NCBI GenBank assembly: GCA_030704615.1
Contig: CM060733.1
Location: 44,392,001 to 44,456,000 of the forward strand
DNA from: Takakia lepidozioides
Taxonomy: Eukaryota > Plantae > Bryophyta
Reading direction: 5' to 3'
Length of the DNA: 64,000 nt
The notes under the pieces: generated by a model
The model's input: the letters and a program-made list of their open reading frames with translations, nothing else
The model's database searches: none
Told to the model about the DNA's origin: nothing
Translations under genes and position numbers: made by a program
Shown here: positions 1-64,000 of the stretch, piece after piece
Layout: every line of letters begins with the position of its first letter
Position numbering within the stretch: position 1 is the first letter of the stretch

Positions 1-3000
1 ATATGTTTTGGACATGTGGAGGACCCCATGTCAAGAAAGATTGCCCAGAGAGTGGCAAAAGGGCCGGCACAAGCACAGCCTGCACAGTTGCAGTGTGGGC
101 ATTGTGGCAAGTATGGGCATGGAGATGCCCAGTGTTATGACTTGCACCCTGAGTTGCGGCAAGGCCAGTTCCAAGGGAACAATGGTGGCCGAGGGCAAGC
201 TGGAGCACCTCAGAGAGGACGAGATGGTCAGGCACGAGGTGTAAGATGAGGGCAAGCATGGTATGGCTAAGGATGTGGAGGTCAAGGCGTTGACCAAGGC
301 ATGGCCAACCGGCTTCAGCAACTAGAGCAAAGGCTTGCTGCCATGGCCACAGCTCAGGTGGTACCAGCTCCAGACCTGAGGGTCCACCTCATGTTCCTCC
401 TCATCAGCGTCATCCCTGACGGAGGAGACATGGGAGGCATGGGATTTATGTGTGGGGCAGCACTACCACTAGTGCAGGTGGAGTCTGCTGCCGTCACTCA
501 AGGAGCAGCACGATTTCCTGAGCCACGAGGTGCAGAGGTGGAGTTAGATCCATAGCGTGGGGAGGCAAGCCGTCAGGCTAGGTTGCCTTAATCATTCATC
601 TTGGGGGAGACAGTGTCGACGACATCCATGGCACCTAGTTCTCGTCCGACCGATACAGAGGCCATTATTGTGCCATTTGGAAGAGCTACACCGTGCAGCA
701 CTGACACCTGCTGCCAAGGCTAGTGCAGCCATGTGTTGTTGGGGGCAAGCCACCCTCTGTGTGTCAAGCCGCACTGTTCTCTGCAACCATGATTGCGACG
801 CCGGGGGTAAGACCAGCTGTAGTTTTCAGACTAGCAGCAACACTCTACGAGGGTGGGGATGTCACCTCATCTTCTGCGGAGTTAGTGGAGGGTGTAGTGG
901 CAGATGGATCCTCCGATTTGAGGGTCAACACTGCCACGGCTGTGCCATGGCAAGCTACACTACAGCTGCCAGGGTGACGGAGCTTGCCAGCTAGGCCAGC
1001 CTTTGAGCGCGCCATGGTGACACCTGGAGTTTCTTGTTAGACAACCAGGAGGGCATTTTCTCTTTGAGTGGAACCGGCAGGCAAAGGTACCGGCCACTGC
1101 GGGTCTTGTTGGACTCGGGAGCTCAGCCACTGATGTTTGGGCAGAGCTGCTATTGCAGGTTTGGGCCTCATGGAGGCGGATATGGAGCCTTGTCATTTCC
1201 AGATATAGACATCTCTGGGAGGATCAGAGCAGGCTCCGGGCATGACACGACGTGAGTTGGTCATTAGACTACAGCCGGATTATCCTATCGATGGCTCAGT
1301 AATGCGAGCCAAGGCCATTGTGACAGATGCAGTCTCTTATGATGTCATCGTTGGTGGGGCAATGTGTATATCCCATGGGCTTCACCCTGGATTTTTGGGA
1401 GGAGTCAACATCCTACAGGCCTGGATGGTAGTCAGGGAATGGTTGTCGTGTACAACTCCCTGTGACATTCATTGGGGGTGTTGCTGCTGCCACGAGGCGA
1501 TGCCCCCTAGCAGCCTTTACAGCTGCAGTTAGTTGGCCTCGAGAGTTGCTGGAGGGCAATGCCCATCAGAGGATGTGCCACCTCCAGCAAAGCAAGATGA
1601 CATGCATGGTACGCGGAGTTGCCTGACATGGTTGCTCACACTCCATTGTGGGGTACGAACAAGGATTTGCAGCAGGCTGCTGATAGACGGGTGCAACAAG
1701 CCTGGGTAGAGGCCTTTGTACCGTCAGGAGAGGAGGAGAGTGCGGTGATTGCACCAGGACCACCTCAGTTGTCGCCATTGGACACCACACCTCTTGTGTG
1801 GCAGTGCCCGGATGAAGACATATGTCTTTTGGACTTGTTTGGCGGGATTAGCATTGGATTGGCTGCAGTGCTGCAGGCAGGTGTACGAGTTCGACGTTAC
1901 CTATATGTGGAGAGGGATGAGACTGCACGATGCGTCTCACTGCGCCATGTTGCTCAGTTGGTGCAGCAGTACTACTCTGTTTGTTGTCAGTGTCTGCAGT
2001 TCGTGGATACAACAAGCCTTCCCAGCAGACAACTCCTTGTTGGGGACGCATGATTTGGAGCGGGTTGGCCCTATTCACTTAGTACTGGCAGGTTGGCCCT
2101 GCCAAGAGCTTTCATCAGCTGGGTATGGCAATGGGTTACAAGACTCAAGGTCACGCCTGTTTTGGGAGATGTTGAGGGTCATGCGCTATTTACAGCTTCA
2201 GCAGACAGACTCTCCGGCATATATCTTGGAGAATGTGCCATTGATGGGTGATTCTCGGGCCAAGGTGATGGCCAGTGTACATCAAGTGCGGTCTTGGCTT
2301 GGGTCAGCAGTGTTGCTGGATGCAGCTGTAGTGGGGTCACGGGCTCGTCGCCCACGACTATGGTGGACCAACTTGATGCCACCTGCATTGCTCAAGCGTG
2401 CATTTGATGGGGTGCAGCGGCCACCAAACCTGACGGTGGATAGCATTTTGGACATAGGGAGGCAGTCTCAGCGTGTGAGACATGATGACCGATCACCTTT
2501 GGCAGTGGTCAATAAGGTGGGCCCCCCACGAGCAGCATTGTCTACACTGCTCAGTTTTCCAGGATCTCATGCTTTCCGGGATGGTGGACCTGGCCTCTTA
2601 TGGGATAGCCAGTTGCAGCAGTTAGTGGAGCCCAATGCTGACGAGCACGAGCAGGCAATGGGTTTTACCACTGTGGGGCAAGCCATGGATCTCAATTGCT
2701 TTGACCTGGATTATCAGCTTAGCTATGGCTGAGCAACGCACAGTACGGAATACACTTCCCTTGAGGGTCTCCCTGCCTACCGAGACAGTATAGGCAGCGA
2801 GTGGGGGCGAACAGGTGAAGACCACGAGGTGCAGGCCGCATCCATGGCACACGTGGGAGGTGCTCGAGGTTCAGAAGGAGTTGGCAGCCAAGGCGGCGGT
2901 GATGGATGAGATTGGGGATTTTTCTCGGGTTGAGGAGGTCCTCAAGGATGGGATGATGGGGCAGGATGAGACATTGTCACTGACAGAGGAGGCAGTGGTC

Positions 3001-3176
3001 ACTGCTCAAGAGGTTGCAGCATAGCACCACGGGACGCGTCTTCTACCTCTAAGCCTGTTGGACTCAAGGTTGCAGTCACGGAGGACAACTGGGAGCCTGA
3101 TGTTTGACCTATAGTCACCGGAGGAGAAAGACGACGTATACGGCGGTTCTTGAGGGCTTACAGGAACTGCTTTGCA
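1..3176 (+). mobile_element. Degenerate Ty3/Gypsy retrotransposon fragment: gag zinc knuckle - aspartic protease - C5 DNA methyltransferase - pre-RT linker
   Basis: CX2CX4HX4C knuckle (CGHCGKYGHGDAQC, ~91-135); retropepsin motif LRVLLDSGAQPL (~1097-1135); MTase motifs at 1820-2700; ends in RRFLRAYRNCFA (~3140-3176), resembling the segment that precedes Gypsy RT. Many frameshifts and stops. The 5' end lies outside the window. Confidence 0.85.
1820..2700 (+). pseudogene. Retrotransposon-borne DNMT3-like C5 cytosine methyltransferase domain (frameshifted)
   Basis: Motif I LLDLFGGISIG and motif II YLYVERD in ORF 1619-2053. After a frameshift, ORF 1749-2732 has motif IV AGWPCQ, motif VI ILENV, motif VIII RARRPRLWWTN (cf. 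DNMT3 RARYFWGN) and motifs IX/X EHEQAMGF..VGQAMD, apparently with a short deletion between IX and X. Confidence 0.88.
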
Positions 3177-3224
3177 ATTTGAAAGTATGTCAACCTGAGA
3201 CCGGGCCCACAACCCTATATTTCT

Positions 3225-3445
3225 CATGTATTTCCATACATGTGTGACTATGCGTGAAGATGGGCATCGACTCAGGACTTAGAATTTTCTTGAAGTAGCA
3301 GCGCAAAATGCCTCAGTTGCAGAACTGCTGAAGTTCGACCCTGAGTCCTCCCCTTTTCGGAAGGAGCGATCGCACCACTGGGCTGTGTGCTACTATAATA
3401 CAAGAATCGCGAATTTAATGTTAGTTATACAGAAAAAGGGACTCT
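3225..3445 (+). repeat. ~220-bp dispersed direct repeat, second copy at ~7735-7950
   Basis: Both copies share gactatgcgtgaagatgggcatcgactcaggacttagaa...gaatttaatgttagttatac. In copy 1 a GC-rich ~140-bp block (3445-3583) separates this from the continuation cttctattacttgcc, which follows directly in copy 2. Confidence 0.8.
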
Positions 3446-4528
3446 AGACTGCGTGGGGCCTACGACATGGGCGTCATCGCGGTGATCGCGTGGATCTGAG
3501 GCGCCAGACTAGGGGGGCGCGGCTGCGGGTGGGCGGCGGGCCACGTACGCTTACCGGGCCGGGCGCATTCAACTCCTGGGCCTCTTCTATTACTTGCCGC
3601 CTTGGGTTTTATGGGTATATTACAACTATCATTATCTCAAGTTATTCACTTTCGTGGACAAAATCGAGTTTTATCTTATTATATTATTATTTTTAGTTAG
3701 CTATCTCATATTTGTTGGTTTGGTTTTAGTTGGTTTTTGAGTGGTCTTTATGATGCACTCTTGAGTGGCAAAATGCTCTCTTTTATAATATTATAGATTG
3801 ATAATTTGTGTGCAGAGGCTATCGGGAAACCACAACACCAGCCGAACCTCCTCTCTGCCTTCAGAGCAACCTGGGGGACAACATGGGATCATTTGTCGCT
3901 GCACTAATGATCTCACCTGTGTATGGACGGACAGACTCACAGACTGCTGGCAGGGACACCGTGCTAACCTCTTCGGCATCTCCTGAATACGAAAGTTCAG
4001 AGGTTAATTGGAAACACATCAGAACCTCCAAGGCCACCACTCTCCATTTCCACATATAGTCCTCATGCCGCTACTGTCCTTTCACTCTTAATGCTTTCTT
4101 CACCCTTCCCTCCCACTCTCTATGTTTGAACTCCCTTCGCTTTCTTGCTCAGTTCTCCTGCAGGGCCATACTTTTGGCAGTTCGTTTGTAGGGTCCAATG
4201 TACACAGTACTCTATCTCACAGCCTGGGGGTTTCGCCTCAGTCATAAGTCACAGTAGGCTGGCTAGTTCAAAATTGCAATTAGCAGAAGGCAGATGCATT
4301 AGCTAATGCAGATAGCAATGAAGTTCTACCAAGAGCTTGCATGACTTGATTCGATCAAACAAGAGGAACTCGGTTCTTCTGGTATCAAACACGACCCCGT
4401 GTGTTACGCCTTATGGCAGCCTTCGGGCACCCAAGGGTTTTAATTTTTTTTCCCTTCCAATAATTATTAATAAAGCTCTATAGGGCTTCCTCCCCTTTCT
4501 CTCAAAAAAAATAAAAAATAAAAAAAGC

Positions 4529-4558
<30 letters not shown>
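4529..4558. repeat. (ATT)n microsatellite after an A-rich tail
   Basis: About 10 ATT units directly after aaaaaaaataaaaaataaaaaaag, possibly a retroposon tail. Confidence 0.85.
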
Positions 4559-4559
<1 letters not shown>

Positions 4560-5487
4560 TGGTATGTTGAGGATTTTAATTTGTTTCCTTTCAGTAATTC
4601 TAAGTAAGTTTCCACTTAGTTATTTTTTCTAAGAATGTCCAATTTATCATAAAAATTATGTTATCATATAAATTATAAAAATATTGTAACTATATTTGAA
4701 GTTCAAACCAGTGTTGTGCGAGTAGTGCATTTTTAAAGAACCCGCTGATTTCGGGTTCGGAATTGTTTGGGGGACCAAGTCCGGGTAGGTACCGGATTTT
4801 AATTAAATGATTAAGTAAATTATAAACAGGATATTAATTAGAAATGAAATTATTTCTGGCTTAAAAAACACCAAGTCCTACCAAGTGCCACACTTTATTT
4901 TAACAATTTTACGTATGTATATATTTGTATATTAAGCAATGTAGTTTGTTTGTTTTTGTTTTTGTTTTGTTTTGTTTGTCTTGACATTTTAAGAGAGAAG
5001 ACAATGATAATGACACGTACGACCAAGTAAGTTCAAAAAATGACTCTACTCACAAAACAAAACTTCAAATCACTTTTAGCTTGTGTTGTTGGTGATCAGT
5101 TTAATACACTATGTGTCTACATCTATCAATCCTAGTTGTGCGATTAAGTAATAGTTATATGGAAGACGTCTCATATCAAAGTGCGAGTTGAAGTTTAATA
5201 TGGGTCATGGTTTTGACAAGGCCATACCTTGTTTAATTACCCAATAAAAAGTACTTGAGCTAATTCATGACTAACCAGCTCGGACTTTGGACAACAATCA
5301 AACATCTTTAAACGTCTACAAAGTACTTGATATTCAATGGGAGTCCAAAACAAACCACCAAATTATTTTTAGCTCGTACTGTTGGTGAGTTTAATAACCG
5401 CGCGTGTGTAAACGTATATATCAATCTTGTTTGTCAAGTTAAGTGGTAATATGCAAGATGTCAGATTCTCAGCAGTGAAGGAGCTCG

Positions 5488-6975
5488 GTCGTGCATGCTC
5501 AACTCGAGAGAGATGAGCCGCACGACTGACGCTCTCGTGAAGATAAAATGGTTCAGGTGTCAAGCTAAACTTGACACCTGACTTAACACTTGAACTAAAT
5601 CCAAGTGTTAAATACAAATAACTAGCTTTTTTCTAGTTAGTTTCACACTGTGTTTATTTAACTTGACAGCTGTCGTGCGCATACGTATTGCTACACAACT
5701 ATATCGCTGTCTAAACTACACCACACATATATGGACAATAAAGTAGTCTGCCACAATCGCCCCCCTAGCTGGTGGATAGGTCCCTCTAACTCCAGATAGC
5801 TACAAGATGTAATAGCCATAGCCGTACTAAGTCCTCTATCACTGTCCCTATTGTACTCAAACTCTATAGACCAAGAGGCCAGGTACAAGAGTAGCCCCAT
5901 CGTTAGTCGCCGTCTTGCAATCTGTGAACTTGAGCCAGGATCTCGTGTGTTCAAGGTCTCCTAGTAGCTTGGCCTTGCATTTCTTGTTAGTCTTCCATGG
6001 TTGTATCCACTCCCACTATCCAATGCAATGCGGACATAACCAATCCCCATCAGGAACCATCTCAAGAGGTGGAGTCAAACATCCCATATGCTAACCTCTA
6101 GAGCATCGATCACACACCAGCATGGTGGTTGCCCCTCTAGCAAACCCACACAACATGCACCTCAAACTTGTAGGTACCACTGCCAGGTTTGGGTCAATAA
6201 TAGTTTGCCAACCCCATGAAAGCTCAAACTCGGCTCACATCCGTGGGGCGTGGAATCTGTGCAATGGCCTCTACCTTAGTCTGTTGTATCCCCAATCCTC
6301 TAGGACATATCATGTGACCCAGATACTCAATCTGGTTGTGGAAAAACTTACACTTCCCCGGATGTAACTTTAATCCGTGCGCCCTCAAGCGCTCAAATAC
6401 CACCTGAAGGTGTTTCTCATGCTCCTCCACCGTAACACTAAAGATGATGATGTCATCTATGTAGCACCGAGCAAACTCCACCCCTGCTAGAATCCTGTCC
6501 ATGACTCTCTGAAACTCTGCAGGAGCGTTCTTAAGCCCAAATGATAAGAACCGCCACTGGTATAAGCAATCCTTCCCGTGCTCATTGATCCCCCAGAATG
6601 CCGTCTTTTGCTTATCTGCCTCCTTGATCGGCAACTGGTGATATCCGGATCGTAAATCCAAAGTGTTAAAGACCTTGGCATGCCCAATGACATCAAAGAT
6701 CTCATCTGGTGTTGGCATGGCATACCTATCGGACTTGGTCTGACGATTTATAGGCCGGTAATCACCGCACATACGTCTCTCCGTCCATTGCCATAGACAT
6801 CCTTCTTGGCCGGCATCACTGTGGCTGAAGCATACACTCCCCCAAATAGCTCCACCAAACCAGCCTCCCAAAGGTCTTGAGTTCTCATCTGAATCAAGGA
6901 CCTCTTCATGTCACTGTATCTATAGGGTCTCCGAAAGATTGGCGTGTCAGTAGCCAATTCAATGCGATGTATTAT
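5488..6975 (-). mobile_element. Internally deleted Ty3/Gypsy copy: RT - (deletion) - PHD finger - PPT - partial terminal repeat; same family as 35123-42117
   Basis: RT motifs HRIELATDTPIFRRPYR, RMCGDYRPIN, LDLRSGYHQ, FGLKNAP and YIDDII (6975-6224); PHD remnant CMLCG..LVCDRC..HMGCLTPPL..GDWLCPHC (~6025-6170); PPT ctaggggggcg (5768-5758); terminal-repeat remnant with GACAGCTGTC at 5665-5674. Confidence 0.88.
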
Positions 6976-8353
6976 GCAAATACATGAGAAATATATGGAC
7001 ATGCATGTTCCCGATAAGCTCTCAATCTTTGTAATTTTGCTACTTCAAAAAAATTGTAAGTCCCTGCGAAAGTAGTTACATGGTGACTATACTTGGATGA
7101 CCATCTTCGAAAATAGTCATACAAGAGAAAATGTATGGTCAGGCATGAATACATGAGCACAAGTCTTGAATGGTATATATTATAATTATGTATGACAAGT
7201 ATATCATACTTCAAACCATGTATTTCCATGCAGTATCAATACTTTATCTCTATGCATAAAAATCATGAACTCACGGGTTCAATTTACAATGGATGAGATG
7301 GTGACTATGAATCTTCATATCTATACTAATATCATTCTTTTTATTTTCAATCGTTGCAAAGTCATGCATGATTTGAATGGGTTCATATAACAATGAATGA
7401 GATGATGAGTATGAATCTTAATATCTCTACTAATAGAATTATTTTATTCTTATTACTTGAAAAATAAAATTGCATGTGTCATACATGACATCTGGTATTA
7501 TTTTCATGCACAGTCACACATAAGAAATCAGTTGCATTGTCATACATACATACAGACATACGATGTGAAGTGTGTCCATGCAAGACTTCTGTCTGAAGAC
7601 AACTGATGTATTTCCATGCATGACCATTTATTTCTCATGTACGACTATGCAAGATGAGCATTTGAACTTGGAACTTTTTTGAAGTTGCAAAATCAAACAA
7701 AAACTCTAGTATTATTTGACACATGCATGACCATGTATTTCTCATGTATGACTATGCGTGAAGATGGGCATCGACTCAGGACTTAGAACTTTTTTGAAGT
7801 AGCAGCGCAATAAGCCTCAGTTGCAGAACTGTTCATGTTCGACCCTGAGACTTCCAGCGTTCAGGAGCGAGAGATCGCACCACTGGACTGCGTGCTGCTA
7901 CGTTGCTGATACCCTGAATTTAATGTTAGTTATACAAGAAAAGGAATCTTCTATTACTTGCCAATGAAGTTTCGTCAAATTTTCAAAAATCTAAGAATGT
8001 GCTCACATTAATTCATACATATGGACTTATAATTTTGTATGTCTGTTGGTTTGGAGTATGGATCAAAATTAAGTTCGGCAGTGGCATCTAGTTCTGCAAC
8101 GATCCACACATTCCACTACTTATGCGTGGTTTGCCAAGCCCGAGCCTACTTATAACTAAAATCTAGATCCGAAGCCACCTTGTTGTTGCCAAACCTCTAA
8201 AATTTGCCAATACTGTAGGTTTTCATGTCTGACTCTAAAGAATTTTGGCCACTCACCCGCTCAGCAAAAGTTCCCCTTTTGATGTGAGCACATCCCAGTC
8301 GATAGTGTCTTCATGGTAGACTCTAAGAAAATAGCAATATCCCCTTACAAACG

Positions 8354-9205
8354 CTACCTAACCAAACCCCCACATGTACCTGCCTCCCCCGAACATGTCA
8401 ACTTCAGAGGTTTGATTTCATTGTTCGAACGATTGGGGGTTTCTAATTTGCCGGGCTTGAAAATGGCCTCGAGAAGTTGTCGTGTGCTGCCAGGGTCACC
8501 ACGTCTGATGCGAGCACAGACTTCATTGATGTGTTTCTGGCGTCTGTAGAGGCAGAAGGTCCACAAGAAACAAAACACTGTCCCCAGACTCGCAATCCCA
8601 GCGAAAATCACCCCCCAAGCTAACTGTCTGAAGGAAGGTCCCGCAACCATGTACGCTGCGGCTAGAAAAGCGATGAGGGTGAAGATGGAAGCCGCCCAAA
8701 TGACCAGCATGTTTGTCTGCCACAGCTGTATTGAAGTGCTCCTTCTGCCGGGTACCCAGCTGACAAAAGACAATACCGCAGCAAGGGACATGAAGAGCCC
8801 CATAGCGTCAAAGATGTAGTAAATTTGGAAGGCGATGGTGTGCACGAGAACAGCTGCCCCCACCTCATCACCGCTCGATTGCAAACCACCAGGGGGTGCT
8901 ATGAGACCCGCAAATGTGACAGTCGCGATCAGAGCTGCCACCACCACCACTGTGGTGGATGCTGAGTTTAAACCCTGCTGGAACACTGCATCCTCCTCTA
9001 CCTGATCCATCCGAGCTTTGGTTTCCTTCTCTACGCCATGAATCCGAGCTTTTGCTTCATCGGCACCCTCCTCTACGTGATCAATCCGATGTTCGGCTAT
9101 GTCCAAACGCACTTCAACACCACTCATCTCCGTCTTGACCGCTTCCACTCCTGAATCATCTCTTAACCCCGATGAGGGTCGCTCGAGAGCTCCATTTCCC
9201 ACCAT
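8354..9205 (-). CDS. Stand-alone PGG-domain multi-pass membrane protein (paralog 1)
   Basis: VVVAALIATVTFAGLIAPPGG signature plus four hydrophobic segments; intronless ORF; likely ATG at 9205 (MVGNGALE); no ankyrin repeats seen. Confidence 0.8.
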   Translation of the reverse strand: MVGNGALERPSSGLRDDSGVEAVKTEMSGVEVRLDIAEHRIDHVEEGADEAKARIHGVEKETKARMDQVEEDAVFQQGLNSASTTVVVVAALIATVTFAGLIAPPGGLQSSGDEVGAAVLVHTIAFQIYYIFDAMGLFMSLAAVLSFVSWVPGRRSTSIQLWQTNMLVIWAASIFTLIAFLAAAYMVAGPSFRQLAWGVIFAGIASLGTVFCFLWTFCLYRRQKHINEVCARIRRGDPGSTRQLLEAIFKPGKLETPNRSNNEIKPLKLTCSGEAGTCGGLVR

Positions 9206-10481
9206 CGTTACACTGTGTTCCGAAACGAAGGTGAGAATCGGACAGAAAATCTGCCACTGCACTTCAGACTAGGCTCCCCCCTCGAGAGACGGTTAGCAGC
9301 AATCATGTGCAGCAGGGAGGCTGCACGAAGCCCTGGAAACACGATCATGAGGCGACCAGTCGCCATGAAATGCAACCAAGACCATTCTGGATGAAGCCTG
9401 CATTGAGCGCGGTGGCCCTGCCTTCACGGCCCCGTAGTACGAAACTGAGGAGTTACAAGTGGAGATGCATACCCCCGTCTTCAGCGTCCTTACGAAGGAA
9501 TATTGGCAGGGGGAAGGACAGACGCTCAAGGAGCATTGCAAGCACCCCAAAAAGTGATTGCGATCGCGAGGAGCTTTGTGTACGCCTGCCGCTCATCTGC
9601 GAGTGTAGTACAAGCCTAAAAGTCTCCTTTCAGCTCATCGATACCTGTGTATGATGGTATCAACACCAGCCTCATGTAATCCAGCTTTGCATTCTCCGCA
9701 GTGCAGCCCACCTTTAAAAGGTTGTCCTCGTGCGTCCAGTTCCCACTCCCTCGAGACCATCTCAGTGTGAAAAAGCTTTAAGAGCTTTGGGCCTTTCCCA
9801 CGTGAAATTGTTCTCGCTGTGATTAAGTTTCCCTCTTCCTCCTCCTGTGAGCGATCAGCTCCGTGCAGCAGTAGAAAAGTTGCTGATATTGCCCGTAACT
9901 GCACCTAAGATTTGCTGAGCTATGCTTCATCGGAGGTTTTGTCTTCATGGGACCCACCTCCTCCGACAGAAACATTGCAATTGGACACAATCGGCATCTC
10001 CCTAAAGTATACTATGAGAGAAGCATTAGATACTCAATAACAAATGGACAGATAAAAAGCCAACCTTGCTGATGTCCTTCGTGAGACGTCCAGATTGCGG
10101 TGGTTCACACTTTGACAACTTTTCGATTGGTCAGTCTTCCTGTGTAGACGCTGTTTGGATGGTGCACAGTGAAGTGGATCGCCAATGTGCCAGCCGAGCT
10201 TCCCCAGGGAACTTGGCATATCATTTAGAAGTGGTTTACACACAAATTGGAAGCACAGGTCGGGGTGGCATGAAAACATCCGATCATACACTTCGAGCTT
10301 TGTGGGCTTCAGACCTACTTCTTCCTTGGGTGCGATCATCAGAGACACCAGCAACATGTTTTATTACGTGAGTCGAAACTTTGTCCAATAGTAACTTGCG
10401 CAGTCTTCGGCAGGAGGTATCTTCCCTCGTTTTTTTGTCTACCAGGGCTCCTCCCTCATCTCGATAAAGCAATGTCCACTT

Positions 10482-13400
10482 TGTTAGAAGTCAGCTCAGA
10501 TTTAGTTAGCTAGGGTTCTGTTAGGGTTTTTTGACGGCTAGGGATAGTTCTACCAGAAGGTTCCAGCCACCAGAAGTTTCTAGAGAACTCATGTAGGATT
10601 TAAGGGAAAGGCTGAGGCAATGCCCAACACTTCTTCTAGCATTTTGGATGTGCTATCCTAGTAGATTGCAGAGAGAGGAGGAGGAGAAGTCCAACATCTA
10701 CTTTTGTAAGTTTTTCTTTTTGCAGTAAGGAGCATTCTTGTTAGGACTGACACTTCTTGTTAGTACTAACTCTTTGGTTGGTTTAGGCTGTCAATTTTTG
10801 TACTATTGCTTGTGCTAGAAGCTATCTGTCAATATCTCTAGGAGGTAGAGGACACGTCTAGTTTCCAACAGGTTATGGGCCCACAAGACGTTACAACTAC
10901 TTGGACAGTTGAGCCACTGAATGGCAACAACTATAAGAGTTGGATCTACACGATGCATCTCCTGCTCTCTTCAAAGAGCCTATAGTCAGTAGTGGCTAAA
11001 AAGCCTTCAGAGGATAACCTGAAGGAGGAGAGATGGATCCAAAAGAATGAGCTTGCAATGGCAGCTCTGGTCACAAACATGAGATCAAAGCTGGTAGTTT
11101 TGGTAAGGAATCTTACAATTGCTCATGAGGTCTGGCAGACCTTAAGTGAGGTGTATGAGGCAGATGCGATGGGGAAAGCATATGTCCTATGGAAACAACT
11201 CATGGACTTGAGAATGAGAGAAGGTGAGAGTGTAGCCATTCACATTGCCACTGTTAAAGCCATGTGTCTGGAGATAATTGATGCGGGAGAACCCATGACT
11301 GAATCACTTCAAATCATGACCTTGTTTGGCACCTTGCCAAAGAGTTATGACATGGTGGAAACCACATTGGCTACTCATGGTAAGAGTAGACTGAGTTGGA
11401 AGTATGTCACTTCACAACTCATCATGGAAGAAAGCAAGCTGACTAGGGGTAGCTCAAGTATGGACAATGCCCTGACGGCTACTTCCATCAAGAAAGATGG
11501 AGCATGTTTCCGATGCGGCAAATTTGGGCATTTCCAGAAGGACTGCAAGGTGAAGATTGACAAGTCCAAGAAGGACAAGTGGAGACCAAGGAAAGGGAAG
11601 TCTGTATATGCACATGTCGCTGACATGGGCAACGACAGTGAAGTTCACCTGTTTATGGCAGATGCAACTTACAGTCGTGATGAAGACTACCTGCTGACTA
11701 CTGAAGGAGAACACTATGGAGATGAGCGGTATTTGGACTCTGGAGCTACTAACCACATGTGTGGGAGGAAGGAGTTGTTTCACAACTTGAAATCCATTCA
11801 GCCTAGGAGCGTAAAGATGGGCAACAATACGTTTTCTGTAAGTACGATGATGGGAGAAATCCCTGTCAACTTTATCAGAAAAGAGAGTAAGGTTACCCGT
11901 TGTACCCTTCAGAAAGTCCTATATGTGCCAGACTTGGCAAAAAATCTGATCTCTGTTAGTACCTTGGATGAGCTTGGGTATGATGTCATTTTCAGAAACA
12001 ATGCTTGCAGCATCCAGAAGGGCAACGAGGAACTCTGCTATGGAGTGAAGGAGCAGAGACTCTACAAGCTTTTGAGTACATCTGGAACTCAGGAGGAGGC
12101 CAATGTTGGGGACACAATGGACACTGCACCATTGTGGCATAGAAGGTTGGGTCACTTGGGGACACAAGCGATCAAGGATCTTCAATAGTTGGGACTGAAT
12201 GTGGACTGGTCACATGAGCTACAGTTCTGTGAAGGATGTGCTAAAGGGAAACAACACAAGTCATCAATGCCCAAGGAATCTGCCACAAGAGCCAAGGAGA
12301 GGCTGGAGTTGATACACATAGATGTGTGTGGCCCCATGAAGACAACATCGCTGGGAGGATCTAGGTACTTTGTCACCTTCACTGATGACATGAGTAGAAA
12401 GACTTTCTTATATCCCTTGAGAAAGAAAGGTCAAGTGCTGCAGGTCTTTAAGCAATTTGTGCATGAAGTAGAAAACCAACTAGACCTCGAAGTCAAGGTT
12501 CTGAGGAGCGATGGTGGGGGGGAATTCCTAAATCAGGAATTCAAAAGGGCAGAGAGATTAAACAAAGCACTGGTTGAGAAGGCTAGATGTATGCTACAAA
12601 CCTTAGGCCTTGGACCAGAGTTTTGGGGAGAGGCGATCAGCACTGCCACCTATCTGAAAAATTTGAGTCCCATGCGAGCTTTGAAAGACATGACTCCAGA
12701 GGAGGCGTGGAGTGGGAAGAAGCCAAACCTGAAGCATCTAAGAGTTTTTGGTTGTGCTGCTTATGCATTGATACCTGACGAGCAAAGGAGCAAGTTGGAT
12801 GCCAAGTCAGAAAGATGTATCTTCATTGGGTATGATCTGGGATGCAAGGGGTACAAGGTCTACAATCCTAGAACCAAGAGGTCAATCAGGAGTAGAGATG
12901 TCATGTTTGATGAGGATAGTTTTGGGAAGGAGACAAAGCCCAAGGACCTGTCCGTTCCTGTGATAATCCCTGATGTGGGAGAAAAAAAAAGGGAACAACC
13001 AGTAGTAAAGGTTTACACTCGAAGGGAGAAGGTGGCGAAGAAACCAGAAGAGGATGAAGATTCTGAAGATTGGGATCCTATTGACAAGGATGGGGGGCCT
13101 AGAAGGTTAGGAAGGATCAACAAACCCTCAGAAAGGTTTGGAGCATGTGGCAGAAGGACTGACTGGTCTGACTATGGATGACATAGGGCAGATGGAAAGT
13201 TGTTTCCATGCCCTTGATGATGCAGAGGAGCCAGCCACCCTCAATGACGCTTTGGCAAGGGATGATGCCAATGAGTGGGAGGGAGCTGTACTAGAAGAGA
13301 TGAAATCTCTGAAAAAAAACTAGACTTGGGAGCTAGTAACACTGCATGGTGGTAGAAAGGCGGTAGATTGCAAGTGGGTTTTCAAAGTGAAAAGAGGACC

Positions 13401-15176
13401 CAACAATGAGATATTGAAGTACAAGGCCAGACTTGTGGCCAAAGGCTTCACACAGACTGCAGGGCTTGACTGCAATGAAACTTTTGCCCCGGTGGCAAAG
13501 TTCACCTCCATCCGATGTTTACTGGCATTGGCAGCAAAGCATGACTGGGAGATAGAACACATGGACGTGAAGACTGCATTCTTGAATGGGGATCTCCAGG
13601 AGGAGATCTACATGAAACAACCAGAAGGCTTCCAAGAAGGTGATAAGGTGTGTCGGCTCAAGAAATCGTTATATGGACTCAAACAGGCATGGAGGACATG
13701 GTATGAGAAGATCAATAGCTACTTGACAGGCCAAGGTTTTGTAAGGAGTACAGCTGATCAGAGCATTTACTACATGACATCAGGTGTCATGATAATAGCA
13801 CTCTATGTGGATGACCTGCTACTGATCAGCGACAACAAGGATACCATGCGCAGGCAGAAGCATGATTTGAGTGAAACCTTTGAGATGGTTGATCTTGGAG
13901 CCGTGAACTACCTACTTGGAATTCAGATTCTGAGGGACAGGAAGGCGAGAACTATAAAGTTGAGCCAAGAGAGGTATGTCAGGAATGTTGTTGCGAAGTT
14001 TGGTATGCAGGACTGCAAACCAGCACCAACACCATTGGAAACCGGCTGCAAGCTGAGTAAGGAAATGGAGCCAAAATCTCCAAGTGAGATTGAGGAAATG
14101 GCTAAGGTTCCATATCAGCAAGCCATGGGATCTCTGATGTATGCAATGATTGGCACCAGGCCAGACATTGCCTATGCAGTGGGAATGCTCAGTAAGTTCA
14201 TGCACAACCCAGGACCTCAGCATTGGAAAGCACTCAAGAGGGTGATTAGATATTTGAAAGGGACTGCGGATACATGTCTAACTTACAACAAGCAGGACAC
14301 TGGAGCATCACTAGAAGGATACAGTGATGCAGATTGGGCAGGAGACACAGATGAGCGGAGATCCATATCTGCCTACTGCTTTGTAATGAGTGGAGGTGCT
14401 GTGAGCTGGAGCAGCAAAAGACAGCACACCACTGCTCTATCCTCGACTGAGTCAGAGTATATGGCTTTGACTCATGCAACTAAAGAAGCCATTTGGATTT
14501 GAAGGCTTCTTGGTGAACTTGGCTTCAGTCAAGAACAGCCAACGAAAGTGCATGCTGATAACAGGAGCAGCATTGAGCTGAGCAAGAATCGTGTTCATCA
14601 TGCCCGGACCAAGCACATAGATATCAAACATCATTTCATTAGAGAAATGATTGGTTTGGAGATTGAGTTGGTTTTCTGTAGGACTGAGGACATGGCAGCT
14701 GATGCACTCACAAAGGCTCTTCCAAAGAAAAACATTCTAGATGCATGGAACTGATTGGGTTAAGCCTCAATCCTCGCTGAGTGGGAGTGTTAGAAGTCAG
14801 CTCAGATTTAGTTAGCTAGGGTTCTGTTAGGGTTTTTTGACGGCTAGGGATAGTTCTACCAGAAGGTTCCAGCCACCAGAAGTTTCTAGAGAACTCATGT
14901 AGGATTTAAGGGAAAGGCTGAGGCAATGCCCAACACTTCTTCTAGCATTTTGGATGTGCTATCCTAGTAGATTGCAGAGAGAGGAGGAGGAGAAGTCCAA
15001 CATCTACTTTTGTAAGTTTTTCTTTTTGCAGTAAGGAGCATTCTTGTTAGGACTGACACTTCTTGTTAGTACTAACTCTTTGGTTGGTTTAGGCTGTCAG
15101 TTTTTGTACTGTTGCTTGTGCTAGAAGCTATTTGTCAATATCTCTAGGAGGTAGAGGACACGTCTAGTTTCCAACA
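10482..15176 (+). mobile_element. Full-length but defective Ty1/Copia LTR retrotransposon
   Basis: 389-bp LTRs at 10482-10870 and 14788-15176 (TG...CA, 3 visible differences); 5-bp TSD CACTT; PBS ggttatgggccca; PPT gagtgggag. Domain order is gag (CFRCGKFGHFQKDC), PR (YLDSGA), INT (WHRRLGH; GKKP), RT (YVDD), RH (YSDADWAG). Confidence 0.97.
10875..14754 (+). pseudogene. Copia gag-pol polyprotein with stops, frameshift and integrase-core deletion
   Basis: ATG overlaps the PBS (MGPQDVTTTWTVEPLNGNNY). In-frame stops at ~10983, 12186, 13321 and 14500; frameshift at ~13140; the conserved segment between EFK and AERLN of integrase is missing. Confidence 0.9.
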
Positions 15177-15234
15177 CACTTTGCATGGACTAGACCTCTT
15201 TCACAAAAGATTTGAATGAGTCTCATGTTCTTTG

Positions 15235-15595
15235 TGTTGGAGTGTCAAGGTTATAGCCCTTGCACGGCACTTTGAGAATAGAATGGGACAGGTAGCTCAA
15301 TGGTAGAATGCCCCACCGAAATGGGGGAGGTCTGAGGTTCAATCCCTAGCCCGACCACACGCCAATGGTTTTCCAACATGGTATCAGAGCCAAGGTTGGG
15401 GCAGTGGTCAGAATGGGGCATTAGCTATAAGGGCTATGCTTTGAGGGGGAGTGTTGGAGTGTCAAGGTTATAGCCCTTGCACAACACTTTGAAAGCAGAA
15501 CAGGACGGGTAGCTCAGTGGTAGAGCACCTCACCGGAATGGGGGAGGTTCTAAGTTCAATCCCTAGCCCGACCACACACCAGTGGTTTTTCAACA
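15235..15595 (+). mobile_element. TRIM (361 bp) with tRNA-derived LTRs (Helenus-type architecture)
   Basis: 144-bp LTRs at 15235-15378 and 15452-15595 (TGTTGG...CAACA); PBS tggtatcagagc (tRNA-iMet); PPT tgagggggag; 5-bp TSD CTTTG; 73-bp non-coding interior. Confidence 0.93.
15503..15574 (+). ncRNA. tRNA-like Pol III cassette inside the TRIM 3' LTR (more decayed copy at ~15286-15357)
   Basis: Acceptor stem GGACGGG/CCCGACC; D-arm GCTC-AGTGGTA-GAGC (A-box); T-arm with GTTCAATCC (B-box); anticodon arm irregular, so probably not a translating tRNA. Confidence 0.75.
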
Positions 15596-17103
15596 CTTTG
15601 CATCTCGCTTTCTCTGCGATGTTGGGGTGTCTCCAACGCATTTGTACATCGAGTATAAGCCCTTTGAGTCTGTCTTCTTCACCAGGATTTGTGGTACATA
15701 GTTGATCTGAAAAAGATCTATATATGACTTGGGTAATGGTGGGTATCTACCAGCGCCACATTTCCTCGTCACAAGCCTCTTTCTCGGTCTCCTTGATCTT
15801 CACCTTTTGCGCTTTCTTCTATTGGCCAACGAACTTCCACTCCTAGAGATCGCTTTCTCTCTCCCCTCAAGTTGAGATGTCTTCCCGGACACAACTGTAC
15901 TATTGGTACTATTGGTTGGAGACTTCTTTGCTGCTAACTTAATGGCTTTCCCTTCCTTCTTCAAGTCATATAGTTGGACCATCATATAAGGTCTCTCTTT
16001 CAACCAGTCTGTTTATAAGAAATGAAGATTTCCCTTCTGATTTTCAGCAGTTCAGCCCTGGGGCCACCCCTGTGGCTCCAGTGTAGTCATGAATTTTAGT
16101 AGAACTGGAGCTGCACACAGCAACAGGGTCAAGGTAGCAAATGTCGGTATCCAAAAGACGCAACCTTTGAATCCCAAACAACACGACCCTTGAAGCCCAC
16201 ACTCCACACCTCTTTACCAGGGTGGTAATTAATGGCAAATACAACTCCTTTCATCACTCATTGAATTTTGGAATCAGTCGTACAGTCCTCCTACAGTTTG
16301 ATGGCAAACCAACAGGACAAAGATGCAGCCCCAAAGAAGCTTGTTTATTCATCCACTGGCACAAATCACATTCAGGTATTGAAGTATCTCCTCCAAAGTG
16401 AGCTAGTTCACAACGGTAAAGAAGATATATCTCGGTCCTTGCCTCTCACTAGTGTTGAGTATGGCACATTTGAAGCTCAAGCCTGCAAGTGGAAGGGGGG
16501 TGGCGAGAGTCGGACTAATATGTCAGATCAAGATTAGTCCCACTCAGAAGAGACAGTAAGATTAACTGAAGATAGCAACTGTACCGGAAAGTGAGGGACT
16601 TTCTCTTCAACAGGCAAAGCGGTTGATACATTTTTGGATACAGGAACTACTAATACAGATCAATGGAAAGGAATCGTTGGTAGGGGAGCCTCATATTAGC
16701 TGCTGCCAACATTAAACAATGACGATCAAAGCTGCAGCTAAGGAAACCAAAGATGTACTAGCAGTCTTACAATGCTGCTGTGTGTCTCACATCTCACTAT
16801 AAGAAACTGACCTCCTTTTAATTTTTCACTGACCATCAGAGTAGTCATTACCACAGTGATGCCCATTACCTGACTTCAGGAGACGAACTGTACCACTAGG
16901 ACTTTATCGTAGTATAACAGGCATCCCACATTCGATTCTCGTGTGTGGGAAATGCCTCTTGACCTCCTTAGTGCTCACACGATTCGACATCTGGGTGATG
17001 GCAAGTATGACATTTTATGGGTGCATTCTCTCACCTCCAGTGCCACAACCATACCTCTGGAAGAATCTCTTGGATTGCCGCTAAAGTTGTCCTTGCACGG
17101 CTG

Positions 17104-17799
17104 TCATTCCTGCGGCGTAAGAGCTCCTGGAACGCAGAAAGCCCTGAACAGTTGTGTTTTGCTCCCTTTTACACCACGCTTATAGCCAGTCCATGCTTTC
17201 TGTATGTCTGTCTTGCGTCTATAGAGGCAGCACGTCAACATGACAGAAAACGCTGTCACCAGACTCGCGATCCCAGCGGCAATCAGGCCCCAAGCTAAGT
17301 GTCTGAAGGAAGGTCCCGCAACTATGTACGCTGCTGCTAGAAAAGCGATCAGGGTAAAGATCGAGGCCGCCCAAATGACTTTCATATTTGTCTGCCACAA
17401 GTCTGTTGACGTTCTCCATCTGCTGGGTACCCAGCTGACTAGAGACAACACCGCAGCAAGGGACGTGAAGAGCGCCAGAGCATCAAAGATGAAGAAAATT
17501 TGAAACGAGAGGGTGTGCACAAGAACAGCTGCCCCCATCTCATCACCGCTCGGTTGCAAACCACCAGGGGGTGATATGATACCCGCAAATGTGACAGTCG
17601 CGATCAGAGCTGCCACCACCACAACTGTGTTGGATGCTGAGTTTAAACCCTGCTGGTACACTTTATTGGCATCCTCCTCTGCCTGTTGAATCCGAGCTTC
17701 CTGTACGTTCAAACGCACGTCATCCCTCTTGATCGCTTCCCCTCCCGGCTCATCTCTCAACTCCGTTGAAGGATGCTCAACAGCACCATTCCCCACCAT
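17104..17799 (-). CDS. Stand-alone PGG-domain multi-pass membrane protein (paralog 2)
   Basis: QQGLNSASNTVVVVAALIATVTFAGIISPPGG, highly similar to 8354-9205; likely ATG at 17799 (MVGNGAVE); different C-terminal tail. Confidence 0.8.
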   Translation of the reverse strand: MVGNGAVEHPSTELRDEPGGEAIKRDDVRLNVQEARIQQAEEDANKVYQQGLNSASNTVVVVAALIATVTFAGIISPPGGLQPSGDEMGAAVLVHTLSFQIFFIFDALALFTSLAAVLSLVSWVPSRWRTSTDLWQTNMKVIWAASIFTLIAFLAAAYIVAGPSFRHLAWGLIAAGIASLVTAFSVMLTCCLYRRKTDIQKAWTGYKRGVKGSKTQLFRAFCVPGALTPQE

Positions 17800-19972
17800 C
17801 GTTACACTCTGCTCCAAATCTTTGCCTTCCAATTATCAAAGAAAGACTCCTTCCCACCTCGCCGCTTGACCACAAGACTGCAGCTTCTATCCAAGTGATG
17901 AGACAGGTCTTGCTTCTTCACTGCACTCTCCTCGCATGCTGGTATTGTTCTCAGGGGTAGATCTGATGGGAAGCTTGTCTTGGTGAGCATCATACCAAAT
18001 GCGTAGAGACTAGAGCGGTAGGTCAAACCTAGAGTGCTGACCACACCCAATCTAGGGTTATGTGTGTTGTTGATTCTGCTTTCACTGCGGAGCTTTGGTA
18101 GAGCATTCAATGAAGACAGACCCGGCCTCCTTCCCTTCTTTCTCATGCATGTAATAACAGGGGGTATCTGCTTGTGAAGAGTGCAAGGGCTCCCCTACCA
18201 TGCGATGTTCAGAGTTGGGATATCAAGAGCTCGGTGTAACCTTCGGTAAGCCTTTGCTAGTCTGGCTATGGAGTCCGCTCTTCGTCTCCTCCACAGTCTT
18301 GGAGACTGAGAACCGAAGTGAGGGGGTCTATCTTGACAATAATAAGCAGGTTGGGTGATGAGTGACAGTCATGGAAGAAAGTAGCAACTTTGTCCATGCA
18401 TAGTTAAGCTATCCGGACCTAGAAAACCTGAAATCTTGTGCAAACAAAAGAAATCATGTGACCAAAAATTGGCAAGTTTCTCTCTCAGACAAGACTAGTC
18501 GAGTTTCCCTCAGACATGAAGAGAAGGATACATGCATACAAAAATTCCAGTGGCATAGTGATGGAGATGTTTTCGCCAGTTTCTGAGGATGTCTCTTGCC
18601 CAGTCTGGTGAAAACAAAAGCATTTGTGAGACAGCAATCTCGAGTGTGTACAGATATGTACATCATATAAAAGCGTACCCTGGTCAAAGGAAGTTCAGTA
18701 TGTACCAATTATGTTGACAGGTTGTTAGGGTATGATAACCCTGCTTACAAATTTACAATTTAGGATGGTCAGATCATCAATCCGGCCATTAAAAGAGCCC
18801 CCCAGTATGCAGTAACTTAGGATTCCCTTGAGTTTGCATCCAACTCACATACATCTTTCGGCAGAATCAATCCACAAGAGTAAGACCTTCCCATATGTTA
18901 AGAATGAATAGGTCAACATCTCCAGAGTCCAAGCAGGGAATGAGATGCCTACCAAGGATCACAATTCAATGGGACACCCCCTACAAGCACATGTATTAAC
19001 TCTCTAATTTCTACAAGTCCCGGACCACGCTGGTTCAACAACATGGTCATACCTGTACAGCATGGTCACCTATGATTGGTTCTCTAAATTTGGTCCTAGT
19101 GTTTTCTTGAGCAGCTATGCTTGGCCCCTTGAACTTCAGAAAGCACTTTGCACTCTCTGGGATATGTCTAGGCTGATAATTACATCCTCTTTGAGCTTGA
19201 GCCAACAGCACTGCAAAATGATCCACAAGGCCAGCCACAAGTCACACAGCCCCAATCAGGTGGATATTGATGGATGTGGAGAGGGGTCATACTCCAGGGT
19301 AATTCAGGTGGACATGACATCAATTGGTGTTACTAACAGTTTCTTGAGAGCAATTAGAAGACTGGAATCAACTCAACTTAAACCATAGCCCCATTAATAA
19401 GCTACCCCTCTGCAACAGTAGAGGCCCCCATTTTGCTCTCTTCCTGTCCCCTCAGCCCTTCCATGCCCATCCAAACTGGGTGCAGCATAGTGGGTGCTAC
19501 AAAAAGCAGGGTCCTCATCTTAGCCTATCTTAGATAGACTGTCTACCTTGGCACTGCTGAATCAAAATCAAGCTTGCTAGTACTGAGGTCTGCTCACCAA
19601 ATTGTCATATAAGCTGTCACGATTAGGGGCTCAGGTTCATGCCATGATAGATGAAAAACCCGAAATTCTCCCAGAGGTTAGCATGATATAGGGACCAAGT
19701 CCCCGTCATATCCTGTGGGGACTCATGAGGGCACATCATAGCCAGTCTCCCTGCCCCTCCAAAACCAGGTACAGGATATGTGGCAAAATGGTATCACAAA
19801 GTAAGGTCTAACAAGTTCATATCTCATTGGGCCTCCCATGTACATAGTAGATTTCTCCCTTACTTTCTGTGTTTCTCTCTCTCACCTCCTTTATGCTTCC
19901 ACCCACAAAGCCCACTCCCAAAACTTTCCATGTGTCCTTGAAATCAGCACTGGACACATTCATAGAGTGAAA

Positions 19973-22900
19973 TTACAATAGGGAAGGGGCTGCTGCAAAC
20001 CTTTTTCCATTCAAGTCAGCATCAACATTGGGAAGTGGAATCTTCCAGTAATTCCATGAGTTGTAATCCTCCTGCAACATGATAGCACAACCTGTTATCG
20101 AGAATAGAATGACCTCTTAAAGAAACGTTAGGCCATCTGTTCTATGAAGCAACTATAGTGATGAGCTAATGATCATAGGTTTGAAGCTGAGGCACGAGTC
20201 TATATGTATACCTGTTCTGTGTAGGTCATTGCTGGGAACATGTCATCCACCAGCTTGTGAAGAGATGTATAAGTCTTCACATCAATCCGGTTGTTCACTG
20301 CCACTTCACCCTGATTTCCACCACAGGTCAGAGCTAGAGGCATAAGATGTCGACATGATGTACTTAAAGAATTCGGTTGCAGTAGCCCGGTGATTAAATA
20401 CCGGTTGCTCTTTGGATGGTGCGATTGACTGGTCCCTAGAGATGTTGGCTATGATAGACCCTTGATGGCTGTAATGCCCCTGGGATAGTGACCCTCCCCC
20501 AGCGGGTCGTAGACCTTTGGTCGACCAGGGACTCAGCAGCCACCCTTTCGCAAGTCACTCATAACACAGACCAAAGACCACTACATTAATTCCATGCAAC
20601 AAGATCAGGTTGAACAATCGCTCACAGGCTTCCCACCCTTCCCTATATCACTTTTAAAACTACAATGAAGCTGTTACCTTAGGATTAATCATGAAGATTT
20701 TGCCTTTTGGAATCCCAACTTTCATATAGCTGAGCTCATCAGTTTCACGATTTCCAAAGCCTGCATAGAATGGGTTGTACTCCTGTGGAAATAATGACCT
20801 TATGTCCTGCAAGACACATCCCACATCTTTTTCATCAGAATGGTTAAAACCATGTTGTGTGCTAGCTTGATGTCATCTAATTCAATTCATGAGATCCTGG
20901 AGAGTTTTGATAGTGTCGGCATCAGACTGGCTGCTGAACAACATCTCTCTATCAGTCTATACCATAGTTCACTTGGTTCACCTAGCTATGGTAGACCCAA
21001 TGGCACCTGACGCGATCCCCACCCCCTTCTTCCTAACAAAAGCAGTGACCATGCTATCTTGCCCGCAAACCCTGGTTAGATAGGAGTTACACATTGCCCA
21101 TCTCCCTAATAAGGATCACAGCACATATGTTTGGGGATCAGAAAGAACAACTACGAGGGTAAAGCTATTGAGGACTATGGCCTGAAGGTGGTTACCTGCA
21201 GGCACGCAATCTTGAACTCATGAGGAGCTCGGCGGATAACTGCACACATTATTGAGAGAAGAAACAGTTAAAAGATTTTTGGTTTTGTCAATGAAATTGT
21301 TTCAAATCCCCCACTTGGAAGATGAAATAAGTACCAGACAAAAAGAGCAATATGCTGTGGTGATAGCATTACAGGTAGCACTTCAATGGTACCAAAGCTA
21401 CATTTACAACCAAAGTCAAGTAGTAACGATGGAGCTAAGAGCATGGGGGTAATTCCATCCTTCGGATTCATATAACCAAAGGACAAGCCAGGTTTTGCAA
21501 TATCTGGTGAGGACAAAGGAAAAGGCCCCCAAATCACCATCAAGAGTGCATAAGAGAACTGCCTAACTAATTCAAGAGACCGCAGCAGGACCACCTGCAA
21601 CATGTGAATATGAAGAATATTAAACCAGAGGCGCAATCTGGCAACGCTAGTCAAAAGGTCTGTGTTTGAAGGTGTTCCTCAGAGAAAAGGCAAAGGAAGG
21701 ACCGGAGAGGCTGCAGCTTGAAGACAATCCTCCACTCCGGAACAGACGGAATTGCATGCCAGGAAACCAAGACTCACCTTCACGATAGAGGGAGGGAAAG
21801 AGCCCATCCGGTGAGATGACTACTGGGCCATCTGGAAGTGCCTCGCCATCCTGCAGACACAACAAGGAGGGTTTCAGAGGAAAGTTTCCAGAACTGAATC
21901 CTAAATTATTTGGAAGTAAATATGGTCCCATCAGTGAAGTAGACAAAAATTAATAGGGAATGACGTGCCCAGCAGGTTTCATTATTATACATTTGATAAG
22001 TGAATGTTTTGCATATACTGCTTCTCACAGCTTTCAAGCTTGTCTATGGAAATGACCATACAATGATTGCAGCTTGCCAGCATCATAGCTTATGGCCATA
22101 GCTCCAAACTGTTAACCTTTAGAAAGATCCCTCGTTTCACTTTGCTCTGAATAGCTTCTGCATCTTCATCAGAATGTCATACCTACAAGTGCAGGGCTAA
22201 GCTCAAATAGAGGACCACGCCAGGGGCTATAGGGTTTGATAAAGAGCCAGCTCCAGTCAAAAAATCTAGTGTTTACTGAGGCTTGGTGGCCAGTAAACAT
22301 TGTATTACTTGTTCTGAAGGTGACATATGTCACCTTTACTGGCAGTAGGAAACCATCATTGATTAGCTTAAGGTACATCAGCCTAACATGATATGTTCTA
22401 TGACATGTGCAGCCCATTCTTTTCCAGATGAATCTTAGCCTGTTTAGTAAGAAGATTCTTGTCTTTCAGTTTGTGGAAACAAAGAGTAGTTGCCCTCCTC
22501 ATTCCCATGAACCCATCCAAGACCAAACAGGAACTCTTGCATAATATGCTGTTAAGCAGAATCTCCTGTAGCTCCTGTATGAATGGCATGTGTATTACAC
22601 GAAAAATGTAAGCACCATTTCACTTGGACACCGCCTTCAGCAAAAACCTTACTTCTCAAAGAGGCAGGAATTAACCTGCTTGATATTGAACAAAAACTGG
22701 CGGGTCAGGTAGGCCTGTGAGATTGCACGTGCACTCAAAAACATCAGCTCGTACCCATTGTCCTGCAGGGGCAGACAGCACTTAATCAGCTCATTTCGAG
22801 ATTTTACAGTTTGAAATGACTTCACATATATGGATGTTTCCTGATACGTCTTTTCCGCGTCCAACTATACAGCATGGTGCAATGGAGATCAGCTGTTACT

Positions 22901-25900
22901 TCCAAACATGCTCGAGCCAGTCATTATACCGATCCAAACAATGCTGGACTATGACAGCAGGGTAAATTTGGACAGCAGAAAGATAATTTACAAATTTTCT
23001 CCAAAACAGGAGACAAAAAGACAGTGACATGACCTTTTCCAAAAAGTCATAAAATCAACTCACAGCACTTTCAATGCTTGCCAATTGTCAATCCCCTTGG
23101 GATTTGAATTCTCACTCTTCCTACCTTCCTCCCTTGTGAGGACAAAAAAGTTTCACAAAAATTGCAGAGAAGAAGGATAACCTTTATTGCAGAGAAAAGG
23201 CGAGCCACCCCTGATTGTGTCCAGTCCCTCCCAACCAATGGCATCACCTGGCCCAAGACATCCGACCTGCCACTCAACAACACATCAGTCTCAAGCTGTC
23301 TATACATATAAAATACAGCGAACTTCCCACTTTTAGCTCCGTAGGAGAGCCACATACGGTGATACACATAAACTGCAGGACAGTATAGACAAGACTCCTC
23401 TCATCGAAGGTAAAATAGAATGCTGTGCATTATTTACAGCATTGCGAAGGGATGACAACATGAGCTCTTCCCCTCCAACACCAAAAGTTTGTCAGAAACA
23501 TCCTCCCAAAAGATAGAGTGAATAATCATTTAACTTACTTTGTAATAGTGCCATCCACGTCCGAAATGACAATGCGTGTATTCCACTTCCAAAGATATAC
23601 TCGGGCATCCACCTGGAGAGAAAGCATTTTGTCAAGGCCAAAAATGATTGCACCTTTAAAAGGACTACACTACCTAATCTCTTTCAAATGTAAGCATAGG
23701 TGAATGAAATAAGTGCATTTATCTAGAATGAATTGCAAAAGGTGGGCTTGAAGTTGTGCTGATTCTGCTACAGACCTGCTGCTTTCCCAGCACCCGTGTG
23801 AAAAAAGTAAATGTGATTCGGTTACTGCCCTCCTTGAGGTTCATTGAGGCTAACATTTGTGAGCTGGGAACAATCGTGCGCACTTTGTTCCTCCGTGTAC
23901 TCTTGTAGTAACCATTTTGTAAGACCAAGTAATTCATGAGGGGACTCTGCACCACCCCCTGTGTTGTGACCAACAAGGCCTCCCTTGAGACCAATGAAGT
24001 GAGAATGTTCCGTTCAGGGGTCTTGGGCCGACGCAGTGGGAATGGCCAGAGCTTCCAACCCCCACTAGCTGTGGGAACTAAAGGCCCCACTGTAGCTTTA
24101 CTGCTGGGAGGGAGTGCAGGACGCTCTACAGGGATGGCCCCTTCTATTTCAGGCATGACAACCTGTCCAAAAGCAAGAATTCCAAGAACAAGCGGAGCCA
24201 CCACACTCCAGGGGTAGTACTGGCCCCCAACTCGGACCACAAGGTTATCATTTGTAACAATCGATGCCCCAGCACTTCGAAATTCGTGGAGTGATACCTT
24301 TGTTGAGGCAAAGGCGTCGGCTGCCTCCTCACTTCCCATGCGCTCCTTCAAAAGATGTCCACATAGAGAAAGTTCAATTCCTGCAACATGGGCCATTCAT
24401 AAGCAAACAGTTGAATCAACTTTTGCATAACAGTGTCACTGACAACTGAGCCAGCAGGTTCCTACATGACTTCTGCATTGCAAGGACACAAGTAAAACAC
24501 TAGAGAAGCACAGAAGCCAAAGAACAACTCGAAGCTCAAGAGTTAAACAAAGGTGGAGTGCAGAGAAAGACCAGTCTCAACTACTCTGTCCTCTCCATCA
24601 TCCAATGCAACACCTTCCTCCCCTGCTGATTCGTCCACTGATCTACCTGAGCCCACCGTAATTCCAGTACCCTCCTCAGTGTTGGAATGTTTGAATCCTT
24701 CTCTGGACCCCTGTGGACTCTCAGCAGGACTCCTGGCTAAAGCCTCAGAGGAGGAATCCTTTCCCAATTCTGTTTGCATATGTGACAGTGGCTCTGAACC
24801 AACTGAGCGACTCAAGGTACTCTCCAGCAGATGAACACCAGAAGACTGAGACCTTACATCCGGTAACGAGAGAGGCCGGAAGGTGCTCCCATCCCTGACC
24901 ACTTGAAGTATCTTTCTTGAATTTGAGCGTTGAAGACCCACTGGAATACCAATTGGGCTACTCTTGTCCCAGAACTGCTTCCGGTCATCCTCGCCACTCA
25001 AGATACTTGCTTGCCCCTCATCTTCTTCCTCCTCACTAGTGATTGCATCAAAATACAAGCTCTTTCTGCTTGCTCCACCTAAATCATTAGACACCACATT
25101 TCCAAGCTCATCTTCCAGTTGGCTTTCCTCCTGTTCCATGTTTTCCTCCACACTCATCTCCCTGGCCTCTCCGTACTCAACTTCGCCCCTGATGGTTTCC
25201 AACACCTCACTTGTCACAGGAACTATTTCTACCGAGTCCACCGCACCATCATCATGGGTCTGGTTGTCTTGGAGTTGTGGTGTACTTTCATATACTGCAT
25301 CATAATCACTCACCGGTCCATCCAGCAAAGCCCCATCCTTAACAGAAGACACCATATGCAGCAACTTTGGAGGGGTAGTCCCTTGTGAATGGCTTTCATC
25401 TGCAGTGCCCTCTCTGTAATCTTCAAGCTTGTCTTCACCATCGTTACTTCCTAATTCATCCTCCAGATCGATGGGAGCCATCAAAATGAGCCCATTGCCA
25501 CCTATTGATACAACCTCTGGGGAGGGACTTAAAACAGATGCACAAGTGGCACTAGGCCCCATCACAGGAAGGTCCAAAGGAAAACTACACCTGTCTTGGG
25601 ATCCATCCCCTAAGGGCCCATGGTTAACAAAGGAAACCTCTTTCTTGCCATCAATTGGACACACCACCTTAACATCAACTGAAGATTCCTCTGGAAGAAT
25701 GTCACCAGTACACCCATCTTCACCACGATTGCCAACTCCTCCTGATGCTGCTCCATCAACTCTCCCTGCTGAACATCCATGTGCCGCTGTAAATTCACCC
25801 CCTGATTTGTTACTAGACAACTCCACATTTTCCTCCTCAGAAGACTCCAATCCAACATCAACATCCACTGCAGCTTCACAACTACTACTGCCACCTTGCA

Positions 25901-28900
25901 CTTTATCCCCTTCTAATTCTTGCACTAAGACTTGGTTTGTGACATCATCGGTCCACTTATCACCTGCAGCCATCTCCACACTTTGACTAGGCATACAATG
26001 AGCCATTGTATCACAAACACCCCGCAGTACGTCAGCACATGATTCATCCCCAAAATGCACCGAAAGCTCTGCTGATGAGCTAACAACCGCAGCCTCCAAA
26101 GTACCTTCCCTACTGCTGCCTCCACTTGGCTGATTCAAAGTTCTAGGCACCAGATCAATTCTCTTGTCAGTGACACTGTTTTCCTTGGCTCCACTGAAGT
26201 CAAATTTATTAACCTCCTCCATATTTGAAGCTGCTCTTGAACTTGGCACATTCTTTTGGCTGTCCTCCATAGCTCCCACCTGATCAGACTTTGCATGAGA
26301 GCTCTCATCCACTGCCACAGCACTGACATTTGTTGACCAACTTTGGGCAGTCTTTCCTCTTCTGCCATAACCCCATGAACTATCTAGTAGGTCAGATATG
26401 ATTTCAGCCCTTTCCAATGAGCTCTGACCCGCAATTCCACTCAGTTCTTGACGCCTGTCGCCACCTTTCTCACCCGGTCTAGCTTTAACACTGGAGGCAG
26501 CTGAATGTGGCCCTCCTTCATAGGGCTGGAAAACACGGCCAAGGATGGATCGCCGACGAGAAAGTGCAGCATCCCTTCCTTTTATGGTGTTTGAAGACAC
26601 GGTCTGCAAAATGTGCTCATCATTCTGCTTTTTCTCATCTACTAAAATGCTGGTACTAACTGTTTTCTTTTCATTCCACCTATCCTTGCTTCTACCATTC
26701 TTTAACGTAAGAGCAGCCTTGTTTGTTCCTACGAGACTACCAGCATCTTCATCCTCCTTGACACTCCTCACATTCTGTAGATTCCCCTCTCTGGGACTTC
26801 TGTCTGCGTCACTTGCCACTGATTTTGCAAAATTCTCGCCACTAACCCTCGTTGAGCTGTAGTCTAATAACTCACGTGGTGATTCAGCCTCAGCTTGTCC
26901 CTTCACATTTGCAGTCTCAATATCCTGCAATTTAGGCTGTTTGACACGACCATCTGCTCGCTTGGCATCTTTAGTTTCCTTCTTCCCATCTTGTTTTGAA
27001 GGTGGTTTTGAGGGAGACGTAGAGGTACCTCTCCAGCCCCACCAGCCCCATGACCTCTTTTCTTCCTGCTCTGGCACCGACTTAGATGCAGTGGACTTGA
27101 TGTAAGGGGCATTTGAAAACCCAGATCTTCTGTCCACAGCTTCAGGGCTACTTGAACTCTGAGGCGGACTTCGTGCATACTCCAATCGCTTTGGAGAGCA
27201 TTGTACTGCACCAGGTTCGGTCCCTTGGCTTAGCTGGTTACTTTTGGCACAGAGAGGTGCAACCTTTAAAGCAGCAGCTGCCTTTCCGACAGCATCCCTC
27301 CAGGCCAACTCTCGTTCAAGTGAATCCTTCAGCCTCAGGCTCGGAACTACTGCAGCCACAGATGCTTCTGAGATTTCTTGCATGGGTGAAGCTACAATCA
27401 CCTCCTTACCTTCCACCAACCCATTCTTTTGCTGCAGGGTTTTCAGTTTTTCCGAAACCACTGCCTGCTCCCATTGCATCCCCAAGGCTCCAGGCCTCTT
27501 TTCCACAATGGGGGCGATGCTCTCCTGCATTGGTGTGATATCCCTTGCCTTTAAATTTGGGCCTTTCCCTTCCACCGAGTCAGTCTTTTGTCCTTGGTAC
27601 CTCATCTCTTTCTCGGTTGTTCCTTGATTGTCACCATCAACTTCTGGCAGTAGCTGAGGGGAAGTCTCCAATACCAAGGTCTCCTCCCCATTCACTACTG
27701 TTTTTTGAGTCACACTTATAACCCCACCAGGCCTTCCATCATACTTGACATCAGAAGCACTTCCCACAGCATATGGCCAGGTTGACTCTGTGTCCACTGC
27801 AGTCTGCAGTCTTGGGCTCGTCAGTACCTCAACCACAGATGTATGTGAGAAATCTTGCTGGGGTGCAGTCACAAACACCTCCGTACCCTCAACTAACCCA
27901 TCCTGTTGCTCCGAAGACATTCCCAACTCCCCTTCCACCTCCAAGACTCCCTGCTTCTTTTCCTCAACAAATCCGATGCTGCCATTGGGCACATTGGCAC
28001 AAGTCCCCTTCAAATTTGAGCCTCTCCCTCCCTGGAAACCATCTAGTTGTCCTACATTCTTCAGCTGCTTCTCAGATGCTGTGAGATCCTCATCATTAAC
28101 TTCTGGTGGCAACAGACCAGGGGAAGCCTTCAATTCCAAGGACTCCTCCACAGCCACTGCCTCCATTTGGCAAGCAACATCTGCAAGCCCGCCAATCTCT
28201 TGCTTAGTGTCACCCTGCAGTTCAGAAGCACTTCTATTGAGGATAATTGTATCATTTACATGGTAAGACTTCACCTTCTCATCTCTGGATGGTTCCTGCT
28301 CAGTATCAGTTTTGAACTCCATAACCCTTGAAACTTCAAGGACAAGTCCATGAACAGGACTCTCAAGAAGCTTGCAACCTCCCTTCTTCAACAGAACTTT
28401 GGAATCCCTTTTTGGGGGTTCCTGTGATTCCTCCTCCTGCAACCATCCAACCTCCTGGGGGGAGTGGTCCTGTTGTTGACCGTTGGCCAATGAGAATGAC
28501 CGCACAACCCCTGGGGGTGTCTCGAGAAATACCACTCCATCAGCACTCGCAATCTTCAGGCCTGTGGTGGAGGGGGATGACATGCCATTTTCATAAATCC
28601 CTAAAGCAGATTCACTCTTCACACGTCGAAGGCTTGCCAGAAGGTTATAACTTCGAATTTCAAAGCTCCCTACTGCCATATCATCTGCGGGGTGTGATTC
28701 CAGAGAGGTTGAGCAACGCCATAAAGGTGCCCCGGTATCCCTAGCTGCCTTGACTGAGTGAAGGCCCTCTGTGTCATCTGCTGAACTGTTGTCTTTTCGG
28801 TTTCCAAGTCCCTCACTAGGTCTGGCATCAACCATCGCTGACTCCAATCTGCCAGTAAAGGAAGGTACCTCAACTGAACTTGACGAGAACGAGGTATGAT

Positions 28901-30861
28901 TATCTGGCTTAATGGCAGCTTTTGAAAGTGCAGCCAAAGCAGCATTTGCCACAAGAGCACCTGAACCCGAACCATTTGACCCATCAAGCCCGACCATATG
29001 ATTCAGAAGTGCATGAATTGCTGCCCCACCCTCTGCACGTTTCACCCCCACTGCTGGTCTCTCTGCAATTTGCAAAGCAGATGAAGGATAATTGTCAGCG
29101 GTCTGTTCCATGACCTTCACAACATTTCCACCATCAGCTTTCTTCTCTGCATCACTGATTTTGGCGCCAGGCTCCCTCTCCTCTCCAAGGTGTGCAGTGT
29201 CAGCGACCACTCCATCTTCTGAATGTGCAGTGAGCACAGTGGCAGAGACACCTCCATCTTCCACGGCTTGAACCTGCCATTCATTCAATGATTGGGAATA
29301 TAGTTGAAAAACATTTACTAATAACTTGTACAAAGTTCAAAAATTGCCCACCTGGCATCCCCACTTGTTGGCCACCTAAAATGCATTCACAAACTTGCAC
29401 AAGGAAGAGGTTTGCCCCATAGCATTTAGGTCATTAAATTTGTATTATATACCCTGCCATCATCCTCTTTCTCTCTAGCCTCTTTGGTCCTACAGTTTGA
29501 CTGGCACAGCCAAATGTGTTGGATATACGGTAGCCAGAGGACTGCCTACCATCCTCACTTCAGGATGGGCAATGCAACATGTTACATGCTTGTGTAGCTC
29601 AATTACCAGAGGTTGAATTGCCTTGAGCTTTTTCTAAATTATGCCCCAAGTGCTTATCCATTGTCAAAATAAGACAAATTGGCAAATGTCGTGTATCATA
29701 TACGTAGTAAGCAGTCCAAATGCTTGTAAGTGGCCATAATTTAGTTGCGGTCTACTCAGTTCCATCAGATTTTGCAACTGCAAGCGAACACACTGCAGAG
29801 GTATTGGCAGATGTATCTCAGAACCATCAACCAAATTTCAAGTTCTTCCAATCTTAACCAAATGTGAACAAAAAAAAGTTTTTTCATTCAAACTAGCTTT
29901 GTGAGCAAACAGAGACCAGTCCCGCAGATGGCGTGAGTGCTTTGGCAGGAAGCCAGGAATGCAACACAGTAATGGCAACTTAAATGGCTTTCTACACAGC
30001 ATTGCTGTCTCTCAGAAACCCTGACAATCTCTCACCGCTCACTATATGAGCAAGGCCATCAATCTCTAGTTTCTGTGTCAATATGTACTCTCGGCATGTC
30101 TCTGGTGTCTGAATGTTGGCAACGACATGACTTTCAGGGCTTTGCTTGAATTTAAACTGGGTTACATTCGGTGGTGGGAAATTTGGAAAGATAATTCCTC
30201 CCCGTAGAGAACGCGTCAGGGGATTCGTATTAGAGAGGAGAATGTCGTTGGTGAACCAAACTTGTCACACTGCTTCTACAGGTGGAAACCATGACAGCAT
30301 AATACAGTGGCCATAGCATTCCTTCACAAAAAAGACGTCGTGATTTACCTGCTGGACTGGCAGCAGCGACGCCTTCGTGTCCTCGAACCCCAACTCCAAA
30401 TCCTCCGCTTTCTCCTCGTTGCTATTGCCTTTCCCGCCATCGTCACTAGATGTCTGGTGCCAATTTGCCCTCTCCGCGGATCCATTTTCTGACTTCGCCG
30501 CCTCGAGTGCCAGCGGCTCAAGAGATGCCTCATCTCCTGATGATATCCCGCTGGGTGGTGACAAACTTAACTCTTCCTTGTCCAACTCTGCATCCTTCAG
30601 AAAATAGGCTTCTCCTGTGGCATCCAGATACATATGAAAACCAACATCTATGTCGTTGACCGCCACAGCCACCAACTTCTCACTGCGCTTGAGCACCCCT
30701 TGAAATTTCCCAAATTTGACATACCATGGCGAGCTCTTGAAGGTGCCATCCTCCTGCTGCACCACGATTATGTCAACTGCTCCACCAAAGGGGTGGAATG
30801 GACCGGCGACCGTGTAAACACCCTGTGAAATATAGTTGCCTAATAATCCCACAGCATTCAT
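19973..30861 (-). CDS. PAH1: Lipin-family phosphatidate phosphatase (PAH1/PAH2-like), multi-exon, ~2,170 aa
   Basis: N-LIP domain ([30 protein letters not shown]) in exon 30861-30349; giant exon 29273-24572; exons 24380-23776, 23612-23539 (catalytic [11 protein letters not shown], DxDxT), 23266-23182, ~22762-22676, ~21850-21778, ~21240-21196, ~20806-20677 (FYAGFGNR), ~20309-20211 and ~20071-19973 ([13 protein letters not shown]). Phases were consistent where checked. PAH1 vs PAH2 cannot be resolved. Confidence 0.93.
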
Positions 30862-31399
30862 CTTCCTACGGATGCCCGATGCCTACACATCGGCCTGCCC
30901 CATCTACAGGTCCACACAACCTCTTCAACAACGTATTTATACCTCTTACCAAATCACACACTTGACTTGCTACGTCTCCTTTACCACCTTTACGTTATAG
31001 AACTCAAATCAATCGGACCTCACAATCCTAATGCTAATTCAAAACTACCACCAGATTGACTCCGCAAATTTACAGGCTCCAATGATGATAAAATTGGCAA
31101 CAACTATCTGCTTGCAAGATGCTTATCCCAGAACCGCACATGGCTTAATTGCGCAGGCAAGTCATTCAACAGCCTCCGTTTCTCCAATCTTCACCAGTTC
31201 TCCCAACAACAAAACCTGCACAGACAATCTTCGGGATGTGTCGGTCCCAACCTTCGGTCGATTCAAGCATCCGAGCATCCCAAAGTCTTGACAGACGCAC
31301 ATACACAAGCCAATGCGCCATGAAGTCTGCCATTAATGAAGCTTCTCCGATCAATGCCCCGCAAACTGCAAAAGGAATCGGCGAGGATATGCCAGTGCA

Positions 31400-31820
31400 T
31401 ATCCGCAGTGGCACACGCCTGGCTTGCTGCCAACCTCACAATCCCAAAGACGTTTTCCTTCCCTCCCCCGTTCACACTTCCCCCCCGCCTGCCTCCTCCA
31501 CGCCTGGCGATTGCTTGGCGATCCACCCGCGCACCGGCTCCCCCTGTCCCCCCTGTCTGCGGCGAAACCTTCGCTTTGCTCGCCAAACTGCCGGAACAGG
31601 CGCCGGGGATACCCGAAACCGGGAGCGGTGATAGGTCACGTGCGGCGCGGCGGCGGAGACTTTCCGACCGCCGGGACGGGTTCGCATTGCGCCACGGCAT
31701 GGAGGCTGGCCCGACCCGGGCGTCCTTCCGGCCGCCCTCCACAATGCCCGGCGCGCCGCCGCACGTGCTGCTGTCCCCCCTGCCCGTTGCGTGTTTTCTT
31801 GTTTCCTTGGACACACCAGC
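31400..31820. promoter_or_regulatory. CpG-rich island upstream of the PAH gene (probable promoter/5'UTR)
   Basis: Sharp local GC/CpG enrichment ~0.6-1 kb 5' of the PAH ATG; contains a CACGTG G-box at ~31637. Confidence 0.5.
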
Positions 31821-32139
31821 CTGGCAGCAAGTTGGGGGGGCGTGTTTTTCAAATTTCCTTTTTGGTTGCGTATTTTCTGATTTACTGCTTTTCTTAATTT
31901 AAATGGGAACGTTCAACGGATGGATAGCGACGGTCGGTTAGTAGTAGATGATGGGCCCATGCTATGATGGATGCATAGTCAACAATGCCAATTGGCAATT
32001 TCATTTTATTTTTATTTATTTATTTGTTTTCTTAAATAGGCCGATGGAAGGGCCAGGAATACGGTATATTGATATGCGAGGAATAAATAACCTCAGCGTA
32101 CAAACCATGAAGGATGAAAAAGGGGACACTGCCCCCTAA

Positions 32140-34000
32140 CCAGTGCCCTAGGAGATCTGCAAGAAGCTAAAGATAAGAAGGTTCCACAGCAAAGAGGAGA
32201 GACAAAGAGACTATGCGATGTCATTTTTGTGCCTAAAGGATTCGAAGGAAAAGTGGGCCTTAGACTTGCCCTTCCTATGGCTACGCTTGTGTGGGCAATT
32301 GACATCAGATTCCTTAGGCGCCAATTGTTGAGCATTAAGCTTAATGGAGCTGCCAACATGCCGAGAAGTCGTCAATGTTCCTTAAAGGTTCTTGTGCAGA
32401 GTTGGCCGCCTTTTCCCAAGGAATTATCAAAGCCAGAGAATAGTAGTACTCGCTTTCCCTCCGCGCATCTAGCAGAAGCTGCACACAAAACCCGCTAGGC
32501 TTTCCTTGCTTCAGACATGATGTCTGAGTGAACTTTGTGCAACACCAACTTAGCGCAAGGTTGCATCCCCCCATAGACTAAAGAGCATCTAGATTTCCAA
32601 ATATTCCAAAGAGTTGTGGGCCCTCAAGGCGGCCCACATTGGGCAACTACTCAGAGAAGTCCCCCTGCAGATTTAGGAGCAAAACCGAGATGTCCAAGGA
32701 GAAGTCCTTATGCCAGAAAAAATTGAATTTATTGACCAAACTCCACACAAACAAAGCCAGAGGGCACTCTACAAAGCAGTGTTAATAGATTCACAGCTTC
32801 CAGAATTACATAGAGAGAGCAGGATGGCAAATTTTCTTTTTTAACAACAATACAACGTGCCACAAAATATAATTGAACATTTAAAAATAAGAAAACGACT
32901 ACATATGGTGCATACGACAATATTGTTTGGCTCAAACGATTTGTGTCACTAGAATTATTGGCAAAAAATCCATGAAGACCAACCATTTTGCCCCATCTGC
33001 AATGCGGAGCCAGAAACAATAGAGCACTCCCTCCTCCTCTGCAATTTGTCAAAATGGGTCTGGCGGGTGGTTCTCGCTTTCTACTCCAACTGGATTTCTT
33101 TTCCTCCCCCCCCCCCCCCCCCACCTTCTCTCCTTCTTCTTCTCAATTTCATGCCTGGCTCTTGTCAGACCAGCTGCCCCGTTGGGCTTCTCTAAGAGTA
33201 ATCGCCCTGTGGAATCTCTGGAAGATGAGATGTGCCTGCTGGGTTTTTGAGGGTAAACCCCCCAAAGGTAGATTGATATTGTTTTCTATATATCATGAAC
33301 TGCTAACTGAGGGAAGGAAAGCTTGGATGTGGTATGTGCAACTCTTCCCAGAACTTCAAAACAACGGGGGAGGCAGCTGCTTCAAGATTTCAAGCAATCA
33401 TGGGGCAAAAACGACGTGCTCAGAAACAGTTTTCCCAACACAACCTTTATCTGGAAGGTCGCCATCCCCCCTCAATGGGAAGTCCCCTGGTGAAGGGGAG
33501 GAAACAGAATTCAATTGGCGCCATAAGAAAGCTCGCAACAACAAGTTTAGAACACAGCTCAAGTTCTAATACCTCAAGATCACTCAGGCTCACTCCGAAG
33601 GCTTCTTCCTTGCTGCAGCCTGTTACTTAAGTAGACTCACTTGATTTTCTAGTCAAGCTTTATCTTTCTCTCTGTTGCTCTCTGGTAGGATTGGGTTCAC
33701 TCTCCTCATTATCTCCTCAAACCCCTACTCGTCCCTCTCTCTTCTAAATACGATCTTAATCCATCCCCTAGCTACTTGCAGCTCGATAGTCCCCTCCTTT
33801 CTCTACTTTCTTCTTTCCAGCTCTTTCTCTCGCAGTAGCTAGTTTGCTAGGGTCACGGGGAAGTTTCTCCGCAGTTAGCCTTCACGGCCTCCCTCGGTGG
33901 TTATTTTTTCCAATATTTTTAAACATTTGTTTCATTTAATTTGATTAAAAGGGCCTTTGTCCCCTTTGAAGTTCTCTTAAAAAATAAAAAAATAAAAAAA
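32140..34000 (+). mobile_element. 5'-truncated, decayed L1-like LINE 3' fragment
   Basis: zf-RVT-type CPICNAEPETIEHSLLLCNLSKWVW (~32990-33065) followed by IALWNLWKMR..VFEGK; CT-rich 3'UTR; A-rich tail at ~33979-34000. Boundaries approximate and no TSD found. Confidence 0.7.
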
Positions 34001-36067
34001 TATTGGCCTTTGCTATCTCTTGTTGCAGAGTATTACATACACATACATACACAAATCAAACACTATACAAATAAAAATAAAAATATCATTACAATCGAAA
34101 ATATTTGTGCCAGCAAACTTACTGAATACATGCACTCAAGAAAGAGATCTCGACTAGGTGAGTATAAAATATCATGCACATTTGCCTCATTTTTTGGTAC
34201 ACATTTTAGAAGCAGTAACATAGAAGCATACTATGTACCCCAACTTATTTGGCCAGTTTGGGAAGGTCAGGCAACCCCACACTTGTGGGAAAGAGCCAAT
34301 AGCGTGGGGCCGCGGGAGGCTTGGAGAGGAACGAAGTGGATGGGAGGTAGACATGTGTACGGTTTTTTTTAAATTATGGTTGAGGCGGTGGCATAGAGAG
34401 GCGGTGGGCCCAAGAAGACACTAGAATACTCTAAAAGCGAGACACACTACAACATGAGAGGGGCCCAACAGTCAGCAGCAGGGGGAGCGGGAGGCACTTG
34501 AGACAACATAGACTGCGGTGGGGCCAACATATCCAAGAGAGCCGAGTCTGGGAACGTTGGGACAAGGTGTGCGGCGATTAGAGCGACTGTGGTATATAGG
34601 GCAGTGATTAGTGTAGCAATCAAAGCGTTGGGGTACCGACTAGGTGCTCATGGTGACAAGGGCTCACACACGTTCTATAAAAATCAACGCAGGTCCTGTA
34701 AAAATCAAGTCCATGAAAGCATTGGCTAGGGATAAAGCCATTGCAAATAGACGCGTAGGCAAAAAGATGCTTGAAGTAAGCGTCACTGTAGAAGGAGCAG
34801 GAGCAAACATCGATCCAGGTTCTCTTTCAAAAATGGAATGTTTTCTACGAACAGAATGCGTCTCAGGTGTTTGTTCACTAGAGAGAGGAGAGACTTTGTT
34901 TCATGCCCACCTACAAATGGTGCGTAAGGTTTATGCATCGAGTTTAATCATGCTCAACAAACAAATAAAAAACGTTTTAGGTTGGGACAATCCAAAATCT
35001 GCACCACCCATACCACATGTTCACTGCAAGCTATTAACGAGGCAAAGGCCTACACACATATATTGGACGATCGGAAACTGTCTGAAAGACATCGTCGAAC
35101 CCGATTTTCACTTTGTCTATGTTGTCGTGCGCATACATATCGCTACACAACTACATCGTTGTCCAAAACCACACAACACATGTGCACACCACACACTAGT
35201 ATACCACTAGTCCACCACTAGTCCAACCACTAGGCTACAACTAGTCAGTCACTAGGCTGCCACTATGCTGCCCACTATGGCAGTCACTAGTCCACACAAT
35301 AGATAAAGAAGAAGAATACAAGCACGAGCTCACAAATCTGAAGCATAAACTCATGCATATATAACCTCAGCACTCAAATACAAGTCAAGCCAAGTACACC
35401 CCACGCCATGGGGAATCCACACTACTGCGCCATAGCTAGGCGCGGTGAGGCTCAACTCGAGAAAGATGAGCCTTCCGCGCTTGCCGTGAAGATAACCACT
35501 CCAGGGGCTAAATCTGCCTTGACCCCTGGATTGACACTTGGGCCAATCCCAAATGTCAATATGTAAAAGCTAGCTATTTCCTAGCTAGTTTCACACTAGT
35601 GGTAAAATAACTTGACAGCTGTCGTGCGCATACATATCGCTACACAACTACATCGCTGTCCAAAACCACACAACACATGTGCACACCACACACTAGTATA
35701 CCACTAGTCCACCACTAGTCCAACCACTAGTCCAACCACTAGGCTACAACTAGTCAGTCACTAGGCTGCCACTATGCTGCCCACTATGGCAGTCACTAAT
35801 CCACACAATCGCCCCCCTAGCTGGTGCTTAGGTCCCTCTAAGTCCAGGTAGCCACAAGATGTGATAGTGACCATAGCCTCACTAAGTCCTCCACCACTAT
35901 CCCTACTACACTCAAACTCGATAGATCAAGAGGCCAGGTGCAAGAGTTGCCCCATCGTTAGTCGCCGTCTTGCAACCTGTGAACTTGAGCTTGGGATCTC
36001 ATGTATTGACTCCTATGAGCTTGGCCTCTCATGTCTTGTTAGCTGCCTCCAGTCATGTCCACTGCCA

Positions 36068-36313
36068 CTATCCCAAGCAGTGTGGACACAACCAATCTCC
36101 GTCAGGAACCTTCTCAAGAGGTGGTGTCAAGCATCCCATATGCCAACCCCTTGAGCATCGATCACACACCAGCATGGTGGCTGCCCCTTTGGCAGACCCA
36201 CAGAGCATGCACCTCAAACCTGCAGGTACCACTGCCAAGTTTGGGTCAACTCTGCCATCGACATTGGGAAGGTGACATGGCGCACAATTACGCACATGGT
36301 CCTTCCAAGTCAT
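36068..36313 (-). CDS. PHD finger at the C-terminus of the Gypsy pol (frameshifted from integrase)
   Basis: C4HC3 pattern CMLC...LVCDRCSRGWHMGCLTPPLEKVPDGDWLCPHC. Confidence 0.88.
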   Translation of the reverse strand: MTWKDHVRNCAPCHLPNVDGRVDPNLAVVPAGLRCMLCGSAKGAATMLVCDRCSRGWHMGCLTPPLEKVPDGDWLCPHCLG

Positions 36314-36343
36314 GCCATCCCGACCCTCTAAGATCAGGACCCC

Positions 36344-37680
36344 TTAGGGCAATACCTCTCGAACCCTCAGAATAACACGCCCTGCAGTAACATCCAGAGT
36401 CGTAGGAGCAGTCTGCTGCAAATAAACATAGTCACCAGGGCTAAACCTCCGAACCCCAGGACGATATCCTCCACCACGTATAGTGGCATACCTCAACGTA
36501 TCACGGTGCTGTGCAATGGCAAGGTTCTCAAAAGCCATGGGCATGACTTTCTTGAACAACTCTGCACGCTGATCACATGCACGTACCCACACGTCCGGAT
36601 CGTCAAGGTTAAGGACTTGAGCAGTGTCCCTACGAATGGCTGCAGGCAAATCCGGCTCTCGGCCAAAGAGAGGAAATATGGTGAGAAGGAGGCAAGTGAT
36701 GCTTGTTTGCTGAACCTGTAGCCCATGGCTAACCAAGGAACCTGAAGATCCCAATCTCCTAGGTGTCCCTTCTGCAAGCCATACTTGCGCAAACCCCTCT
36801 TCACCGTCTGAACAACTCTCTCTGCTAAGCCATCGGCCTCAGGATGATCCCGAGAAGTGGTGCGGTGGTCTATCAAGGCTTTATCACACAAAGCCTGAAA
36901 CTCCCCCAAGAACTCTCTCCCTTGGTCCGTGAGTACCTCAGCTAGAGCACCAAATCGGCTAAGCACTCGATCCAAGAATGCATACGCAACCCCCTCACTA
37001 GCCTTGTCAGGCAATGGAACCAACTCAATCCACTTGGAGAAGTGCTCCACCATCACCAACACATATCTGTGGTGGCGCATAGTCAGTGGCAACGGTCCTG
37101 CGAAGTCAAGACTCCACCTGTAGCCCAATCCCATGATTGGTAAAGGATGCAACTGTGGTGTAGGGGCGTTGAATGAAGCACGCACCCTGTCACACACCAT
37201 GCACCTAGCCACGAACTGTTGCACCTCTGTATGCATACCACGCCACCAATACTGCCCCTGCAGTAAACTGTGAGTGCGTCGCACTCCAAAATGCCCCAAC
37301 TCCTCATGGGCATGCCGCACTAACCGTGCACCGTGCACAATCCTCACCCGACCATCCTCCCACACTCGAAGTAGGTGTATCCCCTCCCACTTGAACCTCT
37401 TGGCTCGTTGCAGGATCCGATCCCTCTCCCTCGCAGTCACAGTGGCTGCCGTGTCTCCCGTGCGGAGGTAGTCCAACACAGCCGAATCCTCATGTATATC
37501 TCTGGCACCACCTGGCTCATCACTAGCCTCAGGGTCCTCAGACACTCCGTCTACAGTCATCCCTTTTGTAGGTCCAACCTGACCTCCCGATGCCAAGATA
37601 CACAAAAATGCAGATGCGTGCCATCCCGGCACCATCTCCTCGTCCGTCTCACCATGCCCCCGAGCTCCTGGCTCATGCAT
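36344..37680 (-). pseudogene. Gypsy DDE integrase (frameshifted)
   Basis: HHCC zinc finger (HEELGH...CMVC); WSLDFAGP; VLTDQGREF; HPEADGLAERVVQTVK; SPY/FGRE; continues in ORF 36344-36754. Confidence 0.92.
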
Positions 37681-38807
37681 GGATTGCGACTCAATCCATC
37701 CGCATCCCGATTGACCAAACGTGGTCGATGCACAACCTGAAAGTCATACTCCTGGAGTATGAATGCCCACCGTGCAAGCTTCCCCGTAAGCTTGTCTGAC
37801 TCCATCAACCACTTGAGTGGCTGGTGATCCGTGACAAGGGTGAAAAGATTGCCATATAGATAGCACTTGAAGTGTGCCACGGCCCACACTGCAGCTAAGC
37901 ACTCTCCCTCATATGAGCTGTACTTAGCCTCTGCAGTGTTGTTTGAGCGGCTAGCATAAGCCACTACGAACTCTCTTCCCTCATCATCCATCCTGACTGC
38001 CTGAGCTTCCGTAACCCCTTGGGTTACATTTATCAAGCGCCTCATGCGAGTGAAAGTCTCCCTCAAGCTCTCGGTCGGCTTCCGTTGGAACTCTTGCAAG
38101 CTCCGCAACTTCTCTGTCCTCATCCCTTGGTAGTTCCCTCTCAACTCTTCGAAGAACTCCACAACATGGTTGAAGGCAGGCACAGGTGCTAGTGCTGGTG
38201 CGGTAGTGGCTTGGGTGGACGTCGTAGCTACTGTACCACCAGTCCCACTAGTTCCAATGCTACTTGCTGAAGCTGCCGGTGTAGCGGCAGGTGTAGCCAC
38301 TGCCCTCGTGGCTCTAGTGCCCCTAGTGATGGAGACATAGTCGGGTGACCAGTACATCCTCCACTCCTCGATCTCAACCTCATACCCCCACCTAAACTCA
38401 TGGTAATCATCCATAGGCGGCCCCTCAAGGTGCTGAAACAGCCATTTCCATGCCATGAACGGCGTAAATAGTTGTGGATTGCGCATTTGCTGCAAATCAC
38501 ACCAACTATCAAAGTCTTGGATAAAATCATCCAACTCGATGGTGCCCACCGCCCCAGAGTACCTTCGTGGCCCCTTGGTAGCTCCATACATCTCCTTCAT
38601 TGTGTCCCACAACAATGGCAAAGAAACAACTTGCACCGCCGGTATGAGTCCTCCTGATTCACAATCCGAATCAGAACCTTCCGTGGAAGACACAGGAGGT
38701 GAAGGTGGCCTAAACCGCACACCTCGTCTCGTGTACCCACTAGTATCGCTAGTGCTCGAACCGGCACTGTCCCCAGCAACTAGTGGCACCTCCGTGTTGA
38801 CACTCAA
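37557..38807 (-). pseudogene. Gypsy gag N-terminus fused in-frame to RNase H C-terminal half (PR/RT region deleted)
   Basis: Gag-like region (FQRKPTESLRETFTRM) joins at ~37995 to VVAYASRS..YSSYEGECLAAVWAVAHFKCYLYG..VTDHQPL..ADGLSR. Confidence 0.85.
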
Positions 38808-39519
38808 CCGGTCATGAACATGTCCCTAACCCCCTCTCCACAAGGTAACCGGGTAGAGAACCTGTTGCGGCTTATGGTTTGGAATACTAAGTTCCTAACA
38901 TAGCCTACACATGTACCTGCATCCACCGCAAGCACTCCTATGGTTGGCTGGTCATCACCTCCAACCTCACCACAGGAGAAACAATGATGGTCTGGCTGGT
39001 CATCACCCCAGCCTCACCATCGACAGCATGCTCTAGGACTGGCCGGTGATCAAATCCGGACCAATCACCTATAAAAACAAGCGCCCACACAAAACTAGCA
39101 TGGCGCACAGTCAAGCATGCAGGTATGGAGGGGATCCAAACACAAGAAATCAGAACGACAACTCCCCCACACCAAAAACAACTCCACGGTGTTGCTCCTG
39201 CAAAGACACCCCAGCCCAAACCCGGACTGACTCTTGCCTCCACCTGCGGAAAGGTCTTGGCCTAATGAGAGGGTGGAAACTACGAAGAAGAGAAGCTAAA
39301 GCAATGCCTAACCCCAGCATGCCCTCATCCCAACACTCTTCCTCTCCTCTCTTCCCTCACTTGCATGACCATGGGAATATCATGAAGATACTCCTCAAAC
39401 CGCCCTCCACGAGCTTCAAATTTCGGCCTTCAAGACCACATACCAGTCCTTATGCAATCCACCAGTGCCTCCACAAGTCAGCACAGGCCATCCACAGGTC
39501 AACACGGGCCACCACAGAC

Positions 39520-40240
39520 CAGCACAAGCCCACACAGCTCACAGGCCACAGCTTGTCACAGCCCTACACAGGTCACAGGGTCACAGCCCCAAAGGCCACA
39601 TGTCACAGCCTGTCACACCCCATCACAACCCCAAAGGCCACAGGCACAGCCTGTCACAGCCCTACAAAGGTCACAGGGTCACAGCCGCAAATGCCACAGC
39701 CTATCACAGCCCCTCACAGCCCCATAGGCCACAGGGCACAACCTGTCACAGCCCGACACAGGTCACAGGGGTCATAGCCCCAAAGGCCACAGCCCGTCAC
39801 AGCCCGTCACAGCCCCACAGGGCACATGGCACAGCCTGTCACAGCCCGCCACAGCCTGTCACATCCCGTCACAGCCCCACAGGCCATAGGGCACAGCCCC
39901 TCATAGCCCGTCACAGCCCCACAGGCCACAGGGCACAGCCTATCACAGCCCCTCACAGCCCCACAGGGCACAGGGCACAGCCTGTCACAGCTCGCCACAG
40001 CCTATCACAGCTTGCCACAGCCTGTCACAGCCCGTCACAGCCCCACATGCCACAGGGCACAGCCTGTCACAGCCCCAAAGGCCACTGGGCACAGCCTGTC
40101 ACAGCCCCTCACAGCCCATCACAACTCGCCACAGCCTGACACAGCCCATCACAGCCGGCCACCGGCACAGCCCGACACAGCCCGTCACAGCCCCTCACAG
40201 CCCCCAAGGCCACAGGGACAGCCCGTCACAGCCCTATCCA
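39520..40240. repeat. Minisatellite of 9-11-bp (gt)cacagcc(c) units inside the Gypsy leader
   Basis: Dozens of cacagcc / gtcacagcc / ggcacagcc units in a higher-order pattern. Confidence 0.9.
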
Positions 40241-40559
40241 TGGCCGCTCTGGCAGTTTAGCCATTTCTCCAAGGGGTTTAGCCACGCCAAGCTAGGGTTT
40301 GTGTCTCTTGGACTCTAGGCTTCTTTCCACCGAGCTATGGCGGCTGTGAGGAAATCAGCAAGGTATTCTTGCTCTTTTGGCTCCCACACACTACCATAAT
40401 AGCCCTAAGCCATGAGGTGGTTGCCACAAACCAAGCCTTCTTTCTCACTTAGCCTTCCCAAACACGCCACTAAACTCAATGGCAAACAACCAAGCCCTGC
40501 TGGTTCCCAGCCCTTGTGAGCACTCATTCAAGCACTCTCATTGGCCATAGCATCTGTCT

Positions 40560-41460
40560 TAGAGCCTATTCCAGCCCTCTACACCTGTTGCTTCAAGAGT
40601 TGCGCTCCCTTCAAGCTTGAAGTTGAAACCCCAACTCACATAGGCCCTACAAGTGCTTTTCTTTCACTCCAAGTGGAAACCAGCCCTAGACCTTCCGTTC
40701 TAGCTCTCTAAGGCTTGAAAATAAGAGCCTCAATGGGCTGAAGGCATGCTCCACACATGCCCCACTCTCACCATAAGAGAATCAGCTCATTTGCTTCATT
40801 TCTTGCACCCACAAACCTGAAAATACAAGCTTCAGCAGGCTGAAAGCATGCTCCACCTGCCCTACAGGGAAACCAGCCCCTTCCTTCCTTTCTTGCACTC
40901 CCACACCTGAAAGTGCAAGCCTTCACCAGGCTGATAACATGCTCCACACATGCATTGCCCTCGCATAAGGGAAGTCAGCCCTTCCCTCTTCCTTGCTTGC
41001 CCTCCAAGCTTGAAGATGGAAGCTTCAATGAGCTGAATACATGCTCCACACATGCAACCTCTTCACACAAGAGATATCAGCCCCCTATCTTGGCTCCTTG
41101 GCTCATTGATGCTCTCTAAGACAAGACTAAGCACTCCACAGCCCTTGCCAAGCTCCTGAAACCATAAGGCTTATATTTCCAGCCACAAGACACTCCTCTT
41201 GTGGTGCAAGAACTTTTCTTCCAAGCTCTGAAACCCTAGGTGCACATTCCATGGCCTTGCCGCACCTCTCAGCTCCTGTTCCAGCCCCGCTTTTGCCATG
41301 GCAAGAGCCCTCATATCGCTAGAGTTTCAAATTGAAACCCCCAACTCAACATAGCCACAAATGCATTGGCTTGCATACAAGAGAAATCAGCCATCTCTTT
41401 TCACTCATACCTCCTTATGAGCTTGAAGTTGGAGCTCCCGATAACTGTGACCTACATTTA
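40560..41460. repeat. Degenerate ~100-130-bp tandem repeats in the Gypsy leader
   Basis: Recurring catgctccacacatgc, aagagaaatcagcc and cttgaagttggaa motifs. Confidence 0.6.
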
Positions 41461-42821
41461 ACACCCTCACAGCTCCACATTGCTGCAACTCCTTAACTTG
41501 GCCTGCAGCTGAAGAAGACGACCACCAGTTCACCCACTCGAGACCAGCATCTCCCCCGCTTCACACTAGAAGCCCAAACTTGCCATAGCGTTGAGCTATG
41601 CAACGCCGCTCTTCAACATAGGCTACCCGCCTCTCTATCCATTGCAAACCTGCAACCTGTTCGCCTTTGCACTCTATCCACTTTGGATAGGCTCATGCAC
41701 GGATCCCTGCACTCTAGGCTGAACCGCTTTTCATGAAAACACAAGTACTACAAAGCAACTCGAACCTGGCACTCACAGACTCGGGCTCATCTTTCTCGAG
41801 TGATAAAGAAGAAGAATACAAGCACGAGCTCACAAATCTGAAGCATAAACTCATGCATATATAACCTCATCACTCAAATACAAGTCAAGCCAAGTGCACC
41901 CCACGCCATGGGGAATCCACACTACGGCGCCATAGCTAGGCGCGGTGAGGCTCAACTTGAGAAAGATGAGCCTTCCGCGCTTGCCGTGAAGATAACCACT
42001 CCAGGGCCTAAATCTGCCTTGACCCCTGGATTGACACTTGGGCCAATCCCAAATGTCAATATGTAAAAGCTAGCTATTTCCTAGCTAGTTTCACACTAGT
42101 GGTAAAATAACTTGACAATGTGAATGTCAACGACGTCGACGAAATGCAAGATGGAATGGATGAGTATACAAAGTTTCGGTGCCTGCTTCGGAAAAACAAA
42201 GGTTTGTCTCTCACATAAAAATGTTTTGGAGAGAGCACGAATGTCGTGCAGATACAAGATGAGAGGGCAATTGAATTCAACACTGTCTCGTGTTCTCTTC
42301 CATATGATGAAGTCTGGTCAGTATTTTCCTTCTGTCAATTGGGTAATATTGGTTAAAAGCAGCGGAATGGATTTGGAAAGAGCAGCTTCCATCTGGAAAT
42401 GTATGATGAGACTGCATGAAATTGAGATGGTAGATGTTGCTCGAGTGTTTTAGTCTTTGCGCTATGTGATAGATTGAGAAATTTGGCATCTATTGAGATT
42501 GGTAATGAACTGGAATCTGAGCCTTGTAATACCGGATCGAATGATTCAACCGTTTGCGATTTGGCAAAAGGGATAGAAGCCTCATCGATCAGCAGGTGCC
42601 TTTTATTCCGCTGCGATGCAAACGATCTGCTAGAAATCGCCATGTTTTTTTTATTTTTATGTAATAAAGTGTCAATCTTGTATATAAAGTGAGAACTTGG
42701 CCAACTTGGCCAATACGATATTAAAAGTGTGTCATAATAAGGTGACAAAAAGTTCAGACCATCATCTAATTAAAAAATCTCTTACTATGCTATGCTTATA
42801 AATTTGTACTCTACAAGGTTA

Positions 42822-45800
42822 TCAATCTATGAAGCAAGACGTTTGTTTTGTTTTGTAGCGTTGAGATGTTCCGAATCGCAAAGCCCCAGCGTTGGTGCTT
42901 GGTATCGTTGGAAAGCCCTCGACGAGGAGGGGTGCACAGGCTTGGTCTCATGACTTTTGGACCTACGGTGTGGGAGATACGGAATTCCAAGTACTTTTGG
43001 TCGCTGGAAATTCACGAAAAATAAGCAAAAATGACGAAGTGGGCATTCCTACGGTGTGGGAGATACGGAATTCCAAGTACTTTTGGTCGCTGGAAATTCA
43101 CGAAAAAATAGCAAAAATGACAAAGTGGGCATTCCTGGGACAAATGTTGGAGCCTCGACTGGAGAGATGTAAAGGGAAAGGTCTCCGGTTCAAATCTGGT
43201 CGTAGGCTCTGTGGAAAAAAACTTACTTAGATGACATTGGACACTTGGGCCAACGACAGAGGCTACCCTAGAGGTTGCATTTGGGCCTCGACATAGGAGA
43301 TGCACTTGCCTACATAGGAAATTGCACTTGGTCTTAGATTTCACACATAAGCCAAAGGCGACGTAGGCTACACTCGAGGTCGCACTTGGGCCTCAACACT
43401 GGAGACGCACTTACATATGAAATCGTAATGGGTCTTAGATTTCAATTCTTCACACACATGGGCCAAAGGCACATGCTACTACCCGAGAGGTCGTACTTGG
43501 TCGACATAGAGGACGCACTGGGATACATAGGAGATCTTACACTTGGGCTTAGATAACACTGAACCCTTGGGCTTAGATGACACTGGACACTTGGGCCAAT
43601 GGCACATACTATCCTAGGGCCTAGAGGTTGCACTTGGGCATCTACATAGGACTCACAATGTTTTTTTTTCAAATTTGGAAAAGAACAGGAGTTTTGTAGG
43701 AAATAGCCATATTTTTTGCTCATCCACTGAAATTTGGACAGAATCATCATCCTCTGTACTTTCATCCATGTACATCATCCATATTAGGCGAATTCATCCA
43801 ATATTTCTTTTTTTTGGGAGAATTTTGGCGATTTCATCCATGAGAAAATAGGGATTTTACGATAGAATATTTGATTTTGATTTTTGAGGTCGAAAAAGTG
43901 CGAAATTTCGCCAGAAATAGAAACTCTCTTATGATAGGAGACGCACTTGGATATATAAGAAATTGCACTAGATACATAGGAGATTGGACTTGGGCACAGA
44001 TGACAGTGGACAATTGGGGCTCTACATGGGAGATGCACTTGGATACATAGGAAATTACACTTGATCTTAGATTTCAATTCTTCACATATGGGGCAAACGA
44101 CATAGGCTACACTAGAGGTCGCACTTGGGCCTCGGCATAGGAGACGCATTGGGATACATAAAAGATCTTAGACTTGGGCTTCAATGACATTGGACACTTG
44201 GGCCAACGGCACAGGCTGCCCTAGAGGTCGCATTTGGGCCTCGACATATGAGACGCACTTGGACTTAGATGACACTGGACACTTGGGGCAACGGCACAGG
44301 CTATCCTAGTCAATATATGAATGGAGACGTTTAATTGTTTGTTTGTTTTGTTTTGTTTTGTTTTGTAGCATTGAGATGTCCCAAATCGCATAGCCTCGGC
44401 GCTGGTGCTTGGTACCATTGGAAAGCCCTCGACGAAGCCCTTGGTCTCATAATTGACATGCGGCGTGGGAGATGTGGCATTTCAAGTACTTTGGGTCGCT
44501 GGAAATTCACAAAAAATAGTAAAAATGGCAAAGTGGCATTCCTGGGAGAATGGTTGGAGTCTCGACTGGAGAGATATAAAGGGAAAGTTCTCCGGTTCAA
44601 ATCTGGTCGTAGGCTCTCTGGAAAAAAAAAAAAAGATTAGATATGGGATTGTACTTGGACTTAGATCAATAATGATTGGATATATTACTACTCAATAAAT
44701 GCATGAAAAAATATATATTTGGGCATTGACATGGGAGACGTACTTGGATACATAGGAGATCGCACTTGGGCTTAGGTGACACTGGATAATTGGGCCTCTA
44801 TATAGGAGATGCACTTGGATACATGAATAGAAGATTGCACTTGGGCTTAGATGGGTCCCGACATAGGAGATGCACTTGGATACGTAGGAAATTGCACTTC
44901 GTCTTAGATTTCAATTCTTCACACATGGCCAAAGGTATAGGCTACCTCCCTAGAGGTCGCACTTGGGCCTCGACAAAGGAGATGCACTGGGATACATAGT
45001 AGATCTTACACTTGGGCTTATATTACACTAGACACTTGGGCCAACGACACAAACTACCCTAGAGGTCGCATTTGGGCCTCGACATAGGAGATGCCCTTGG
45101 ATACATAGGGATTGCAATTTGACTTAGATGTCATTGGACACTTGGGCCAACGGCACAGGCTACCCTAGTTTTTTCCTTATGTAATCAATCTATGAAGGAA
45201 GCCAGTTTGTTCTGTTCTGTTTTGTTTTGTCACGATGAAATGTCCCAAACCGCAAGGCCCCGGACCTGGTGCTTGGTACCGTTGGAAAGAAAGCCCTCGA
45301 CGAGGAGGGGTGCACGGGCTTGGTCTCACGATGTTTGGACATGCAGTGTGGGAGATGTGAAATTCCAAGTACTTTTGGTCGCTGGAAATTCACAAAAAAT
45401 AGAAAAAATGGCAAAGTGGGCATTCCTTAGACAATGGTTGGAGCCTCGGCGAGAGAGATATCATGGGAAAGGTCTCCGGTTCAAATCTGGTCGTAGGCTT
45501 TGTGGAAAAAAAATGCATTTGGACTTAGATGACATTGGACACTTGGGCCAACGGCACATGCTACCCTAGAGATGGGAGATATATCAATAATTCAATTGGA
45601 TATATCACTACTCAATAAATTCATGGAAAAAGAAAGTGGGGCCTTGACATGGGAGACGTACTTGGAAGGAGATTGCACACATGCTTAGATGGGCCTCGAC
45701 ATGGGAACGTACATGGGACATGCCCTTGGATATATATGAGATTGCACTTGGGCTTAGATTACAGTGGACACTTGGGCCTCACATGGAAGATACATAGAAG

Positions 45801-46979
45801 ATTGCACTTGGGCTTAGATGGGCCTTGACATAGGAGAGGCACTCGGATACATAGGAAATTACACTTGGTCTTAGATTTCAAATTATATTCTTCACACATG
45901 GGCCAACAACACATGCTACCCTAGAGGTCGCACTTGGGCCTCGACATGAGAGACGTACTTGGGTACATAGGAGATTGCTAGATGACATTGGGCACTTGGG
46001 CCTCTACACATGAGAAGCACTTGGATACATGAATAGAAGATTGCACTTGGGCTTAGATGGGTCTCGACATATGAGACGCACTTGGACACATAAGAAATTG
46101 CATTTGGTCTTACATTTCAATTCTTCACACATGGCCGAAGGCATAGGCTACCCTAGAGGTAGCACTTGGTAAAGAGACGTACTATATATGATACATAGAA
46201 GATCTTACACTTGGGCTTAGATAACACTAGACACTTGGGCCAACAGTTCAGACTATCCTAGAGGTCGCATTTGGGCCGTAACATGGGAGACGCACGTGGG
46301 TACATAAGGGATTGCAGTTGGACTTAGATGACACTAGACACTTGGGCCAACGGCACAGGCTACACCGACTTGGTCTCATTTTTGGACTTGCGGTGTGGGA
46401 GATGTGGAATTTCAAGTACTTTTGGTAGCTGGAAATCCACCAAAAATAGCAAAGTCGCTTCCTTGGACAATGGTTGGAACCTCGAATGGATCCGGAGAGA
46501 TATCAAGGGAAAGGTCTCCGGTTCAAATCTGGTGTGGAAAAAAAATGCAGTTGGACTTAGATGACATAGGAGATTGCACTTGGGCTTAGATGACACTGGA
46601 CACTTGGGCCTCTATATGGGAGATGCACTTGGATATATGAATAAAAGATTGCACTTGGGCTTAGATGGGCCTTGACATAGAAGACGCACTTGGATACATA
46701 GGAAATTGCACTTGGTCTTAGATTTCAATTCTTCACATATGGGCCAACGGCATAGGCTACAATACTAGAGGTGGTACTGGGGGCCTCCACATAGGAGACG
46801 CATAGAAGATCCTACACTTGGGGGCTTAGATGACACTAGACACTTGGGCCAACGGCACAGGCTACCTAGAGGTCGCATTTGAACCTCGACATAGGAGACG
46901 CACTTGGATACATGGGGGATTGCACTTATACTAATTAGATGACAGTGGACACTTGGGCCAACAGCATTGGCTACCCTAG
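42822..46979 (+). mobile_element. Three Helitron-like non-autonomous elements in tandem (42822-44309, 44310-45168, 45185-46979) built from internal tandem repeats
   Basis: Each starts TCAAT(C/A)TATGAA and ends ...ggcta(c/t)cCTAG followed by T; the outer ends sit in an A|T context; the copies share a ~350-bp 5' module and cacttgggc/gacataggag/cttagatgac repeat units. The 3' hairpin is weak (gccaacggc). Confidence 0.65.
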
Positions 46980-48051
46980 TAGATTTTAAAGGGCCACTGT
47001 CCCTTTAAGAAGAAAACCCTTCAAATAATTTGAATAAAGTAACCAGGGCCACTGCCCCTGTTTCCCCCCAAAAAAAAAAAAAACATACTTATGTGGATTT
47101 GCAAGAGAAAGAATTAGATTGAAAGAAAAATTCCTTTTGAGGTAAGCCCAACATTTTTTTATTTTCTTATTTTTGGAAAAAGGGGTAGCATGTAGAGGTA
47201 GCATGTAGTCTATTGATTCTATGCTTCTCCTGAACATGTGCTTTGTGCTCTCTTTCATCAGTTTTCCTCTTTCCCTCTCTTGAATCTTTAGTTCTCTGGA
47301 AGCCAAGGTGAAGGTGGAGATCAATGCATAGAGTTCTCTCTTCTGTTTGATTTGAACTCCTCTTCTCTTCTCCTCTCTGCCTTAGAGCTCGGAACATTGT
47401 CTTGTTTCTCAGCCTTCATGGCAATTGTAAGGTTACTTTTTCCTTACCTATCCAACATATGATGTCACTTCACTCCAAGGGCTACTGTTTTATATTTGGA
47501 TGGTGGAAAATGAGAGAATAAACCTTGAAAACATGTAAGCTTAAAATCTGAAAAGGTGTTTTAGAACTCTGTTTTTTACTTGTTTGAATTGGGAGACGGT
47601 TGTTTTGAAGCATATCACCTCGTTTGGGTCTTTTCGAAAGCTTCACAGCGATTACAGAATGTATTCGGAGGAGTCCTCCAAAAAACACAGCCACAGCAGA
47701 TCTCGATATCCAACCTTGCAAGGCATTCTTCAACTGGTGACGTATCATCCTGTTGACCTACAGGTGTGGTTTATAAGGGTCAAGGATCAAACAGGTCGCT
47801 GAGGATCAAGGCGTACTGGATCACTGGCGGGTAGCCGTGGTGCATCGAGGGGTGCCTGCGATGCAGTTGTGTAGGGTGATGGGTGATGTTTTAGGTCTCC
47901 CTTTTCGGGCAGGGAAGTGCTGAAGAAGTGAACGCGCTTAATCGGCATTGGATTATTGGCATTGGAATTTGGAATATTGTTTGCCAGTGTCTCATTTCTG
48001 CAGTAGTTTGCGGGGAGGACGTTGTGCTTGGTTGTGATTCCGCCAACTCAA

Positions 48052-51000
48052 ATGTCAAGCCATCGGTCACCCCAATATCCCTCCAGGTCTACCGAGCCTG
48101 ATCCTGGGGACTCCTACCCCAGTACACCAGTGTCAGGATCCACCTTAATATTAACACCAAAGAGTCTGTCACAATTAACACCAAAGAGTCTGTCCCCATC
48201 TCCGGCAGCTTCGGTAGATCCCAACCCAGACTGGACCCTCGAAGATCTGCGAAGGGAGCTAGATGTGATTGATACCCGCTACTCGGTAAGGTCCTTCGAT
48301 CTTTTAGAAGTCATAATTGCAGCATCACAGACACAGTTTCCTCAAGTTCTCAATGAATCTCTCTGCCAAGAGACGACATGAGTAGTGGGAGAGTAATCTA
48401 GTGTATGCCGATCGTGTATGTTAATAGTCCCTTACTCTACAGTGAGGGTTTTAGGGGGGTTTTCCTGTCTTTTGGCAAATTTTGGGGCTTGAATACTAGT
48501 TGTCGAGATCTCCCACGCAATGTAGGGTTTGAGAAATCTGTGCACCTTCAAACTGTCCTTGATTTTACCTTGGCACAGTAAAAAGTGACGTGCAAGCTGC
48601 TCCTTATTTAATATTAGTGGATTCTTACAACTTCGCACCTTTCCCACAGGTGCCTGTGACATGGGGCGATCGGCCTCCCCCCTTCAATGCTAACGGGTGA
48701 GCACTTCAAAACGACTGATTTACTACATCTCACAGCCCAATTCACTGAAGTAAAAGCATTCTCAAGGTGTCTTGACGAACAAGCTTGATTGATTACATTG
48801 ACGGAAAGTGAACTGCAGGATATCATGGCGGGCACCCGCAGCAGATTTTGGCAGAAAAAGTGCGACCTTCAGAATGCGAGCATTTGATACTGATTCAGAC
48901 GAAGATAGTGATGAGGAGGAAGAAAAGGTTGTGCTTTATACAACCTGCAGTGGTGGTGATTTGAATAAGGAACCTGTCACACCCCCGGAAAAGTGTAATT
49001 CAAGGTAGCAATCAATGGGTTCACCTCAGAAATTGTTTGTTATTTTCTCTCGTTTCAAAATCTGTCTTGAGTGATGGTTGGGGTGCTCTTTTGTTGTCCT
49101 GTGGTTCTACTTTGTCCCAACAGCCCTCTGGGCTATGCCCCAAGGGTCTTTCTTTCTGAAGCTCCGTAGAACCCCAGTAATTTTTCATTGTTCTGCAGAG
49201 CTCAACAAGAAACAGAGGCAACATGGAGGCCGTTGCTCACACGCACAGATTCTGTGGAAGCTGCGTTGTTGGAGCTGGAGCGTGAGCGCCTCATGAGGGT
49301 GCAGGTGCAAATCTTTGTCCCTTCAGGTCCTTCCTGAAGTTGGGGGAGACCACTCGTTTACTCGCTTGGGGGAGCCTTGTATCATAGGCTGTTCCAAAGC
49401 TGAGAGAACTTGTGGTATAGGATGCATGACAAGCAAAGAAAATAGCAATAGGGACTTGTGGATGAGGACTTCTAGGCTGACAAAGGGAGAACCAAGGCTC
49501 TGGATGGAGGGAGAACAAAGACACCGTGAATGTGATGTGCAAATTGAGTTGGATCTGGTTCAAGGGCTTTGCTCGTGGTGGAATTGAAATGTTTGGAGCA
49601 CATGTAGATTTTAGTGGTCACTGCCTTACTTACAAACTATGGATTTTAATAGGAGGAGGTTCATGAAAAGCGGTTGTCATTTGAAGAGGCGTTGAAAGAA
49701 GAAGTCCTACGGGAAGCAGCCTCACTAGCACGAGTGGAAAAAGAGACGAAAGCAAAGTTTGAGTTTGCACGGCGCAACGATAAACAAGATCTGCGTCTGA
49801 TGTAGGCTTTTCTGGATTTCCCTTTACTCTTTCTTACCCTTTCTTGCGATCTGCTCTTTCTGTTCGACAGGCTTTGAAGTTGGATATGTGCACTCCTGCT
49901 GAGTATGTATCGCATGTGTGATACACCTTCTGAATTGCCCCTTCATGGTTACAACAACTCCACTGCTTTGAAGAGTGTCAATTTGGTGGGAAATATTTCA
50001 TCATTACAGAAGCTGACAAAAGCATTAGCAAGTGATCCCAAGCAAATTGCAGGAAAGTAGGGCCTACTTCAAGATTACATTCTATACAGATTCTGCAGAG
50101 GAACTGAACAAGGGGCAACCATGGGTACAGCGCAGAGGCGCGAGATATGCATCTATCAAGACTGCAACGTGACCATGAGCTTCGGTCCCAGTTTGAAGCC
50201 CGCCAAATCAGGAAGGAAGCAGCTGAGGAGGAGGCCCGTCGCCGGGAAATTGCTGCCCGTGAAGAAAAGGAGAGGCACATCAAAGCTAGGGCTGAGGCCG
50301 AGGTATTGTTCTTCTTGATGAAGATTCCCCATTATTTGCATGCATCAGAGGGACACATACCAGCAAATAGTCACACAGAATATGTAGGTAAATGGATAGG
50401 CGTCTGGTTTTAGAGCTTTGACACGAACTGGCTTTGGAGGTGGAAATGATTCTGTATTGTTACAGTCGATGGTAAGGAGAAAAGTACAGCGGTAATTGTA
50501 CACAGTCCCAAGTCAATGCGCTGTGTCTTGCATGTAGGCAAAGCAGAGGGCTGATGCTGAAAAAGAGAAGGCAGAAACTGAAGCTGCACAGAGGAAGGCT
50601 CAAGCGGCCGCTGCTGCTGCAGCGGCACAGCAGCGTCTTGAGGCAGAGAATAAAGTTAAGCAAGAGGCGGATCGGAAGGCCAGTGAGAGTGAAGCCCAAT
50701 CCAAGCAGCCTGCCCCAAGGATTGCAGCCACAGGTATTCTGATGAATATTGTCTGGTATCTCTGTCTTCTATTGGTTTCATGTGTGGAGTTTTTTGTGGG
50801 AACTATTTTTGCTGCTTTGGTACATGCTCCACTGTTTTATCATTTAGCATGTGGATGTGCCATATGTATAAAGAGGAAGTGGATCGTGGTTTGCAATGTG
50901 GAGATGTGATTCCTATGTCCTCAAGGTAATTACCAAAATATGCATAGAAGGATTCTCCACAAGTTTCTGACAGCTACCGGTAACAATTGTTGTTTTACTG

Positions 51001-54000
51001 CTGTAGCATCATATTAAGTATGCGGCTACTTGGCCCAAAACCCCTGGTAAATCTGGGTACATCTATTTATTTTTGAGGACACAAACCACTGTACTGTACC
51101 CATTCATGCTCACAAGTTGTCAGTATGGAGCTTTGTATAAGCTAGATTCAACAGGTTCCTACTTTTGTATCTCAATGTGTTACTGATTGAGTATGGCGGC
51201 CTAGAGGGGGGAAATTATTCTGTGCCATCTACCCTGATCCTAGTGTGTTGTGATTTTCGTAATAACATATCACCTTCAGAAGTTGGATTTTGTGCTGTCG
51301 GTGGTGCTATCATTGGCATGGTAGGCACATAGGTCATGGTTTCATGAACTTGGATGTCTTTGGTGCTGTTGTTAGGAGCAAGGCCACGTGTTGCACCCTC
51401 TGCAATAAAGCTGGAGAAGAGTCACAATCAGAAACTCAGGGAGCTCCAGCAAGCCTGTGAGCCCTTGCAGGCCAACCAATCAAATGCAAAGGTGCCTTCT
51501 GTGTTGTTTCTGGATTGGAGTGGACATGCAACTCCCTAGAGAGATTATTCTGGTGGTACTGCAAAGAAGTGTTGCCTAAAATGCCGAAAATTTCCTGTTG
51601 TGTCCAGTGCAGTTGACTGAAATGTCAGTACAGGAGGAGAAGGTGCAAAATATTTTGTGCTTTGTTCTTATGAGGGCTATATTCCAGTGGTCTGTGTTGT
51701 TGAGTCACTGTGTGTAACAGATTGTCTGCTTCTCAGTGTCTCATTTTTATTATTGTGCCCCATTGGAAATCAGGAGTTGAAGTTCTATGAGCGCCTTATA
51801 ATCAAGCATCTACAGCAGGTTGCTGCCACTCAAGAACAAGTCAAGTGAGTCTTTCTGCTTCTGTGCGATGTGCTATTAGAGAGAAAAAGCTGGACGAACA
51901 CCGAAGCATGTGGAATAATGGTTTCTCTTCAGCCCAAAGGGCTAGTACTGCCCTTTGTTTCAAAGGTGGACACCTTCTAATGGCTGTTGACTTCCCCAAG
52001 GATTTGGAAGCCCTTATGTACTACTAATACATCCGGTGACGGTTGACCCAGTGATCCCCGTTCATAGCTGAACCAATTGAATTTTCTTATGGGTAACATC
52101 CAACACATGGGTTGTGGATCCGTAACCACTTGCAAGGTGCCCTTGGCCACCTTCTGTTGGATGATGTATTAGAGTGATTGACATGCCTTGGTGCTCGTGA
52201 AGCTTGCTGCATGGAATCAACCTAAAATGTGCTGAAGTGTGAGTTATGTGTACAGAAGGAAGTCAATGGATTTGTTGCAGCTGCTTTGTGACCCCAATGC
52301 TCCTACCCAATTCCTGATCGTTACTTTGGGCTCAAAGGTGTTTTAACTCTCTCCTGATGTACATCAATGGCACATCTTTTCTACTCTGCATTTATTTATT
52401 TATATTTTGGAGAAGGGAGGGAGGCCCTTAGATCGAATTAAGAAGGGGCAAGGAAAAAGTATTGTTGCAAAGCCTACATCAAAATCTAGATCAGGCAAGC
52501 TATGACAATAGGTCTACAAAGACTGTCAGCTTAGCTACAGACCTTGCTGAACAATAAATGGAAGAAGCGCTCTTTTGTATTGTCTACTAGAGAGGGGTTT
52601 TATAGTTTACACCGCTTCCTGTTGCAATTATCTTCCTGGTCAAGCAGTCATGGCAACCAGTTGTCCAAACTTCTTGGTATCATATGCTAGCAACTTCAGC
52701 AGTGCTTGTGTAGTTACTATAGAAAATGAAGTGTTTGCCTAACTTATTTGACTGTGTCGGGGTTGGGGGTTTTGGAGAATAGCTACTCTCACAGTGCGAG
52801 TCACAAGTATTGAAGTTACCTTCTTTCGCATTTGCATTGTCACAAGTCATCGTCAATGTTGCTTCTCAGGTTAGTCTTCGGATTGTCGACATTGCGAAGT
52901 TCCTTTATTCATTTTTTTTATGAGAGGTTATAATTCCATGGGTGGATATCTGGTTGGGCCCAGCAATATCAATCCACTCCCACACCTCAGAAGATATCAG
53001 ATAGTGCCGGCCTTGCAGCGCTTATCTTGCATGTATATTGCAATTGCCGAAGTTTTCTGTGCATGTGTCTAACATGATCTTTGCTGGCACCAAGCTGTAT
53101 TAATTAATTGCGGCCCGTGTATCCATGAAACTCCACACTGAAATTCATTCATGGAATAATGGTAAAATATCAATGGATAGATGATGGATGGACTGAAGAG
53201 TACTTGCTGTGTGTGGCAGGTACCCTATGTAATGGATGTGGTGCTTGCAAAGCTCCATGAAGTCTGTATATTCACTGTGCCTAAGGCCTATGTGTTCTCA
53301 AAGGTTTGTATTCTACTCGTAGGTTTTGAGGTGGTCAGACTTAGGTTGAGGCAAAATTTGCAGAATTGTCCTTATCAACTGAGTCGAATCCTGGGTATCG
53401 GGCATCACAACGTCAAAGGAGCTTTTAAAGCCCACGGTTTGGTAGTCCTTTTACTACCCACCATAGAAATGTGCCAGGGCAAGAGAGTGAGGTGCAAGTT
53501 GTAATGGATAAAAGTAACGGTGGACCATTGAGTGAGCTGTTGGTGTGCTTCCACGGTTCTGTAGAGCTTGGTGCTGTGAGTGATATTGGTTTCAGTAGCC
53601 ATTTTTCTGAAAACAGAGTCTATGTGGCAGGACCAGTTTGAAACCGACCATGCATACTACAAGACACTTGGTTACCGAGAAGATAATGGTAAATTGGAGA
53701 GCACTGACGAGTATGTTGCACGCATGACTGCATACATGACTTTCTACGGCGCCATGGTACAGGTAATTCGTAGCAAAGGAGGGAGGGAGTAAGTAGGGGG
53801 TGCAAGAAACTCAATATTATGTGAAGGAACTTTCCGGTCAGCTCACAAATAGGTTCTCATTGCCATGTTTGTATCTGGTAGGAATCTTAACCTCTTCTTG
53901 GTCTCAAGATAAAATCTGAAGTTTGACTTGGAATGATGGCCTATGCCTTTACCTTGATGGACAGACTGTTGCAGCAAGTGGGAAAAATCCACTTGGTTTG

Positions 54001-54455
54001 GCAGATGGATGGGCATGGTGTGCACGCCTGCTCAACCACATTCCTTCAGATCGTGCCTCAGCCTCAGCCCTGGAAGCTTTTTTGAAGGTATTTCAATATC
54101 TGCCCCATGATCATTATGCTCATTACCAGGATCAGAGGAATATTTCAATCTCAGTGTGTCTTACATATCCTTCATTATCATGCCGGGTTTCCTTATTTCA
54201 ATGGTACTGACACAGTATGGATGGGATTTGCAGATGACGGGCTTCCGTCTGTACCAGGCATACCCAAAGGCATTTATGAAATTGATGCAAGTAGTGGTGT
54301 CGGACTTCATAGTAAACCTGAAAAATGGAGGGGACCCAGACTCAAGGGCAGTGGTGAACCGGCTTGAGACATATTTACATACCCAGCAATTCTTGCAAGA
54401 ACCAGAGGGCAGGAATATGCCTGCAACTGATTTCTCCTCGGTAATAAAGGCCTAG
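48052..54455 (+). CDS. GLE1: mRNA export factor GLE1, multi-exon
   Basis: Charged coiled-coil exons at ~49200-50730; C-terminal GLE1 motifs LAKLHEVCIFTVP, YYKTLGYREDNGKLESTDEYVARM, GWAWCARLLNHIP..ALEAFLK and GFRLYQAYPKAFMKLM; stop at 54455; first ATG inferred at 48052. Confidence 0.9.
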
Positions 54456-54985
54456 AGTTTCAAAGGATGGCTGATATTTTGTGTCAGGCAAAATGAGCTC
54501 TCAAGCTCTCAAGTTCCTCCCCTTTTATTAAAACTTAAAATAAAATAAATAAAGAAAGAGGAAAATATAGTTTGCCAGACCACTTGTCGCACTCTTACTA
54601 GCCAACCAATGCATTCTGCTCAATTGTCACACGTGGACACTTACTAGTGGGCCTTGGAGTATTCTGTCCCAAACCTAAACCAGCCCAGCTGCTCCGACGG
54701 CCGTCGGATTTTTCTATATCGAGAGAGATGTGAGTCGTTCATTGTCTATGCCTGAACGGTGGCGATGACGCGATGAGCTATCCGAATGGCATTCAGCACT
54801 TATGAGCTCCTCTATTCCTCTTGTCTACTAAACTTTCTTCGATTTTCCTCTTTCCCTCTCTTGAATCTTTAGTTCTCTCGAAGCCAAGGCGAAGGTGGAG
54901 AATGCAGAGAGTTTCCTAGAGAATCGTCTTGGCACCCTGTGGATTGCACTGGAAGATTTTCTATGGGGTACAGTGATGTGAATAC

Positions 54986-57900
54986 ATGAGATTGCCGTAT
55001 TCGACTATGGAACTAGCAACTGGAGCCGTTTCTTTGTCAAATCCCATGAGTGAGAGTTTTGCTTGCTGGAGGCCTGCAGACACAGGAGCTGCACAGGATC
55101 CTCGAGTTTCTTCGAAACATGAAGCATGCTTGGCATCTGGTGTGTGTGAGAGAAGCTCTCTTGGAGTATTTCTACCAAAAAGAAGAACAGTCCTTATGAA
55201 TAAGAGTGTTTTGTTCGGCAGTCGAATTTGCAGAGGAAATCGTGAGCGGATAGGCCGGGCACAGTGGCCAGCTAGTGTGATGGCCCGGGCCGCATCAACA
55301 CGAGGTCACGAAGCAGGCTCTAGAATGCAAGATTCCTCATCTACCCCGGAGACCATTGCTCACCCTGTGGAGCAGTACGTGATCGCAATTTTTTCAGTTG
55401 TAGCTTTAATGGGATTGCGACCTGAGACATGAATCACATAAATTTCCATCCGCAATTGAAAATCTTTTGGTCGAAATTGCGAGAGTGAAATGCTAGGTAC
55501 CTTCTGGATAGTATCAGTATGTCTAGCTCCACATTGGCCTCCATGCGTTTTCAGAATAGCTCAAAATCAGGTTCAGCTATCGCGGTCCCTTGTCACGTCC
55601 ACTTACCAGTACCATCAGTGACGAGGGCATCTTGCTATACTATTGCAAGAAAAGTGTGACGAGTACATTTCTTGATGCCTGTGAAGATATCTCACCATTC
55701 AGCTCACAACGTCCATCACTGAACATGGAAAGTGCAGGGGGGACACTCTGACTGCAATAGCAAAGCGGTACAGGACAACTGTAAGCAGAATCGCAGTGGT
55801 CAATGACATCTATGATGTGGACTCGGTACAGGCAGGCGACGTGTTGCTGGTTCCGAGTCAACGCCGCCGCCTTCGAAGGGTGCGCTTTTAATGTCTTTCC
55901 ACTAGCTCATCACGAAGTCCGCAATTGGTGTGTGTTTAAATCAACCCTCTTTGTGATCTCTTGGTCTTGTGTAGGACTACCCGTTGGAGTGGAGGGTTTT
56001 TCAAAAACTGGTTGCTCGCTTGTTCCTGTCTGTTTCATTACATTATGGGCTTGGCGGAGACGGTTCAGGAAGCACATACAGGCAGTCTTTAGACCTTCCA
56101 TGGCGTCACACAAGCCGCCAGAGGAAGAGGCTCCTATTTACGCTAACTTCGGTTGGCATGGTCTCTCTTTCTGCATGGCATTCAGGCACCCTCAGTTAAG
56201 CAGCGATCCTTTGGGCAAATCCCCATTCACCTATGTGCCAGTGCCAAGTTCAGAGTTATACAAATTGGTAAGGAGGAAGAGGGGTTGACACTCCTAGGAT
56301 GTGGAGAAGATATCATATTTTTGATCTGTAATATGCAGGTAACAGCCTCCAGGATGCCCTATGCAGAACAGGCTGCTCAAAGCGGAGTGTTGCATTTGCA
56401 AGGAGGAGTCCCCGCAACAGCAGTGTCTAGCCTCAAGACCGCCTCAAACATGGTTGCAGTGCCCCTTTATGGATCCCTCCCAGTTCTTGGTTTTGTAAGT
56501 TTGCCATACTTTGATGCCTTTTCATGTTGCAATTTTCTGTTGCTAATGTGCGCTCAAGCCTGCAACCTGCATTAACACTTTAGACTGTAATGTCATGGGA
56601 AGGACTGTGACCGGTGTGCATTACATTTACCAGAATGTCCTCCTTGTAAGAGTTAGGGCCAGGTTGGCTCAAGGCTTGGAAGCCATAGTTGCACACTAGT
56701 AGTTACATAGATATTGTAGTGTGCAACTCACTCCGCTTCCTCATAGCCAGCTATATTTCCAAACATAGGGATGGTCTTGTTACCATTCGATGATTAACAA
56801 GTTCTGAGATTAGGACTATCCTGCAGGAGGCAGGTTGCAGCCAGTGATGTTATGCATGTATTTTAATGGCAGAGGGAGGTGGCTCTGTGCTATGTTTCCT
56901 TGCTGAGCAATTTCTCTTTTGTAGGCAAAGGCGACTGTGTCCTTGTTGTTGATAGCCCCAGTTTTTGGCTTCTGCTTACGATGTATGGTTGACTACATTC
57001 ATGCACGAGTTAGTGAGGAGGTGAGCCAAAAGTATGCTGAGATGCAAACCTTGCATGCACGGCATCGACCCAGATTGAAGCGCTGGCAGGGAATTCTGGA
57101 TGAAGAGCGAGATGGCAGCCTTGAGATAGTGCGAGGACCTGCTGCCTTTGATGGTGTTGTAAGTCCCCCACAACGTTCTCTGGTCTTCAAGTTTTTGCTG
57201 GAAGGGCCCAAGGTTTGCAGAAATAATCTTGGATTGCTCTCGACTGTTCCTTGGGGAAATTCAACCAGTGTACCTGCAGGTTTTTCCATCCTTCCAGATG
57301 GTCCAGGGGGTTCAACATGGGAGTGGACAATGAAAGCCAATTGTATGTCGGGAAGCTGTGGAGAACATTTAAAATAACATAGCTTGACTTGGTGTATATG
57401 TATCGACACCGTATCTTTCGATTGTCGCCTGTTGGTGTGTGTGTACAGAGCAATCCCCAGTCGAGGAAGAATAGATGGCCTCAAAATCGAAGAGATGGCG
57501 TGGAGGTCAGTGATGGATCCCTCTTTGAGGAAAGAATTGATTTTAAACCATTGTCATCATGTAAGTGCAATACATGTCGCCTCTCAGTTGCAAGAGCAGA
57601 TTCTCAATTTACTGATAAAGGTATTAGTTGAAATCTTCATTGTGACACTCTCAAGTAGGCTTGTGACACTCTCTAAGTTCATGTACAATGCTGCATACTG
57701 ACTGTGATAAAGGTGTGGGGTGAAAAACCTCATTAGGACATTTGGTGACACAATGGTAGTCAATGTACAATAAGAAGATACTTATGTCCATGCTTCTTAT
57801 GGCCGCAGGAACCATCAAAAAAAGAGACCGATGAGCAGCAGACGTTGCGCCAGAAGCAAGACTACGACGAAATCCACAGGTCGTATACGGACCTGGAACC

Positions 57901-57997
57901 CACTTACATGGAGTTCTTGGCTGACTGTGGGTTATCCATGGCTGGGTACCGGTGTGATGGGGTCCCCAGTTCGGCAGTCGAGGGAGAGTTAAGATAG
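54986..57997 (+). CDS. LysM-domain membrane protein, possibly plastid-targeted, multi-exon
   Basis: Spliced LysM HPVEQ/GDTLTAIAKRYRTTVSRIAVVNDIYDVDSVQAGDVLLVP (exon ~55738-55879); Ser/Ala/Arg-rich N-terminus; hydrophobic SLLLIAPVFGFCL; last exon 57809-57997 ending YMEFLADCGLSMAGYRCDG..LR*. Confidence 0.75.
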
Positions 57998-58745
57998 ACT
58001 CACATCCGAGCTGTTTGGTGATGCGTACCCAACAGATTGATCCTCTCATCCCAGGATCACCCATGGACCGAAGGAGAAGCCATCTATAGAGTGCAAAGCA
58101 GTGAAGGGAGACAGATGTCCTTGGCAATTAATACACATGCCACAAGTGTAAGTGTATAGATCTCAAAAGAACACGACAACGATAGTCACTCATCAGCAAA
58201 ACTTGTCCGTACACAACCCTGCAAAACATGGAGCTCACATGACTCAGGAGCTACAACGCAGCACGCAGTGACAGCGTGTTATTCTTGGTGGCCACTGTCA
58301 CGGCTCTCTCCTTCCAAGTTGCCTAATTGTGTAGGAAAACACTTGAAGGATCTTATTTTCTGAGTTACCCTCAAGATCCTCAGGATCCAGATACACATTT
58401 AGAGACAAAAATTTGTAGACTTTATCAATCTCCAGCAGTGGAGTCACTGGAGTGAGACCAGAATTTTGCTGAGGCAGGCAAAAGCTTTTATATTGAGAGG
58501 GTAAAATGGTCCAACATGTCCCGCGGATGCACTGGTCCTTCCTACCCCTACTATACTCCTAGTGTGTTCCTTCATTTACCTCTACAACCCCCTCAAACCC
58601 CCTCTGACATCTCCATGCCAACTGAAGGAACAAGCAAGCAGGGACGAAGCAAGCAAGCCGGCGAAGAGAAGCTTGCGAGAGAGACAGTGAGCAAGAGCGC
58701 AGGCTCCATGTCTGTGGAGTGCCACTTTGAGCAGCTTGTCAAACC

Positions 58746-59120
58746 CTAAACATTATCGTCTACAATTTGTTGTTGACGTTGCGCTGGATTGGTTTTCCCA
58801 GACGCGGGGATGGTAGAGAAGGCAGGCCAGGCTGATGCAATGTCACCCCGGTTGTGGTGCAGGACAAGGCCGATTAGCAGACCTAGTGCAGCCATGAGCA
58901 TGGCCAGTGCAAGACAGCGTCTGTGAGTTGATAACCAAGATTTTATGTGATGGCGATGACAAACGATCCAACGCGGGAGTCGTACAGAGATGTGACATCG
59001 TCTGCTTATAATCACACTAGGCTTCTGTATTCTGTAGAAGAAGAATAATGCGGTGCTGAAGACGAGCAGTGCAGCTAAGATAGTCTTTGTGATTGTACAG
59101 GGAAACTGTTCTTTGCTCAT
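58746..59120 (-). CDS. Hypothetical small two-TM protein
   Basis: Open frame MSKEQF... with two hydrophobic stretches; no recognisable domain. Confidence 0.25.
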   Translation of the reverse strand: MSKEQFPCTITKTILAALLVFSTALFFFYRIQKPSVIISRRCHISVRLPRWIVCHRHHIKSWLSTHRRCLALAMLMAALGLLIGLVLHHNRGDIASAWPAFSTIPASGKTNPAQRQQQIVDDNV

Positions 59121-60394
59121 TGTCTTTCTTGGGCCCGCTGGGAAACCAAACCATTCCTGTGACTGAACAGTGAGGTTTGATAAGTGCAGGGAACACCTTC
59201 TCCACAAGTCTGATGAGGAGGATGGAAGGGCTTCATGAACTGAATTGAATTACTCTCGTTATCTCGCTGCCAAGTGAGTATGCAAGACTGTAAAATAACC
59301 AGTGCATTGTGCATCCACTGATGGCTCCCAATCCACTGATCAGTGAGTGAATGATCCGATGAAGACCAGATCTCTTGGCTTCAGTCAGCCAACTGTGTAA
59401 GCCTAGGACGGTCTCTTTCTCAAGAATTTTCTGAAATGCGGCATGATAGTCTCTAGAGCGAGACCTTCGAGTATTCTCAAGTCCATTAGAGATCCTTGTC
59501 CAAGTTGGTTTGGATTCTGTCCCTCTTTGTGACAAAACTAACACATGGTAGCACCTTAATCGACATTAGGTAGAGACAAGAGACAATCTTCCAAACTAAC
59601 TTACATGATTTTCTTCTCTCCTCTCTTTCCAAAGCCTACCTCCAGATCGGATGCGAAGAGGCGCGACCCTGGAGGCGTACGTCCTTTCTCTTGAACCCTA
59701 TTAGTTCAATTTGCTGAAGAACTCCAACTTGGGTCATTGGATTGAACCTCGGATAAAAAGAAAGATCCACCAATGAGTGATGCTGTGTCGCCAGATCTTT
59801 GGATTTCCAGAACAAGTCTCAGCATCCATTCATCGATTTTTTTGTTGATACATACACTCCATTCTCGTCATCACATCCTGATTCATTGATCACGCATTGC
59901 CTCTTGGAAAATGACTGTTATGGCAGATCAGATGTTCCCAAAAAAAAGTTCCAACAATGTCGAGTATGGAGGATGGTGAAGCATGTAGTGTATACACATC
60001 GCTCTCGGATGCAGCCCACGAGTCCGACTAGGTGGTAGAGTCCTTTGAGGGCCCCAAACTGAGCAGCATCATTCTCGAAGCTTCACAACGGAGCGACCGC
60101 CGAAAAAACCGCATCACTACCGGCCAAAGATGAGAAAGTATCGGGCCATTTGACTGTCGTGTTACTTGGTAGCATAAAAGGGTGGCGTTCTTGAGGAAAG
60201 AAGAAAAGGGTAAGTAGCTTAAGTTAGCCCGTCTCTCTTTGTCGTGCCATCATACATGCTTAGGAATCCCAGCGGGCTATGGTGGGACGATTCACACAAC
60301 TGGGCTGACATCGTACGAGTAAACAGAAGCTGCAGAAGAGAGTGCACTAAACAAGAATAGGGATGCTTTGATGGGGTGTTAGTGAGACAGCTGC

Positions 60395-63300
60395 ATGGAT
60401 CAGGGGTTGCTACATGGTGGGGAGTCAGGCCCCACCCCAGAGTCCAGTGACGCTGCTGGAGATCAAACTGCGTGGGTCAATGCGTCCGGTTTCGTCTCGG
60501 CTGTATGCTCTGGTTGTATCTCTCACCCTTTCCTTTGAGCTTTTGGTCCATCGTATCATGATATGCCTGTCTCGTTTGTGTAGTTGATGCACGGAAGTGT
60601 TCAAAGAGAGGCTTTACAGAGAATCTGCAAGGCGAATGTTGACACTAGTATGGGAAGGAGAGCGCATGATTGGGGCTCTGTGGGGTGCTGTTTGGTTCTC
60701 TCTTAGAGGGCTTATTCTATGTGTCGACTTCCTAATCTGTGAGTCATATGCAATCTCCGTAGCTTTGGTGGATTTCTATCAAGCCTTTCGGCCTCTGGAG
60801 CAAGTGGCGTGACCTGTGACATGTTTCTGCAACCCAGTACTGCGGCCACGGTGCCCTAACCGCACCTGCTGGAAACTGGCTCTCCCTTAAGTTCAACTGT
60901 AAAGCCTTGCAGAAAATACCTTATTAGACCATCAATACTGATTTTTCCTCTCCCAGATGTGTTTTGTCTAGTGAGGTGCGAATACTAACGGTGCGTTAAC
61001 AACTGCAGAATTGGGAGTTGGGGAGCTCATCCATGGAGGGGACTTCAGCCTATTTGAGGCTATGTCTGCCTTGGAAGTATTGTCTTTCTACACCACCTCT
61101 TCTGGCTGCTCTTAGTTTTGCAGGGTGAATCTTGTAGTGTTGATGCTTGGACTCCCACAAGAAAATGAAAAATTCAGGGACCAGTTGAAAAGGGTAGTTC
61201 TGTCAAGGTAGTGCTTCCAGTTATCCCAAAGGTGTGTAGTGTAGGTGGTTATAGACAAGGCTTTCTATGAGTACATCTGAGAGCTTTGCAGGAAGTGACG
61301 CTCTGATCAGTATAATCTAGTCCTCCCACAGCCTTTAACTTTGTGGAAACTGGGCTGTTCTGCTGGGCTGATGGTGGATGCCACTTTGTTGACTATCTTC
61401 ACTTTCTTATCAAGCTGTAGGCATTGATTGCCTTTCTTAGGTCTTTCTTTCTTATCAAACTTTTGTAGTGGCTGTGATTTAGCTCCCCTCTGTTCCACAT
61501 TCACAACGGCTGTAGGGAGTTGATGACTCCTACATAACTAGGTCAGGTGTATGCCTAAAGGTAGGAGACTTGATATTTGAGACGTAATATTCCTCAGTAG
61601 TGTTGACGCAGTATACCATTGATGAGGTTGAAAGTCCGTTGTTTGTGGGATTTTCCGTGTCCTCTTCTAAACCAGAATGGCCATAATAGTTACGTAGGGA
61701 TCATCTCTCTTTTTTGCTTTAAATTGTAGATATGATATGGTAATAAAGTTTAGCCGGGATGGTTAGATTATGGATCCCAAGATGGACGCGGGCATGGCAA
61801 CGACAGGATTCAAGACAGTTGATGAAGCGATAGAAAGTGGTGCAGCTCCCATAACTTTGAAGATTCACCAGCTCCTGGATGTTATGGACTACTTACTTGC
61901 ATGCGAGGTACTTCTAGATAAATTTCTTTTAGTCATTTAATTTGCATTTGAACTATTTAGGGAACCTTAACTGAGGTTCGGTGATGCCTACACCTGATTC
62001 TTCCAACCCTGTTTATCTTGGAGGATCCATAAGAAAGGAGGTGCAATTCTGATCTATAATGATGCTCCGTCAGTACTTGCGAAGCAGGTAGATCCATCCT
62101 CGGGAGGTGTGTCACTGATCTTCCTGTCTCAGTCTGGAGGGTTAGAGAACCGTCTCTGAAAGAAGAGAGACAAAATGTAGTCGTGAGATGTTGTTTGCCA
62201 TAGCCTTGTGGCCCTAGACCCCGCGCCCAGTTTGGGCGAAACAAGAGGGAACAGACACTACCTTTGTGAGGGGCTCACTCCCATAGTGGGACTTTCCTTG
62301 AGAGAGAGAGAGAGATCTGAAAGAGACAGGGTTTGGCAGGCAACGTGGCACAAGGGACATGCTTTGGCACAAACAGTGTTTTCGTGCCTCTATTTGTTGA
62401 AGCTAGAGCGCACTGCTCCCAATGCCTTGCTTTATGCCTTCTGTAAATGTACACGGGCCACTTGTGGGTTGGTCCGTATGGCTGTGGCCCTGGCTGACAT
62501 CCATGAGGTATGTCCTTTACTCATCTTCAACAAGGTCTCCTTTTGACAGGTCTGTCTTATATGCTGCTTTGAAGGTTGAATCTTAGATTTTCTAGATCAC
62601 CTGTTATTTTTGCCATCAAAGACTGAAGCATAAACATATGCTGCAATGCACGTCACTCACTCACTTTCTCCACCAAGTTTCGGGAAATCACCAGCCATTC
62701 ACTTTGTCTTGATTAGAGTCCCTGCAGTTTTGGTTGGGGTTAGAGGATGACTGTCAATGTTGATTGGGGGCTATAACAAGCTAGAGCTCGGATGCTTATG
62801 TGACAAGGCAGGAAGAGGACTTCGTCACAATTGCATATGGGTTGCCAGTGGAGGGGGAAGGTGATGCCAAATGCTTGTCTTCTTTGAATGCCGTTGAGGA
62901 AGCTGTGGCCCGGCAGCTGCGGGGATGTAAGACCAGCACTTCAGTCAAGAAAAAAGGAGTGGAAGGTAAGTAAATTTCCTCTCACTCCCCGTGGCTCAAC
63001 TAGGCAGCTTTGTGGGTGGGACAGAAATATGTTCGTTACAGCCAATGATCAACGTGCACCTCCCTTTGTGCCTTTGGGGATTTGGCAGGTAGCTCAGGTA
63101 AGTTTCTAGTAAGCAGGTGGTGTTGGATCTGTACTATCTACCTCATGATTTCGATTATATAAATAATCATTTCACTCCAACTGAGTTGGCACATTTGTAG
63201 AAAACTAAGCCTAGAAGAAAACGGCCATGCAGATTTGGAATCCCTACAAGATGATCCTGCCTTAGAAGAGGGTTTTTGCCAAGCTACTTTGTGTCGTTTG

Positions 63301-64000
63301 CGGTTTCGGAAGGTACTTCCTTTCCTCACCTCTGTCTACTTCGTTCATCGCATAGCAGTTGCGGTTTTAGCTTGCATCTGTTGAATAAATCACCACGTCT
63401 GTCCCTGTATCAGTCTCCAGCTTCATCTTTTTTCTGTAAAAGTGTCTTTTTCTTTCAATTCTCAGCCAAGTGATTGGCTCTCTCCTACTGTCTTTAGCCA
63501 CAAAATTGTTTGTATCATAGCAAGTCCCACTACTGGAGTGAGCCCCTCGCAAAGTTAGTGTCTGTTCCCTGTTGTTTGGCCCAAACTGAGCGTGAGTATA
63601 TGGCCACAAAGCTGTGGCAAACAATGTGCGATGCTATATCCACAAGGCATTGTGAATATGTCTCTCTGGTGTCTTCTGGTTTCTGGTGCTCTTTTTTAGC
63701 AGGGACCTTTAGTTATGAGAACGCAAAGTGCCTCATAACTCACCTGCTTCTGTCTAGTGGAATGTTTGGAGTCTGACTTGTTCTTTTTCCTATGTTGTTC
63801 TACTGTGTTGTATTACTGTAACCCCGGGGCTTACTGTGGCTCTGATTGATATATATATATATATATTTTTCTTCATAGCAGGTCCCAAGCTTCTGTTACT
63901 TGCTCCCATTCTGCTCTTCTCTTGTCCGTACTTTCTTCTCTATGCTCCCTGGAGTTGCAACAGAGCCATGGCAAGCCAAGCACAGTTCATGCAGCTTTTG
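60395..64000 (+). CDS. NAA35: N-alpha-acetyltransferase 35 (NatC auxiliary subunit MAK10), 5' part
   Basis: Exons encode MDQG..GDQTAWVNAS, GELIHGGDFSLFEAMSALE, IMDPKMDAGM, ATWHKGHALAQTVFSCLY, EEDFVTIAYGLP and CRLRFRK; the gene continues beyond the window. Confidence 0.92.

Follow-up and report, generated by a model that had tools for sequence, protein, structure and literature searches.

A bryophyte branch of Gypsy retrotransposons with a DNMT3-like methyltransferase domain ahead of a conserved, probably leaky stop codon

Retrotransposons of the Gypsy-DNMT3 kind are known from algae. In KnitGypsy-Dnmt3 of Klebsormidium nitens, as presented in the consulted parts of de Mendoza et al. (2018; PMC5890265), a DNA methyltransferase (DNMT) domain lies in the Pol frame with reverse transcriptase (RT) and RNase H (RH), the element has DIRS-like repeats, and purifying selection was reported. 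The same parts state that SymbioDIRS-Dnmt3 methylates CG de novo in yeast, and that the Klebsormidium domain produced no methylation there, a result its authors call inconclusive. They also leave the question of why a retrotransposon should carry the enzyme that normally silences it, posed in algae without good genetics. Later papers, in the sections consulted, speak of 'streptophytes' and do not name bryophytes, and according to a 2019 review, land plants 'such as tracheophytes' have no transposons that encode DNA methylases (PMC6338049). In the openly accessible articles and preprint texts searched, we found no report of such elements in bryophytes. The word 'Marchantia' is absent from the main text and supplement text of de Mendoza et al. 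that were searched, neither 'methyltransferase' nor 'Marchantia' occurs in the main text of Neumann et al. (2019; PMC6317226), and such elements go unmentioned in the consulted portions of the bryophyte, land-plant and algal methylation literature.

We analysed a stretch of 64,000 nucleotides, called the window here, whose plus strand at 1-3177 is a decayed retrotransposon coding region. The sequence-only reading had recognized a Gypsy element with a C5 cytosine methyltransferase at 1000-3176; the methyltransferase does lie within that interval, but the element runs beyond it, with gag from base 1 and with RT, a PHD finger and repeats inverted at 6966-5497. Its 5′ end lies before the window start. 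The parts of this copy are:

1-700, plus strand: 3′ part of gag, with zinc knuckles at 9-44 and 94-135, colinear with residues 303-490 of Marchantia protein P0002
981-1560, plus strand: aspartic protease (PR) region with DSG at 1106-1126, broken by frame changes (tblastn, motif search)
1106-1126, plus strand: protease motif LLDSGAQ (script motif search)
1820-2720, plus strand: DNMT3-like C5 cytosine methyltransferase domain (motifs, Pfam, tblastn), with catalytic PCQ, ENV and RxR intact
3022-3024, plus strand: TAG at the family's conserved stop separating Gag-PR-DNMT from RT-RH-integrase-PHD (comparison of homologous loci)
3025-3177, plus strand: start of the second frame (pre-RT linker) up to the inversion breakpoint, matching the pre-RT region of protein P0005
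6197-6966, minus strand: reverse transcriptase, inverted (RVT_1, E 1.1e-31)
6025-6197, minus strand: PHD finger C-terminal to integrase, 85% identical to 35804-36249
5497-5780, minus strand: B1 and a portion of A2 from the 3′ repeats; the two meet at the palindrome GACAGCTGTC, 5665-5674 (repeat comparison)

The joint between 3177 and 6967, on opposite strands, occurs in contigs of three sequencing runs, and a fourth run has both pieces (1-3177 and 6966-5497) on one contig. Since the joint is on opposite strands and RT resumes on the minus strand about 14 codons past the end of the plus-strand piece, the copy was likely split by an inversion. RNase H and the integrase core are deleted from the minus-strand piece (6966-5497). 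Both tblastn and the alignment reveal several stops and frame changes, among them a frame change between methyltransferase motifs II and IV (about 1975-2010), a second directly past motif X (about 2700), and the loss of 16 codons between 2666 and 2676, which spares the cores of motifs IX and X. The copy is dead, as had been proposed from a frameshift and a motif IX/X deletion. Taken alone, its gag, protease and N-terminal (motif I-II) pieces had no Pfam match; the homologous protease region in metagenome locus L019 gave a weak match to Asp_protease_2 (E 2e-4). Across the family the Ty3/Gypsy domain set and the order PR-RT-RH-DDE integrase are present (Pfam; loci), and we regard the identity and anatomy of the element as close to certain. 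The locus itself is a fossil, and its value lies in the family and in the testability of that family in Marchantia.

The C5 methyltransferase motifs I-X follow one another in order on the plus strand at 1829-2696, with no intron-sized gap (script motif search; tblastn). Those located by the script motif search are:

1829-1852, plus strand, frame 2: motif I, LDLFGGIS
1898-1918, plus strand, frame 2: motif II
2088-2105, plus strand, frame 3: motif IV, AGWPCQ
2223-2237, plus strand, frame 3: motif VI, ILENV
2337-2366, plus strand, frame 3: motif VIII
2628-2666, plus strand, frame 3: motif IX
2676-2696, plus strand, frame 3: motif X, GQAMDLN

The motif script, Pfam and tblastn agree on an intron-free, colinear domain between the protease and the pre-RT linker, which is where the sequence-only reading had put it. 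The DNA methylase profile PF00145 matches the window at 1749-2729 with E 4.6e-10 and 39.9 bits, against a cut-off of 22 bits. By tblastn, the annotated full-length Gag-PR-DNMT protein Mp_4g09160 of Marchantia polymorpha (P0002, in a cluster of 18) is colinear with the window from 9 to 2952 through zinc knuckles, protease and methyltransferase, and its C-terminal DNMT part is 66% identical to the window. The proposed DNMT3-like character was borne out: the closest relatives of the window domain with solved structures are DNMT3A/B (E 6e-7), and a structure model of the unbroken domain in metagenome locus L001 (pLDDT 95.3, pTM 0.93) matched DNMT3A/B/C in 30 of the 30 Foldseek matches listed, with a best TM of 0.73/0.83.

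The domain is thus intronless and DNMT3-like, keeps the unrearranged motif order and the key residues, and is predicted from sequence and model to have methylating activity. A non-catalytic role, in which it would bind DNA or RNA during cDNA synthesis or end-joining or protect the palindromic junction described below, would fit the yeast result for the Klebsormidium domain (PMC5890265), the EHV in place of ENV in the annotated K. nitens protein, and the unusual ends that accompany this lineage. We nevertheless think such a role quite unlikely, given that G-x-G, PCQ, EN and RxR are each at least 90% conserved in an alignment of 10 rows and that a full two-lobed DNMT3 fold is predicted. The dN/dS comparison across copies that the sequence-only reading had proposed gave 0.11-0.20 for the domain in six between-family pairs, with synonymous sites near saturation in five of the six, 0.36-0.76 in the linker downstream, and 0.50-1.01 in three pairs of close, decayed copies of the L002 type. 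For Gypsy-DNMT3 the criterion of purifying selection is Ka/Ks below 0.2; between families the DNMT domain is under purifying selection. The codon-junction CG observed/expected ratio was 0.10-0.61 in family members; a Copia element lacking DNMT had 0.18 and an exon of the host 0.29. CpG depletion does not set the family apart, and self-methylation and host methylation are not separable by it.

Twenty of 69 longer homologues were named land-plant proteins (16 from Marchantia, two from Calypogeia and two from Sphagnum), and 235 cluster representatives matched at E 1e-30 or better. The order gag-PR-DNMT-RT-RH-IN(-PHD), where IN is integrase, recurred in 35 of the 80 metagenome loci analysed; the 45 others kept (L036-L080) were weak partial matches, as were all 15 loci from viral contigs (E 2e-9 or worse). 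Because the viral and remaining metagenome matches were weak and partial, we saw no close phage or prokaryotic donor. In sequencing run X1, contig depth summed over the element, which is not a copy number, reached 2e5-1e6; the DNMT bins (3.1-5.8e5) resembled gag and RT and compared with 65-92 on the single-copy stretch 4741-5451. This contrast of thousands-fold indicates that the family is very abundant and that most copies carry the DNMT domain. An intron-containing lipin gene in the window had its best matches among Sphagnum proteins (83%) and, in a quick tree of 23 rows, joined Sphagnum, Physcomitrium and Ceratodon (SH-aLRT 99), inside neither group; judged by this one gene the host is likely a moss, in keeping with the land-plant host first suggested.

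The sequence-only reading had allowed for a missing DNA methylase profile match, or for other family copies lacking the domain, so that it would be an independent insertion at this locus; neither outcome occurred. A host DNMT3 retrogene or a contaminant, inserted by chance into a Gypsy relic, would agree with a second copy in the window that has no such domain. This sister, however, also lacks PR and RT, through a single internal deletion, and the domain occupies the same position in liverwort and peat-moss proteins and at many loci, with family-level depth, so we assign chance insertion a negligible probability. We rejected a host retrogene on the homologues, the recurring locus order and the depth; the liverwort and peat-moss homologues, the many loci and the depth rule out a local insertion. 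The sister and its repeats are arranged as follows:

35123-42117, minus strand: sister element, internally deleted, without PR, DNMT and RT (sequence comparison)
42117-41801, minus strand: A1 repeat
35809-35620, minus strand: B1 repeat
35617-35302, minus strand: A2 repeat
35300-35123, minus strand: B2 repeat

The ORFs of the sister, in the layout A1-ORFs-B1-A2-B2, are gag, RH, IN and PHD, the last a broken stretch in which Pfam found no match. These split direct repeats are complete in the sister and in metagenome locus L018, whereas the 1-6966 copy shows B1-A2 only. Both complete copies have TG...CA ends and a 4-bp target duplication (ACAT in the sister). Base 42117 is the common first base of many copies, whose flanks are diverse (agreement 0.44 over 30 contigs and 0.41 over 17). 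B1 and A2 are joined at GACAGCTGTC in the two window copies as well as in loci L002, L018 and L025; L035 has this palindrome too. A purine tract lies before B1. At the A2/B2 junction L018 has CA-AT-TG, as in a two-LTR circle. Most simply, we infer, an end-joined copy would integrate after being cut in the middle of its LTR, and the split, palindrome-cut LTR would suggest an unusual integration route. A DIRS/Ngaro tyrosine-recombinase element was ruled out by the rve integrase, the TG...CA ends and the 4-bp duplication. Because the sister has intact ends and 98% A-repeat identity without PR, DNMT or RT of its own, the DNMT gene need not be in cis.

Behind A1, the leader shows complementarity to an internal segment of A: over 16 bases in the window copy, where 2000 shuffles reached no more than 11, over 20 in L018 and over 15 in L002, with a single mismatch in each case. 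The 10 bases of L023 are within the shuffle range, a null drawn from the window copy only. By analogy with the prediction for Tcn1 elements, this complementarity between LTR and leader suggests self-priming. Inspection by eye revealed no primer site of the tRNA type behind A1. ARAGORN made one undetermined call, elsewhere in the window.

The methyltransferase had been assigned to pol. It sits instead upstream of a conserved in-frame stop, and with the stop downstream of it the domain ends the Gag-PR frame. Intact-looking metagenome loci have two frames with one in-frame stop between them (1369 and 1047 codons in L019). A stop (12 TAG and five TAA) stands at the homologous place in 17 of 24 loci, the 17 representing only about four lineages; the other seven comprise five with a frameshift in the linker and two that are cut short. 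CAR follows the stop directly in 16 of the 17. The full CARYYA context, which the consulted part of PMC4132726 gives as promoting read-through, is present in L001, L019, L020 and L025; the L002 type has CAA CCC in its place, and L026 has two tandem stops. Directly behind the TAG at 3022-3024, other copies in all four runs carry a one-base insertion.

In the DNMT tree the window falls within a clade of 19 tips with Marchantia and Calypogeia (support 0.999), itself inside a clade of 49 tips (0.974). In the larger clade, 39 of 43 database proteins stop at most 183 residues past the DNMT domain with no RT, RH or IN after it, the four exceptions being NCBI gene models from Marchantia, whereas of 37 tips next to the clade, K. 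nitens KFL_009030040 among them, 15 continue into RT in one protein; for this reason the stop looks derived. From its codon context and the frames around it, we think the stop is probably leaky, with read-through to Pol. It could also be a true terminator, in which case Pol would need a spliced RNA or one with its own start, and DNMT would still be co-expressed with Gag, as the five TAA codons, the tandem stops of L026 and the imperfect context of the L002 type might hint; but unbroken copies of four lineages keep the frame across the stop with CAR behind it, and we rate a true terminator very unlikely.

We propose that most ribosomes would halt at TAG-CAR and yield Gag-PR-DNMT, while a minority would read through to make Pol; the conserved stop predicts an enzyme at capsid stoichiometry. 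The protease would release DNMT inside the particle, reverse transcription would be self-primed from the element's own RNA, and DNMT would methylate the cDNA, so that new copies arrive pre-marked and are either shielded from host recognition or kept at low expression. Integrase would then insert an end-joined, circular copy, cutting the CA-GC-TG palindrome within one LTR and leaving A1-ORFs-B1-A2-B2. We lean slightly towards this reading as a whole, in which intact members would pack DNMT into particles at capsid-like amounts and methylate their own new DNA; that self-methylation of cDNA is the main role of the enzyme we would call roughly an even bet. Alternatively, the nucleus might be the enzyme's main place of action: there it would modify chromatin or hold copy number down by methylating the insertion site, copies already integrated or rival repeats, and the PHD finger would steer integration. 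Output at the level of Gag would be far more enzyme than one cDNA needs, the PHD finger lies downstream of integrase, and slowed transposition and chromatin effects at insertion sites are raised in the consulted parts of de Mendoza et al. (PMC5890265). The alignment and domain scan, however, found no chromatin-reading module within the DNMT domain itself, and the fusion to Gag-PR would point to the particle; we consider a mainly nuclear role unlikely.

Methylation inside the particle also enters a broader, doubtful scenario that we offer tentatively. An ancient green-lineage Ty3 clade, from chlorophytes to mosses and liverworts, would carry an active DNMT3; its bryophyte branch would have gained the leaky stop, so that the enzyme travels as cargo in capsid-like amounts and methylates cDNA circles, primed by the element's own RNA, ahead of their insertion through the mid-LTR palindrome. 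Given copies in the thousands in a moss and intact frames in Marchantia, part of bryophyte methylomes may then be written by transposon-encoded enzymes. The split LTRs would make such a clade hard for LTR finders to capture. The Gag-PR-DNMT proteins of Marchantia polymorpha bring the question of why an element carries its own silencing enzyme into a model plant that offers methylomes and mutants, among them Mpmet mutants with derepressed TEs. Element copies of DNMT3 that go unlabelled could also mislead those who count bryophyte methyltransferases or study their mutants.

The DNMT domain family is also found in pol proteins of chlorophytes. With a midpoint root, the remaining half of the DNMT tree is formed by a second architecture, RT-RH-DNMT-IN-PHD, to which a named pol of Scenedesmus belongs; the order recurs in a named protein from Monoraphidium. 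Elements of the algal type also have a C-terminal methyltransferase-like tail with weak matches (E 0.03-0.8). The nodes joining Klebsormidium to moss are poorly supported, at 0.0-0.93 in the DNMT tree and 0.53 in the RT tree, under a midpoint root without host DNMT3 or a bacterial outgroup. These trees may be compatible with a lineage persisting since charophytes, with an earlier origin or with horizontal transfer.

Several described systems share single features with the bryophyte family. In the consulted parts of PMC5890265, SymbioDIRS-Dnmt3 and SymbioLINE-Dnmt are likewise retrotransposons bearing a C5 methyltransferase, but belong to other element classes. EpiLTRs also carry a DNMT, but one sister to DNMT4 and accompanied by DAM and a chromodomain, and the part of their description consulted states that they are distinct from Gypsy-DNMT3 (bioRxiv 10.64898/2026.05.21.726589). 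Predicted self-priming without a tRNA site is shared with the Tcn1/Tf1-Sushi chromoviruses, as described in the consulted text of PMC6317226; unlike these and the Chlamyvir chromoviruses, the bryophyte family showed no chromodomain in the intact second frame of L019 or in the other proteins scanned, where a PHD finger was found instead. A PHD finger in pol is also reported, in the sources partly consulted, for Chlamydomonas Gypsy elements such as REM1. The host DNMT3 of Physcomitrium (Yaari et al., 2019; PMC6453930, consulted in part) is similarly DNMT3-type with unrearranged motif order. The host-type DNMT3 gene of K. nitens, as partly documented, has several exons and groups with bryophyte and animal sequences, in contrast to the intronless, element-borne domain of the window.

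The nearest match remains KnitGypsy-Dnmt3. On the account available in the parts consulted, it is, like the bryophyte element, a Gypsy element with split, DIRS-like repeats, and its DNMT3-like domain is likewise free of introns, unrearranged and under purifying selection. The kinship with Klebsormidium elements proposed earlier is probable, in that K. nitens KFL_009030040 belongs to the same broad group, shares the order PR-DNMT-RT-RH-IN and shows 42% identity to the domain in the window. On that same account the bryophyte element differs in its land-plant host, in its far higher copy number, and in having DNMT at the end of the Gag-PR frame before a conserved stop, where KnitGypsy-Dnmt3 has it in the Pol frame and shows no stop of this kind. 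The in-frame stop between DNMT and RT therefore makes the bryophyte element a variant of Gypsy-DNMT3 and not a plain member; the kind itself was known from algae, and a bryophyte branch with a derived, likely leaky stop is likely new.

Copies of another repeat (window:3225-3439, 6980-7061 and 7615-7944) adjoin both inversion breakpoints of the dead Ty3/Gypsy element in the window; these copies lie in opposed orientations and may have mediated its inversion. The window also holds a young mobile element and several genes:

window:8354-9268, minus strand, PGG-domain-type membrane protein gene
window:10482-15176, young Ty1/Copia element, LTRs 99.2% identical over 389 bases
window:17104-17832, minus strand, PGG-domain-type membrane protein gene
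window:19976-30882, minus strand, host lipin (PAH) gene

The Copia pol contains in-frame stops, and its insertion is flanked, one per side, by the two PGG-domain-type genes, which share 86% identity across ~500 bases. Within the lipin gene, the reading frame stays open for as many as 1597 codons, an unusually long run (window:24543-29336). Among the other repeats are an array of CACAGC-rich short tandem repeats within the long 5' leader of the internally deleted sister element (window:39500-40220), a degenerate satellite-like array with units of ~60-110 bases (window:42900-47000), and an inverted repeat with arms of ~100 bases, 87% complementary and separated by ~1.2 kb (window:62191-63624), which is possibly a DNA transposon.

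Related elements from other sources differ in layout. The metagenome locus L035 carries a third arrangement (L035:440-8752), in which a zinc-knuckle first frame is followed by an in-frame TAG and then by DNMT-RT-RH-IN-PHD. Because this TAG lies upstream of the DNMT, the stop and the domain have swapped places between lineages. In two named chlorophyte pol proteins, from Scenedesmus sp. (P0174) and Monoraphidium neglectum (P0342), the DNMT lies between RNase H and integrase; we found no mention of DNMT-bearing pol in chlorophytes in those portions of the literature that we examined.

Algal-type elements have, C-terminal of the PHD finger, an amino-methyltransferase-like tail with a DPFAGTG-like motif, found at:

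L035:8237-8752, metagenome locus
L031:5463-5942, metagenome locus
C-termini of database proteins P0046 and P0053

RT-RH-DNMT-IN-PHD together with this tail occurs in 17 proteins. Database matches of the tail are weak; elements combining it with the DNMT3-type enzyme may be dual-methyltransferase elements. These candidates would be distinct from the published EpiLTRs, LTR elements with other C5 methyltransferases.
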